A DNA stretch of 64,000 nucleotides from Octopus vulgaris (Eukaryota): contig OX597819.1 of NCBI GenBank assembly GCA_951406725.2, forward strand, positions 133,300,001-133,364,000. The letters run 5' to 3'. This document shows positions 1 to 64,000 of this stretch, piece by piece. Positions within the stretch are counted from its first letter, which is position 1. Every line of letters begins with the position of its first letter. The notes under the pieces were generated by a model. That model was not told where the DNA came from, did no database searches, and saw only the letters and a list, made by a program, of their open reading frames with translations. The translations under genes were made by a program, and so were the position numbers.

Positions 1-631
1 CTCATTCAAAACTGGAAGTGAGCTTCAAAGATGGAGAAAATATCGGTGGAATATGCATAAATGTGTGATTTTAAATATTTATGTATGCGATATATTTGTG
101 TCTGGTTAATATCAAGTGAGGGAGAAACAATGGCTTCAAGGTGAACGGAGCAGACAGTTTAATAAAAAATATTTGCTAATTCTCGCAACTGCGTCATTGT
201 TGAAAAACCCCCTTCAACTTTAGGTTTCAGAACAGAGGTAGTTTAGGGATTCTCAGCATAATTCTTTATATATTAAAAAACCCGTTTTAAATACAGCAAC
301 CATCAGTATGAGTGGTCATTTCCATTCTCAGTCTCTCATACTAAATAAACGAAGACAACCTATAATTTCAGAGTGATTAAAAAAAGCTAAACACGAATAT
401 ATTTCATGCTATATTCATTATTGTCAATTTATTAATTCTCAGAAATTTCTCAAAGAAACAACATCTTCAGCAGATTAAATAATATCGCGCTGAGTGGAAG
501 ATGGAAGGTTTTGATTTCTCAAGTTTTCTCTTTTTCTCAATCTGTCAAAGATAATGTTTGTGTATAAGGCTTCTTCAGAACACTAGGATACCGTTGATGC
601 CGGTTAGAACTACTCAAAGAAATACAAAGCG

Positions 632-795
632 TATGTATGTAAGTATGTATGTATGTATGTATGTATGTATGTATGTATGTATGTATGTATGTATGTATGT
701 ATGTATGTATGTATGTATGTATGTATGTATGTATGTATGTATGTATGCATGTATGTATGTATGTATGTATGTACGTATCTAGCTATGTATGGACG

Positions 796-840
<45 letters not shown>
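632..840. repeat. (TATG)n followed by (TA)n microsatellite
   Basis: Direct reading; explains the spurious MYVC/YI ORFs. Confidence 0.95.
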
Positions 841-845
<5 letters not shown>

Positions 846-1126
846 CAATAATTTAGGGTCAAATTAATTAATTATTAATCAATTTCACCAAGTATTCAGT
901 ATGTAAAGGGACCATTTTAGGCGAATTCAAAATATTACATTATATATAAGGGCTTAGTAAAATAAATTACTTTGCCACATACTGAACTCATTAGAAATAG
1001 CAGCTAAAGAAATTTCTTCAGCTATTTCTAATACTTAAAGAAGATCTCTCTCAGATAGTGTTTGCCTAAACCAACTCACAAAGGTATGGGGGAAAAAACA
1101 TTAAAAAATCAAGTGCAAAGGTTATT

Positions 1127-1178
1127 TGAGAACGTACGTTTCTAGATTAGTCAATTCGACATTTCTTTCGTCAGCTCA
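1127..1178 (-). ncRNA. Minimal type I hammerhead ribozyme motif (inverted copy)
   Basis: Reverse complement of 1491-1542. Confidence 0.7.
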
Positions 1179-1490
1179 GAATTCCTTGAATCGGATTTGG
1201 GAACACTGAAAGTTGGGAGCATACCCTTTCGGCTTCTTATCACTTCTAGAATTCTGCTCGAACTAAAAGTGCTATCAAATCCGAATATGTTAAATGCTGC
1301 GGTTTTCACCGTTAATACATGGTGTTTGTCAATTTTAACCCACGCTGGTGGAAAGGGGAGAGCAGAAATTCTTCGCTTGCATATTCGGATTTGATAGCAC
1401 TTTTAGTTCGAGCAGAATTCTAGAAGTGATAAGAAGCCGAAAGGGTATGCTCCCAACTTTCAGTGTTCCCAAATCCGATTCAAGGAATTC

Positions 1491-1542
1491 TGAGCTGACG
1501 AAAGAAATGTCGAATTGACTAATCTAGAAACGTACGTTCTCA
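1491..1542 (+). ncRNA. Minimal type I hammerhead ribozyme motif (PLE type)
   Basis: TGAG-CTGACGA-stem II-GAAAC-GTAC-GTT-CTCA; stem I TGAG/CTCA; palindromic stem III AACGTACGTT. Confidence 0.7.
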
Positions 1543-1716
1543 AATAACCTTTGCACTTGATTTTTTAATGTTTTTTCCCCATACCTTTGTGAGTTGGTTT
1601 AGGCAAACACTATCTGAGAGAGATCTTCTTTAAGTATTAGAAATAGCTGAAGAAATTTCTTTAGCTGCTATTTCTAATGAGTTCAGTATGTGGCAAAGTA
1701 ATTTATTTTACTAAGC

Positions 1717-1776
<60 letters not shown>

Positions 1777-1879
1777 GTGTGTGTGTAAATATATATCTAT
1801 GCATAGATACACGTATATATGTATATATATACGTATATGTATATATATGTATATATACATGTGTGTGTGTGTATGTGTG

Positions 1880-2082
1880 TGCCTTTGGCCCTCCACCATC
1901 GCTCGTCACCCGTTGGTAGTGTGTTTACGTCCCCGTAACATAGCGGCTTGGCAAAAAAGACCGATAGAATAAGTACTAGACTTCCAAAGAATAAGTGCTG
2001 GCGTCGATTTGCTCGACTAAAGGCGGTGCTCCAGCATGGCCGCAGTCAAATGACAGAAACAAATAAAAGAGAAATAAAAGAC
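1880..2082 (+). mobile_element. SINE 3' part with LINE-like tail
   Basis: GTTTACGTCCCCGTAAC core and GGCGGTGCTCCAGCATGGCC tail; related copies at about 15490-15690 (-) and 25400-25620 (+). Confidence 0.75.
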
Positions 2083-2092
2083 AAATATATAT

Positions 2093-2354
2093 ATTATCTT
2101 TTACTGGTCTCAGCCCAGGGCTGAGGTCATGCTGGTGCACCCCGTGTAGTTTCCGATATTGTTTTTGGTGAAGTAGCGAGTTGGGCGGAGATAGAAACCT
2201 CTCCATATATATATATAGACACCAGATGAACTCACATCGGGAAATAAGACGCAAAGAAGATCAGCTCCGCCCAACTCGCTACTTCACCAAAAACAATATC
2301 GCATACACGGGGTGCACCAGCATGACCTCAGCCCTGGGCTGAAACCAGTAAAAG

Positions 2355-2360
<6 letters not shown>
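2093..2360. mobile_element. Two head-to-head 3' ends of a CR1-group LINE
   Basis: 2095-2189 is inverted relative to about 2264-2358; the + arm encodes PDELTSGNKTQRRSAPPNSLLHQ, similar to the PDEPTSRQ..AASNSLMHQ end of the LINE ORF2s here. Confidence 0.7.
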
Positions 2361-2419
<59 letters not shown>

Positions 2420-2422
<3 letters not shown>

Positions 2423-3460
2423 GTGGTTGTCTACTCCTTATGCAAAGATTGACCAACTCCTGTACCTACACGTTAGCACCATCATGGCATTTGATGTGGC
2501 TCTTTAAACCAGACAGTATTCTGAAAAGACACCCCCATAAATTGTACCTCCGATTTCAACTACCAAGAGCTGCAGACAAATTCTGCTCTTTGTGGATTTT
2601 AAAATCTCTTTTGAGGCTTTCATTGGATTTACAAACCTTCTAGCATACACTGCTGTCAATGTTGTGCACAGACGTATAGGCAGAATATTTGGTGGAGGTT
2701 CGTTTTCCATGCGTTCGCAGATAAGATTTGAGGCCAGCAAAAGGCAGCCATGGTCTGTCTCAGACTGCACAAAAGAAAGGTCATCGTCATTCACCTTCTC
2801 GATCGTTACATTCCTCCGTAGATTTTTTTTAGTCTTACTTGCGTTATCCCGGCCTCTTCAGATGCTTTCACTCCACTCCACACCTTTGTTAGCCATCCAA
2901 CTCGATCCGAAGCAAGGGTTTCTATATCTTCTGGAACCATTCCAAGTGACTTCATAATAGTCCTTATGTCATCTTTAAACCTTTTTTTAGGTTTACGCCG
3001 ACAGCGTTTCCTCTCTGCAAGCTCACCATAAAACAGCTGTTTCCGTTCATCTGCCATTCGAGCAATATGGCCACACCATCTCAATTGGCTCTTCAAAATC
3101 ATAGCTTTAATTGAGGTGATGCCTGCAGATGCAAGGACATCTGTGTTTGGAGTAAAAGAACTCCATTTAATTTTTAAAATGCAATGAAGGCATTTTTTGT
3201 GGAATTGTTCTAACAATTTAAAATTACTTTCATAACAAGTCCAAGTTTCACAGGAATACAACAGGGATGGTAAGACAAAGGATTTGGAAAGAGCCAGCTT
3301 TGTGTTCTTATTTATATGTCACTTGCGCCAAACGCGGGACTCCAAGCCACCAAATGCTTTTGCTGCCCTTTGAATTCGCAGCTGTATTTCTGTATCAAGA
3401 TTTCCATCATTTTGAACAGAGCTTCCTATGTAGACGAACGAATTGACAACATCAAGTAAC
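2420..3460 (-). mobile_element. RTE-clade LINE, 5'-truncated and decayed
   Basis: ORF 2806-3261 with YSCETWT..LEQFH..QLRWCGHIARM, typical of the RTE RT C-terminal region. Confidence 0.85.
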
Positions 3461-3674
3461 TATATATATATATATATTTCTTTTTTTTTGATTTGGTTTG
3501 CAAGATTCTTTATATGAGTTCGTGTGTTGAAGCATATTCTGTTGTGTCGCGAAAGAGTCATTTTCTTTTTGTGCCTTATAATATAACACACTCACCGATA
3601 AAATTTTCACTTTTTTCTTATTTTTATTTTCCTAAAATTTGACGCAACGAAAATGACTCTCCCCAGACACAACA

Positions 3675-3743
<69 letters not shown>

Positions 3744-3748
3744 GTGTG

Positions 3749-3782
<34 letters not shown>

Positions 3783-3940
3783 TTATAAAATTAATGAATA
3801 AATGAAAGAATGGAGTTGAACGACAAATTAACAAATTTCCTTTATTTTCGACATATGTTTCTGATGTGAATTTGCTACCCAGGTATCGGTTAAACGAATT
3901 ATCCATAAAAAGATATTTCATTTTTCTACTCAAATATATA

Positions 3941-3974
<34 letters not shown>

Positions 3975-4052
3975 CATGTATGTATGTATGTATGTATGTA
4001 TGTATGTATGTATGTATGTATGTATGTATGTATGTATGTATTTATGTATGTA

Positions 4053-4091
<39 letters not shown>

Positions 4092-4320
4092 CTAATGTAG
4101 GATAAAAATTTTTTCGGGAAAAAAATTTTTATCAATGACCAGCATATCAAAGAATACCTTTAAAGGTTAAATTTATAAATAATTTACAAGATAAGGGCAA
4201 AAGAAAAATTCTAATGCTAAATATGCCGAAAAAAAGACAAAACTTTTCAATAACCATTATAATTTATGCGTCTCGAAACAAACCGATAGAAATCTCTCTC
4301 TATATATATACACGCACACA

Positions 4321-4701
4321 TACACTACCGTCAGAAATTAATTAGCACCCTTGATTTGCTCTTCACTCAAGGTATGTGCTGTCACCTAGTGGCCATATCT
4401 CGAACTATTGCTTTGTTGCGAGTTCACTGTCGCGCAGAACGATAACGTAACTTTGTTTACAGAGCAGTTTGAGAGTCTACAGCCTTATGATGTTGACATA
4501 GCAGTGCAACAACTTGGAGTGCGGATGCAGACAAATCTTCCTTTGTTTAATAGATATAGGTAGCGCCTCGCAAGGACCGAAATCACACCATACTAAGTTT
4601 TCTCATCGCGTAAGACGTTTTGAACAGCTCATAGGTTAATTGATTTAACCTATTTAATGTAGAAATTTGAGAAGTGCTAATTAATTTCTGACGCAAGTGT
4701 A
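4321..4701. mobile_element. Tc1/mariner-type MITE
   Basis: TIRs TACACTACCGTCAGAAATTAATTAGCAC / GTGCTAATTAATTTCTGACGCAAGTGTA in TA context. Confidence 0.75.
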
Positions 4702-4777
4702 TATATACATATATACGTACATATATATAAATATATTATATATATATATATATATAAAATTATATATATAGTTAAAC

Positions 4778-4823
<46 letters not shown>

Positions 4824-4874
4824 ACTGTGCGTGTGTGTGTGTGTGTGTGTGTATGGTTAAACAGTACAGCTAGC

Positions 4875-5443
4875 ATTAAGGCAAGGCAAACATCTCAAGT
4901 TGAATACAATTATTATGGGAAACGATTGAAAATCTTATAGATGTATCTGGGATATCCCCGAGTATGGGATATTCCGTCATCAGAACAAATAGGGGAAAAT
5001 AGGGAAACTGAGAATGGGATAGATTAATGAGTTGACGACGTAAAGGAAGGGAATAAAAGAATAAGGAGATGAAAAGAAAGAAGAAAATATTGAACGTTGA
5101 TATGTTCGTGTCTTTTGTCTTGGGATGTCTGCTATATCAGGATTTTAACCTACATGGATCTGCGCAGGATTGAACCTAAGCACTCATGCTCTGCTTTCTA
5201 TAAGTTCGGAAAGTCGAACTTTTATGCTTCTTTTTTCTTCTTTCTTTCCATCTCCTTTTATTCCCTTCCTTTACGTCATCAACTCATTAATCTATACCAT
5301 TCTCATTTTCCCTATTTTTTCTCTATTTGTCCCTGATGACGGAATATCCGATATTCGGGGATATCCCAAAAACAGCTGTAAGATTTTGAATCTTTTCTCA
5401 TAATAATATTGTATTCGACTTGAGATGTTTGCCTCGGCTTAAT
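4875..5443. mobile_element. Older PLE-derived inverted repeat with degenerate hammerhead
   Basis: Arms about 4875-5088 and 5232-5443; CTGATGA (5333)-GGAATATCC..GGATATCCC-aAAAC-AGCT-GTA; the GAAA box is mutated differently in each arm. Confidence 0.65.
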
Positions 5444-5854
5444 GTTTGTTGTCCTCTTTAATAATTCCATATCCGCTGAATCGGAAATCTGCAATGACTC
5501 CATAACTACCGTCCAGGCTACAACCTTGGAGCCCTAGCTACAGCACTTACCTGACGTATCTAATTGTTTAGATCACCTGTGAACTAAACTCCCATACTTT
5601 ATCTGTCCTGCCCGCCAAATTTGGTTCTGGTGTTCGCTGAATTTTTCCTCTAGAGAACTTTCTTTGTAGTTTGATCGTTGATGATCTATTTCTAGCATAC
5701 GGCCGACTACCTAGCAGTCTTGCCCTGCCAATATGCACATATATTAGAATTTTCTCTGATTTCTCAGATTTTTTGTATGCTAGACTACTGGTTTTAAATT
5801 GATGTTAAAATTAATATTAATTTGTCTCCCTCATTATTTAAATATATATATATA

Positions 5855-8025
5855 GAGAGAGAAAGGCCACTGTACACAAGAACAAAATCCCCAGAGAGAG
5901 GAAAATTTTAATGAGACGGCGTACAAAAATTTCAAATTGCCTAAACAAACAAATTGAAAGCAGTGAAAAGTCCCGCCTGAAAATAAAACTGTTTGAAATT
6001 GAAAAATGTCTGCAACTCTCCCATGAAAAGGAAAGAGCAGACAAAGAAGCCTGGGCTATAGACAACATAAAATCTAACCCCAGAGCTTTCTACAGGTATG
6101 CCAAAGAAACAGCTACGGTGCACTGTAGGATAGGGCCACTCCTTGAAAAGGATGGCACACTCACAGGAAAACCAATAAGGGTAAGTGAAATACTGAATGA
6201 GCAATTCAAGAGTGTTTTCACTCCACCCCTTGGGCATTTCCAAATCACCAATCCAACTGACTTCTTTACCACTGCAGATATAAAATCAGAGGCGGCGACG
6301 ATAAATTACATCGATATAAAGGAAGACGATGTAATAAAGGCTATAGATGAAATGAAAACAGACTCAGCTACTGGCCCCGATGGATTCCCGGCAATCCTCC
6401 TAAAAGTATGTAAGAGAGTCCTAGCAAGACCATTGCAGTTCCTCTTTCAGAGCTTCCTTGCAACTGGCAAACTTCCAAGAAAACTGAAGGAAGGTAAAAT
6501 ATGCCCTATTCATAAAGGAGGTAGCAGAGCGGAGGCCAAGAACTACAGACCTATCTCTCTGACCTCACACATCAGCAAGGTCATGGAATGAATAGTCGGA
6601 AGGAAACTGATCACCTTCCTTGAAGAAAATGACCTGCTGCCCGACACCCAACATGGTTTCCGACCAGGGAGAAGCTGCTTAACCCAGCTCCTACAACACT
6701 ATGACTGGGTGCTGAAACGACTGCTCAACCGCTCAAATGTGGAAGTGATATATCTCGACTTTGCAAAGGCCTTTGATAAAGTCGATCATGGAATGATATG
6801 TCACAAACTGCGTGATCTCAACATAGTTGGAAAACTGGGAGGTTGGCTTCATGACTTTCTGAAAGATAGAAGGCAGGTGGTAGTAACCAATGGGGCCACT
6901 TCCATTAACACGTAAATAGCGAGCGGTGTTCCGCAGGGCACTGTTTTGGGACCACTACTGTTCATAATGGCCCTCTCAGACATGCCCTCAGCCACGCAGA
7001 GAGACACGATCACAAGTTATGCAAATGATACAAAAGTTTCACAGGCAATACAGAACCCTGAGGACACTAAACGCCTGCAATGTGAGCTGGACAAAATATA
7101 CAAGTGGGCTGAAAAGAATAGCATGCAGTCCAATGCTGAAAAGTTTCAAGCTTTATACTATCAGCATGCAAAACTAAATGCAATACCCAATGAATACACT
7201 GGACCCGGAGGAATTGCAATCCCAGAGGCACAATCAGTGCGTGACCTGGGTATTTACATGAGTGATGACGCAACCTTTCGTGTTCATGTTGCTAAATTGG
7301 CAATGAAATGTAGACGACTGGCCGGATGGATTCTCAGAACCTTTAGAACAAGAGAACAAGAAACCATGATAGTCCTCTGGAGGACACTTGTCCTAAGCCA
7401 CTTTGACTATTGCTCTCAGTTATGGTCACCATCCAGTGTCAAGTTGATCACAGAACTTGAGGCGATCAACGTAGCTACACGAAAAAGATAGCCTCTATGC
7501 AGAATATAAGCTACTGGGAAAGACTCAAGAGATTAAAACTATATTCCTTGGAGCGTAGGCGGGAAAGATATGCCATAATATACATCTGGAAGATCCTGGA
7601 GGGACTTGCCCCAAACTTTGGCATCGAGAGTTACACAAATGCCAGAACTGGGCGCCACTGCGTGGTGCCTAGGACTCCAAATTTGCCATCAAGATGTAGG
7701 ACAAGATACTGTGATAGCCTGGGCTTCCGAGGCCCACAGCTCTTCAATATCCTCCCGAAGAACCTAAGAGACCTGCATGGGGTGGATGCAGATGTCTTTA
7801 AAATGAAACTGGATCTCTTCCTGTCAGGTATCCCAGATGAACCAACTTCACGGCAGGAGGTGCAGATGAGGGCAGCTGCATCGAACTCTCTCATGCACCA
7901 AATGGCAGTTGCTAAAAAGCTTTCGTGAAGTAAAACCATGTAGCAACACCAAATGGCAGTGCCCCAGCATGGCCACAGCTCATGAGCTGAAACTAGAATC
8001 AATCAATCAATCAATCAAAATCAAT
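5855..8025 (+). mobile_element. CR1-group LINE family A, 5'-truncated, with stop codons and a frameshift
   Basis: RT motifs NYRPISLTS, YLDFAKAFDKVDH, YAND (mutated YADD); (AATC)n tail; close to the copy at 51753-53920. Confidence 0.92.
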
Positions 8026-8877
8026 CATATATATATATATATATGTAAGTGTGCGTGTGTGTGTGTGTGTGTGTGCAGATACATACATTTATTTCTATAC
8101 ACACATAGTAATGTAACCAGTAAACTATATCAATAGCATACTTTACATAGTACAGCAGCAGGTATTACCTGGGATAGAAGTGAATACGTTGGGTAGAGTA
8201 GATAGACACGTATATATTTACTATATCAAGGTGGACAGCCGACTGTGAGAGTCACTCTTAGCTTGGTTGTTGACGGCGCACATGAACAGTTCAGCTAAGA
8301 CTGAAACTCAGAGTACCCTGCCTCTTGTGATGTAATAAACCCCAACCACACACACACACACGCACACACACACACATGCATGCGAGAACACTGATGCACG
8401 CATGCTCACACATACTCACACACGGTATATATTTCATAGTGAATCATGTAATATTTGTAAAAATTATAAGCTCATACAAAATGTTCATAATATCCTCCTC
8501 TTTGATTATGGTTATAAGCTAAAGCCCATTCTAGGTGCTTCCTGTACTAAGCAGACTAGCTTCTTTAAGATAAATGTATATGTAGTTTTTAATTATCTTC
8601 GTTCATTCCTAACTCTCGTATGCAATAATCCAGTTGTTCACGTCAACTAGTTTATGTATGTAAGGAGATTAATTTTACTAATACAGGAGACATACTCGAG
8701 AATATTAAATCTAATTAAATATATTAACTGATCCGTATTTCCGAAGAAAATGGAATATAAAAAAATAAACTTTACCTGAATAGAATTTGAGGATCTTAAA
8801 AAGTGATAGGTATACACTACTCATTTTTAATTATTTAAATTCTAATTCCACTGTGCTTAGAGAAAATCCAGTATTAT

Positions 8878-8975
8878 ATTGGCCGAGTGGTTAAGAAGTA
8901 CGCCTTGCAACCATGTGGCTTAGTGTTCAGTCCCACAGCACAACACCTTGGGCAAGTTTCCCCCTGACATAGGCC
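8878..8975 (+). mobile_element. tRNA-derived SINE head
   Basis: GGCCGAGTGGTTAAG A-box, GTTCAGTCCC B-box, ACCTTGGGCAAG core. Confidence 0.6.
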
Positions 8976-9044
8976 CGATGAAAAGGCTTCAAGTTACTGC
9001 TCACACCGTTTCAAGTTACTTCCTGGTCAGGCCATTCTGTGGGT

Positions 9045-9213
9045 AGCCTGAACCTGAGTTCGAATCACCCTTGTGAAATTCAAATAACTCTTCTTTGAGG
9101 ATAGCCTTAACCCAATTTCAAATTAACCCTGTGAAATGCAAGTAATGCCTCTCTGATGATAGCCTTAACCCAATTTCGAATGATCCCTGTGAAATGCAAA
9201 TAACCCACTCTCT
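9045..9213 (+). repeat. Three diverged tandem units of about 58-60 bp
   Basis: TAGCCTTAACCCAATTTCGAAT..CCCTGTGAAATGCAAATAA occurs three times. Confidence 0.75.
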
Positions 9214-9828
9214 TTCCTACATATTGAGGAGGGCTGTTTACCTGGAGGGTGGGGAGAGAATATTATCTTCTTTCTTGCTAGGAATTTTAAACATCTAATA
9301 GCTATGGGGTTCATCTGAGTAAAATAAGAATGAAAGGGGTCCATAGGTTCAAAATGGTTGGGAATCAATCACTGGTTTACATGATTTACAACAGAAGCAG
9401 TTTCTTTTCCGTAAAGATGTTTCGTTTGTATATATTTTGTCTGCGTTTGGAAGCATTTGTTTGTCCTACTTTCTGAAAATTGAAACTCTTATTCCAGTTT
9501 GCATTTATTATAGACAAAAAATATAACTACAAATAAACTTATAAATTTCAAATGGAATCGAAATATATAACTATAGAAAACAAAACATATTAATACTTAC
9601 TCCACTTTAAATGCAAGAAAAGATCTATTTATATAGAAAACAAAATAGATCCAAACACTTTAAATATGAATGGAATGAAGCAAGGAACAAACATGTCAAC
9701 TGAACACAAAACACCCAAACATAAAAAATCGGCTTCATTATCTCCCTTGATAGAAAACTCGTCAGATTTTGTGATACTATTTATAAAGTATTCATATTTG
9801 CAATTATTAGTCACAGAATAAAAGTTTT

Positions 9829-9898
<70 letters not shown>

Positions 9899-9899
9899 G

Positions 9900-10186
9900 A
9901 CTCTGCAGTCGAAGACGACGGATGAGTGTTTAGTTTTCGACGAACGACCTTTGCAAATGAATTGTTTATGGTGATTAAACGTTCGTGCCGCACATAAGCT
10001 CACTCTTACCACCAAGTCGACGTTGCCGGAACAGGTGCACAGTGTAGCACGTGTCAAGTGTCAAAGTGAGCAACGTGAAATGAAGTGTTTTGCTCAAGAA
10101 CACAACGCGCCACCCGATCTAGGAATTGAAAACACGATCTAGCGATCGTGAATGCAACAACTTAACCACTAAGCCATGCGCCCTCA
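9900..10186 (-). mobile_element. tRNA-derived SINE between (AAT)n tracts
   Basis: Minus strand GGCGCATGGCTTAGTGGTTAAG..TTCAATTCC..TGTGTTCTTGAGCAAAACACTT. Confidence 0.7.
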
Positions 10187-10223
<37 letters not shown>

Positions 10224-10899
10224 TATAAACACGCATATATACATACAGATGTCTGTTTACATACAGATATGTGTGTGTGCGCGTGAATGTACTTGAGCAA
10301 CAACAAAATTCCATAAATGGAAATATAGATTCGTGTCAGAAACAAAGTCAATATGAGATCCCTCGACCTACTAGAAATAGTAACAATATTACCCTGTACA
10401 GTGATAATTAGAGAAGACCATAGTGGATATGATTTTTCTATGAAGCAACCTGATTCTTTGAATAATCACATCTTCTCTAAAGTCATGATAAGTTTAATTT
10501 AGTTAATAAAAATAAAGTTTATTTTTTAAAAGATTAATCATTAAGTTAATTTATAAAAATCAAATTATAGGTTACTTTCTAATTTCTGTTCACCTTTATC
10601 GCGGAAACATGTTAAATAGCCAACAATCTGTCAAATAGTTGAATAAGGCCGTATTGAAAAATGTTCTAGAATAAATGTAAGAATTCTACGCCAAGTAAAG
10701 ACCAAGTGTAGGTAGATTGTAGGCATATAAGATGAAATGACAACAGCAAAATTCATAATATAACTTGGTCAATATATTTCTGTCATAATGACTGCGAGAA
10801 ATATATTTATTAAATATTAGAATCTTAATTTTAGACAGACTATCGATGTTTAAATGGTAAATAATGAAGCTATTGTGGAAATGGTATGATAATTGGTGG

Positions 10900-11700
10900 A
10901 TGTGTGATCGATCGACTGATATTTGCAGACGATATCGTGTTACGTGGTTCATAAGAAGATGACCTCCAGCATGCAGTGAATGGGTTCACCTGCGAATGCT
11001 GCGACGTAGAAGTGCGAATTAGTGTTGCGAAGACTAGGACATTGGGTCTGGCAAGAAAGTTTCATTTGCGCATTTTGCACGTAAGTGAAAAAGTATCTCG
11101 TGGCGGGTATCCCCGAGTGCTGGAAGACAGGACGCTGAACTGGATGCCACAATTAGGGATACTGGCACGGTAATGTGCCAACATTTAATCCTCACAAGGG
11201 GAGGGGTGGACAAAAAAGCTAAATTCACATTCTTCAATTCGTACCTGTCCTCACTCGTGGTCAAGAATGCTGAGTAATGATGGAAAGAGTACGATCGCAA
11301 ACACAAGCGGCCGAAATGGAGTTCCTCCGAAAGGCCTTTGACGTAACATTATTTGACAAGTTGAGTATCTCGGGGATCGGGGGGCCTCTTCAGGTTGAGC
11401 CGCTGTTTCTCCGCATTGAGAGGTCGCTGCTCTGGCGCTACGGTTCGTATGATTAGAATGTCGAAGGGAAAAATCGCAAGACGGATTCTCCGAGCTGAGC
11501 CAACCGGCAGGAGACCTAAGAGTTCACCAAGAACGAGATAGTTGGATAATATCCACAGACTCAGTTGATCGCATTTGTGAACCCAGCCGAAAAGTCTAAT
11601 GTTTCTGATCATACCCTGTGGAGAAAAATGGCTGTGGACTCTATGCCAACGGCCCTCACTCGAATAGTAGGCGAAGATGCCTGGCTGCATAAGCAAACAC
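10900..11700 (+). mobile_element. Highly decayed RTE-like LINE fragments
   Basis: Residual peptides such as QAAEMEFLR, LRIERSLLWRYG, PTGRRP. Confidence 0.5.
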
Positions 11701-12017
11701 TGTAGAGGCAATTTGGGAGAGAAGTAAATTTCATAAAACTACATTTGTTCCTAATTAAATCTAGCGGTAGTATAAATAAAAAAGCTGTGTTCCCTGATAT
11801 AATTAGTCAAGGCTGAATCACAGTAAGCACTGTATTTACCTAACAATTCTTAGATTGTTGATAAACTTCTCCATTTCTTAGTGATATAGAACTACCCGAT
11901 AGAGTGTGTATGATGAAGTATTGTTTTTACAACGTACGTATACAGATAACTGATCATATTCCTTCAAATTTCTGGTATGGTCAATAATTTGCCAAAATTG
12001 TTCTTTTGCATTCTTGT

Positions 12018-12256
12018 ATCATCATCATCATCGTTTAACGTCCGTTTTCCGCGCTAGCACGGGTTGGACGGTTCGACCGGGGTCTGGGAAGCCAGGGGCT
12101 GCACCAGGTTCCAGTCTGATCTGGCAGAGTTTCTACAGCTGGATGCCCTTCCTAACGCCAACCACTCCGCGAGTGTAGTGGGTGCTTTTTAAGTGCCACC
12201 TGCACAGGTGCCGGGGGGGGTGCCATGATCGGTTGGAGCTTTTAACGTGCCACCGT
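12018..12256 (-). mobile_element. SINE 3' part with (GAT)n tail
   Basis: Minus strand GGCGTTAGGAAGGGCATCCAGCTGTAGAAA (V-domain-like) ending GGACGTTAAACGATGATGATG. Confidence 0.7.
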
Positions 12257-13671
12257 AATTTTAGATGGTGAAATAAATCTGTGGATAAGAAATTGATATT
12301 TATGCTTGTATCATATACATTGTACACAAAATATTAACAGAAGTGTATTTAATGCGATTTTTAAGTGAAAACATTCTCTAAAATGCTGTAGAATTCTGAG
12401 AGTATTAATGTTCCATCATGATATCAATTAGGAGAGTGATTCCTTCTTTAGCCAAATTTCGTTAACTTCATTGTATCTCGATCTTCAATTGGAAGCTGCT
12501 TTCCCTTCAACTAAATGCAAGATGTTTATCTTGGACACAAAACGTTTAATTATCATTAAATACACCGATTCAAGTAGGAAGCGGTTTGAATTTGCAATTG
12601 TGTTGAATATTTGAGTCGAATATTGAAAGTGTTGAATAGGAATGCATTTAAATTGTGATTGGTTTAAAATGCGCAGAATAGGATTGGAAGCGTGTTTATA
12701 TCTGTAAAGCCGTTATAATGCCTTATACTTTTGTTGAAAATTATATTAGTTGAAATGAACGTCACTGATATTCAACAAGGAGATAATATTTAGAACTCGT
12801 AGAGACAGTAAATAATTTCTAATTAATATATCTAATAATTACGATGATACTGTTTGTTTTCTCAAATAAATGCGTGATTAATTAAAACCTTTTATTTGCT
12901 GGAGGCTGATTCCAATTACATTGCGTAGTAAGCGAAGACTTGATCTATAAAAATATGTAAAGAACAGAGTATTAGATTTCAATTTCAGTCAAGTATTGAT
13001 AATAATTTCGTCCATTATTCTGAAGAATCTGACCCTTGCGGATGCCTGGCAAGTGAGAAAGCTGGCATTTTAAGGCGAGTAAAGATGGTTTAGCAAGTAT
13101 ATGACGTTTAATTTTGCAGTGATGCTTTCAAGAGATATCTGTATCTAAATGCATGGAAAATGTTCCTGTAAGGAATGTCAATCCTGCATTCGCAACTCTA
13201 TTGACAAGGCAGCAACATCTTTCTGCAATTCTTATGTCTACCAAGGGACTATCAGATGAAACACACATAATATCTAATATTTCGATTACACCAATCAATT
13301 GCTGATGCTAAATAATTTTTATTTAATCATTGAAATGCAGACCGTTACGAAATCGCGATAATGTTTTTTTTCTTTTTTCTGGAAGACTATGCATTCTAGA
13401 ATTAAACTGATGTGATCTTTTCGCTACCGAGCACTCATCATGAGTTGTTATAGTTGTAACGTAGCCAAAATCTAGGTGAACTCGACTGACTCAACCATTA
13501 CTTAGCTCTCATTCTCCCACATCTATGATCTTCTACTTTCGCCCTCGTGAGTAAGTGCAATCAATAGAACGTTCACTGCACAATAGTGAAGAAAAATCGA
13601 TTCTGTATTAAGTAACTCAAGAGAAACGAATATTGAATCACAAATATATCTGAAAATGCACTGATACCTAT

Positions 13672-13945
<274 letters not shown>

Positions 13946-14145
13946 GCTAACTAACTAGCCATTTATCTATCTATCGACTGTGCTTCCTTCTTACTTTCTT
14001 TCTTTCTTTCCCTCCTTCCCTCTTTCTCTCATTTCTTCCTTCTTTCTTTATGTAAACATGTATATATATGTAACGTATACATATGTATTTATATACATAA
14101 AAACATACCTATCTATTTACACACACACGCACGCACACACACACG

Positions 14146-14181
<36 letters not shown>

Positions 14182-14638
14182 ATATGATACATGCAATACA
14201 ACACATTCACCTACACGCATACGTTTCTTTCTAAGTGCGCACACGAGGTTTACTGTCTGCATTATGTAATTTATAATATAAAAAGATTTCTTTTCTAAAC
14301 GTAGCTGAACCAATTTGTAAAGAATATCTTACAACTAATTTAGAACCAATATTTTATTTGTATTCATATTCAGGTGAATGGAATGCAGAATCACAAATAC
14401 ATAATTTAATGTAAGAGCAGAGTAAGATATCGAAGGAGAGGAATGACTTATCTTAGCAACCGCAGCCATGTTTAGTGTTAAATACATAGTGTCTGACAAC
14501 CTTTATTTACTTGATTATCTGCAGACATACAGACACACAGGCACACGCTCATACACGCTCATACACAGGCACACGCTCATACCCCCACGCACATACACAC
14601 ACAAATATATATACGTACATTCATACATACATATATAT

Positions 14639-14669
<31 letters not shown>

Positions 14670-14692
14670 CACATATATATACGTATGTATAT

Positions 14693-14726
<34 letters not shown>

Positions 14727-14739
14727 ATATATATATATT

Positions 14740-14799
<60 letters not shown>

Positions 14800-15222
14800 A
14801 TATGTATATATATATTATGTATGTATATATATGTATATATACGTATATAAAAATATGTATATGTATGTATATATAAACACACACACACACACTCAAACGC
14901 GTACACTTATATATGTATGCATAAACATATACAGACATCTTGGTATACAGGTGTACATAAAGTGTGTGTATACTTTACTGTATTAGATTAGTTTTCCCAG
15001 TCATTGAGACATCGCCGTATTTAATTCAGTGTTTTCCCCTGCAACTGATTACTTGGACGTTGAGAGGGGGGAGAAGGACTACAAACCGGTGTGACATGGC
15101 GAGCGAGAAAGAATTTAATACCAAAAGATATTTCTGTTCGATACACCACGCATTTGACTCCCATATATACACACGCGTGATTATATAAGCACGCATTCGA
15201 TGAGGTACCGCACAAACAGAGC

Positions 15223-15294
<72 letters not shown>

Positions 15295-15452
15295 CATACA
15301 TACATACATAATTAAATACGCACGTGCGTGCATCACTGTGTGTAAGACGGGAAAAGTTGTAACATGCAGGTTCGATTCCCGTGGGAGTTACTGCAACATT
15401 ATTTCCGTTTTCTGACACTCACACACCTGTGTATATATATGTGTGTGTGTTT

Positions 15453-15489
<37 letters not shown>

Positions 15490-15717
15490 TTTTACTTTTA
15501 CCTTCAGTTGTTTCTGTCGTTAGCCTGCGGCCATGCTGGGGCACTGGCTTGGAAGAATCTTTGTTGAAGGAATCGGACCCAGTACCTTGTTTTCGAGTGT
15601 TGCACTTACTCCATCGAGTCTTTTTCCGAACCGCTAATTTACGGGAACATAAAGTCACCAACACCGGTTGTGAATTGGAGATGTGAAACAAACACGGAGA
15701 AACACATATTTCATCCA

Positions 15718-16048
<331 letters not shown>

Positions 16049-16961
16049 ATATATATATATATATACACATACTTACACATACATATGAGTTAGAGCTTAA
16101 ACAACCATCCGAGGGATAATAAATATCCAGTATACTACTGGATTGATACCTATTTATATCCAAATGCTTATTGTTGCAAGGCAATAGTACAATTGAATGA
16201 TAGGTATAAGTGGAAGTAAACAAAAGTTTACCCAGAATTTATAAAGAACAGAAGAAAACGGAGATCTTCTTCTTTGCCCTATATATTTATATATATATAT
16301 CTTTTAATTTGTGGTAACGTTAATTATATGCAAATAAAGCTCCTATTTCATTATGCCGTCTACCATTTAATAATACTGATGAATGAGTCAGATTTTCGGG
16401 GTTGCATCATGCTTATGCCAGTATAATGTGGGATAAATGCAATAACAATAATACCAAGATGGAATTTGTAAATCTTTAAGACATTGCTGTGCACATTTCC
16501 AGAGATCAGATGATTTTGACATCAAAGTCCATATCCTTGGGATGAGTACAATATAGTCCATATTATCCGTGGGCGTCTGGTTGATCATCATCATCGATTC
16601 ATTTCATCAGCTGATGCTGCATTATTGGATGAAGCACAAAGGGATGTTTATCCCTTCTTGCCAGTATGAAGGTCAATCTAGCTTTGTGGGTATTTCTGTG
16701 TGTACTCGGTAGGGGGAAGTAGGTGATGGGAGTAGAGGAAGGAAGGATAGCAATATGGGGGCGGATGTGTGTGTGGTGGTGTTGCACTTATTTGCTATTC
16801 AATCTGCAGATTTTAAGGATGGTCATTCATTCAGAAGATCTAAGGATGGTTGTAGATTCCTTTGTTCTATTTCATTCAAGACATGAGTCTCTTCAATAAA
16901 CCCTGAACCCAACAGGTGGTCAGCCGCTATACAGAGGGCTTTGTTGACCGAATGGATTAAT

Positions 16962-17195
16962 ACCTATTTCTTTATTGCCCACAAGGGGTTAAACACAGAG
17001 GGGACAAACAAGGACAGACATAGGTATTAAGTCGATTACATCGACCCCAGTGCCTAACTGGTACTTAATTTATCGACCACGAAAGGATGAAAGGCAAAGT
17101 CGACCTCGGCGGAATTTGAACTCACAACGTAACGCAGACGAAATACCGCCCAGCATTTCGCCCGGCGTGCTAACGTTTCTGCCAGCTCGCCGCCT
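16962..17195 (-). mobile_element. Same SINE family as 15821-16048
   Basis: Reverse complement of head, core and tail; further fragments at about 18945-19070, 26410-26535 and 34705-34868. Confidence 0.85.
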
Positions 17196-17369
17196 TAAAG
17201 ATACCCCTCCTCCTCTTATACTGACGTTTTTGCTGTTTCTGTTCTTATAGTGTGTATCATCTTAAGCATTGGTCTTTTCGTTTTTTTTTTTCTTCTTGGT
17301 TTGGCCTCCTTCACTGTTTTCTAATTTGTTATTTCGTTTCAAAATATTTTTTCCAATTTCTATAAAACT

Positions 17370-17800
17370 ATTTTCTTCCTCTGCTTCCGCTGGATATGAC
17401 CATCTCAGAATGTCTATTCATCCCATTTTCCCTGGATGTGATTATGTCCCGGGTTTCTTCAAGGCGTATGATGCATTCACTTGAAGTCCCGTTATATGGT
17501 GCAGCATTTTCTTTTATATAATGGACCAGTGGGTTGTATATTCTACTCCATTCTGTTTTAGTCTCCAGATGAGGTTCGACAAGTATGTGGAAAAACGATT
17601 AAAGCTGGTTTCTCAGACGATTTTTCATGGAGTCTGCGAAACTACCAAAGTACACACATTTCGGCGCATTCACCTTCATCTCACATTTGTACACTACATT
17701 CCTTATGCAGTTGTTATTAAAACTGCATTCGTTTTTACGTCTGCAGTTACACACGATACAATATGTTTCCCTTTTTCTGTGGAGTTACGATTGGTGGTCA
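17370..17800 (-). mobile_element. Decayed PLE endonuclease remnant (CNC-linker GIY-YIG type)
   Basis: Manual minus-strand translation gives CNCRRKNECSFNNNCIRNVVYKC..VYFGS..KNRLRNQL*SF and later AAPYNG..MNRHSEM. Confidence 0.6.
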
Positions 17801-19124
17801 TCTTTCTTCTCTGTTTGTCGAGTGCTCAGCCACTTGCATGTTAATGTCACTAGCAAAGTGTTCCATTGATCAGATCAACTAGAACCTTCGTCGTCGTAAC
17901 TGACGTAGTGCCAGTTATAGTATAACAGAGAAGCGTTAATGCAATTAATTGTGTTGTTAAATTCCATCCATATAGCAGAAAGAAACAACAATAAATTATA
18001 GCGTTTAAACCTCGCAAAACTTTAAATTTCCTGTATATAAACATATACATGAGACATACACACACACATGTACATACACACAGTACAAACCTACACACAC
18101 GCTTATACTGTCATACATAAAAAAACAACATTTAGAAATATTGTTTTTAACAGAGCCTATGATGTAATATTTAATTTAATCTTCCTCACCGTGAAGAGAT
18201 GCCCATTCGGTACCATTGTGTAGATCGGCGCTCAGTTGAATGATGTGTAATCACTGCCGATAGTATTGGCGATGTTGGTTCAATGTGGTTGGATGAACAT
18301 CGCCATGTTTTAACGTCTCCAGATTCAAAGCATCTGACGTCACCTCGTGTCTCAGCATGGCGATAGCGATCAACAAAGACTACTCTGTGTCGAGTCGTAA
18401 TCAGAGTGGTGTAGCAGGCATAGAATTTAATCACGGTTTTGGTTAGATTAAGGGAGCGAAAATAAATTTCTCTTTTCAATAAAACGCATTTACTCAATAC
18501 TTAAACATGTCCTGCGTCCGCGCACCGTTACGGACTGGCCAGTGGCAAACTGCTACAAATGAAATATCACCCGCAAAAGCCTGTCCCATTTGTGAAATGA
18601 CAATCAGTTCGGTAAAGAAATAATGATATTGTCATTTATCTAGATATTTATGCTCATAGTCACAAAAAGGAAAGTCCCACGATGTTTTTCATTTCTTTAG
18701 AAAACTAAAGTCTCTGACCATCAGGTGAAAGCTTGCAATAAGCCATTTCTTTTAGAACATGTTAGCAATGTGAAGTTCTTCTAATGATTCACAATAGTAT
18801 TAATTGCATGGGACCAATTGCTCTAAAGTCATAATTACATGTATTAACGATACTATTAATAAGACATTATCGTGCTACAAAAGTACTAATTAATAATAAT
18901 CAAAATTAAAATAATAATAATAATAATAATCAAAATTAATAATCTTTTCTACGAAAGACACAAAGGCTGAAATTTAGAAAGAGGAGACAAGGTGATTGTA
19001 TTGAGTCCAGTACATGACTGGTACCTAATTTAATGACCCCGAAAAGATGAAAGGTAACGTCGGCGGAAAATTAATGATAAGCCAAATATCACACGGATCA
19101 TCTCAGTCCTATTCTCCCACTCTC

Positions 19125-19206
<82 letters not shown>

Positions 19207-19208
<2 letters not shown>

Positions 19209-21617
19209 TGTATGCCAGACTTGTTTGGAGACGTCTTGGCAGTGGTATACTGCAACTGACAGCAAAACGGGAGCATATCCGGTTTTGTGAGTCGAGGAGC
19301 TGTAACACTGCTGAAGAAAGATCCAAACAAGGGGAACATTATAGATAACTTTAGACCAATCACTCTGCTCAATGCAGACCTGAAAATTTTGACAAAGGTG
19401 TTAGCCAAGAGGTTGGCACTTGTCATCGAGAAACTGGTCGAGAACGCACAAACGTGCGCTGTGCCGGGCCGGAGCATCCATGACAACCTCCATCTGATGC
19501 GCTACATCATAGACAGGGTAGTTAACGAACCTGGCATGGGTGGGGCCCTGATCAACTTGAATCAATCGAAAGCCTTCGATAGGGTAGACCATCGATACTT
19601 GGAGGCAGTCCTGAGAGCGGCTGGTTTCGGTCCCGTCTTCCACGACTGGATAGCTGCCTTGTACAGAGGCATCCGTTTGGTAATTCGCGTAAATGGACAT
19701 CTATCGAGACCTTTCGACATTGCACGTTCGGTCCGTCAGGGATGCCCCCTCTCGGCGCTTCTATACGTATTGACTCTTGAGCCACTACTGCGGAAGCTGG
19801 CGACTCTGAGGGGCATCCCGCGATAATTGGGATGCGGGACGAGCGTGTCTGCATACGCGGACGACGTCACCGTCATAGTGTCAAGCCACGAGCACATTGG
19901 GCGGGTCGGTGAGACACTGAAAGACTACGAAGCGGTGACAGGAGCGAAAATCAACCGGGAAAAGTCAGTGGGATTGCAGCTCGGCACCTGGAGAAGCAAG
20001 CCCATGCCGTCCACCAGTACCTCCGTCGTGGGACGCTGGACAGACGGCCCGGTTGAGTTGCTCGGGGTCTGGTTCGGTCCGGACCTCCAAATGGAGAAGA
20101 ACTGGAACGAGATAACGAGTAGAGTGGTCACTCTCGCCCAGCAATGGGCCGAGAGGAAACTGTCCCTAAAAGGTCGGGCGGAGGTGGCGAACTCGTACAT
20201 CGCGTCCATCATCTACTACCGCCTGACCGTCGTACCTTGTCCCGACCCTACCATCACCAAACTAGAACGCATTCTCTTCCGCTTCTTGTGGAAAGGATGC
20301 GTCCCGATGGTCAGGCGATCCATTTGCTGTCAACACCCGTTAAAAGGAGAGCTAGGGATGCCGTGGTTGATGATGCACAGACACGCGCTGAGACTGCGAC
20401 ATCTCCGGCTCTATGTAGACGACGGTGAACAGGTGTGGTCGCCGTTTGTGAGGCACGCATTCCCGCAACTCGTCTCCATGACCGAACTGCAGTCGTGGAT
20501 CAAAAAGAGGCCGAGGAAGGGCGAATGGCACCGCGAGTGTCGCGTTGCTCTCAAGCAACTCTGCCGTCCCGGGTCGACCTTGACTGACTTCAACACAACC
20601 AAAGCATTCTATAGGGGATTAGTGGAGGGGAGGTACGACGACGATCTCGAGGCAAACCTGGGCGTCGACGAGGAATACCTGACCCGCCTGTTTCAAACGA
20701 CTTTCGGTCCGGGACCTATGGACAACTTCCAGAGATCCCTGGCCTGGCGGTGCTACCGAGAAGCGCTACCCGTTCGGGATAAGCTCTATAGGCATGGCTC
20801 GAGAAACACGGGGCCGACCTGCCCGAGATGCGGGCAGAGCGACGAAACCGCTCTGCACGCATCGTGCAGTGTCCACCAATTTCCGACCTGTGGGCTTATG
20901 TCGAACGACTGCTGTCACGTGTGGGACGTGTCGGTTTATCAGCCGAGTCTATCGTTAATATCGTCACGCCTCCTTCCTTCAAACGGGAAGGAAGAGCTAT
21001 TTTTATCATAATTGTGGCTATGGCGAAATAATGTATCTGGTGGACGCGCCTGAAACGATTAGAGACAAACACTTTCCTCTCTGGTCAATCTCTCATCAAC
21101 TTCTTCAAGTATCACTTGAAGAGTAAAGTGAGAGTAGAGAGGCAAGTTTTGTCTAGTGAATGTTTTAAAAAAAGATGGGTGAATGTAGCAAGGATGGCAC
21201 GTATGAATGACGAAGCCACCTTGACTATGATTCTATGAGCCGTAAAAATTAATACAGAGAGTTGCTTATTTGGAAAAAAAAGAAAAAGAAATATAACATG
21301 TGACTTCATTGACCGAGGTTACCGTGGTCTTTTTCGTAGGCTTTTCCTTCTACGGGTAAACCTCACCTGTCCTCCCCTTTACACTTCATTTTGACATTTC
21401 TGTGATTACGATCCCTATTGATCAACTTTTTTTTCCTCTCCCCTTTTTTCCCTTTCCTCCCCTTTTTTAAAAATCCTCCCCGTTTTTTGTCCTCTTTCTT
21501 TCCTTTTACGATCCCTTTTGATCGAAAACCAACCCCCTTTTTTTACCCCCAAAAGAAAAGCTCTACCTTGTAATTTGTTCTGTCTGTGTGCAGCCCTGTG
21601 TGGCTAATAAAGAAACA
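19207..21617 (+). mobile_element. Tx1/L1-clade LINE, 5'-truncated, inserted in (CTAT)n
   Basis: NFRPITLLNADLKIL, QSKAFDRVDH, SVRQGCPLS, YADD, CPRC..ET..H knuckle; pyrimidine-rich 3' UTR; AATAAAGAAA end; (CTAT)n on both sides. Confidence 0.9.
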
Positions 21618-21681
<64 letters not shown>

Positions 21682-22105
21682 GATCGATCGATCGATCTAT
21701 CTATCTATCTATCTATCTATCTCTCTGTCTGTCTGTCTGTCTGTCTGTATGTATGTCTGTCTATCTGTCTGTGGTCAACTTCTTTGTTACTATCTTTCTG
21801 TTTGTCTCTGTATTTATACATAAAAATGAATTAAACATAATGCTAATGCTAATTCGTAATAATGCTTCTCATTATCATTATTGTTGTCGTTGTTGTTGTA
21901 TAAGCCTAATATGTCAATATACTTGTAGTAACGATAAAAATAAGTCGCAATCTTGAAGAGCGTAACATTTTCCGCATAAAATATCGGAACTAAGAACTCG
22001 ATAAAAACTTAAATAACCTCCCGTTTAGAGAAATAGTATAACGGTGTATAAGGGAAGGCAAGATGTAAAGAAAGATGAGGATTAAACCATGTCAAGGTAT
22101 TAAAT

Positions 22106-22220
22106 ATATGCGAGGGGGTGCTGAAAAGTTCCTGGAACTGCGTAAAAGAAAACAGAGGAGGAGGATCAGTTAATTATGATTTTATTCAACACATTCCCTT
22201 CTCAGATTCCCACACTTATT
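22106..22220 (+). mobile_element. mariner-like terminal fragment
   Basis: TATGCGAGGGGGTGCTGAAAAGTTCC resembles a mariner TIR; no partner TIR seen. Confidence 0.4.
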
Positions 22221-22896
22221 GCGGCTCTTCCCCACAGGCCTTTCGCGATACCCTTCAAACCAGCTACTCTTCAGCAAACCCTCGTTTTCTCCAGACACAG
22301 ACTCGTATTTCTAGAAGACTAAGCAGTGCATTAACTCGCATGAAGCATCCGTCAATTTACTGCGAAGAGAGAAAATGCCTGAACGGAAATCATTGTTTTA
22401 ATACATCAGCTGTAATAGTTCGAAAATTGCAACGGGAAGTACGGCGAAGACGGCGAAATGTTTATTACAGTAATTTCCTGTAAAACATTTGTGCAAAGAT
22501 CTCTAACAACAGAAATCAACATTAAAAAGCAATTTCAAATTAACAAACAAGTTCATTATACTAATAATAAAAATACATATAGCGAAAATATAAGGAAAAT
22601 AAATTTTAATAGGAAATTGTTTATGAAAATGAAAACAATTCGTTTTTAGAGGAACAATGACATATAATGGCCGCGAAAATATAGAATGCCACACATGGTT
22701 TGTTGTGTGTTAAGACATTAGCTTCCCAATGGCGTGGCTCTAGGTTTAGACCCACCGCTGGGAACCTCGGTCAAGTGTATAAAAAACACTTTTCAGGAAT
22801 AATAGTGGTTTATTGGAGAGGAAGGCTTGGGAATTTTTCCGTACATATACACATATATATATATTAGAAGGTTTGGAGATGATGTACAGGTATTTT

Positions 22897-23086
22897 ATAT
22901 TAGAAGAAATGAGGTACTCAGAAATTCGGCTGGCTTTATATTTACAGATATTTATTTGTATATTACATGTTTTTATACATCATATAACATATATCATATA
23001 TGATGTATAAAAACATGTAATATACAAATAAATATCTGTAAATATAAAGCCATCCGAATTTCTGAGTACCTCATTTCTTCTAATAT
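22897..23086. repeat. Near-perfect palindrome (arms of about 90 bp), probably a PLE tail pair
   Basis: ATATTAGAAGAAATGAGGTACTCAGAAATTCGG.. / ..CCGAATTTCTGAGTACCTCATTTCTTCTAATAT. Confidence 0.85.
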
Positions 23087-23109
23087 ATATATATATATTA
23101 TTTATATTA

Positions 23110-23740
23110 TTATATGATTGAACGCCACGCATCCATCTCCAAGTAAGTTTCTCTTTATAATTTTGATGCGACCCTGTCTAGTACTGTTTTTCTCACCCTC
23201 CCCTCTTTTGTTTTCTCTGTCTTCCTTTCTCTAATTCTTTTTTCTCCCTTTTACCGTTTTCTATCTGTCCCTCTCTCTCCCTCTTCCTCCTTTACTCTCT
23301 CCTTGCTCACACGTGACCATCGTCCATCTTTCTTTTCCCTACGTGATCATCTTTCTTCTCTTTCGGTCTGTCACAGACCAGACGCATTCTTGTCTGTCTC
23401 CTCTCCTATCTTTTCTCCTGCCAAAGATTGTTCCTCCAGCGTTCGCCACCTTACCGCGTATGACTTAGTGGCACTCACTGTTTGTTTTCACTGTCCTGTT
23501 TAAGTTACCAACTTTGACACTTCGTATATCCCAAATTTATTTTGTTTTCTCGAAGGCGCATATTATCGTGAATTGCTGGAAATGTGGAGCAGATAAACAG
23601 CTGACAACTGATGAAGGGTCCTTCTTTATGTTACTTGCCTTGTTTTCCACTTCTTTCGTTCGTTGTTCGCATGCAAAAGTTTTTCTTCGTATTTCATGTT
23701 TTCGTATTTCGTATTTCATGCTCTTTACGTATTATATATA
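23110..23740 (+). mobile_element. Dispersed repeat, probably PLE terminal-repeat derived; related to 40350-40620 and 41620-42110
   Basis: Shared blocks ACGCATTCTTGTCTGTCTC, CTCCAGCGTTC, TTTTCACTGTCCTGTTT and a GAAA(C/T)GT.GAG...CTGANGAAGGG layout. Confidence 0.45.
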
Positions 23741-24281
23741 TATAACAAAGTAGAGTTGTGGGGTACCGCACGAGTGGAATTATATACGAAAGAAGGTTTG
23801 AAAATGCAATTTAAAAGATGTTTATTTACTTTACCGGTTTCACTCTTTGGAAAAAGATTGCCAAAAGTAACATGTAGAAGTTTGGTTGCGTTAATTATTG
23901 GTTGTTGCAAATTGCTACATTACATATATACAGTCTTTGGTAACAGGGACATGTTAAGGACATAAAAAAGTTCAACAAGTTCCTTAAAATATTGGGCACA
24001 AAAGATTACTACATAAATAATCGTTCTCAAGGACATGCTTAAGATAGTCTCCAGAAAGAATTGATATTGGTATTGGTATTGTATCTGTATATTCAAACAT
24101 GCACAGAATATTGGTCGACACAGAGTACTATAATCCATATAAATATACATTCTTTGGTGACAAGAGTATGTTGAGAATATAAAAAAGTTTTACAAGCTCA
24201 TTGAAATAATGGGCACAAAAGATTACAACAAATATATTATACATCTCAAGATAATTTCCAGGAGGAATTATTAAAATAGGA

Positions 24282-24351
<70 letters not shown>

Positions 24352-24399
24352 GAAGGAGTAAGTTTTCGAATCTATATTCATATAGATATTATCATTATT

Positions 24400-24996
<597 letters not shown>

Positions 24997-26207
24997 CATT
25001 ATTATTATTATTAGCAGTAAATATATAAATAATTAATAATAACAACAAAAATTATATCGATGACCGGCAAGCAATAAAGCCGTTATATGGCTAATCAGTA
25101 AAAGTTTCTAATAAAAATAACTGTATATATATGTATCTATGCATGTACGTATGTATGTATGTATGTATGTATGTATGTATGTATGTATGTATGTATGTAT
25201 GTATGTATGTATGTATGTATGTATGTATGTATGTGTGTGTATGTATATCATTGTTCAATTATATTTTAAGATTTCTCGTCAATAGAGGAAGAGCCGGTTT
25301 CTCGTCTAGATCCAAGGCTCCTTCATTGGAATTTCAACATCAACAACAAGGTATTTTTGTATGTATGTATGTGTAGATATGTATAACTATAGGTGTGTTT
25401 GTGCATGCATTTGTGTTGGTCCTCCTCCACCACTTGAAACCCGACATTGTTTCGTTCACGTCCCCGTTACCTAGCGGTTCGGCAAAAGGCCGATATAATG
25501 CGTACGATGCTTAACAAATACATACTGGGATTAATTTCTTCAACAAAATCCTGCAAGGTAGTACTCCAGAATGGCCACAGAACAGTGAATGAAACAAGTA
25601 AAAAAGTATAAGATAAAAGACCTGTATGCTTCTATTAAATCCTTTTGCTCAATCTGAAGCTCTATTTATGCTACCAGCAGTTATAATTATGTCTTCGATT
25701 TTTACTTCAATTTCCGCTGTCCATTTCCATATTTCCTTGTCTTCATGTGTGTGTGCGTGTGTGTCTGTGTGTGTGCGTGTGTGTCGGTGTGTGTGTGCGT
25801 GCGTGTGTGTGTGCCCAGATATATATAGAACTTAACAGCGTAAATACGGTAAAATTTGAAGAGATAGTGACGTCTGCGACAGTATTTTCCTAATAAAAAG
25901 ACTGTCAACATAGGATTTTTTGCTGAACTAAATTGAACACTAAAACCGATGCGAAACCAACTCACTGAAATGAGTTATGTAGTAATAACAGAAATAAATA
26001 TCACACAAATATAACGAGGGCAATTTTTGTAAAAAGTATGGAGCTCACCGAACATGAAATGAATTCTTCTTCTTCTGTGGAGGTATTATTATGAAATAAA
26101 ATGGTGAATGGAAAGTAAAGCTATTCAAAAAGCAAGTTCTGTCTAAGTTATGTCTTGCTTATGTAATTAAACCTAGACCTATATGAAATATATTTTCTTA
26201 GTGTCTT

Positions 26208-26259
<52 letters not shown>

Positions 26260-26283
26260 GACACACACATATATATATATATA

Positions 26284-26380
<97 letters not shown>

Positions 26381-27650
26381 GTCTTTCTAAATCTCACAAC
26401 GGTAAAATATTGATGGATGGCGGAATTGTTAGGGCGTTAAACAATCTATTCTTGCCAGCATTTCTTCTGACGGTTTATGTTCTGATTTCAAATCCCTTCA
26501 TAGTCAACTTTGTCTTTAACTCTCCTGGTATCGATAATATATATATATATAATGAAGCTGCACCAGGTCCTATGTCTGTTATCTTTTCATTATTTTCAAA
26601 TTCCACATTTGCTTTTCTTTCATATCTATTATGACTCCCCCACAGAACATTCGTATTTATCCATTTCTTCACACTCTTAATACACTTACCCGTGCTCGCT
26701 CACATTCACAATCACTTTTAAAGACACACCCTTGTTTTTGGAGTTGGCTACACACTCAAAATTCAACCTTTGTATTCCATTTCTAAAACCCCTTCTTAGC
26801 CACACCGTAACCCATCCCTCTTCCACAAACGTTTCCTTAGATATTCTTCTCCTCTTTCTTTCTCCACCCCCACCATTCCTTCTCTACATTTTCATTCCTT
26901 TACTGCTTCACATCTGCCCTGTTGTTCTTTCAAGCGCACTTTTCCATTCCTTCCTCTTTCTTTTATTTTATTCAAACTTCCCCACTTCGTTCTTCTTTCA
27001 CTGGTCAATGTCCAGTTCACTTTCAACTTCTCCCTCTCCCCTCCCCATCTCTCTCTCTCCCCTCTTTTTTGTCTTCTTCTTCCTCTTATCTACTTTTATA
27101 TGTCTATTTCTGTGTGTCTGTGTGTCCACATAGGTCCGTTTGTGTCTGTCTGCGTGTGGGTGTCTGTGCTTATTTAAACATTCGTGTGTCTTTTAAAGTA
27201 ACTCTACTCAAGTTACAGATTATCCTACATACATTAAGTAAATACAAATATTGTGATCTTTCATGTAGACAATGGTTGTTCAAAGAAATTATACGTTCAG
27301 ATCTAACGTTTCAAACTAATACAACTTGTCAGAAGAGAATTGACAGAGAAGCAAAAGGTTGCGTCAGAGACGTCATACTTTCATGATGAATATCCTTCTA
27401 AAATATCATGGAAACTTTAAAAACTGTGTGACCAGTAAACTTTCATCTAAACATTCTTCCGCAACAATCATCAAATTCCGCTTCTTTCAGTTGTCCTTCT
27501 TTTTCCTTATATAATAATTATCTAACAAATTGTAGTCCGTACAAAAAGACATTTGCTGACGATTGATATAAATAATAATTAACTTGTCTAAGTTTAATCC
27601 CGTCTCTGCTTGTTGATATATATGCATATATGTGTATGTGTGTGTATATG

Positions 27651-27695
<45 letters not shown>

Positions 27696-30409
27696 GCACG
27701 TGTATGTATGCTTGTATCTCGCTCTCTCTCTGTCTTTCTCTGTCTCTTTCTCTTATGTATATGAACACCTAATTCAGTAGTCCTAAACCAAAGCAATTGT
27801 GATTTTACCTTCTTGTTTCTAGGTGTAGTGCGTTCTAGGTCTTCAGATTCACACTTCATTTAGAACCACATTATCCATTATCCGATAATCCGATTATGCT
27901 TTATATATTAAAAAAATGCTGTGATGTGATTTTTAGCCTATTTTACCGTTAATTATAACTGACCGAGCAACGGTGTGAAAACGACGGCCATTGACCCGTC
28001 ATAGTAATTTAGTTAGCTTAATAGTATTTCTGAGACGTTCATTGATTTGCGGATGAAACAAGCAATCTAGCGATAATAATTCCCTTTGAATATGTACTCA
28101 TTACAGAGCTATCGTCCTTGCATGGCACTGCGTTGAACACTGCGAAGAAACATTCTGCAGCTGGGATGTAATCAGCTGCAATTAAATATTTACATCTTTC
28201 ATATATTATGGCGTCAGATCGAAAATAATCCACCGGCGTTTCTCTTTATTTCACTTCTATAAGCTACCATGATCTATAATTAAATATTTCCATATCTTTG
28301 CAGTAACGATTCCTTTAATACTTTCTTTGAAATAAAACTATAGATGTCAACGGAGAGAGAGAGAATTTGCCAATATATTACAATCGTTTATAGAACGATA
28401 AAGTGTTTTCCATCTCCCTGTGGCTTCAGGGCATTTCTCCTTCGAAAGATATTGAGTTGTCATCTTTAGATAGGAGCAATTATCTCGACTCATTTTAAGC
28501 ACATCTCAACGTGGTTACTGCAGCCGCGTTCACCTTAAATAATTCTACAGAGCATAACACTCCCATGTCACATCCTGCTTCGAAAGAGATTATCATTATT
28601 ATTAAAGAGACTGCAAAGAATAATTGGCTTTGCACAGCTTTTCCGGACATTTGTTCTCCTAATTCGAGAATATAAGTACGTATTACTTTCCAAAAACCAA
28701 ATGGACTCACGATAATTAGCCAAGGTACCATTGTTGAATGTTGGTGGTGGCACGGAAAGCGTTTAGTAAAATACTTGGCTCACGCGCTTCCATGTTGAAG
28801 AACATTCCAAATAAATATAACAGATGTTCTGAAACTGACTTAGCAGTAGAGATGGCACTAACAGCAAGAGCATCACAGGTATATTCAACCACTTGATGTT
28901 CTAAGGAATATTGCTATAAATTGTTCAGGAATTGAAGAGTCTAGAGTTTTAAACTAAATTTCCTCTTTTTATTTTTTTTATTATGAATCAATATCATTCT
29001 ATAATTCTGATCTAAAAACTCCGGTATCTTTAAAATAAGGTGGTGATAGTGACAAACGCTTCGTAATATCAGAATTGGGAAAATATGCCATTTTGGAATT
29101 CTTTAAAATCTGTACGTGTCCTCAATTTACTGTTCTGTTTTAAAATTTTATGAAGAAAGTGACAAATTAAAACCCTTTAATAATAAGTGGAGAGTTTGTT
29201 AAGTTTATTCATTTACAGATCTTGAAGCTAAGGCATCAAGTTAACAAGATATTCGTTAATTGAATGGTGTTGCCGTTTCACCCTCAAGTAAACAGCATCA
29301 GGTGTCGTACTTGCTGAAGGATGAAATGGCTTCTGCGTTGCAGGTTTCTGAATCTGAAATGAAGTACAAGTGAGAAGTTTCGCGTTCCTTTGACTTGCAT
29401 TTCAGTTTAGAAATCACAAAATTACATATTATTATTTGCTTTCTGTTAATTATCCTCTAGTCTTACGTCACTAGACGAAAAAAAAAAGAAGTGGTCTTCA
29501 AGCGTGTTGACTCGTGAGTCCATAACGATGTCATAGAATTTCAGACTTAGTGCTTTAATGTCACTTTACAAAAAGAAAACCAAAAACACACGAAACTTCA
29601 ATTATCTCCCCTAAAAGTATGAATGTTTGTAACGAAATTATAAACGTGTGTACTTCCTAATGTTTAGTAATGATCAACTAATAATATGATTAAACTAATG
29701 ATTTGAAGTTTAATACTCCTTTTCTTCAATTTAAACATTAATGATATCGAAATCGGTCAGAACAACAATCATTTGAAGTTATCTGTACTATCATTTGTGC
29801 GTTTAACTGGATTAGGGCCGCACGTGATTAGAGGTCAATTCTGATAGAGATGCAGAGAGTATCTGTTGCGTTTGTGAATCTATTATATTCGTTCGGTCTC
29901 GTTTTTATAAACCTTCTCTGCCAAATCCACACAGAGATTATTATCTGAATTTTCCTTGCAAGAAATCCCAAAACTTCAGAGTGAAAACAAGAATCTAGAA
30001 AGTTCGTGACTTTTTCCGTCCTCGTTGGAGGATGCCAAAAAAAAAAAAAATGGAAGCAAGAGCCTTTTGCTGGTATTCAGGGTTTGCTAAACATCGTAAC
30101 CACGAGATGGGGTTTTTAAGCTATACAACAAATACATTCGCAAGAAATCTTAAAGGATATGGAAACAGGAAGACAGAGAAATGTTTTTGCAACTAAATGG
30201 CTGGGCGGCCGGTGTGAAAAAGAAATAAAAAGAAGGAAAGCTGACTACGGGTCACGTGTCAGTAGCAGGTAGAGGAGAGAGAGGGAGAGTGCGACAGAGA
30301 GGAAGTGGAGAGAAAGTAAGAAGAAATGAAATGGGAGAGGCTAGAAATACAAGTGAGAAGACTTAGAATAAGATGCAAATACGAAAACAGCATAGAACAG
30401 TATAGTGAA

Positions 30410-30875
30410 GAAATTAGACAAAACAGATCCATTTTCGGCGATTGATCGATGCAGCTGATTTTCTTGGTCGCCCGAAATTATCATTTCTGTGTCATTTCGA
30501 ATCTAAGGAATACAATAATCGCGGAAATTATTTTTAAAAATCTTATATTTAATTAGTAAATATGACGAAAATTTGGCAAGCCATCTAGACAGAGCTTCTG
30601 CTTTCTCAAGTCTCTCCAACAGAATTCAAAAGAAAATGATCGTTGCTGTTCAAAAAGTTATCTTCATTGAAACAGGAAATGAACTGATGCAGGCTAAATT
30701 TGTCGCTATTCTTGTAGATGAAGCATTCAATGTATCAAACTCTTCCCAACTGTCAACTGTTTTGCGTTGTTACAAAAGATTGTCTTATTAAAGAATGGTT
30801 TATCGATTTTAATGATATTTGTGTAGATCGTTCGACAAATAATTTATCTGAACATGTTTTTAAGGTGAAAGATAT
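30410..30875 (+). mobile_element. Decayed hAT (ZMYM1-like) transposase fragment
   Basis: FRRLIDAADFLGR..NNRGNY..SNRIQ..FVAILVDEAFNVSNSSQLSTVLR; possible weaker hAT-like debris at about 12400-13300 and 28000-28950. Confidence 0.65.
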
Positions 30876-30894
30876 TTAGGCGACGTATGGCGTC

Positions 30895-32705
30895 GTATGG
30901 CCTGTGTATGGCGTCCAAGTCTCACTTCCATACAGTAGAGTGCTAAGTACACATGCCTGGTAAATCTTCATTTTTGTGGTCTTGGTCAGCTTATTGTTGT
31001 CCCATACCCGTTTGGATAGTTGGGCCATCGCAGCAGCTGCCTTGCTAATGCATATATTGAGCTCAGTATCAAGGGATAGGTTGTAGGTGACGGTAGAGCC
31101 AAGATAGGTAAACTTCTCCACCTCATCTGTGGTCTCCAATATGTATGTTTATGATGGTCGATGTAGCCTGACCAATGATGTTGGTCTTCTTGAGGCTGAT
31201 AAATAAGCCAAAGTTGCAACATGCTTGCTCAAAACAGTTGATGAGCCTTTGTAGGGCTTCCTCTGTGTGTGATACCAGAGCGGCATCATCAGCAAATAGC
31301 ATCTCCTTGATCAGGACGCTTCTGATTTTGGTCTTGGCACGCAGACGCGAGAGATTGAACAGTTTCCCATCAATTCTACTCTGCAGAAACACTCCATCAT
31401 CTGATGTCACAAAGGCATGTGACAGCAGCAGTGAGAAGAAGATGCCAAATAATGTAGGAGCAAGGACACAACCTTGCTTTACCCCATTTTATATTTGGAA
31501 GGCGGCTGATGTTGAACCGTTGTGCTGTATGGTGCCTTGCATATCATCATGGAAAGATGTGATGATCCTCAGCAGCTTTGGTGGACATCCAATTTTTGGA
31601 GCAGGATGAAGAGGACTTTTCTACTTACCAAGTCAAAGGCCTTGTCAGATCAATGAAGGCCATATATAATGGCATTTTCTGTTCTCTGGACTTCTCCCGA
31701 TGTTGTCGTATGGAGAATATCATGTCAATAGTTGATCTGCTTCTTCTAAAGTCACACTGCAATTCTGGATAAATTCGAGAAGCAAGCAGTTGCAGCCTGG
31801 ACAGGATAACGCGGGCAAAGGTCTTTCCAACAGCGCTTAGAAGAGATATTCCACGGTAATTGTTACAATCACCACGGTCACCTTTGTTTTTGTAAAGCGT
31901 AATGATGTTAGCATCTCGCATATCCTGAGGGACAGTACCCTCTTCCCAGCACTGACGCAGAAGTTCATGAAGCTGCCGAAGCAGGATGGTGTTTTTGCCG
32001 GTTTTGATTATCTCTAAGGGGATGCCATCTTTTCCCGGAGCCTTGTTACTTGCTAGGGAGTCAATAGCCTTGGTGAGCTCTGCTATAGATGGAAGACCGT
32101 CAAGTACACACATGACTGGCAAGATCTTGACTCCCTCGATTGCAGCCTCAGCTACCGTGGTCTCTCGTGAGTAGAGATCCTGGTAGTGCTCCACCCATCT
32201 ATCCATTTGCTTGCTTTGGTACTTGATGAGATCCTCAGTAGTTGATTTTAGAGGGGCTGACTTGGTTGCGGATGGACCAAGGGCCTTCTTCAAACCGGCA
32301 TACATCCCACGGGTGTCGCCACTGTCAGTAGCTGACTTGATACTCTGACAGATCTCCTGCCAATACCTATTTGCACAGCGTCTGGCAGTCAGTTGGGTTT
32401 TATTTCTTGCCTTTCTGAGTTCTTCGAGTGACTTTATAGAAGAATCACTCTTGTATTGCATCAGAGCTGCACGCTTTGCTTCGATAACTGTTTCTAGCTC
32501 TAAGAGCCCAGCACTGAACAAAATTCAGAAAGGGTCTTCGTGTAATGATGAGATCCAGCTGATGCCAGTGGTGAGATCTTGGATGTCTCCAAGATGCCTT
32601 GTGGGATGTCTTGTTGGCAAATAATGTGTTAGTGATGCACAGGTTATGGTATGTGCAAAATTCAAGTAGTCTCTGGCCATTGTCATTCATGTTGCCAATA
32701 CCAAA
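30895..32705 (-). mobile_element. RTE (BovB-like) LINE, internally deleted
   Basis: NYRGISLLS, EMLFADDAAL, LLYGSETWT; endonuclease piece NGQRLLEFC..WRHPRSHHWHQLD. Confidence 0.9.
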
Positions 32706-32761
32706 ACACATACACTTATATATATACGATCGATTTGTTTCAGTTCCTGTCTACGAAATCC

Positions 32762-32792
<31 letters not shown>

Positions 32793-33514
32793 TACACACA
32801 CATACATACATATATATTTGGAATTTACAAAAGAAACGAACAAAAGACGAAGACGGGTGTGTAAACAGCAAACAGGTTTATTAGTTTAACGCTCCGGACT
32901 TAGGAAAATTTATATAGGAAGTACTACTAATTTTAAAATTAAATATAGGGGACACAAGAATTCATTTATTCACCCCTATATAAAAAATTACAGACATTTT
33001 GGTATGTTGTAAGCATAAATATTTAGCGTCTTATAATTTTCTTAAACTTTAAAATATAATTTTTTAGAATATAAAAGCTTTTTGAAAATACGGTCCAATT
33101 AGATCATTAGATCCAGTGAACACTTATGCACAAACCTGTAATCTTAAATTGTTTTTTTATAGTAGAGTAGAATAATCCCATTGGCTATTATTTGCATGAT
33201 TAACTAAAGTTAACCTTTTAATGAATTTCATATCTTATTTAAACGTTGTAATCCTCTTGAAAATCTGTCACTTATTCATCGATACTCAAAAACTGAACTT
33301 TCACCAACTGAATACTCACCATGTAGTGCCTTAATGCTTTTTGCTGGATTTTACCTCGAGAAAGGAACCCTGAGGAAGGAGGGCTGAATTTCGAATACTT
33401 CGTACAACCACTTTTCTGAAACGGCTGCAGGTTAGGAAAAAAAATGTAATCGCCTATTTCAATTTAGGTTCTTATTTTTCATGTTTATATTCGTATTTCA
33501 TTGTTATGTTTATA

Positions 33515-34079
33515 TTGGGTTGTCCGGAAAGTTCGTTCCGATTTTTAAAGGAAAGTAAAGGTCACTAAATACTTGCCATTACATTTTTAATGAACCAAAT
33601 CTGAAACATTTCGTTGCACAATACGTCTCCATCTTTCATTTACCTTGAAAATACCCTCTTCCCAGAATTGGGGTGGTTTCAAGGCAAAAAATTCGTCAAG
33701 GTATCTTTTTACGTCATCTAAGGAATTGAAATTTTTACCATTAAGACTTTTCTGCAGAGACCTGTATAAGTGGAAATCTGAAGGAGCAATATCTGGGGAA
33801 TAGGGAGGGTGGTGTAACACATCACAGCCGAGCTGCAGCAATTTTTGTCTGGTTCCCAAAGCATCAAGTGCCGAAAATGAACTTTCTTATCTTTTATTTT
33901 AAGGGGTTACAGAATTAACACAGGTTATAGGAACATAAACCTTCTTCCACGAAAAGATAGCTTAAACTGTGCTCTAAATGGAGGTGTAGTCAAATCCTAT
34001 CTTATGGACTCAAACATGTTCTAAACTCAGTCGAAAGATAAGCTACTATAAATCGGCACGAACTTTCCGGACAACCCAA
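33515..34079 (-). mobile_element. Internally deleted mariner element
   Basis: TIRs TTGGGTTGTCCGGAAAGTTCGT / ACGAACTTTCCGGACAACCCAA flanked by TA; HPPYSPDIAPSDFHL motif. Confidence 0.9.
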
Positions 34080-34317
34080 TATTTCTATATTTTTATCATG
34101 AAACTCTTAACATAAATATGTGTATATTCGTATGGAATAATACATCATGTGCTACATCTGAATTTTCTTGTCTGAATGTTTTAAGACAAATTTTTATCGT
34201 ATACCACATTTTATTAATACTTAGCTCCTATACGGAGACAAAAATGTTGTACTATATACCGCAGGTTATCTCCATTAAAATTCTCGTATTATATACATTA
34301 TATATATATATAATATA

Positions 34318-35047
34318 CACACTGGCGAAAATAAATTTAAGACCGATGATTAAAATTCTATTTCTTACAAAATATTCTGTTACTAGTCCTTTGCCGATCT
34401 TTATATTGACCAGTCTCCGAGTATAACTTCCACGCTTGCACGCAAACCGGTTTACTGCACTTTAGTTGCTTGCTGATGTTCCTAAAGGAAACTTTTTGCT
34501 GTAATATACGATTTTTGCTCTCGTGACTGGACTAAAGCTACGTTGTTTTCCCATTATTAATAAATTGTATAATAACATTAAATTATAACTTTATATGGTG
34601 CATTTAGGTTCGTTGTGTGACCACCCACTTTAGCCAAAAAAATTGCATACATATTACATGGTCTTAAACTAATTTTGCCAGTACATTTGAAACGTTTATA
34701 TTACCTTCTGAGTTCAAATTCCGCCGAGGTCGACTTTGCCTTTCATCCTTTCGGGGTCGATAAATTAAGCACCAGTTACGCACTGGGGTCGATGTAATCG
34801 ACTTAATCCGTTTGTCTGTCCTTGTTTGTCCCCTCTATGTTTAGCCGCTTGTGGGCAGTAAAGAAATATATATTAATTTAGCATTAGAATTCTTCAAGTT
34901 GTATAAAAATTGTTTGCATCATTCGAAAGGAAAATAAATTTTGCATAAGGTGTAAAAGATATAAATAATTTGTATGGTGTTAGTAACAAAATATTTTGTA
35001 AGAAATAGAACTTTTATCGTCGGTCTTAAATAATTTTCGCCGGTGTA
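34318..35047. mobile_element. Tc1-type MITE with TIRs of about 65 bp and a nested SINE (34705-34868)
   Basis: CACTGGCGAAAATAAATTTAAGACCGATGAT.. / ..ATCGTCGGTCTTAAATAATTTTCGCCGGTG. Confidence 0.75.
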
Positions 35048-36154
35048 TATACCTCAGGTCATCCCATAAGTTCTGTCCGAATTGTGGATAAAGAATCCAA
35101 GTGATCAAGTGTTATATTTAATTGAAAGTTAATCATCAATGTACTTTCCCTGATTATCTATGACTTACTTCCATCTATTTACAAGCTTTTTAATCCCATC
35201 AATGTAAAACTCTTTTGGTTTCAAAGCGAAGAACTCTGAAATGTCAAGTTCGACCTCCTCCTGGCTTGCGAAAGTTGTGTCCCCCTAATTATTCTGTAAA
35301 CTATGAAACAAATGGCATCCTGAAGGAGTAAAGTCGGGAGAATAAGTTGGATGAAGAAATGTTTCCAAACCGACCTCTTCGATCTTCTGTGATGTGATCT
35401 TTGCATTGTGGGGTTGCGCATTGTCCTGATGAAACATCACACGTTTTCGATTCACTAAAGCGGCTCTTTTTTCCTTCAAAGCTTGGTTCAAACGCTCTAA
35501 TTGCTGACAGTAGACTTGAGCATTGATTGTTGCATTAGGTGGTAACAATATAAAGTGAATTACGCCTTTGCAATCGCACCAAATAGAGTAGAATATTTTT
35601 CCCATGAAATTCCCTTCTCGGTTGTGGTTGAGCATTTTCCCTTTTACCAAGCCACTGTTACGACGTTTAACATTTCGATAGAAAATCCATTTTTCGTCAC
35701 AAGTCTATCGAAAAAGGGTGAAATGAGTTTGCGAGAATGGAGAGAAGAGCAGATGTCAACTCGGGATTTGCGGTTGCTTTCGCACAATACATGAGGCACC
35801 CATTTTCCAAGTTTAGGAAACTTTCCAAGTTGTTGAAGATGACGATGAACTGTTGTATGGTTTGAAGTAAGCTTTATTGCCAATTCTTCAACTGATAATG
35901 ACGGATTTTCTTCAAGTAATGCCTCAAGGAACTTATCATCAAACTCAACTGGACATCATATTCGATCTTCAACTTCAGTTTTGCAAACGATCTTCTGCAA
36001 GTTCTTTCATTCAAGCACTTTCCCATAAACTGAGTATATGTTTCGAGTCACTTCGGCTGCAGAGTTACCTTTATTGTACTCATAAAGAATTATATGTGCC
36101 TTAAATGCTCCTTGGATACTTCCATGTTGAAAGGGTTTTAACCAAAGCAATTTT

Positions 36155-37430
36155 AGGGTGTCCACGAAGTCTGGGTACATGGAATAAAATCATAACATAA
36201 ACAAATATAAGAAATAATAATTTTCCTTTTTTACTTTTGTTTAAATTAAATTTAAAAAATACTTTACTTTTCTAAATTTATTTGTTATTTTTTCTACAGA
36301 TGATCGAATGATGGCTTTGTCTAAAGAAGAAGAATCCCAGATCGAATGTTGGATCTGCCTAAAGAAGAAATAATCGAATTAGTATTATTAAGTGGATGAG
36401 AGGGATGGTCTTATCGCAAAATTGCGGAAGAATTTAATCTTCGACACCCTTATAGGTAACCTTTTTTTTACTGCCGTCGGGAAATTGATCAAGAAATTTA
36501 AAGAAACAGGCAGTGTTTTGGATAAACCCCGTTCCGGGCGACCAAAGACTTCAGATGAAACGAAAGAGGCTGCCATGGCTAAAGTTTCTGCTAGCCCAAA
36601 GAAATCACTTCGTCGGACATCCACCGTGTTAGGTGTTCCAAAACCAACCATCCACAAAATGCTGGTTGAGGAAAAGTTTCATCGATGCAACCTACAGATT
36701 TTGCATCACTTAAATGAAGACGACCCTGGTAGACGAATGTAGACGTGCGAATGGTTTTCAGATAAATTGGATGAAAATATCAATTTTACGAAAAACTTTG
36801 TTGTTCAATGACAAAGCTACGTTTTATGTTAATGGTGAGGTCAACAGACAGAATTTTCTATACTGGTCTCGAGGTAATCCACATTGGATGGATCCATCCA
36901 AACAGCAAGGCAGCAAAAAGGTGATGGTGTGGTGTGGTTTGTGGAAAGCTCATGTTCTAGGACCCTTCTTCATTGAACATGTAACGGATGAGACTTATGT
37001 AAACATATTGAGAGACAAATTAATATCTCAAATTGAGCGCCTAGGCGAGGGCCTTCCAAATTGGTTTCAGCAGGATGGGGCCCCTACCCATTTTGCCACA
37101 ACTGTTAGAGATTGGCTTAATGACACTTTTCCTCACTGGATTGGAAGAAGGGCTCATATGGAAAGGTCCCCTCGTTCACCAGACCTTTCTCCCCTTGATT
37201 TCTTTTTCTGGGGTATGTTGAAAGAGAAAGATTACAATAAAGATTACAGATTTAAAACACATGAGAAATAACACATTACCGGTCAGTGTGCTGAAATTGA
37301 TGGCAATGTAGACTTATTTAATCAAGTTCACCTGAATTTTGCAAGGCGCAAAATCAAGTTATGCATTGGTCTTAAAAATGATGGAAATCACTCCCATAAG
37401 TTCTGAAAATATTATTTATATTTAACATTA
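36155..37430 (+). mobile_element. Tc1-like transposon (duplicate copy, right end garbled)
   Basis: HTH region KFKETGSVLDKPRSGRP; WFQQDGAP; SPDLSPLDFFFWG. Confidence 0.8.
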
Positions 37431-38444
37431 TAATTTTCCCTGATTATCTATGACTTACTTCCATCTATTTACAAGCTTTTTAATCCCATCAATGTAAAAC
37501 TCTTTTGGTTTCAAAGCGAAGAACTCTGAAATGTCAAGTTCGACCTCCTCCTGGCTTGCGAAAGTTGTGTCCCCCTAATTATTCTGTAAACTATGAAACA
37601 AATGGCATCCTGAAGGAGTAAAGTCGGGAGAATAAGTTGGATGAAGAAATGTTTCCAAACCGACCTCTTCGATCTTCTGTGATGTGATCTTTGCATTGTG
37701 GGGTTGCGCATTGTCCTGATGAAACATCACACGTTTTCGATTCACTAAAGCGGCTCTTTTTTCCTTCAAAGCTTGGTTCAAACGCTCTAATTGCTGACAG
37801 TAGACTTGAGCATTGATTGTTGCATTAGGTGGTAACAATATAAAGTGAATTACGCCTTTGCAATCGCACCAAATAGAGTAGAATATTTTTCCCATGAAAT
37901 TCCCTTCTCGGTTGTGGTTGAGCATTTTCCCTTTTACCAAGCCACTGTTACGACGTTTAACATTTCGATAGAAAATCCATTTTTCGTCACAAGTCTATCG
38001 AAAAAGGGTGAAATGAGTTTGCGAGAATGGAGAGAAGAGCAGATGTCAACTCGGGATTTGCGGTTGCTTTCGCACAATACATGAGGCACCCATTTTCCAA
38101 GTTTAGGAAACTTTCCAAGTTGTTGAAGATGACGATGAACTGTTGTATGGTTTGAAGTAAGCTTTATTGCCAATTCTTCAACTGATAATGACGGATTTTC
38201 TTCAAGTAATGCCTCAAGGAACTTATCATCAAACTCAACTGGACATCATATTCGATCTTCAACTTCAGTTTTGCAAACGATCTTCTGCAAGTTCTTTCAT
38301 TCAAGCACTTTCCCATAAACTGAGTATATGTTTCGAGTCACTTCGGCTGCAGAGTTACCTTTATTGTACTCATAAAGAATTATATGTGCCTTAAATGCTC
38401 CTTGGATACTTCCATGTTGAAAGGGTTTTAACCAAAGCAATTTT

Positions 38445-39768
38445 AGGGTGTCCACGAAGTCTGGGTACATGGAATAAAATCATAACATAAACAAATATAA
38501 GAAATAATAATTTTCCTTTTTTACTTTTGTTTAAATTAAATTTAAAAAATACTTTACTTTTCTAAATTTATTTGTTATTTTTTCTACAGATGATCGAATG
38601 ATGGCTTTGTCTAAAGAAGAAGAATCCCAGATCGAATGTTGGATCTGCCTAAAGAAGAAATAATCGAATTAGTATTATTAAGTGGATGAGAGGGATGGTC
38701 TTATCGCAAAATTGCGGAAGAATTTAATCTTCGACACCCTTATAGGTAACCTTTTTTTTACTGCCGTCGGGAAATTGATCAAGAAATTTAAAGAAACAGG
38801 CAGTGTTTTGGATAAACCCCGTTCCGGGCGACCAAAGACTTCAGATGAAACGAAAGAGGCTGCCATGGCTAAAGTTTCTGCTAGCCCAAAGAAATCACTT
38901 CGTCGGACATCCACCGTGTTAGGTGTTCCAAAACCAACCATCCACAAAATGCTGGTTGAGGAAAAGTTTCATCGATGCAACCTACAGATTTTGCATCACT
39001 TAAATGAAGACGACCCTGGTAGACGAATGTAGACGTGCGAATGGTTTTCAGATAAATTGGATGAAAATATCAATTTTACGAAAAACTTTGTTGTTCAATG
39101 ACAAAGCTACGTTTTATGTTAATGGTGAGGTCAACAGACAGAATTTTCTATACTGGTCTCGAGGTAATCCACATTGGATGGATCCATCCAAACAGCAAGG
39201 CAGCAAAAAGGTGATGGTGTGGTGTGGTTTGTGGAAAGCTCATGTTCTAGGACCCTTCTTCATTGAACATGTAACGGATGAGACTTATGTAAACATATTG
39301 AGAGACAAATTAATATCTCAAATTGAGCGCCTAGGCGAGGGCCTTCCAAATTGGTTTCAGCAGGATGGGGCCCCTACCCATTTTGCCACAACTGTTAGAG
39401 ATTGGCTTAATGACACTTTTCCTCACTGGATTGGAAGAAGGGCTCATATGGAAAGGTCCCCTCGTTCACCAGACCTTTCTCCCCTTGATTTCTTTTTCTG
39501 GGGTATGTTGAAAGAGAAAGATTACAATAAAGATTACAGATTTAAAACACATGAGAGAACACATTACCGGTCAGTGTGCTGAAATTGATGGCAATGTAGA
39601 CTTATTTAATCAAGTTCACCTGAATTTTGCAAGGCGCATCAAGTTATGCATTGAAAAATGATGGAAATCACTTTGAAAATATTATTTATAAACATTATAA
39701 TTAAATAAAATTGGTTTGTTTTTAAAGTATGTGTTAATCCCCATGTACGCAGACTTTGTGGACACCCT
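38445..39768 (+). mobile_element. Tc1-like transposon with both TIRs; transposase disrupted
   Basis: TIRs AGGGTGTCCACGAAGTCTGGGTACATGG / CCATGTACGCAGACTTTGTGGACACCCT; same transposase motifs. Confidence 0.88.
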
Positions 39769-41069
39769 CCATTATTTTGTAAAACAATATTGAATAAGTT
39801 TAAACGTACACAAACGCATAAAAATAATTTTTAATTGAATTAGACATTTGAAAATACTATTAAATTTCATTCAAATCTGGAAAAAAAGGTAAAATTGGAC
39901 AGAACTGATTGGATGACTTGATATATATAATCTATGATATTCTAGTAGGTTTCAAGTTTATAACACCTTGATATCTCATGTTATCTCATTTTATATGCCT
40001 AAGACGTTTATTTTCTATTCTGGTTTTTATATATTTCTATACATTATATTTGTATCTATAATATATTTTAAGCCGAAACATAATACGATCCTTGTACAAA
40101 CGAAAAAACAAGAATGTCCTCTGGAACTTTTATCTTCCACCGGTGTTTGTAATCGATGGTGACATGTGCGATGATTTTGCGACTATCTTATATTTTACAG
40201 AGAAATTGGAAGCCCCGAATGTAAGCCACCACTTTATGCATAATACAATATTTATAGTTCTTTATTTCTAACTCAAATTCTGTCCTCAATAATTATAGAT
40301 CTGTATTCCTAAATGTAATTCTTTTTCTTCTCGTTCAGTTTATAACTATAACACGCATTCTTGTCTGTCTCTTGCCAAACCATTTTTTCTCCAGCGTTCA
40401 CCACTTCACCTCATTAGGGTTAAACAGCCCTTACCGAATGTTTTCACTGTCCTGTTTTTGTTAGCAGCTTTGAGGTTCCACGTATCTCAAATTTTATTTA
40501 ATTTGCTTTGGAGAAGCAATTGCTTTGACGAAGACGCATCTTGTTCCACTGCTCGCAATGCGGAGTAGGTAAATCTGCCAACAATTAAGGAAGGGTTGTT
40601 TTTTTATGCTGCCTTCGCGCTATAGTTCTCAATATATAATGGAAATTCTTTCCACCCAACACAACCCAACCAGTAACACCAATGCCATAGCGTCGACTGT
40701 GGGCTGGTAGCTATGTACAGTCGCCCCAATGTCGCCCATGACATCTTTGCCTCCACTAAATTTATTCTGTTCAGCTACGTATTTGTATAGTGGTCATTTG
40801 CAAACTCCAGAGGTGACACTTTCATTTCTTCTTGTCGATTGTGGGCTGGTAGCTGTGGAAGTCCGACCCAACGTCGCCCAGAGCGAGCTCTGGCTGGTGT
40901 GATGCTATAGCAGAAGACACATGCCATGTGGGACTGAAATGAGGACCAAGTGTTCTGGAACGAAGTTTGTTACCACACAGCCACACCTGCACCAGTGTGT
41001 GTATGTTTGTGTGTGTGGGTTGGTGGGTGTTTCGGCATGTGTGTATGGGTGTATATATGTATGCATGTA

Positions 41070-41120
<51 letters not shown>

Positions 41121-41250
41121 CTGTGTGTGTGTGTGTGTACATAATACATGTACATCTATATATATATCTAGACATACATGTTTACATATACATGTACATC
41201 TATAGAAATACATCTATACATATGCAGCTATACATATACATCAGAATATG

Positions 41251-41318
<68 letters not shown>

Positions 41319-41418
41319 AAATAGAAAGATGAATAATCTTGTAGCAGAAGAAACACGTGTAGAATGAATTAAAACGATTTCTGTTCAATCTTCGTTCAGC
41401 TCCATTTCTTCAATTCAC

Positions 41419-41517
<99 letters not shown>

Positions 41518-42157
41518 GTATATATATATTTATACATTTACATTATGTATATATATATTCATATATATATACATATCTGTGTATATATATATTCATATAT
41601 ATACATATGTGTATATATATCGTCGTTCACAAAAAATTAGCGTTTGCAATACTTTTTTCGTTCGGCGTCAACAGCCCTTCTTATCTTGTTCTCCCTGTCC
41701 TGTCTTTCACTGTTATATATATTTTTTTACTGTTTATATATATATATATATTTTACTGTTTATTTTTGTACTGTCGTTACTGTCCAGTTTTTTTTACCAT
41801 TTTTTTACCATTTTTTATCCCTCTGCGAAAAGATCTCAGAATTTTAATTGATTTGCTTTTCGCAGGAAGGAAAGTTTCTTGTCGAAGATACGTCTCGTTT
41901 TTATCCTTCGAAACGTAGAGTAGATGAAACCTTAGCGACTGAAGAAGGGGTTTTTTCGTTGTGTTAACTGTCCTGTACTCCATTTTTTGTTGTTTTTAAA
42001 AAAATGTCCTGTTCCTTTGGTTTGTGTCTATGTTTTCGTTTCTCTATGTGTTCGACGTCCCTTTGGTGTCCTGTACTCATATATGCGTGTATATGTACAT
42101 GTAGAGGTAGGTACGTACATATATGTTTATATATATGCATATGTTTTATTTCTTTTA

Positions 42158-42209
<52 letters not shown>

Positions 42210-42229
42210 TATATATATATATATATAAT

Positions 42230-43250
<1,021 letters not shown>

Positions 43251-43805
43251 GATGACGTCACGCTACGCTAGATTGACCACCTAACAGGCATTATAAAACC
43301 AAGCATTTCACAAAAAATCACTAGAACCACCCAGCGAACTTCCACCATGGGTCATCACAATTGCTTAAGGTAAAAATGAATTCCTCGCTCTTTCGGAAAC
43401 ATCAATCTTCTGTATTGACCGCTTTCCACCACTTTGATCTGTTTTTTGTATTGAATACGTATCGCCACCGTGGGCCACTGCATCGAACACTTTGAAATAT
43501 ACTTCAAACTATATATCAACTATACATGAACTATATATCAACTATACATGAACTCTAAGATGTCTGACTCCGTTGTGTATTATAAATGAATTTCTTGTGT
43601 TTGACGGCATGAGCTGTCTCTTTTTATATATAACTTTTTTTGATAAGGTTCATTTCAGGAACTGAAACATGTTATAATGTATATATAAAAATTAAAAATT
43701 GTATAATACAGCAGCATTTTCGAACTTCATTTTTTACAAATATATACCTACTCGTATACGAACTAATCCTATTATAAATATCATATCACGTACGAGCTCC
43801 CGAAA

Positions 43806-45206
43806 ATGCCTGCTAAAAAAGACACCAACGACATCTCCTCAATAAATGAAGAGATACTGAAAGAATTGAAAAGCATAAATTCAAACCTAACAGCAGTGTT
43901 AAACAAACTCAACTTAACACCTCGACCTTCTACACAAACCAACGAGGAAACCGAATCGAATAAAACACCCTCCGAAATATTCGAGAAAGTTGAAAATCTA
44001 TGCGATACAATGACGACATTCTTCACAAACTTTACGAAACAAGAGCAACAAAAAGAAGGAACACATGAGAAGAACCGAGCAACTTCAACATTACAAATAA
44101 AGAACCAAGTCCTCCCCCAATGGAGAACACTACAGCGAAACAGAAAATTCGCTTTTTGGAAAATGATACAAAATCAGAATAAAGCAGAGATTTACCAAAA
44201 ATGGCTAGACTCAACACCCCTAGTCATACCCCGTAAATTACAAATCAAACCCATCTCGGAAGAACCAGAAGAACAAAGAAAACTTAGAGAAAAAATGTCA
44301 TTAGAAAAAATGAAGATGGAAATAGAACTACTTAAGCTGAGAGCTAAAACGAATGAAGAAAAAGTAAAAACCATAGACGAGGAAATCAACGAAGAAGTCA
44401 TCAAACTAATAGACGACAACAATACTGAAACATTAACAGCACTATGGAATGAAGAATGTGAAAAAGAGGAACTTAAGTCCCTCCAACGATGGGAAAAGAG
44501 CGCCATCTGGTTTCTAGATTATGAAACCAACTTCAAAAATGAACACATATCCAACAACCCCTTCATAAAATTAAGCAAATCAAAACCAAATACCAATAGA
44601 ACGGAACAACCACCAAGAAATCCTACCACACTCTACACCAGAAAAGTACACCTAAAACACACCCCACACTACCTACACCAACCCCAAAACACCTACAGAG
44701 GCCCACCACACCAGTTCGAAAATAGACATACCAACAGAGCAGAACAACCACCAAGAAATCCAAACACACTCTACACCAGAAAAATGCATTTAAAACGCAC
44801 CCCACACTACCTACACCAACCCCAAAACACTTATAGGGTCCCACCACACCATTCCACGAACCTAAGAGCCACAACATACAATACTATAAAATACAACCCA
44901 CATAACCAAACCAAAACGCTACTACCAAACATCCACCCCAGGAACCAACCATACAACCATAACAAACAACAAATGCACTACGGAGGAAACAACTACCAAC
45001 ACAATACACCTGAGGAACTAAGACGTAACACTAGGTTCAACAACAGACTCCAGAACAGAGCACCACAAACTCACTCTGACAATTATAACAACATGAGACA
45101 GATAAATAATAGCTTTGAACATAACTACACCAACCATTTTTTAGACCCCACACACAGGAACAGGGACACACGATGGCAAAGGACAAACAAAAGAAACCTC
45201 AGGTAA
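43806..45206 (+). CDS. PLE ORF1, coiled-coil-like E/K-rich protein with N/H/P/Q-rich tail
   Basis: 466-aa open frame; 46-aa (138-nt) internal duplication starting at 44592 and 44730. Confidence 0.75.
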   Translation: MPAKKDTNDISSINEEILKELKSINSNLTAVLNKLNLTPRPSTQTNEETESNKTPSEIFEKVENLCDTMTTFFTNFTKQEQQKEGTHEKNRATSTLQIKNQVLPQWRTLQRNRKFAFWKMIQNQNKAEIYQKWLDSTPLVIPRKLQIKPISEEPEEQRKLREKMSLEKMKMEIELLKLRAKTNEEKVKTIDEEINEEVIKLIDDNNTETLTALWNEECEKEELKSLQRWEKSAIWFLDYETNFKNEHISNNPFIKLSKSKPNTNRTEQPPRNPTTLYTRKVHLKHTPHYLHQPQNTYRGPPHQFENRHTNRAEQPPRNPNTLYTRKMHLKRTPHYLHQPQNTYRVPPHHSTNLRATTYNTIKYNPHNQTKTLLPNIHPRNQPYNHNKQQMHYGGNNYQHNTPEELRRNTRFNNRLQNRAPQTHSDNYNNMRQINNSFEHNYTNHFLDPTHRNRDTRWQRTNKRNLR

Positions 45207-47470
45207 TTAAGATAATCAATCTCTCAAACAAAGAACTTACACCTAACGAAATAAGCATACTCTCCAAAGGACTTAAATTTACACCCACCCCACAACGTTC
45301 TAATTATTATGAAATGAAAGATGATATTTCGGAATTTTGCAGAAAACTAAGACTCACCGAGGCATTTCAAGACAAACAAATAGAGGAGGACTCAATAGCT
45401 AGAAACAAGAGCAATTACACCCCCACCAAAGGTAAGAATAAAGCCTTAGACCGCTATTGTGACTACATAACTAATTTCCCGTTTCAATTCATCAAGAAAC
45501 AAAAACACAGCCCTAACTTCAACAAAAGAGAATGGAACAACCTCATCAAACTAAGAGAAGACAAAACAATAACAATTAAGGAGGCAGATAAGGGCAACGC
45601 GATAGTAATAATGAATACAAACAATTATAAAAATTTAGTGCTATCCCTATTAAGAGATGAAACGTATTATGAAAGGGCCCAACAGTATAACCAGCAAAAA
45701 ATAATGCAAAACCTTAGGACATTAATCAACACATACCAAGAAGGACTCACGAACAAGGAGTATGAATACATCACTAACTTCAAATGCAAATCGAGTTTGT
45801 TCTATGGTATCCCTAAGGTACACAAAAGCCAAACCATTAGAGAAACGTGCAAAACATCCACCGACACACTCATCAAAATCCCTTCACCAAATGATCTTAA
45901 ACTAAGACCGATAATAGCAGGGCCAGCATGTGAAACTCACCGCCTCAGCAATTTCTTAGACACACTTCTTAAACCTTTCCTAAAACACATCAAAAGCTAC
46001 GTAAGAGACGATATAGATATGCTCAACCACCTCCCTAAAACAGTCAATGAGAAAACCCTTCTAGTATCATTCGACGTAGTTAATCTTTATTCTAACATCC
46101 CTCACAACCTAGGAATAGAAGCAATCACCTTCTGGCTGAATAACTACCCCTTTGAACTCCCAACTCGCATAAACAAAGACCTTATAATAGAAGGACTTAG
46201 ATTCATTTTAGAGAACAATTATTTTATTTTTGACAATGATTTCTACAGGCAAAGATCGGGAACAGCGATGGGCACGCGTACTGCACCATCTTTTGCCAAC
46301 CTAGTGATGGGATACCTCGAGAAAATACTATACCGGATGACACTCGAGAAATATGGCAACACCTTCGCCACCTATATCCATAACAACTGGAAAAGATACC
46401 TCGATGACTGTTTCATCATCTGGGACAAAGGCATAGAGAAACTTGAGGAATTTAAAATTCTATTAAATGGAATAAATGACAATATACAATTCACGATGGA
46501 CCACAACGAAAAAGAATTACCATTTTTAGACATCCTCATTAAGATAACCGGCAACAAAATAGAGACAGATATCTACTATAAACCGACAGACTCTAAACAG
46601 TACCTACCCTTTGATTCATGCCACCCACGACACACTAGAATGAATGTCCCTTTTTGTTTAGCTAGAAGGATTTGCACCATAATATCAGACACAAACACCC
46701 GACACACACGTCTCCAGGAACTTAGAACCACACTCACAAATAGAAACTATCCACAGCCCCTAATAGACAGTGCAATCCAACGGGTACTTAAATTAAGTAT
46801 AGAAGACCTGAGACAAACAAAACCAAAAAAGAAAGAACAATTAAAAACCCTTCCCTACATCTCTACACACAACCCACTCAACAATGAGGCCTTCAACACC
46901 ATACTACAAAGCACAGCCCTACTAAAGGGAGACCCAAAGATGAACCGGATCCTCGAAACACACACCATCATTAAAAGTAAACGGCAACCAAAATCCTTGA
47001 AAAGGATTTTAACCCAAGCTACACTGCACTCAACATCAACCACAAAACCAGCAGTTAGAAAATGTGGAAGGCCCAACTGCGGAATCTGTGTCATCTTGAA
47101 AGAAGGATCAGAATTTATACTGGAACAAGGCCACCAGTTCACCATTAGAACAAACTTCACCTGCGCATCAGAAAACTTAATTTACGTCATAACATGCGCA
47201 GGCTGCAATAGGCAGTATATAGGCCATACAAAAAATAGCTTACGTAACAGGATGGCGGTGCATAAATCACAAATTAGAAACCCTGATTACCGCAAAATAC
47301 CGGTCAGCGGACACATAGATAGATGTGCTGGAAATGTAAATCCGAAATTTACAACTAACCCGCTCTATAAATTCAGTGACAACGCAACCTTCACACAACG
47401 CCAAAATAAAGAACTATATTTCATAAAAAAATTTAGACCAAGTTTAAACACCCTGGGCCAGGAATACTGA
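45173..47470 (+). CDS. PLE ORF2: reverse transcriptase plus GIY-YIG endonuclease
   Basis: INLS..KGLKFTP, ADKGN, PKVHK, LRPII, SFDVVNLY, GTAMG, RYLDD, FLD, YYKPT, CGRPNCGIC linker, LIYVITCAGCNRQYIG. Confidence 0.95.
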   Translation: MAKDKQKKPQVIKIINLSNKELTPNEISILSKGLKFTPTPQRSNYYEMKDDISEFCRKLRLTEAFQDKQIEEDSIARNKSNYTPTKGKNKALDRYCDYITNFPFQFIKKQKHSPNFNKREWNNLIKLREDKTITIKEADKGNAIVIMNTNNYKNLVLSLLRDETYYERAQQYNQQKIMQNLRTLINTYQEGLTNKEYEYITNFKCKSSLFYGIPKVHKSQTIRETCKTSTDTLIKIPSPNDLKLRPIIAGPACETHRLSNFLDTLLKPFLKHIKSYVRDDIDMLNHLPKTVNEKTLLVSFDVVNLYSNIPHNLGIEAITFWLNNYPFELPTRINKDLIIEGLRFILENNYFIFDNDFYRQRSGTAMGTRTAPSFANLVMGYLEKILYRMTLEKYGNTFATYIHNNWKRYLDDCFIIWDKGIEKLEEFKILLNGINDNIQFTMDHNEKELPFLDILIKITGNKIETDIYYKPTDSKQYLPFDSCHPRHTRMNVPFCLARRICTIISDTNTRHTRLQELRTTLTNRNYPQPLIDSAIQRVLKLSIEDLRQTKPKKKEQLKTLPYISTHNPLNNEAFNTILQSTALLKGDPKMNRILETHTIIKSKRQPKSLKRILTQATLHSTSTTKPAVRKCGRPNCGICVILKEGSEFILEQGHQFTIRTNFTCASENLIYVITCAGCNRQYIGHTKNSLRNRMAVHKSQIRNPDYRKIPVSGHIDRCAGNVNPKFTTNPLYKFSDNATFTQRQNKELYFIKKFRPSLNTLGQEY

Positions 47471-47640
47471 TACAAAAGATAAGTCCTCCGAAAAGGAGAA
47501 CCAAATTTCACCACGGCCGCTACTTCAAACAGACACTCACTCTGACGGAAATATGCCTTAGTAAAAAAAGGGAAAAAAATTCTTTCGTGCAAATCTGACC
47601 CTGATACATACGATACAGCTAAGGGTCAGACCCGATTCTG

Positions 47641-48040
47641 ATTGGTCAACAAGTTGATGACGTCTAGCTCTGCTAGAATGGACAGGATACAAACAGGGGA
47701 CAGTCATTAGTCAGAATATTGATGACGTCCTTTTCTGCTTGAATAGTCACCTAACAAGTACAGACAGGGGACAGATCTAATGTAGCTATAAGTCGTGATT
47801 GGGCAGAATCTGAATGACATCCCGCTATGCTTGACTAACGAAGCGACTGGTCAAGACAGGAAACAAACAAGAGGGAGTTATAATGCAGCGATTGGTCAAA
47901 ATAATGATGACGTCCCGTTCCACTTGATTAAAGCCAACTAACGAAACGATTGGTCAAAACATTGATGACGTCACGCTACGCTAGATTGACCACCTAACAG
48001 GCATTATAAAACCAAGCATTTCACAAAAAATCACTAGAAC
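47641..48040 (+). promoter_or_regulatory. Putative PLE promoter: five ATTGG-N9-TGATGACGTC modules, TATA box and Inr-like TCACT
   Basis: Modules at 47641, 47706, 47798, 47891 and 47949 (two are degenerate); TATAAAA at 48005-48011. Confidence 0.55.
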
Positions 48041-48448
48041 CACCCAGCGAACTTCCACCATGGGTCATCACAATTGCTTAAGGTAAAAATGAATTCCTCG
48101 CTCTTTCGGAAACATCAATCTTCTGTATTGACCGCTTTCCACCACTTTGATCTGTTTTTTGTATTGAATACGTATCGCCACCGTGGGCCACTGCATCGAA
48201 CACTTTGAAATATACTTCAAACTATATATCAACTATACATGAACTATATATCAACTATACATGAACTCTAAGATGTCTGACTCCGTTGTGTATTATAAAT
48301 GAATTTCTTGTGTTTGACGGCATGAGCTGTCTCTTTTTATATATAACTTTTTTTGATAAGGTTCATTTCAGGAACTGAAACATGTTATAATGTATATATA
48401 AAAATTAAAAATTGTATAATACAGCAGCATTTTCGAACTTCATTTTTT

Positions 48449-48492
<44 letters not shown>

Positions 48493-48927
48493 ATCCCGTA
48501 AACCACAAAAAATCCAGACCACATCGTTGGATTAAGTATCACTTTCATCTTCTATTTCATATTTTGTTTATTATCCTATTTTATCCCCCTTAACTTAAGC
48601 CCACATCTCCGTTAAAGTTACGATCGCCATTTTTGTTTTGTTTACATCTCAATATCTGTTCTCGAAGGCAGAAATTGGCTTCAGAATTAAATAACCCTTT
48701 CTTCACACCTTAATATATACATTTTAATATATCTTCACTCATTTTCTTTTTTTTCCACCTTCCTTCTCTCCCCGTCTGTGTATATGTGTGTGTGTGTGCA
48801 CGTGTATGTATATATGTGTGCGTGTATGTATATATGTATGCGTATATATGCATGGACGTGAACTTTCACGAACTTTAGATAGATAAATAATCTTTCCTCT
48901 CTTTCTTACTCTCTCATCTCTCATCTT

Positions 48928-49915
48928 TCAGATACTCTATCTTCTAATTAGCCTTAAGATTAAATAACGTTTAATATTGTTTAATATTGTTTAACATTGT
49001 TAATAATTTTTCAGATACTCTATCTCTAATTAGCCTTAAGAATAAACAACGTTTTTAACCACACTTTAACATCTTCTAATTTTTTACCCACACTCTAATA
49101 TCTTTCTAATTAGCCTTTTTACCCACATTTTAATACTTGTTAATATATTTTCAGATACTCTATCCTCTAATTAGCCTTAAGATTAAATAACGTTTTTACC
49201 CACACTTTAATATATTTTTGAATACTCTATCTTCTAATTAGCCTTAAGATTAAATAACGTTTTTACCCACACTTTAATATAATATTTAATATAATATTAA
49301 TATTGTTAACATATTTTCAGATACTCTATCTCCTAATTAGCCTTAAGATTAAATAACGTTTTACCCACAAACTTTAATATTGTTAATATTAATAATACTC
49401 TATCCTCTAATTAGCCTTAAGATTAAATAACGTTTTTACCCACACTTTAATATATTTTTGAATACTCTATCTTCTAATTAGCCTTAAGATTAAATAACGT
49501 TTTTACCCACACTTTAATATAATATTTAATATAATATTAATATTGTTAACATATTTTCAGATACTCTATCTCCTAATTAGCCTTAAGATTAAATAACGTT
49601 TTACCCACAAACTTTAATATTGTTAATATTAATAATACTCTATCCTCTAATTAGCCTTAAGATTAAATAACGTTTTTACCCTCACTTTAACATTTTTACC
49701 CACACTTTAATATATTTTTGAATACTCTATCTTCTAATTAGCCTTAAGATTAAATAACGTTTTTACCCACACTCTAATATAATATTAATATTGCTAACAT
49801 ATTTTCAGATACTCTATCTCCTAATTAGCCTTAAGATTAAATAACGTTTTTACCCACAAACTTTAATATTGTTAATATTTTTTTCAAATACTCTATCTTC
49901 TAATTAGCCTTAATA
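48928..49915 (+). repeat. Tandem array (units of about 60-100 bp, 240-bp higher-order period) directly upstream of LINE ORF1
   Basis: Core ATACTCTATC(T/C)TCTAATTAGCCTTAAGATTAAATAACGTTTTTACCCACACTTTAAT repeated more than ten times. Confidence 0.9.
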
Positions 49916-49974
49916 TCTTCTTGTCTTCTCTCGAACATAGTTAGATAGATAAACAAATAGACAGATTATCCAGC

Positions 49975-50879
49975 ATGTCCAGAGCCTGGAGACCTGACGA
50001 ACTAGATTTATTCGTACGAGCCTGGGAGTGCGCCGACGGAGATAGCCCTAGCGAGGTGATTGCGGCTGCGCTGAAGAACAACGGCTACAAGAGGACAGCG
50101 GCTCAGATGGAGCGAAAGAGACGGGAATTCGTGCGCTCATATGCGCTTATACGGTCGCACATTGGCGCACTTGATGCCATCTTTGAGAACGAGCGGGGCA
50201 AAGATGGCAAGAATGGAGACGATGAAAGAAGTCACCCCCACCTGGTGGACGCCCGGGAGGAGGTTTTGAATGAGAAACCTGCCCGGGAAGTGAACCCAGG
50301 TGCAAGTTCTCCAGCCGGCAGCAAGGGCCATGGAGACGGAGAACCCGGTGAAGAGGTAGAGGGAGGAGGAAGAACTAAAAGAAGGACTGGAAGAGCTAAA
50401 GGAAAAGCTCAAGCAGGACCAAAGGGTGAAAAACCAGGAATAGAAGTGGAACCGCAAAAGATGGAAACAAACAGCGCACACGGGTGTGTAGGTTCTACCT
50501 GAGAGGTTCCTGCTGGCATGGAAAGGAAGGTGCAGGCTGCCGCTTTGCACATCGGGGACCCTGCCACAGAGACACGAGGCAGATGGACAAACCATCAACA
50601 CAAGGAAAAGGGATGGACCACGCACCACTTGCCCCAAAGCGGAGGTACGCAGATGTTGTGCGTGCCACAAACCGCCAACACGATGTTGTCGAAAGGGCAG
50701 CTGCTGAGCAACAATCTTTTTTGTGCATGGCACAAAAGATTGTACAGCAGCTGACCTGGCTTCATCAAACCCAAGCCCGCAGGTGGGACTACCCACTATA
50801 TACCAGACCACCACAGCAAACAGACCCAGGATGGACACCGCCGGCAACAACGTACACCTCACCTCGATGCTCCTACTGA
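49975..50879 (+). CDS. LINE ORF1 with Myb/SANT-like N-terminus and CCCH finger (frameshifted near 50485)
   Basis: W..DE...F..AW..IAAAL..GY.RTAAQ..RK; CRFYLRGSCWHGKEGAGCRFAH. Confidence 0.6.
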
Positions 50880-53828
50880 ACATCAGAGGACTGCAAACAC
50901 TCAGTAACAGGACAAAGATCCCGTTCCTGAGAGACTTTGTTGCATGCAATCAAGCCTTATGCATAGCACTTACGGAAACGCACCTGAAACCGGACATAGC
51001 AGATGCGGAGTTACACATACCACAGTATGCTGTACTACGGACCGACAGGAAAGAAAGGAGTCATGGAGGTGTTGCTATGTACATCCGTGAGGACCTCACA
51101 CCCCAGGTCCTCTTGTCATACTCAAACTCGGTGTGTGACACACTAATTGTACATATTAGGCAACTTGATGTAGTTGTGTGTGCTACATATCGCCCTCCAG
51201 ATGCCCCAAGCCATGTGGGCAAGTTTGAAGACTGCCTTATAAAAATAGAAGAAGTTCTAACCACATTAGAACAACACATAAGTGTACTTCTTATGGGAGA
51301 ATTCAATCTGCCCAATGTCAGATGGCCCGAGGGCCTTTCTCTCCCAGGAATGACAAGATGTGAACGAGGACAGGCGAGGTCCCTCCTGAACCTCATCAAC
51401 ACCCTGTACATGGAGCAGGTAATACTCCAACCAACCAGGGCAGGTAACACACTGGATCTCTGCTTCACAAATGACATGGATCTCATCCATAATGTGAAAG
51501 TGACACCGACACTACTCTCGGATCACAACATGATAGAGCTGACCATGTACGGGCCAAAAGAGAGCACGGACATGCAGCCTACAAGAAACCCTCAGAATCT
51601 TTCCAGCTTGAACTACCATAAGGCAAACTGGAAACAAATTGAGAAAGAGATCCTCAAACAAAACTGGCCTAAATGTCTCTCCTCGCCAGACATCGACGTG
51701 AAACTTCAACAGTTCATGTCTGTAATGCAAGCCATATGCTACAAATGTGTCCCAGAGAGAAAGGCCACTGTACACAAGAACAAAATCCCCAGAGAGAGGA
51801 AAATTTTAATGAGACGGCGTACAAAATTTTCAAATCGCCTAAACAAACAGATTGAAAGCAGTGAAAAGACCCGCCTAAAAATAAAACTGTTGGAAATCGA
51901 AAAATGTCTGCAACTCTCCCATGAAAAAGAAAAAAGCAGACAAAGAAGCCTGGGCTATAGACAACATAAAATCTAACCCCAGACCTTTCTACAGGTATGC
52001 CAAAGAAACAGCTACGGTGCACTGTAGGATAGGGCCACTCCTCGAAAAGGATGGCACACTTACAGGAAAACCAATGAGGGTAAGTGAAATACTGAATGAG
52101 CAATTCAAGAGTGTTTTCACTCCACCCCTTGGGCATCTCCAAATCACCAATCCAACTGACTTTTTTACCACTGCAGATATAAAATCAGAGGCGGCGACGA
52201 TAGATTACATCGATATAAAGGAAGACGATGTAATCAAGGCTATAGATGAAATGAAAACAGACTCAGCTACTGGCCCCGATGGATTCCCGGCAATCCTCCT
52301 AAAAGCATGTAAGAGAGTCCTGGCAGGACCACTGCAGTTCCTCTTTCAGAGCTTCCTTGCAGCTGGCAAACTTCCAAGAAAACTGAAGGAAGGTAAAATA
52401 TGCCCCATTCATAAAGGAGGTAGCAGAGCGGAGGCCAAGAACTATAGACCTATCTCTCTGACCTCACACATCAGCAAGGTCATGGAACGAATAGTCAGAA
52501 GGAAGCTGATTACCTTCCTTGAAGAGAATGACTTGCTGCCTGATACCCAACATGGTTTCCGACCAGGGAGAAGCTGTTTAACTCAGCTCCTACAACACTA
52601 TGACTGGGTGCTGAAACGGCTGCTCAACCACTCAAATGTGGAAGTGATATATCTCGACTTTGCAAAGGCCTTTGATAAAGTCGATCATGGAATGATATGT
52701 CACAAACTGCGTGATCTCAACATAGTTGGAAAACTGGGAGAATGGCTTCATGACTTTCTGAAAGATAGAAGTCAGGTGGTAGTGACCAATGGGGCCACTT
52801 CCATTAACACGCAAATAGTGAGCGGTGTTCCGCAGGGCACTGTTCTGGGACCACTACTGTTCATAATGGCCCTCTCAGACATGCCCTCAGCCACGCAGAG
52901 AGCCACGATCACAAGTTATGCAGATGATACAAAAGTTTCACATGCAATACAGAACCCTGAGGACACTAAACACCTGCATTGTGAGCTAGACAAAATATAC
53001 AAGTGGGCTGAAAAGAATAGCATGCAGTTCAATGCTGAAAAGTTTCAAGCTTTATACTATCAGCATGCAAAACTAAATGCAATACCCAATGAATACACTG
53101 GACCCGGAGGAATAGCAATCCCAGAGGCACAATCAGTGCGTGACCTGGGTATTTACATGAGTGATGACGCAACCTTTCGTGTACATGTTGCTAAATTGGC
53201 AATGAAATGTAGACGACTGGCCGGATGGATCCTCAGAACCTTTAGAACAAGAGAACAAGAAACCATGATGGTCCTCTGGAGGACACTTGTCCTAAGCCAC
53301 TTTGACTACTGCTCTCAGTTATGGTCAACATCCAGTGTCAAGTTGATCACAGAGCTCGAGGCGATCCGACGTAGCTACACGAAGAAGATAGCCTCTATGC
53401 AGAATGTAATCTACTGGGAAAGACTCAAGAGATTAAAACTATATTCCCTGGAGCGTAGGCGGGAAAGATATGCCATAATATACATCTGGAAGATCCTGGA
53501 GGGACGTGTCCTGAACTTTGGCATCGAGAGTTACGCAAATGCCAGAACTGGGCGCCACTGCGTGGTGCCTAGGACTCCGAACTTGCCATCAAGATGTAGG
53601 ACAAGATTCTGTGATAGCCTAGGTTTCCGAGGCCCACAGCTCTTCAATATCCTCCCGAAGAACCTGAGAGACCTGCATGGGGTGGATGCAGATGTCTTTA
53701 AAATGAAGCTGGATCTCTTCCTGTCAGGTGTCCCAGATGAACCAACTTCACGGCAGGAGGGGCAGATGAGGGCAGCTGCATCGAACTCTCTCATGCACCA
53801 AATGGCAGTTAGTAGAAAGCTTTCGTGA
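50723..53828 (+). CDS. LINE ORF2, APE endonuclease plus RT (split by one frameshift)
   Basis: LLNIRGL, LTETHL, GGVAMY, YRPP, LDLCF, SDH; QHGFR, GVPQGTVLGP, YADD. Confidence 0.9.
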
Positions 53829-53920
53829 AGTGAAACCAAGTAGCAACACCAAATGGCGGTGCCCCAGCATGGCCACAGCTCATAAGCTGAAACTAGAATC
53901 AATCAATCAATCAATCAATC

Positions 53921-54043
<123 letters not shown>

Positions 54044-54048
54044 CATAC

Positions 54049-57913
<3,865 letters not shown>

Positions 57914-57914
57914 A

Positions 57915-60063
57915 AATATTTCTACTGAATGTAGGAGGGCTGCTGCGCGGAAACTGTAAAAAGAAAATTTCATTCCTGAGAGACCTTGTGACATGCAATC
58001 AAGCTATATGCATGGCACTCACAGAAACGCATCTTGAACCCGATATAGGTGATGCAGAAATACACATGCCGCAATATGCAGTCATACGCACAGATAGAAA
58101 AGGGAGGAGCCATGGTGGAGTTGCAATGTACATCCGAGATGACCTCACGCCCCAGGTCCTGCTGTCATATTCAAACTCAGTATGTGAAACTCAAATTGTA
58201 CACATAAGAGAACTGAATATCGTCATATGCACTACATATCGCCCACCAGATGCCCCAAAACACTCAGGCATGTTTGAAGACTGCCTAACAAAAATAGGAG
58301 AAGTCCTCACCAACCTTGAACAGCACAACAGTGTATTCTTCATGGGTGACTTTAACCTCCCCAATGTGGAATGGCCTGGGGGGCAGATGCTCCCAGGGAT
58401 GACACACCATCAGCAGGCACAGGTGGAGTCCCTGCTCCATCTCACAAATGCCTCTTTCATGGAGCAAATAGTTCTGCAACCAACAAGGGCAGATAATATA
58501 CTGGATCTCTGCTTCACAAACAATATGGATATTATCCATAATGTTAATGTGATGCCGACAATGATCTCGGATCACAACATAATAGAGCTGTCTATGTATG
58601 GAACAAAAGCCCCCGCAGACACACAGCCTATACGAAGCACCCACCATCTCTCCAACTTAAACTTTCATAAAGCCAACTGGAAGTCGATTGAGAAAGAGAT
58701 CCTCAAACAGGATTGGCCTGAATGTCTCTCCACACCGGACATAAACATGAAACACAAACACTTCATGTCCATAATACAAGCCATATGTGACAAATATGTA
58801 CCAATGTGCAGGGCCACCACACACAAGAACAAAAACAGGATCCCTAGAGAAAGGAGGATTCTTATGAGACGACGGACAAGGATTGCAAACCGCCTGAGCA
58901 AGCACACCAAAAGTGGTGAGAAGTCTCGGCTCGAAAGAATGCTAATGGAAACTGAGAAAAGTCTACATCAGTCCCATGAAAAGGAGAGAGCAGATAAAGA
59001 AGATTGGGTAATAGAAAATATAAAATCAAACCCTAAAGCTTTCTTTAAGTTTGCCAAAGAGACAGCCACAGTGCACCAGAGAATAGGACCTCTCTTCCAA
59101 AAAGATGGCTCTCTCACAGGAAATCCCACAAGGATAAGTGAAATACTGAACGAACAGTTCCAAAGTGTGTTCACTACGCCTCTAGGACACAGGCAAGTAA
59201 ACAACCCAGAAGAATTCTTTGCCACTTTACCTGCGGCCAAAGAGACAAAAATTGAGTACATCAACATCGAAGATGATGATATCACACTAGCCATTGATGA
59301 GATTGACACAAACTCAGCTGCTGGACCTGATGGATTCCCAGCGATCCTTCTCAAATCGTGCAAACGAGCCCTTGCAAAACCGCTACAGCTTCTTTTTCAT
59401 AGCTTTCTTGCAAGTGGTAAGTTCCCAGTCAAACTGAAAGAGGGGTAATATGCCCTATCCATAAGGGAGGTAGCAGAGCAGATGCTAAAAATTATAGGCC
59501 TATCTCTCTGACCTCACACATCAGCAAAGTCATGGAACGAATAGTCCGTAAGAAACTAATCATGTTCCTTGAAGAAAATGACTTACTGTCTGACACCCAG
59601 CATGGATTTCGACCAGGTAGAGGCTGCCTAACACAGCTCCTGCAACACTATGACTGGGTGTTGAAACAGCTACTAAATGGCTCAAATGTGGATGTAATAT
59701 ATCTTGACTTTGCAAAAGCCTTTGATAAAGTCGACCATGGTATGATCTGTCACAAACTGCGTGGTCTCGGCATAGGCGGGAAACTTGGAGAGTGGCTGCA
59801 CAACTTCCTAAAAGACAGAAAACAGGCAGTTGTGAGCAATGGAGCCACCTCCAAGGAAACGCAAATAACAAGCGGTGTCCCACAGGGCACTGTCTTGGGG
59901 CCACTGATGTTCATAGTGGTCCTTTCAGACTTGCCTTCAGTTGCTGCGATGACCACCCTTGCTAGCTATGCAGATGACACAAAAGTCTCCCACGCAATAC
60001 AAAACCCTGAAAATATCGCGCATCTGCAACATGAGCTGGACACAATATACAGGTGGGCTGAGT
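57915..60063 (+). mobile_element. CR1-group LINE family B (relative of family A), endonuclease through RT, no own 3' end
   Basis: ORFs 57988-59448 and 59532-60068; ends at WAE after YADD. Confidence 0.88.
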
Positions 60064-61426
60064 CATAATATGCTGAACTCCAACCAGCATGGATTCCGTA
60101 ATGGGAGAGATTGCCTGACGCAGCTACTGCATCATTTTGATGACATTTTGAGAGCCTTGGGAGAAGGTTCCAACACTGATGTCATCTACCTTGATTTCAG
60201 CAAGGCCTTTGACAGGGTTGATCATAAGATCCTTCTGAGAAAGCTGTCCAATATTGGTGTCACTGGAAAGCTGCTGCAGTGGATCAAGTGCTTCCTGTCT
60301 AACAGAACCCAACATGTTGTAGTCGAAGGAGTCAAATGCAGCCCAGCCAAAGTCAGCAGTGGTGTCCCACAAGGTACTGTGTTGGGCCCACTTCTCTTCA
60401 TCATCTACATAAATGATATTACTGACACCATCAAATACAGTAACATCAGAACCTTCGCTGATGATTCCAAGCTCCAGAAGGTCATCAATGGCATGGATGA
60501 CCGAATAAACCTTCAGTCAGACCTACTGGCTATTGTCCAATGGGCGGAAAAGAATAACATGTTGCTAAATGAAGACAAATTCGAACTGATCCACTTTGGA
60601 AGGGAGGACGCTCTGAAACTCCCATACTCTCTTCCTTCTGGAGAAATTCTCATGGCATCCAACAACATCAGAGACCTGGGAGTAACAGTGGACAACAACA
60701 TAAGCTGGGCTACACATATAAGCAGCAAAGTTGACATGGCCCGCAGAATGTGTTCCTGGATTCTCAGAACCTTCCAGTCGAGAGATTCCCACGCTATTAT
60801 CCTTCTCTTCTCCACTTTTGCCCGACCCCACCTTGAATACTGCTGTCCACTGTGGTCTCCCTACACAAAACAAAACATTATGAGAATTGAAGCTCCCCAA
60901 AGGTCAATCACAAAAAAGATAGATGGCATGTCAGACCTTGACTACTGGGGTAGACTAGAGAAGCTGAAATTGTATTCACTCCAACGACGCCGTGAACGCT
61001 ACATTATCTGTATGATGTGGAAAATATTCCATCAGCACTGTCCGAATGATGTTGGCATCACCTTCAAAATGCATCCAAGGCTTGGACCACGTGCCATCCG
61101 TCCAAACCAAAAATCTAAATCGCATCACATAACGACAATACGGTACAACTATTTCACCTCAATTGGACCCGCTCTCTTCAACATTACACCGGGACACGTC
61201 AAAAAAGAAACTGACCACACAAAATTCAAGAAGTCTCTGGACAAATTCCTTCAAACAATACCGGACAAACCACCCACACCCGGATATGTCTCCGCAAACA
61301 ATAACTCTCTGCTCGAATGGGCCTTGGTGCCCAAATCCTGAACTGAAAGACTTCGCCAGGTGGTGCTATTAAGTTAGACATGGCCTGGGCCAATACTGGC
61401 CAAAACCTTTCTAAGTTATTCTAAGT

Positions 61427-61428
<2 letters not shown>
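60060..61428 (+). mobile_element. CR1-group LINE family C 3' portion fused to family B
   Basis: Near-identical reverse complement of 54250-55605; (TTCTAAGTTA) tail. Confidence 0.9.
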
Positions 61429-61502
<74 letters not shown>

Positions 61503-61528
61503 TTTATATATATATATATATATATACA

Positions 61529-61584
<56 letters not shown>

Positions 61585-61603
61585 ATATATATACATATAT
61601 TTA

Positions 61604-61643
<40 letters not shown>

Positions 61644-61647
61644 TTTA

Positions 61648-61684
<37 letters not shown>

Positions 61685-61822
61685 TAAATATTAGGGAATA
61701 AATCCAAATTTACAGGGAAAAAAAATCAGATTTAGGATTAAATCCAATTTTATAGTAAAATATTATAAAATATTATTAGAGACAAAACCACTATTTTGCA
61801 AAACAAACAAGGAAAGACTTAA

Positions 61823-62626
61823 TCAATACATAAAATTTTCATAAATAGTCAAAAAAACCGCCACTACAATCGTTTCTTGTCTTGATCGACAATCTTCAGG
61901 TGGACTTCCAATCTTCGGTACCTGGTCCAATTCAGCACGATTCTTTTCTAAATGTTTAATGTGTCTCAATGAATTTGAATATATGGCATCAGGAACTTGC
62001 TGTTTGGATGTCTGATCTAAATTCAGAAGATGTGTTTTGTATTTCTCAGATGACTTATTTAGATACTTTTCAAAATGAGATCGATTCACTTCAGGTAAAT
62101 AAGGAGAAGGAGAAATATCCCTTTTCTCAAATGATTCCCCCCAAGTTTTTGTGAAAAAGTCTGTTTCTCTTTTAGCTAATCGTGGATCATTCAAAACAGC
62201 TGGTAGATTAACAGTAGCATTGTAAATAGTCCATTTAAACTGATCTTGAACTACAGAAGGTTCTTTATTACTGGTCAAGTGTGGTGATGAGCATTCACTG
62301 ATACCAGTTTTGAAATTTTGCGGAAATCCACTGTTACGTCCATAGCCTGATCCAGCATAGACATGGTCCCGGACAACATGATCTTCATAGTCTTTGTCAC
62401 TTACACCTTCTAGGGGTAAGGAAGGGCACACCTCATTTACACCATATCGACAAACGTAAGATCCACCTTCTTTGGAACAATGAAAACTCCGCAGATGATA
62501 ACAGAACTCCTTTGGAGACTTGAAATGTCCAGTTTTTTTGCAGACAACACAGACTTTCCATTGACTTGGAATCCCTGAATTGCTTTGGCTTGTCCATGGT
62601 TGAGAATTCAATGTAGATGATGCCAT
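61823..62626 (-). pseudogene. VPS54: Uninterrupted 5' fragment (238 codons) of VPS54 (GARP complex subunit) fused in frame to 29 codons of the hammerhead module; probable retrocopy
   Basis: DQFKWTIYNATVNLPAVLNDPRLAKRETDFFTKTWG..PYLP..ELDQVPK matches the VPS54 N-terminus as I recall it; invertebrate-type Cys/His region EGGSYVCRYG..CPSLP; similarity stops at 61913. Confidence 0.88.
61861..61903 (-). ncRNA. Minimal type I hammerhead ribozyme at the 3' end of the VPS54 retrocopy
   Basis: CCAC-CTGAAGA-TTGTC..GACAA-GAAAC-GATT-GTA-GTGG. Confidence 0.85.
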
Positions 62627-62696
62627 GTCATGTCAGAGTAAATCATGCAGACCTATTATTATTATTATTATTATTATATATGTGTGTGTATACATA

Positions 62697-62734
<38 letters not shown>

Positions 62735-63006
62735 ACTCACACATTTATGTATGTATGCATATGTATGTACTTGTAGGGAAATGCGGATGAATATAAATTA
62801 AATTTTATAAATTAATAGTTTTCATTTCTCACTTAAATGCAGACAAGATTTCTTGAATGATGATGTTTTTCCATTTTTCTTCGTATTTATGTAGTTTATG
62901 GCATGTTTTCCACCATCTCAGCAAACAGTCCAGTTTCAAGATAATCGTTGATGCTCCATTTTCCTTCGGATCGCCAAATATATAATATATAAAATTTTAT
63001 ATAAAA

Positions 63007-63303
63007 TATAAAATTTAATTTATATTCATCCGCATTTCCCTACAAGTACATACATATGCATACATACATAAGTGTGTGAGTGTGATATATATATATATAT
63101 ATATATATGTACATATGTATACACACAAAAGAATCGTGCTGAATTGGACCAGGTACCGAAGATTGGAAGTCCACCTGAAGATTGTCGATCAAGACAAGAA
63201 ACGATTGTAGTGGCGGTTTTTTTGACTATTTATTAAAATTTTATGTATTGATTAAGTCTTTCCTTGTTTGTTTTGCAAAATAGTGGTTTTGTCTCTAATA
63301 ATA
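63007..63303 (+). mobile_element. Inverted, internally deleted second arm of the VPS54-hammerhead retrocopy
   Basis: 63007-63126 is the reverse complement of about 62683-62809; 63127-63161 is the last 35 nt of the VPS54 piece; 63162-63303 is the hammerhead module. Confidence 0.85.
63171..63213 (+). ncRNA. Minimal type I hammerhead ribozyme
   Basis: Same sequence as 61861-61903. Confidence 0.85.
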
Positions 63304-63516
63304 TTTTATATATATATATATATATACATATATTTATATATATATATATATATATATACATATATTTATATATATATATATACATATATATATATACATA
63401 TATTTATATATATATATATATACACATATATTTATATATATATATATATACATATATTTATATTTATATATATATATATATACATATATTTATATATATA
63501 TATATACATATATTTA

Positions 63517-63605
<89 letters not shown>

Positions 63606-63901
63606 CTAATCGCCATGATAGATCGTTACCCACTTCATACATTTTTTTCTCTCCTTGTTTCCCCAAACAGGGACACAATTCAATTTTTAAACAATAACCA
63701 AAGCCCCTTCTCCGAAAGGTTACGGTTTACAATTATTTAACAAATGCAACACAACAACGTTTCCCTGACGAGGAACCAACAAATGTGATTACAATAGTCA
63801 AACTGTAATAATAACAACAACAAACCTTTTTAATTTATCCCCATTTATGTGACACCACTTTTCAAGTTCAAGTCATTGATGCAATCTTATACGAAAGGCT
63901 A

Positions 63902-63940
<39 letters not shown>

Positions 63941-64000
63941 ATAAGGGTGAAAAATTTAATATTAATTTGATTAATATGAATTGAAAACCAGTGGTGTAGC

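Follow-up and report, generated by a model that had tools for sequence, protein, structure and literature searches.

The genome of Octopus vulgaris contains a fragment of VPS54 joined directly to the second exon of a Penelope-like element (PLE). We read this arrangement as the product of spliceosomal exon trapping by the PLE followed by PLE retrotransposition, with the splice most likely made in cis (probability roughly 0.62). The VPS54 insert would be one such trapping event, in which the splice acceptor of the element is the trap and its ribozyme a passenger. It lies towards the end of the window, the 64,000-nt stretch of contig OX597819.1 that was analysed. An earlier note on this DNA had proposed a splice-based, poly(A)-independent route to retrogenes, and this core claim is supported by the presence of a real acceptor, by the finding that eight of eight testable host partners end at GT, and by the processed state of the VPS54 copy. 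The parts of the insert, together with a separate PLE copy elsewhere in the window, are as follows.

61427..61691, no strand assigned: (TA)n target microsatellite, downstream flank.
61680..61912, minus strand: PLE exon-2/pLTR module with the long 3' end, 233 nt including an optional tail of ~85 nt; begins right after the PLE 3' splice site.
61861..61903, minus strand: minimal type I hammerhead, called by motif (stem I CCAC/GTGG, CTGAAGA, 5-bp stem II, GAAA), with predicted cleavage after 61865.
61913..62626, minus strand: VPS54 coding sequence, aa 1-238, in frame to a stop at 61823.
62341..62946, minus strand: parental exon 2 (5'UTR plus the first 95 codons), equivalent to G000:C11:56350194-56349603, with AG and GT in the parent.
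62947..62979, minus strand: end of parental exon 1, equivalent to C11:56355198-56355165, with GT next in the parent; the insert lacks the intron of ~5 kb.
62980..63006, no strand assigned: AT-rich joint from the sense copy to the inverted arm.
63007..63127, plus strand: inverted arm, part 1; 121 nt of the exon-2 5'UTR again, 98% identical to the parent.
63127..63161, plus strand: inverted arm, part 2; final 35 nt of the VPS54 segment, preceded by an internal deletion with 1 nt of microhomology.
63162..63306, plus strand: inverted arm, part 3; module with the identical junction and the short 3' end (145 nt).
63307..63603, no strand assigned: (TA)n target microsatellite, upstream flank.
42228..42775, minus strand: another PLE copy, 5'-truncated and unspliced, in which ~400 nt of intron ending in TTTTAG (42371) precede a short-end module.

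Consistent with the earlier description, positions 62626-61913 of the minus strand encode 714 nt (238 codons) of VPS54 without a stop, ending in ..QVPK. The closest relatives of the translation are molluscan VPS54 proteins (identity up to 69%), and homologues continue from the final K of QVPK as K-I/L-F. The VPS54 part of the insert runs into ATTGGAAGTCCACCTGAAGA, the start of the module, and the direct join to the hammerhead module that had been claimed is thus confirmed. Comparison with the parental locus, which the earlier note had recommended, demonstrates that exons 1 and 2, the former followed by GT and the latter flanked by AG and GT, are fused in the insert while the intron of ~5 kb that separates them in the parent is missing, the removal of parental introns being the mark of a processed retrocopy. 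Relative to the parental exon 2, that of the insert shows one substitution and two microsatellites of altered length, which argues for a very recent insertion. As previously described, the copy carries no poly(A): it ends in the PLE module and in (TA)n, which flanks it on both sides, and it does not display the poly(A) tail plus target-site duplication of an L1-type retrocopy, a duplication being unreadable inside the microsatellite.

Parental exons for aa 96-328 were found neither in 270 kb of C11, a stretch containing two gaps, nor by protein search or patterns allowing up to 2 mismatches. Since the parental junction exon is missing from the assembly, an exon end after QVPK is argued from the eight other partners described below. 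A published VPS54 exon boundary at QVPK was not found in the literature search; in vertebrates a 35-nt exon presumably ends right after QVPK. The locus itself (G000:C11:55.94-56.36 Mb) looks mis-scaffolded, in that aa 329-997 map to the plus strand of C11 while exons 1-2 lie on the opposite strand, inverted and beyond the last exon, and the exons for aa 96-328 are missing. Matches to Vps54_N on C15 were dropped, as they did not match VPS54 proteins. Within the insert, the VPS54 frame continues through 29 module-encoded codons to the stop at 61823, giving a chimeric ORF of 267 aa. Neither of the Pfam Vps54 domains is present in this ORF, and of exon 1 the copy retains no more than the final 33 nt, suggesting that the insert is probably a dead pseudogene. 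At ~61840 (minus strand), a one-base difference between the sense module and the inverted arm removes an in-frame stop and adds five codons to the chimeric ORF.

The stretch from 63303 down to 63007, previously taken for a leader, proved to be an inverted arm. Specifically, in reverse complement 63127-63310 matches 61764-61947 (99%) and 63007-63127 matches 62683-62809, and a third copy of the module begins at 63162 on the plus strand. An inverted 5' arm (63007-63306) combined with an optional tail at one end only (233 vs 145 nt) is the form expected of a PLE-mobilised insert. The jump within the arm (63127 / 61947) lands exactly 35 nt above the junction, and its upstream side lacks a GT donor; given the 35-nt vertebrate exon assumed above, the landing point may be the start of an exon.

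At the junction, VPS54 gives way to ATTGGAAGT-CCAC-CTGAAGA..GAAA..GTA-GTGG, a 43-nt hammerhead of the minimal type I (61903-61861, minus strand). It comprises a stem I of 4 bp, a stem II of 5 bp, the CUGANGA, GAAA and NUH core elements and a palindromic, self-complementary helix III, such that the hammerhead claimed at this position is borne out by motif. An Rfam scan of the window returned 0 matches at the gathering threshold, and the minimum free energy structure of the module is not that of a hammerhead (z -0.05 to +0.42); the label is therefore a motif-based one. Compensatory changes were absent among 77 near-identical module copies, and covariation therefore adds no support. Both the lack of Rfam detection and the non-hammerhead fold fit the proposal, in the excerpts of PMC4209133, that minimal PLE hammerheads act as dimers. 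A 20-mer from the module occurs three times in the window (0 expected) and has 872 exact matches genome-wide; the exon-2 start joined at the junction reads ATTGGAAGTCC. The sense module does not end at 61772, as had been thought, and extends to about 61680. Among 41 sampled copies of the module, 23 had the short 3' end and 17 the long one, with 1 unread. The copy at 42230-42775, described earlier as a free module, does carry a T-rich tract and AG before the junction point (at 42370 it is preceded by ..GATATTTTAG), but it is in fact a 5'-truncated, unspliced PLE consisting of ~400 nt of intron and exon 2 (42228-42775). Two further copies, G000:C1:18107575 (L022) and C10:96686469-96687671, carry the same hammerhead below a different upstream sequence (..GAA/, the slash here and below marking the junction), L022 also having a different tail; copies of this type are perhaps another PLE family with a common ribozyme.

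The module represents the second exon of an autonomous PLE, which comprises an exon 1 of ~23 nt, a GT-AG intron of 1.1-2.4 kb, exon 2 with the hammerhead and tail, and then an ORF encoding reverse transcriptase (RT) and GIY-YIG endonuclease. This ORF starts 237 nt after stem I (L086), and the earlier suggestion that the module serves as a terminal exon is thus unnecessary. Long inverted pairs hold ORFs with RT and endonuclease motifs (YRDD and YIGST-type; L083, L085, L086), and the 3' end of the VPS54 insert is the pLTR common to this RT and GIY-YIG element, domains being called from motifs; Pfam did not recognise the ORFs of the module-bearing PLE. Like the Hydra clade of C-terminal EN+ PLEs, as described in the excerpts of PMC8557442, the element has DKT, CxCx5C, CxxC and CxH motifs, a hammerhead and (TA)n targets. 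Unlike that description, it reads RIKWK, with KWK in place of RWK, and exceeds 3 kb with its UTR and intron. Judged by these motifs, it appears to be a Hydra-like PLE. The autonomous copies L083-L089 (G000:C1, C2) have Asn-rich sequence inserted between the RT and the endonuclease, a feature described for Adineta Penelope, and some of them have two donor-bearing repeats in the UTR.

In 15 donor-acceptor pairs from nine loci, the PLE donor ..GAAACTGACTT/GTAAGT or GAAA/GTATGT lies 1121-2360 nt above the acceptor ..TTTTAG/ATTGG. Genome-wide pattern searches, which anchor the junction at the acceptor and whose counts cover neither fusions elsewhere in the PLE nor the AAA/, TAT/ and similar classes, returned 744 matches in five pattern classes. 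The TAG/ class (311 matches) mostly retains the intron. The VHT/ class (376 matches) is mostly spliced PLE, with 95 CTT/ among the 100 matches listed, and 37 of the 43 BVA/ matches are TAA/, reflecting a second GT (+4 donor); the six remaining BVA/ matches include L022 with its different tail. Spliced and unspliced forms of the PLE are thus both present as DNA and two donors have been used. For this reason we take the junction AG to be the working 3' splice site of the PLE's own intron, in agreement with the earlier view of the fusion point as a splice acceptor. Additionally, 39 of 41 sampled non-TTAG copies match exon 1 without gaps over no more than 23 nt, pointing to a transcription start ~23 nt above the PLE donor.

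Other elements are found in the window. An apparently intact but unrelated PLE at 43243-48459 (plus strand) encodes RT and GIY-YIG in a 781-aa ORF whose CX4CxxC linker motif is Neptune-like; it also has an open frame of 479 codons farther upstream and 504-bp direct repeats that are 100% identical. As a partner of the module this full-length element was rejected, for the two share no module, BLASTP gave an E value of 0.14 and a pattern search found no hammerhead core in its repeat. Fold-back (self-inverted) stretches of 190-790 nt at 941-1727, 2085-2367 and 22896-23087 are possibly fold-back copies of other elements. A 2.3-kb tandem duplication with a transposase-like frame occupies 35145-39702, a tandem array with units of about 67-240 nt occupies 48926-49916, and a LINE-like RT stretch duplicated in inverted orientation (53978-55605 vs 60060-61691) adjoins the insert.

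The earlier note had called for a genome-wide check for other host exons at the same AG, and this check succeeded. The VAG/ and BS/ patterns, which capture non-TAG junctions ending in G or C, gave 14 matches representing 11 insertions: two are PLE exon-1 variants (L082, L128) and nine are non-PLE partners. For every one of the eight non-PLE partners with a source in the assembly, the copied sequence stops directly before GT. A retrocopy from a multi-copy Ig-domain receptor family (L081, G000:C15:67916961; family clusters on C5, C28 and C31), now frameshifted, has its source at AAGAG/GTTTGT and consists of at least six exon blocks that end after the transmembrane exon. A PNPT1-like retrocopy (L127, G000:C18:34523018; source GTTG/GTAAGT) consists of six exons with 98-100% identity to the parent, its first block not sharing a reading frame with the second, which would fit the skipping of an exon. 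The source of L130 reads CATG/GTAAGG, its parent being 100% identical and having many paralogues, and that of L124, whose five blocks derive from 400 kb, reads CTTG/GTAAGT. The remaining sources are TACG/GTAAGT (L131), TCAG/GTAAGG (L077) and CACG/GTAT (L126), as well as a repeat (L080) of which six of seven other copies read AAG/GT. GT follows G at a frequency of 0.051 in 100 kb of genome, which gives ~4e-11 for eight independent cases. The cargo is multi-exon and intron-free in several chimeras, including those of VPS54, the Ig-type receptor, PNPT1, L130 and L124. In sequencing runs, 0.87-0.90 of the sampled words occurred in 19 of 24 rows, where the kind of run is mostly guessed and parental mRNA plus PLE would be indistinguishable from a chimera.

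In the proposed mechanism, a host exon chain would be spliced onto the PLE exon-2 acceptor in place of PLE exon 1. The PLE RT would then begin inside exon 2, at one of two points that lie ~145 or ~230 nt downstream of the acceptor, and would copy everything upstream of its start, such that any exon chain on exon 2 would become cargo and poly(A) would be unneeded. The product would enter (TA)n, in many cases accompanied by a second, inverted arm. An RT start inside exon 2 is suggested by analogy with a PLE of another clade, that of Anolis, on which the argument for RT specificity draws: according to the excerpts of PMC11167929, its RT starts in vitro at two internal sites that define the tail, the protein nicks AT-rich DNA, and hammerhead cleavage is unnecessary. 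Predicted hammerhead cleavage after 61865 would fall between the host part and the presumed RT start sites and would part one from the other, so the RNA templates are likely to have been uncleaved, and the ribozyme is an unsuitable candidate for the trap that the earlier note had made of it. This suggests that arbitrary upstream RNA can be reverse-transcribed where the cis-site for RT lies immediately downstream of a splice acceptor.

Readings differ on whether the splice joins one transcript or two. In cis, the source would be a sense PLE within a host intron, an insertion that would be rare, purged or unassembled in this genome. The earlier note had expected such an intronic sense module in the parent gene, and searches downstream of the parents found a same-variant acceptor copy for none of them. 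Specifically, no source PLE was found in the 60 kb searched after the PNPT1 exon, where a gap lies 48 kb on, or in 100 kb after the L130 parent, and four 20-kb stretches at Ig paralogues held only antisense, partial or old (~77-81%) PLE copies. This is also what would be predicted if an abundant PLE pre-mRNA, with its tiny exon 1 and strong acceptor, took the 5' exons of unlinked host pre-mRNAs in trans and the RT copied the hybrid, a reading that we regard as possible but hold only tentatively. The distribution of acceptor variants likewise agrees with trans-splicing. None of the 44 matches to the ACG-variant acceptor lies on C11 (VPS54) or C17 (L130), or on C3 in the 35 Mb that follow the L126 source, and none of the 67 matches to the CAGG variant lies within 93 Mb downstream of the L124 source. 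For L077 the closest same-variant plus-strand copy is 33 Mb downstream of the source, among 100 of 103 matches listed, and for PNPT1 the closest TAG/ matches on C4 are ~16 Mb away, while the retrocopies of VPS54, PNPT1, L077 and L130 are very young (98-100% identical to their parents). However, absence of the source is predicted in cis as well, for an insertion that truncates VPS54 or PNPT1 would be expected to stay rare and to segregate from its neutral daughter. Moreover, both of these genes contain assembly gaps, the source was sought by exact matching, several of the parents belong to multi-copy families, and with nine insertions set against more than 700 PLE-only junction matches, occasional intronic insertions would suffice. 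Splicing in cis is further supported by PNPT1, in which the junction exon is followed by at least 48 kb without a detected exon (two small exons that come after it were not found before the gap) while upstream introns measure 3-12 kb. Were trans-splicing true, the PLE would serve as a retrogene machine acting across the whole genome, independent of poly(A) and of any insertion in the donor gene, and any exon chain could be tagged with an RT start and copied as in-frame N-terminal fragments, such as the Ig receptor ectodomain with its transmembrane helix.

Two further explanations dispense with splicing onto the PLE. The alternative raised by the earlier note, in which reverse transcription begins in the module and the PLE RT then switches to VPS54 mRNA where the two share a short AGAT(T) stretch, draws on the VPS54 junction, where AG and a possible AT(T) amount to as much as 4-5 nt of microhomology with the acceptor: homologues continue K-I-F, and AAG-ATH could provide such identity with TTAG/ATT. 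The inverted arm does contain a jump with 1 nt of microhomology, and, in the excerpts of PMC5131818, switches at microsimilarities (median 6 bp) produce LTR-driven retrocopies. Yet the eight other partners share just 1-2 nt with the PLE intron end and all stop at GT, and there is no reason for a template switch to choose donor sites, rendering this explanation improbable and disfavoured for the family. More doubtful still is a history of independent events, in which a poly(A)-type retrocopy was later struck by a 5'-truncated PLE, or a mis-assembly. Although the region is rich in microsatellites and the parental VPS54 locus is visibly mis-scaffolded (exons 1-2 inverted vs aa 329-997), both arms of the insert carry the identical junction, neither poly(A) nor a 3' part is present, and the junction nucleotide is common to eight other loci.

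Exon trapping by the PLE, the preferred reading, has a counterpart in SVA elements. As in the SVA cases SVA_F1-MAST2, pt_SVA_D6-STK40 and MRPS18A, host exons are spliced to a retroelement acceptor and the hybrid is retrotransposed, one acceptor being used recurrently (excerpts of PMC6139936, PMC12593883). The same excerpts describe SVA as non-autonomous and L1/poly(A)-driven, with an acceptor called cryptic, whereas the octopus PLE is autonomous, uses its own intron end as acceptor, lacks poly(A), and inserts into (TA)n with inverted arms. Furthermore, unlike the amplified SVA subfamilies of those excerpts, the PLE chimeras examined are single insertions. The octopus PLE works like SVA exon trapping, and for PLEs our literature search, which at listing level covered few subscription papers, found no report of splice capture of host exons. 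Several systems share individual features with it. In Adineta vaga, according to the excerpts of PMC3846280, a pLTR in cis suffices for PLE proteins to move host sequence and pLTRs occur in direct and inverted orientation; the NRPS gene described there keeps all its introns and sits between pLTRs, and an antisense template is proposed. By contrast, the octopus insertions carry sense mRNA that has been spliced, lacks its 3' part and meets the PLE at a splice site. Like Penelope of D. virilis and Chlamys-3, the octopus element has an intron in its pLTR/5'UTR, and its hammerhead is of the minimal type I with palindromic helix III known from other PLEs (excerpts of PMC4209133, PMC8557442). In D. 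virilis Penelope, the intron ends where helix I of the hammerhead has its 5' end (excerpts of PMC4209133), and the excerpted accounts of Penelope and Chlamys-3 mention neither host exons at that acceptor nor many spliced genomic copies (PMC4209133, PMC8557442). LTR-mediated retroposition similarly yields incomplete mRNA copies that lack poly(A) and are fused to the ends of retroelements, with the difference that its microsimilarity switches occur anywhere while the octopus PLE joins exon ends at one acceptor (excerpts of PMC5131818). Lastly, unlike the non-LTR retrozyme, which in the excerpts of 10.64898/2026.07.22.740005 forms head-to-tail tandem hammerhead repeats, the insert is an inverted pair.

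Retention of introns by PLEs has been explained by an antisense template (excerpts of PMC3846280). The hundreds of spliced-junction copies, together with the spliced host chimeras, indicate that sense, spliced RNA is copied by the PLE too. Exon trapping of this kind is a defined route to processed gene fragments in PLE-rich animal genomes, one that retrocopy screens based on poly(A) and target-site duplications would miss, and its one-nucleotide junction signature is searchable in any genome with an intron-bearing PLE.

Follow-up and report, generated by a model that had tools for sequence, protein, structure and literature searches.

Layout of the VPS54 insertion

The window analysed here is a stretch of 64,000 nucleotides of Octopus vulgaris DNA. 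Close to its right end, a unit of about 1.6 kb (about 61678-63310) joins VPS54 sequence to a Penelope-like element (PLE) and constitutes a two-armed insertion of this PLE family. Two LINE-like copies in opposite orientation lie to its left (54465-57455 on the - strand and 57832-61420 on the + strand). The + copy is apparently chimeric: from about 60060 it continues as sequence that shares 99% identity with the - copy. Its frame is broken near 59448. The PLE insertion lies within the (TA)n tail of this + copy, with one (TA)n target run on the left, 3' of the LINE copy (61421-61677), and another on the right (63311-63603), both with approximate bounds. No target-site duplication is readable within these (TA)n flanks.

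The long arm lies on the - strand and spans 62979 down to about 61678. Its 5' end is the 3' part of VPS54 exon 1 (62946-62979; parent at G000:C11:56355198-56355165, where GTCGGT follows). Exon 2 comes next (62347-62945), consisting of 5' UTR with microsatellites and the ATG at 62626, and it is spliced at both ends, the parent (G000:C11 near 56350193-56349608) having AG before it and GT after it; this copy differs from the C11 parent by one substitution and by repeat-length changes. One or more VPS54 coding exons (62045-62346), whose parent copy is absent from the assembly, are followed by a likely 97-nt VPS54 exon (61948-62044) and by a 35-nt VPS54 block (61913-61947). This block is likely a micro-exon running from phase 1 to phase 0 and is the last host exon before the PLE splice acceptor. 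The arm ends with the PLE hammerhead exon from the element's splice acceptor plus a long 3' tail (about 235 nt, 61678-61912), whose alignment to L131, a complete copy of the element, from its acceptor shows one substitution and one inserted base. A chimeric ORF of 267 aa (61823-62626, - strand) is predicted from the sequence, with 238 aa from VPS54 and 29 aa from the PLE exon. The VPS54 identity of the coding part, already proposed in an initial annotation of this DNA, is confirmed, most of the named relatives listed carrying a VPS54 annotation and the top matches reaching 69% and 67% identity across the whole query.

The two arms meet head to head at a 27-nt AT-rich filler (62980-63006), whose longest match to an arm is 10 nt, and the short arm begins past it on the + strand. 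It consists of an internal piece of the exon 2 UTR with no splice donor behind it (63007-63126), the 35-nt VPS54 block (63127-63161) and the PLE hammerhead exon from its acceptor, without the long tail (63162-63310, 149 nt identical to L131; hammerhead at 63171-63213). The + strand thus reads ..GTATACACAC/AAAAGAATCG..CCGAAG/ATTGGAAGTCCACCTGAAGA.., with the block lying between GTATACACAC and ATTGGAAGTCCACCTGAAGA, and the direct passage from leader to block to hammerhead that the initial annotation described is indeed present. In this arm, 736 nt of the long-arm RNA are skipped, and the join between the UTR piece and the block has a 1-nt (A) ambiguity. The inverted arms at 61764-61947 and 63127-63310 are 99% complementary over 184 nt, and 63007-63127 is the mirror of 62809-62683. 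The arms differ from each other in two substitutions, in an (AT)n run of 15 vs 12 repeats (13 in the parent) and in tail length.

The start of the second arm had been placed at 62683, and we correct it to 63007, since 62683-62979 belongs to the long (-) arm and matches parent exons 2 and 1. The "leader" does not form an exon of its own; parent exon 2 holds all of it, with its microsatellites, and the piece in the short arm is an internal part of this exon that begins at its nt 137. The suggestions that both 3' ends point outward and that the unit is a processed copy agree with our data: the exon 1/2 and exon 2/3 joins are exact when compared with the C11 parent, the introns having been removed precisely. 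The hallmarks of a LINE-type retrocopy are absent, as the unit ends in PLE tails within (TA)n, without poly(A).

The Penelope-like carrier and its paired arms

Among the 30 best loci of the hammerhead exon, 29 have TTTTAG directly before the exon, where it closes an AT-rich intron, and only the VPS54 locus has a host exon in this position. The complete copy L131 (G000:C19:1467100-1473519) is a 6279-nt unit with direct repeats 6279 nt apart. Its intron has a donor (GACTT/GTAAGT) about 1.8 kb before the TTTTAG/ATTGG acceptor, which lies just upstream of the hammerhead. Two frames overlap in it, one of 520 aa and one of 347 aa, and RT-like (YRDD) and YIG..R-like (GIY-YIG-like) motifs can be read by eye in them. 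A long Asn-rich stretch separates the RT-like and endonuclease-like parts, and a frame break of this copy falls within that stretch. Neither Pfam nor PDB gave a match for these ORFs; there are 5788 unnamed relatives, and among the eight of them scanned, one matched RVT_1 and two matched GIY-YIG, all below the curated cut-offs. The hammerhead block appears to be the pLTR exon of a PLE, and the anatomy seems to match that of EN+ Penelope-like elements.

The element's acceptor is used in RNA. Its own spliced leader is seen in RNA-guess contigs, joined at the equivalent of 61912-61915, and other sequences are joined there too. By exact pattern, 304 copies have the TTTTAG acceptor and are intron-retaining, while 529 have another base before the exon, which in the loci printed is mostly the element's spliced leader. 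L130 was considered as a host capture and rejected, since its upstream sequence is the element's own leader. The window itself contains a separate 5'-truncated, intron-retaining copy of the same PLE with the TTTTAG/ATTGG acceptor (42221-42764, - strand). Hundreds of spliced mini-elements of roughly 400 nt also occur genome-wide (e.g., L144, L146, and L154), frequently paired as nearly perfect inverted repeats around a centre of 14-42 nt; they look like a SINE-like derivative that would give hairpin RNA if transcribed.

The motif at 63171-63213 (CCAC-CTGAAGA-TTGTC/GACAA-GAAAC-GATT-GTA-GTGG), present in the long arm at 61861-61903 (- strand), was read by eye as a type I minimal hammerhead-like motif, with the CUGANGA and GAAA core, helices I and II, a very short helix III and an NUH site; we used for comparison the description of such PLE hammerheads in the available part of PMC4209133. 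Rfam has no match for it, and the MFE fold gives it no support (z 0.40). Both VPS54/PLE arms carry the GATT variant and the copy at 42319-42361 carries AATT, exactly as the initial annotation had read them. It had also taken GATT as a mark of a common source; GATT is a subfamily marker with 464 copies in the genome vs 713 for AATT. Loop III is palindromic in the AATT variant and not in the GATT variant; the GATT subfamily thus lacks the palindromic loop III thought to permit dimeric folding, yet it is young and abundant.

The common source itself is supported. We chose 38 loci as pairs and found both arm starts in 37, all of them inverted pairs, and 36 of the 37 have one long-tailed and one short-tailed end, as does the VPS54 locus. 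The arm variant is concordant in all 34 scorable pairs (23 AATT and 11 GATT, the latter for the most part retrieved with a GATT query; three pairs were unscorable), where random pairing of arms would yield concordance in about half. A common source for both arms is therefore the rule in this family. According to PMC11167929, a PLE protein (PAc) cuts and extends both strands, starting from two internal RNA sites, and such a pair of start sites would explain the long and short tails. EN+ PLEs are described in the portions available of PMC8557442, PMC3846280, and PMC11167929 as having an inverted 5'-truncated copy and an optional tail. The octopus element resembles what these portions describe in its head-to-head inverted arms, its tail at one end only, its AT-rich or (TA)n targets, its hammerhead and 5' UTR intron within the pLTR, its C-terminal GIY-YIG-like region and its Asn-rich linker (as in rotifer Penelope elements). 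It differs from them in the tail, about 85 nt in octopus compared with 30-40, and in arms that hold spliced host exons rather than element sequence. The inverted second arm of the VPS54 locus is thus, for the most part, ordinary PLE structure. The initial annotation had missed this point, together with the pLTR nature of the hammerhead block and the exact joining of VPS54 at the PLE splice acceptor.

A different view of the second arm would be that it is an artefact of assembly or of fold-back reads, and palindromes can indeed arise in long-read data. We regard this as most improbable: substitutions, repeat lengths and tails set the two arms apart, and their asymmetry is the one seen in 36 of the 37 family pairs. 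As far as the sequence goes, the VPS54 second arm is not a fold-back artefact.

The parent gene and the short arm

The VPS54 parent is located on C11, where exon 1 ends in ..CAACG/GTCGGT and exon 2 extends from TTTAG/ATTATC to GGATCAG/GTATG. The gene is broken in the assembly (G000:C11:55.6-56.37 Mb), with exons 1-2 lying past a gap, in opposite orientation, downstream of the last exon. In the 770 kb of C11 that we read, the exons for residues 1-94 and 330-997 are present, and those for residues 95-330 are absent, both from these 770 kb, which include three 100-N gaps, and genome-wide. The parent 35-nt exon was not found either, as genome-wide patterns matched only the two arms.

Evidence on the start of the block comes from DNA. 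A DNA contig from run X5 (depth 116.6) covers exactly 61948-62046 and ends one base before the 35-nt block; its first two letters (AG) fit an intron end as well as the end of the previous exon. A stop at 61948 suggests that the block begins at an exon edge, because a branch would be expected there from the parent intron, and, judging by how contigs are built, the second arm alone would not stop the contig at this base. The end of this DNA contig thus supports an exon edge at the start of the block indirectly, the parent exon being absent from the assembly, and the 3' edge would be given by the join to the PLE acceptor. The proposal that the block is an exon is thereby supported, indirectly, as regards its start. 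It had been compared with the matching vertebrate VPS54 exon, which we take to be a micro-exon of such length and phase; no source for VPS54 exon sizes was found in the open literature. Word shares of 0.74-0.82 are equally compatible with parent mRNA plus PLE and with the insertion. The RNA-guess runs X1, X6, and X10 do not cover the VPS54 part, which carries no weight because records are removed by a filter.

The initial annotation suggested that the arms are cDNAs of two RNA isoforms, or that one arm was deleted at an exon edge. For the former, the UTR would have been spliced to the 35-nt exon through a non-canonical donor, or through a weak AG/GTCTGC 22 nt further on with loss of those 22 nt. 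At the end of the leader piece, the parent reads CACAC/ACATAT and continues ACATATAT, with the nearest GT or GC at -10, +22, and +26. Neither possible cut has a GT or GC, and the +22 route needs a second deletion ending on the same base. The join at an exon edge is what splicing would give, and at one site the short arm, unlike the long arm, agrees with the assembled parent, consistent with two RNA molecules. However, the arms of two other captures described below, L142 and L143, also differ by one base each and still share one RNA structure, and their short arms end inside exons (none of the two at an edge). An origin of the short arm in a second isoform is thus unlikely. The single differing site also weakens another candidate that we considered, snap-back copying of the long-arm cDNA as the source of the leader piece; an allelic or later change could likewise account for it.

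The reading that we consider probable is a two-armed PLE insertion of an RNA in which 5' exons of VPS54 were joined, likely by splicing, to the PLE acceptor. Both arms would likely stem from this same chimeric RNA, and the short arm would likely have lost its 736 nt through a template jump that landed at an exon edge by chance, which is close to the second suggestion of the initial annotation. In such a sequence of events, the element's intron (GACTT/GTAAGT ... TTTTAG/ATTGG), just upstream of the hammerhead, would provide the acceptor, whose use in RNA is observed, and host exons ending at a GT donor would be joined exactly to it, as seen at five other loci and as presumably occurred for VPS54. 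The element protein could then bind the RNA through the PLE exon and cut both strands of the (TA)n target, as published PLE biochemistry suggests, and both strands would be extended from the two internal RNA sites, giving one long-tailed and one short-tailed arm. The left cDNA would have reached exon 1, while the right cDNA would have taken in 34-35 nt of host sequence, halted, and continued with 120 nt of the 5' UTR before being joined head to head with the left one, with the 27-nt filler between them.

The family offers similar cases. We examined 20 plain, intron-retaining PLE pairs, namely those short enough to fetch from the list of 304 TTTTAG copies, and six of them show an extra piece or an internal skip, in five of the six directly at the centre. 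We selected these six by eye; several other pairs are harder to decompose because the intron contains internal repeats. Their junctions have 1-7 nt of microhomology or a short filler, and none is GT-AG. Odd central pieces in 6 of 20 plain pairs favour a template jump in the VPS54 short arm, whose structure is alike in that a 120-nt upstream piece occupies the centre, 736 nt are skipped and 1 nt is ambiguous. Several observations speak against the jump. Landing at an exon edge has a chance of 0.75% (for a uniform point, four known edges and the 1-nt ambiguity), or perhaps 1-2% by our estimate if unknown edges and short truncations are allowed for; the microhomology at the VPS54 junction is only 1 nt; and both the VPS54 donor and any source PLE are absent from the assembly. 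In the predicted RNA fold (MFE only), the jump take-off is not paired with the landing site, which falls within the 3' strand of a predicted UTR hairpin.

The low chance of coincidence could instead suggest that the edge is mechanistic, the reverse transcriptase stopping at exon-exon junctions or having used a processing intermediate that starts at the exon. In the pair L145, one arm does start 2 nt inside the PLE exon. Nevertheless, neither of the two other two-armed host captures stops at an edge, and the spliced mini-element pairs printed retain part of the leader on both arms, so that we hold this explanation to be quite improbable. A later deletion of DNA would leave the same sequence as a template jump. 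Capture and two-armed insertion would have been the same, but the short arm would once have held about 920 nt of host sequence, of which 736 nt were lost afterwards from an unstable inverted repeat. Long near-perfect inverted repeats with short spacers are unstable, the left break adjoins (AT)n/(CA)n repeats, and there is 1 nt of microhomology. On the other hand, the odd piece lies at the centre junction in five of the six jump cases in the family, just as it does in VPS54, and this suggests that it arose during insertion; little time has passed since, as the arms have hardly diverged; and a deletion leaves the exon-edge coincidence equally unexplained. We therefore regard a later deletion as rather unlikely, and a template jump during insertion as the probable cause.

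Host transcripts at the PLE acceptor

VPS54 is not the only host gene joined to this acceptor. Searches with patterns having other bases before the acceptor gave 6 + 7 matches, which correspond to the VPS54 locus, one copy with the element leader and eight other loci; a VTAG pattern gave two matches, neither of them a host capture. Parents were sought for five of the eight loci, and in all five the capture ends at a GT donor: GTAAGT in PNPT1, GTTTGT in a membrane-protein gene, GTATGT in the parent of L143, GTAAGG in that of L142 and GTAAGT in the paralogues of L187. The PNPT1 retrocopy (L184, L223; G000:C18 near 34523036-34523560) has six spliced exons, corresponding to six exons of the parent on C4, with the donor joined to the PLE acceptor, a long tail and apparently one arm. 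One captured gene other than VPS54 shows 98% identity to a protein of Octopus bimaculoides. At L129 (G000:C15:67915780-67917200), the acceptor follows about 1.2 kb of spliced mRNA from the multi-copy membrane-protein gene, Ig-like by eye, and the inverted PLE arm is short. L142 (G000:C21:12715082-12716061) and L143 (C10:40052736-40053622) are two-armed captures in which spliced host transcripts contribute sequence to both arms, and the L143 capture includes an exon derived from another repeat. Non-element sequence also lies directly upstream of the acceptor exon or leader at L125, L128, L181, L153, L156, and L180.

RNA data contain loose ends at the acceptor as well. One of three could be mapped, to a genomic exon ending in GTATGT, and the other two have no exact match in the genome. 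A 2248-nt RNA-guess contig (run X10, record 14) joins other sequence to the PLE acceptor, and its end has no exact match in the genome. Capture through splicing is thus well supported: at several genomic loci host mRNAs join the PLE exactly at its acceptor, and they likely ride along as gene copies.

Whether the joins are made in cis or in trans is a separate matter. At none of five parent loci did the 40-119 kb past the host donor contain a sense acceptor of the same subfamily; two of these loci run into gaps, two are multi-copy gene families and one comes from RNA of a possibly different animal. For the PNPT1 parent, there is no cis acceptor in the 48 kb before a gap in which the next exon probably lies; for the L143 parent, none in 52 kb up to a gap; and for the L142 parent, which belongs to a multi-copy cluster, none in 99 kb without gaps. 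Two 98% paralogues of the membrane-protein gene have only older fragments in 40 kb each, and the locus of the RNA exon has, in 119 kb without gaps, only older copies lacking the acceptor. Intronic copies that were lost, are polymorphic or are unassembled would account for the missing cis acceptor no less well than trans-splicing, since selection would presumably soon remove an exon trap from such genes. It is possible, if doubtful, that an active octopus PLE trans-splices exons of host pre-mRNAs onto the acceptor of its pLTR intron and then retrotransposes them as two-armed, hammerhead-tagged fragments, repeatedly and site-specifically, with no element in the parent gene.

Host exons are also spliced into a mobile element and retrotransposed in the 5' exon capture of SVA elements, for example in the MAST2-SVA subfamily. 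SVA differs in being non-autonomous and L1-driven, in its cis mechanism and in having no inverted arms. The available part of PMC9340088 mentions SVA exon trapping in passing. For LINE-1, 5' chimeras with mRNAs have been described with proposed trans-splicing, together with a cis-spliced RAP1GDS1/L1PA2 case (bioRxiv 10.1101/2025.02.02.635956, in the portion available). As described there, host first exons are joined from their donor to the acceptor of a retroelement, most parents lack an intronic source element and the downstream introns are long, all of which resembles our observations. The octopus joins differ in involving another retroelement class, a single fixed constitutive acceptor each time, two arms and no poly(A). 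In Adineta vaga, according to the accessible part of PMC3846280, a pLTR enables the PLE machinery to mobilise a host gene in trans, with an inverted pLTR present, as in octopus. There, however, the gene keeps its introns between direct pLTRs, whereas in octopus the introns are removed and the PLE acceptor is linked to the host donor.

The Octopus vulgaris repeat annotation in PMC13282606 reports recently active Penelope families and, in its available portion, does not mention retrocopies or hammerheads; a retrozyme preprint does not mention octopus. In the main texts of open papers, we found no description of host exons being captured by splicing at a PLE acceptor.

This capture route matters more than the inverted arm, which is itself ordinary PLE structure. 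The captures are natural marked substrates, implying that any RNA ending in the PLE exon of roughly 150-235 nt can be mobilised, and, with both arms coming from one RNA source, they provide a direct test bed for the mechanism of PLE insertion. If the joins are made in trans, the idea of LINE-1 trans-splicing would extend to a second class of retroelements, in which the acceptor is single and defined. Truncated retrocopies and long inverted repeats can arise by this capture route from octopus genes, VPS54 and PNPT1 among them.
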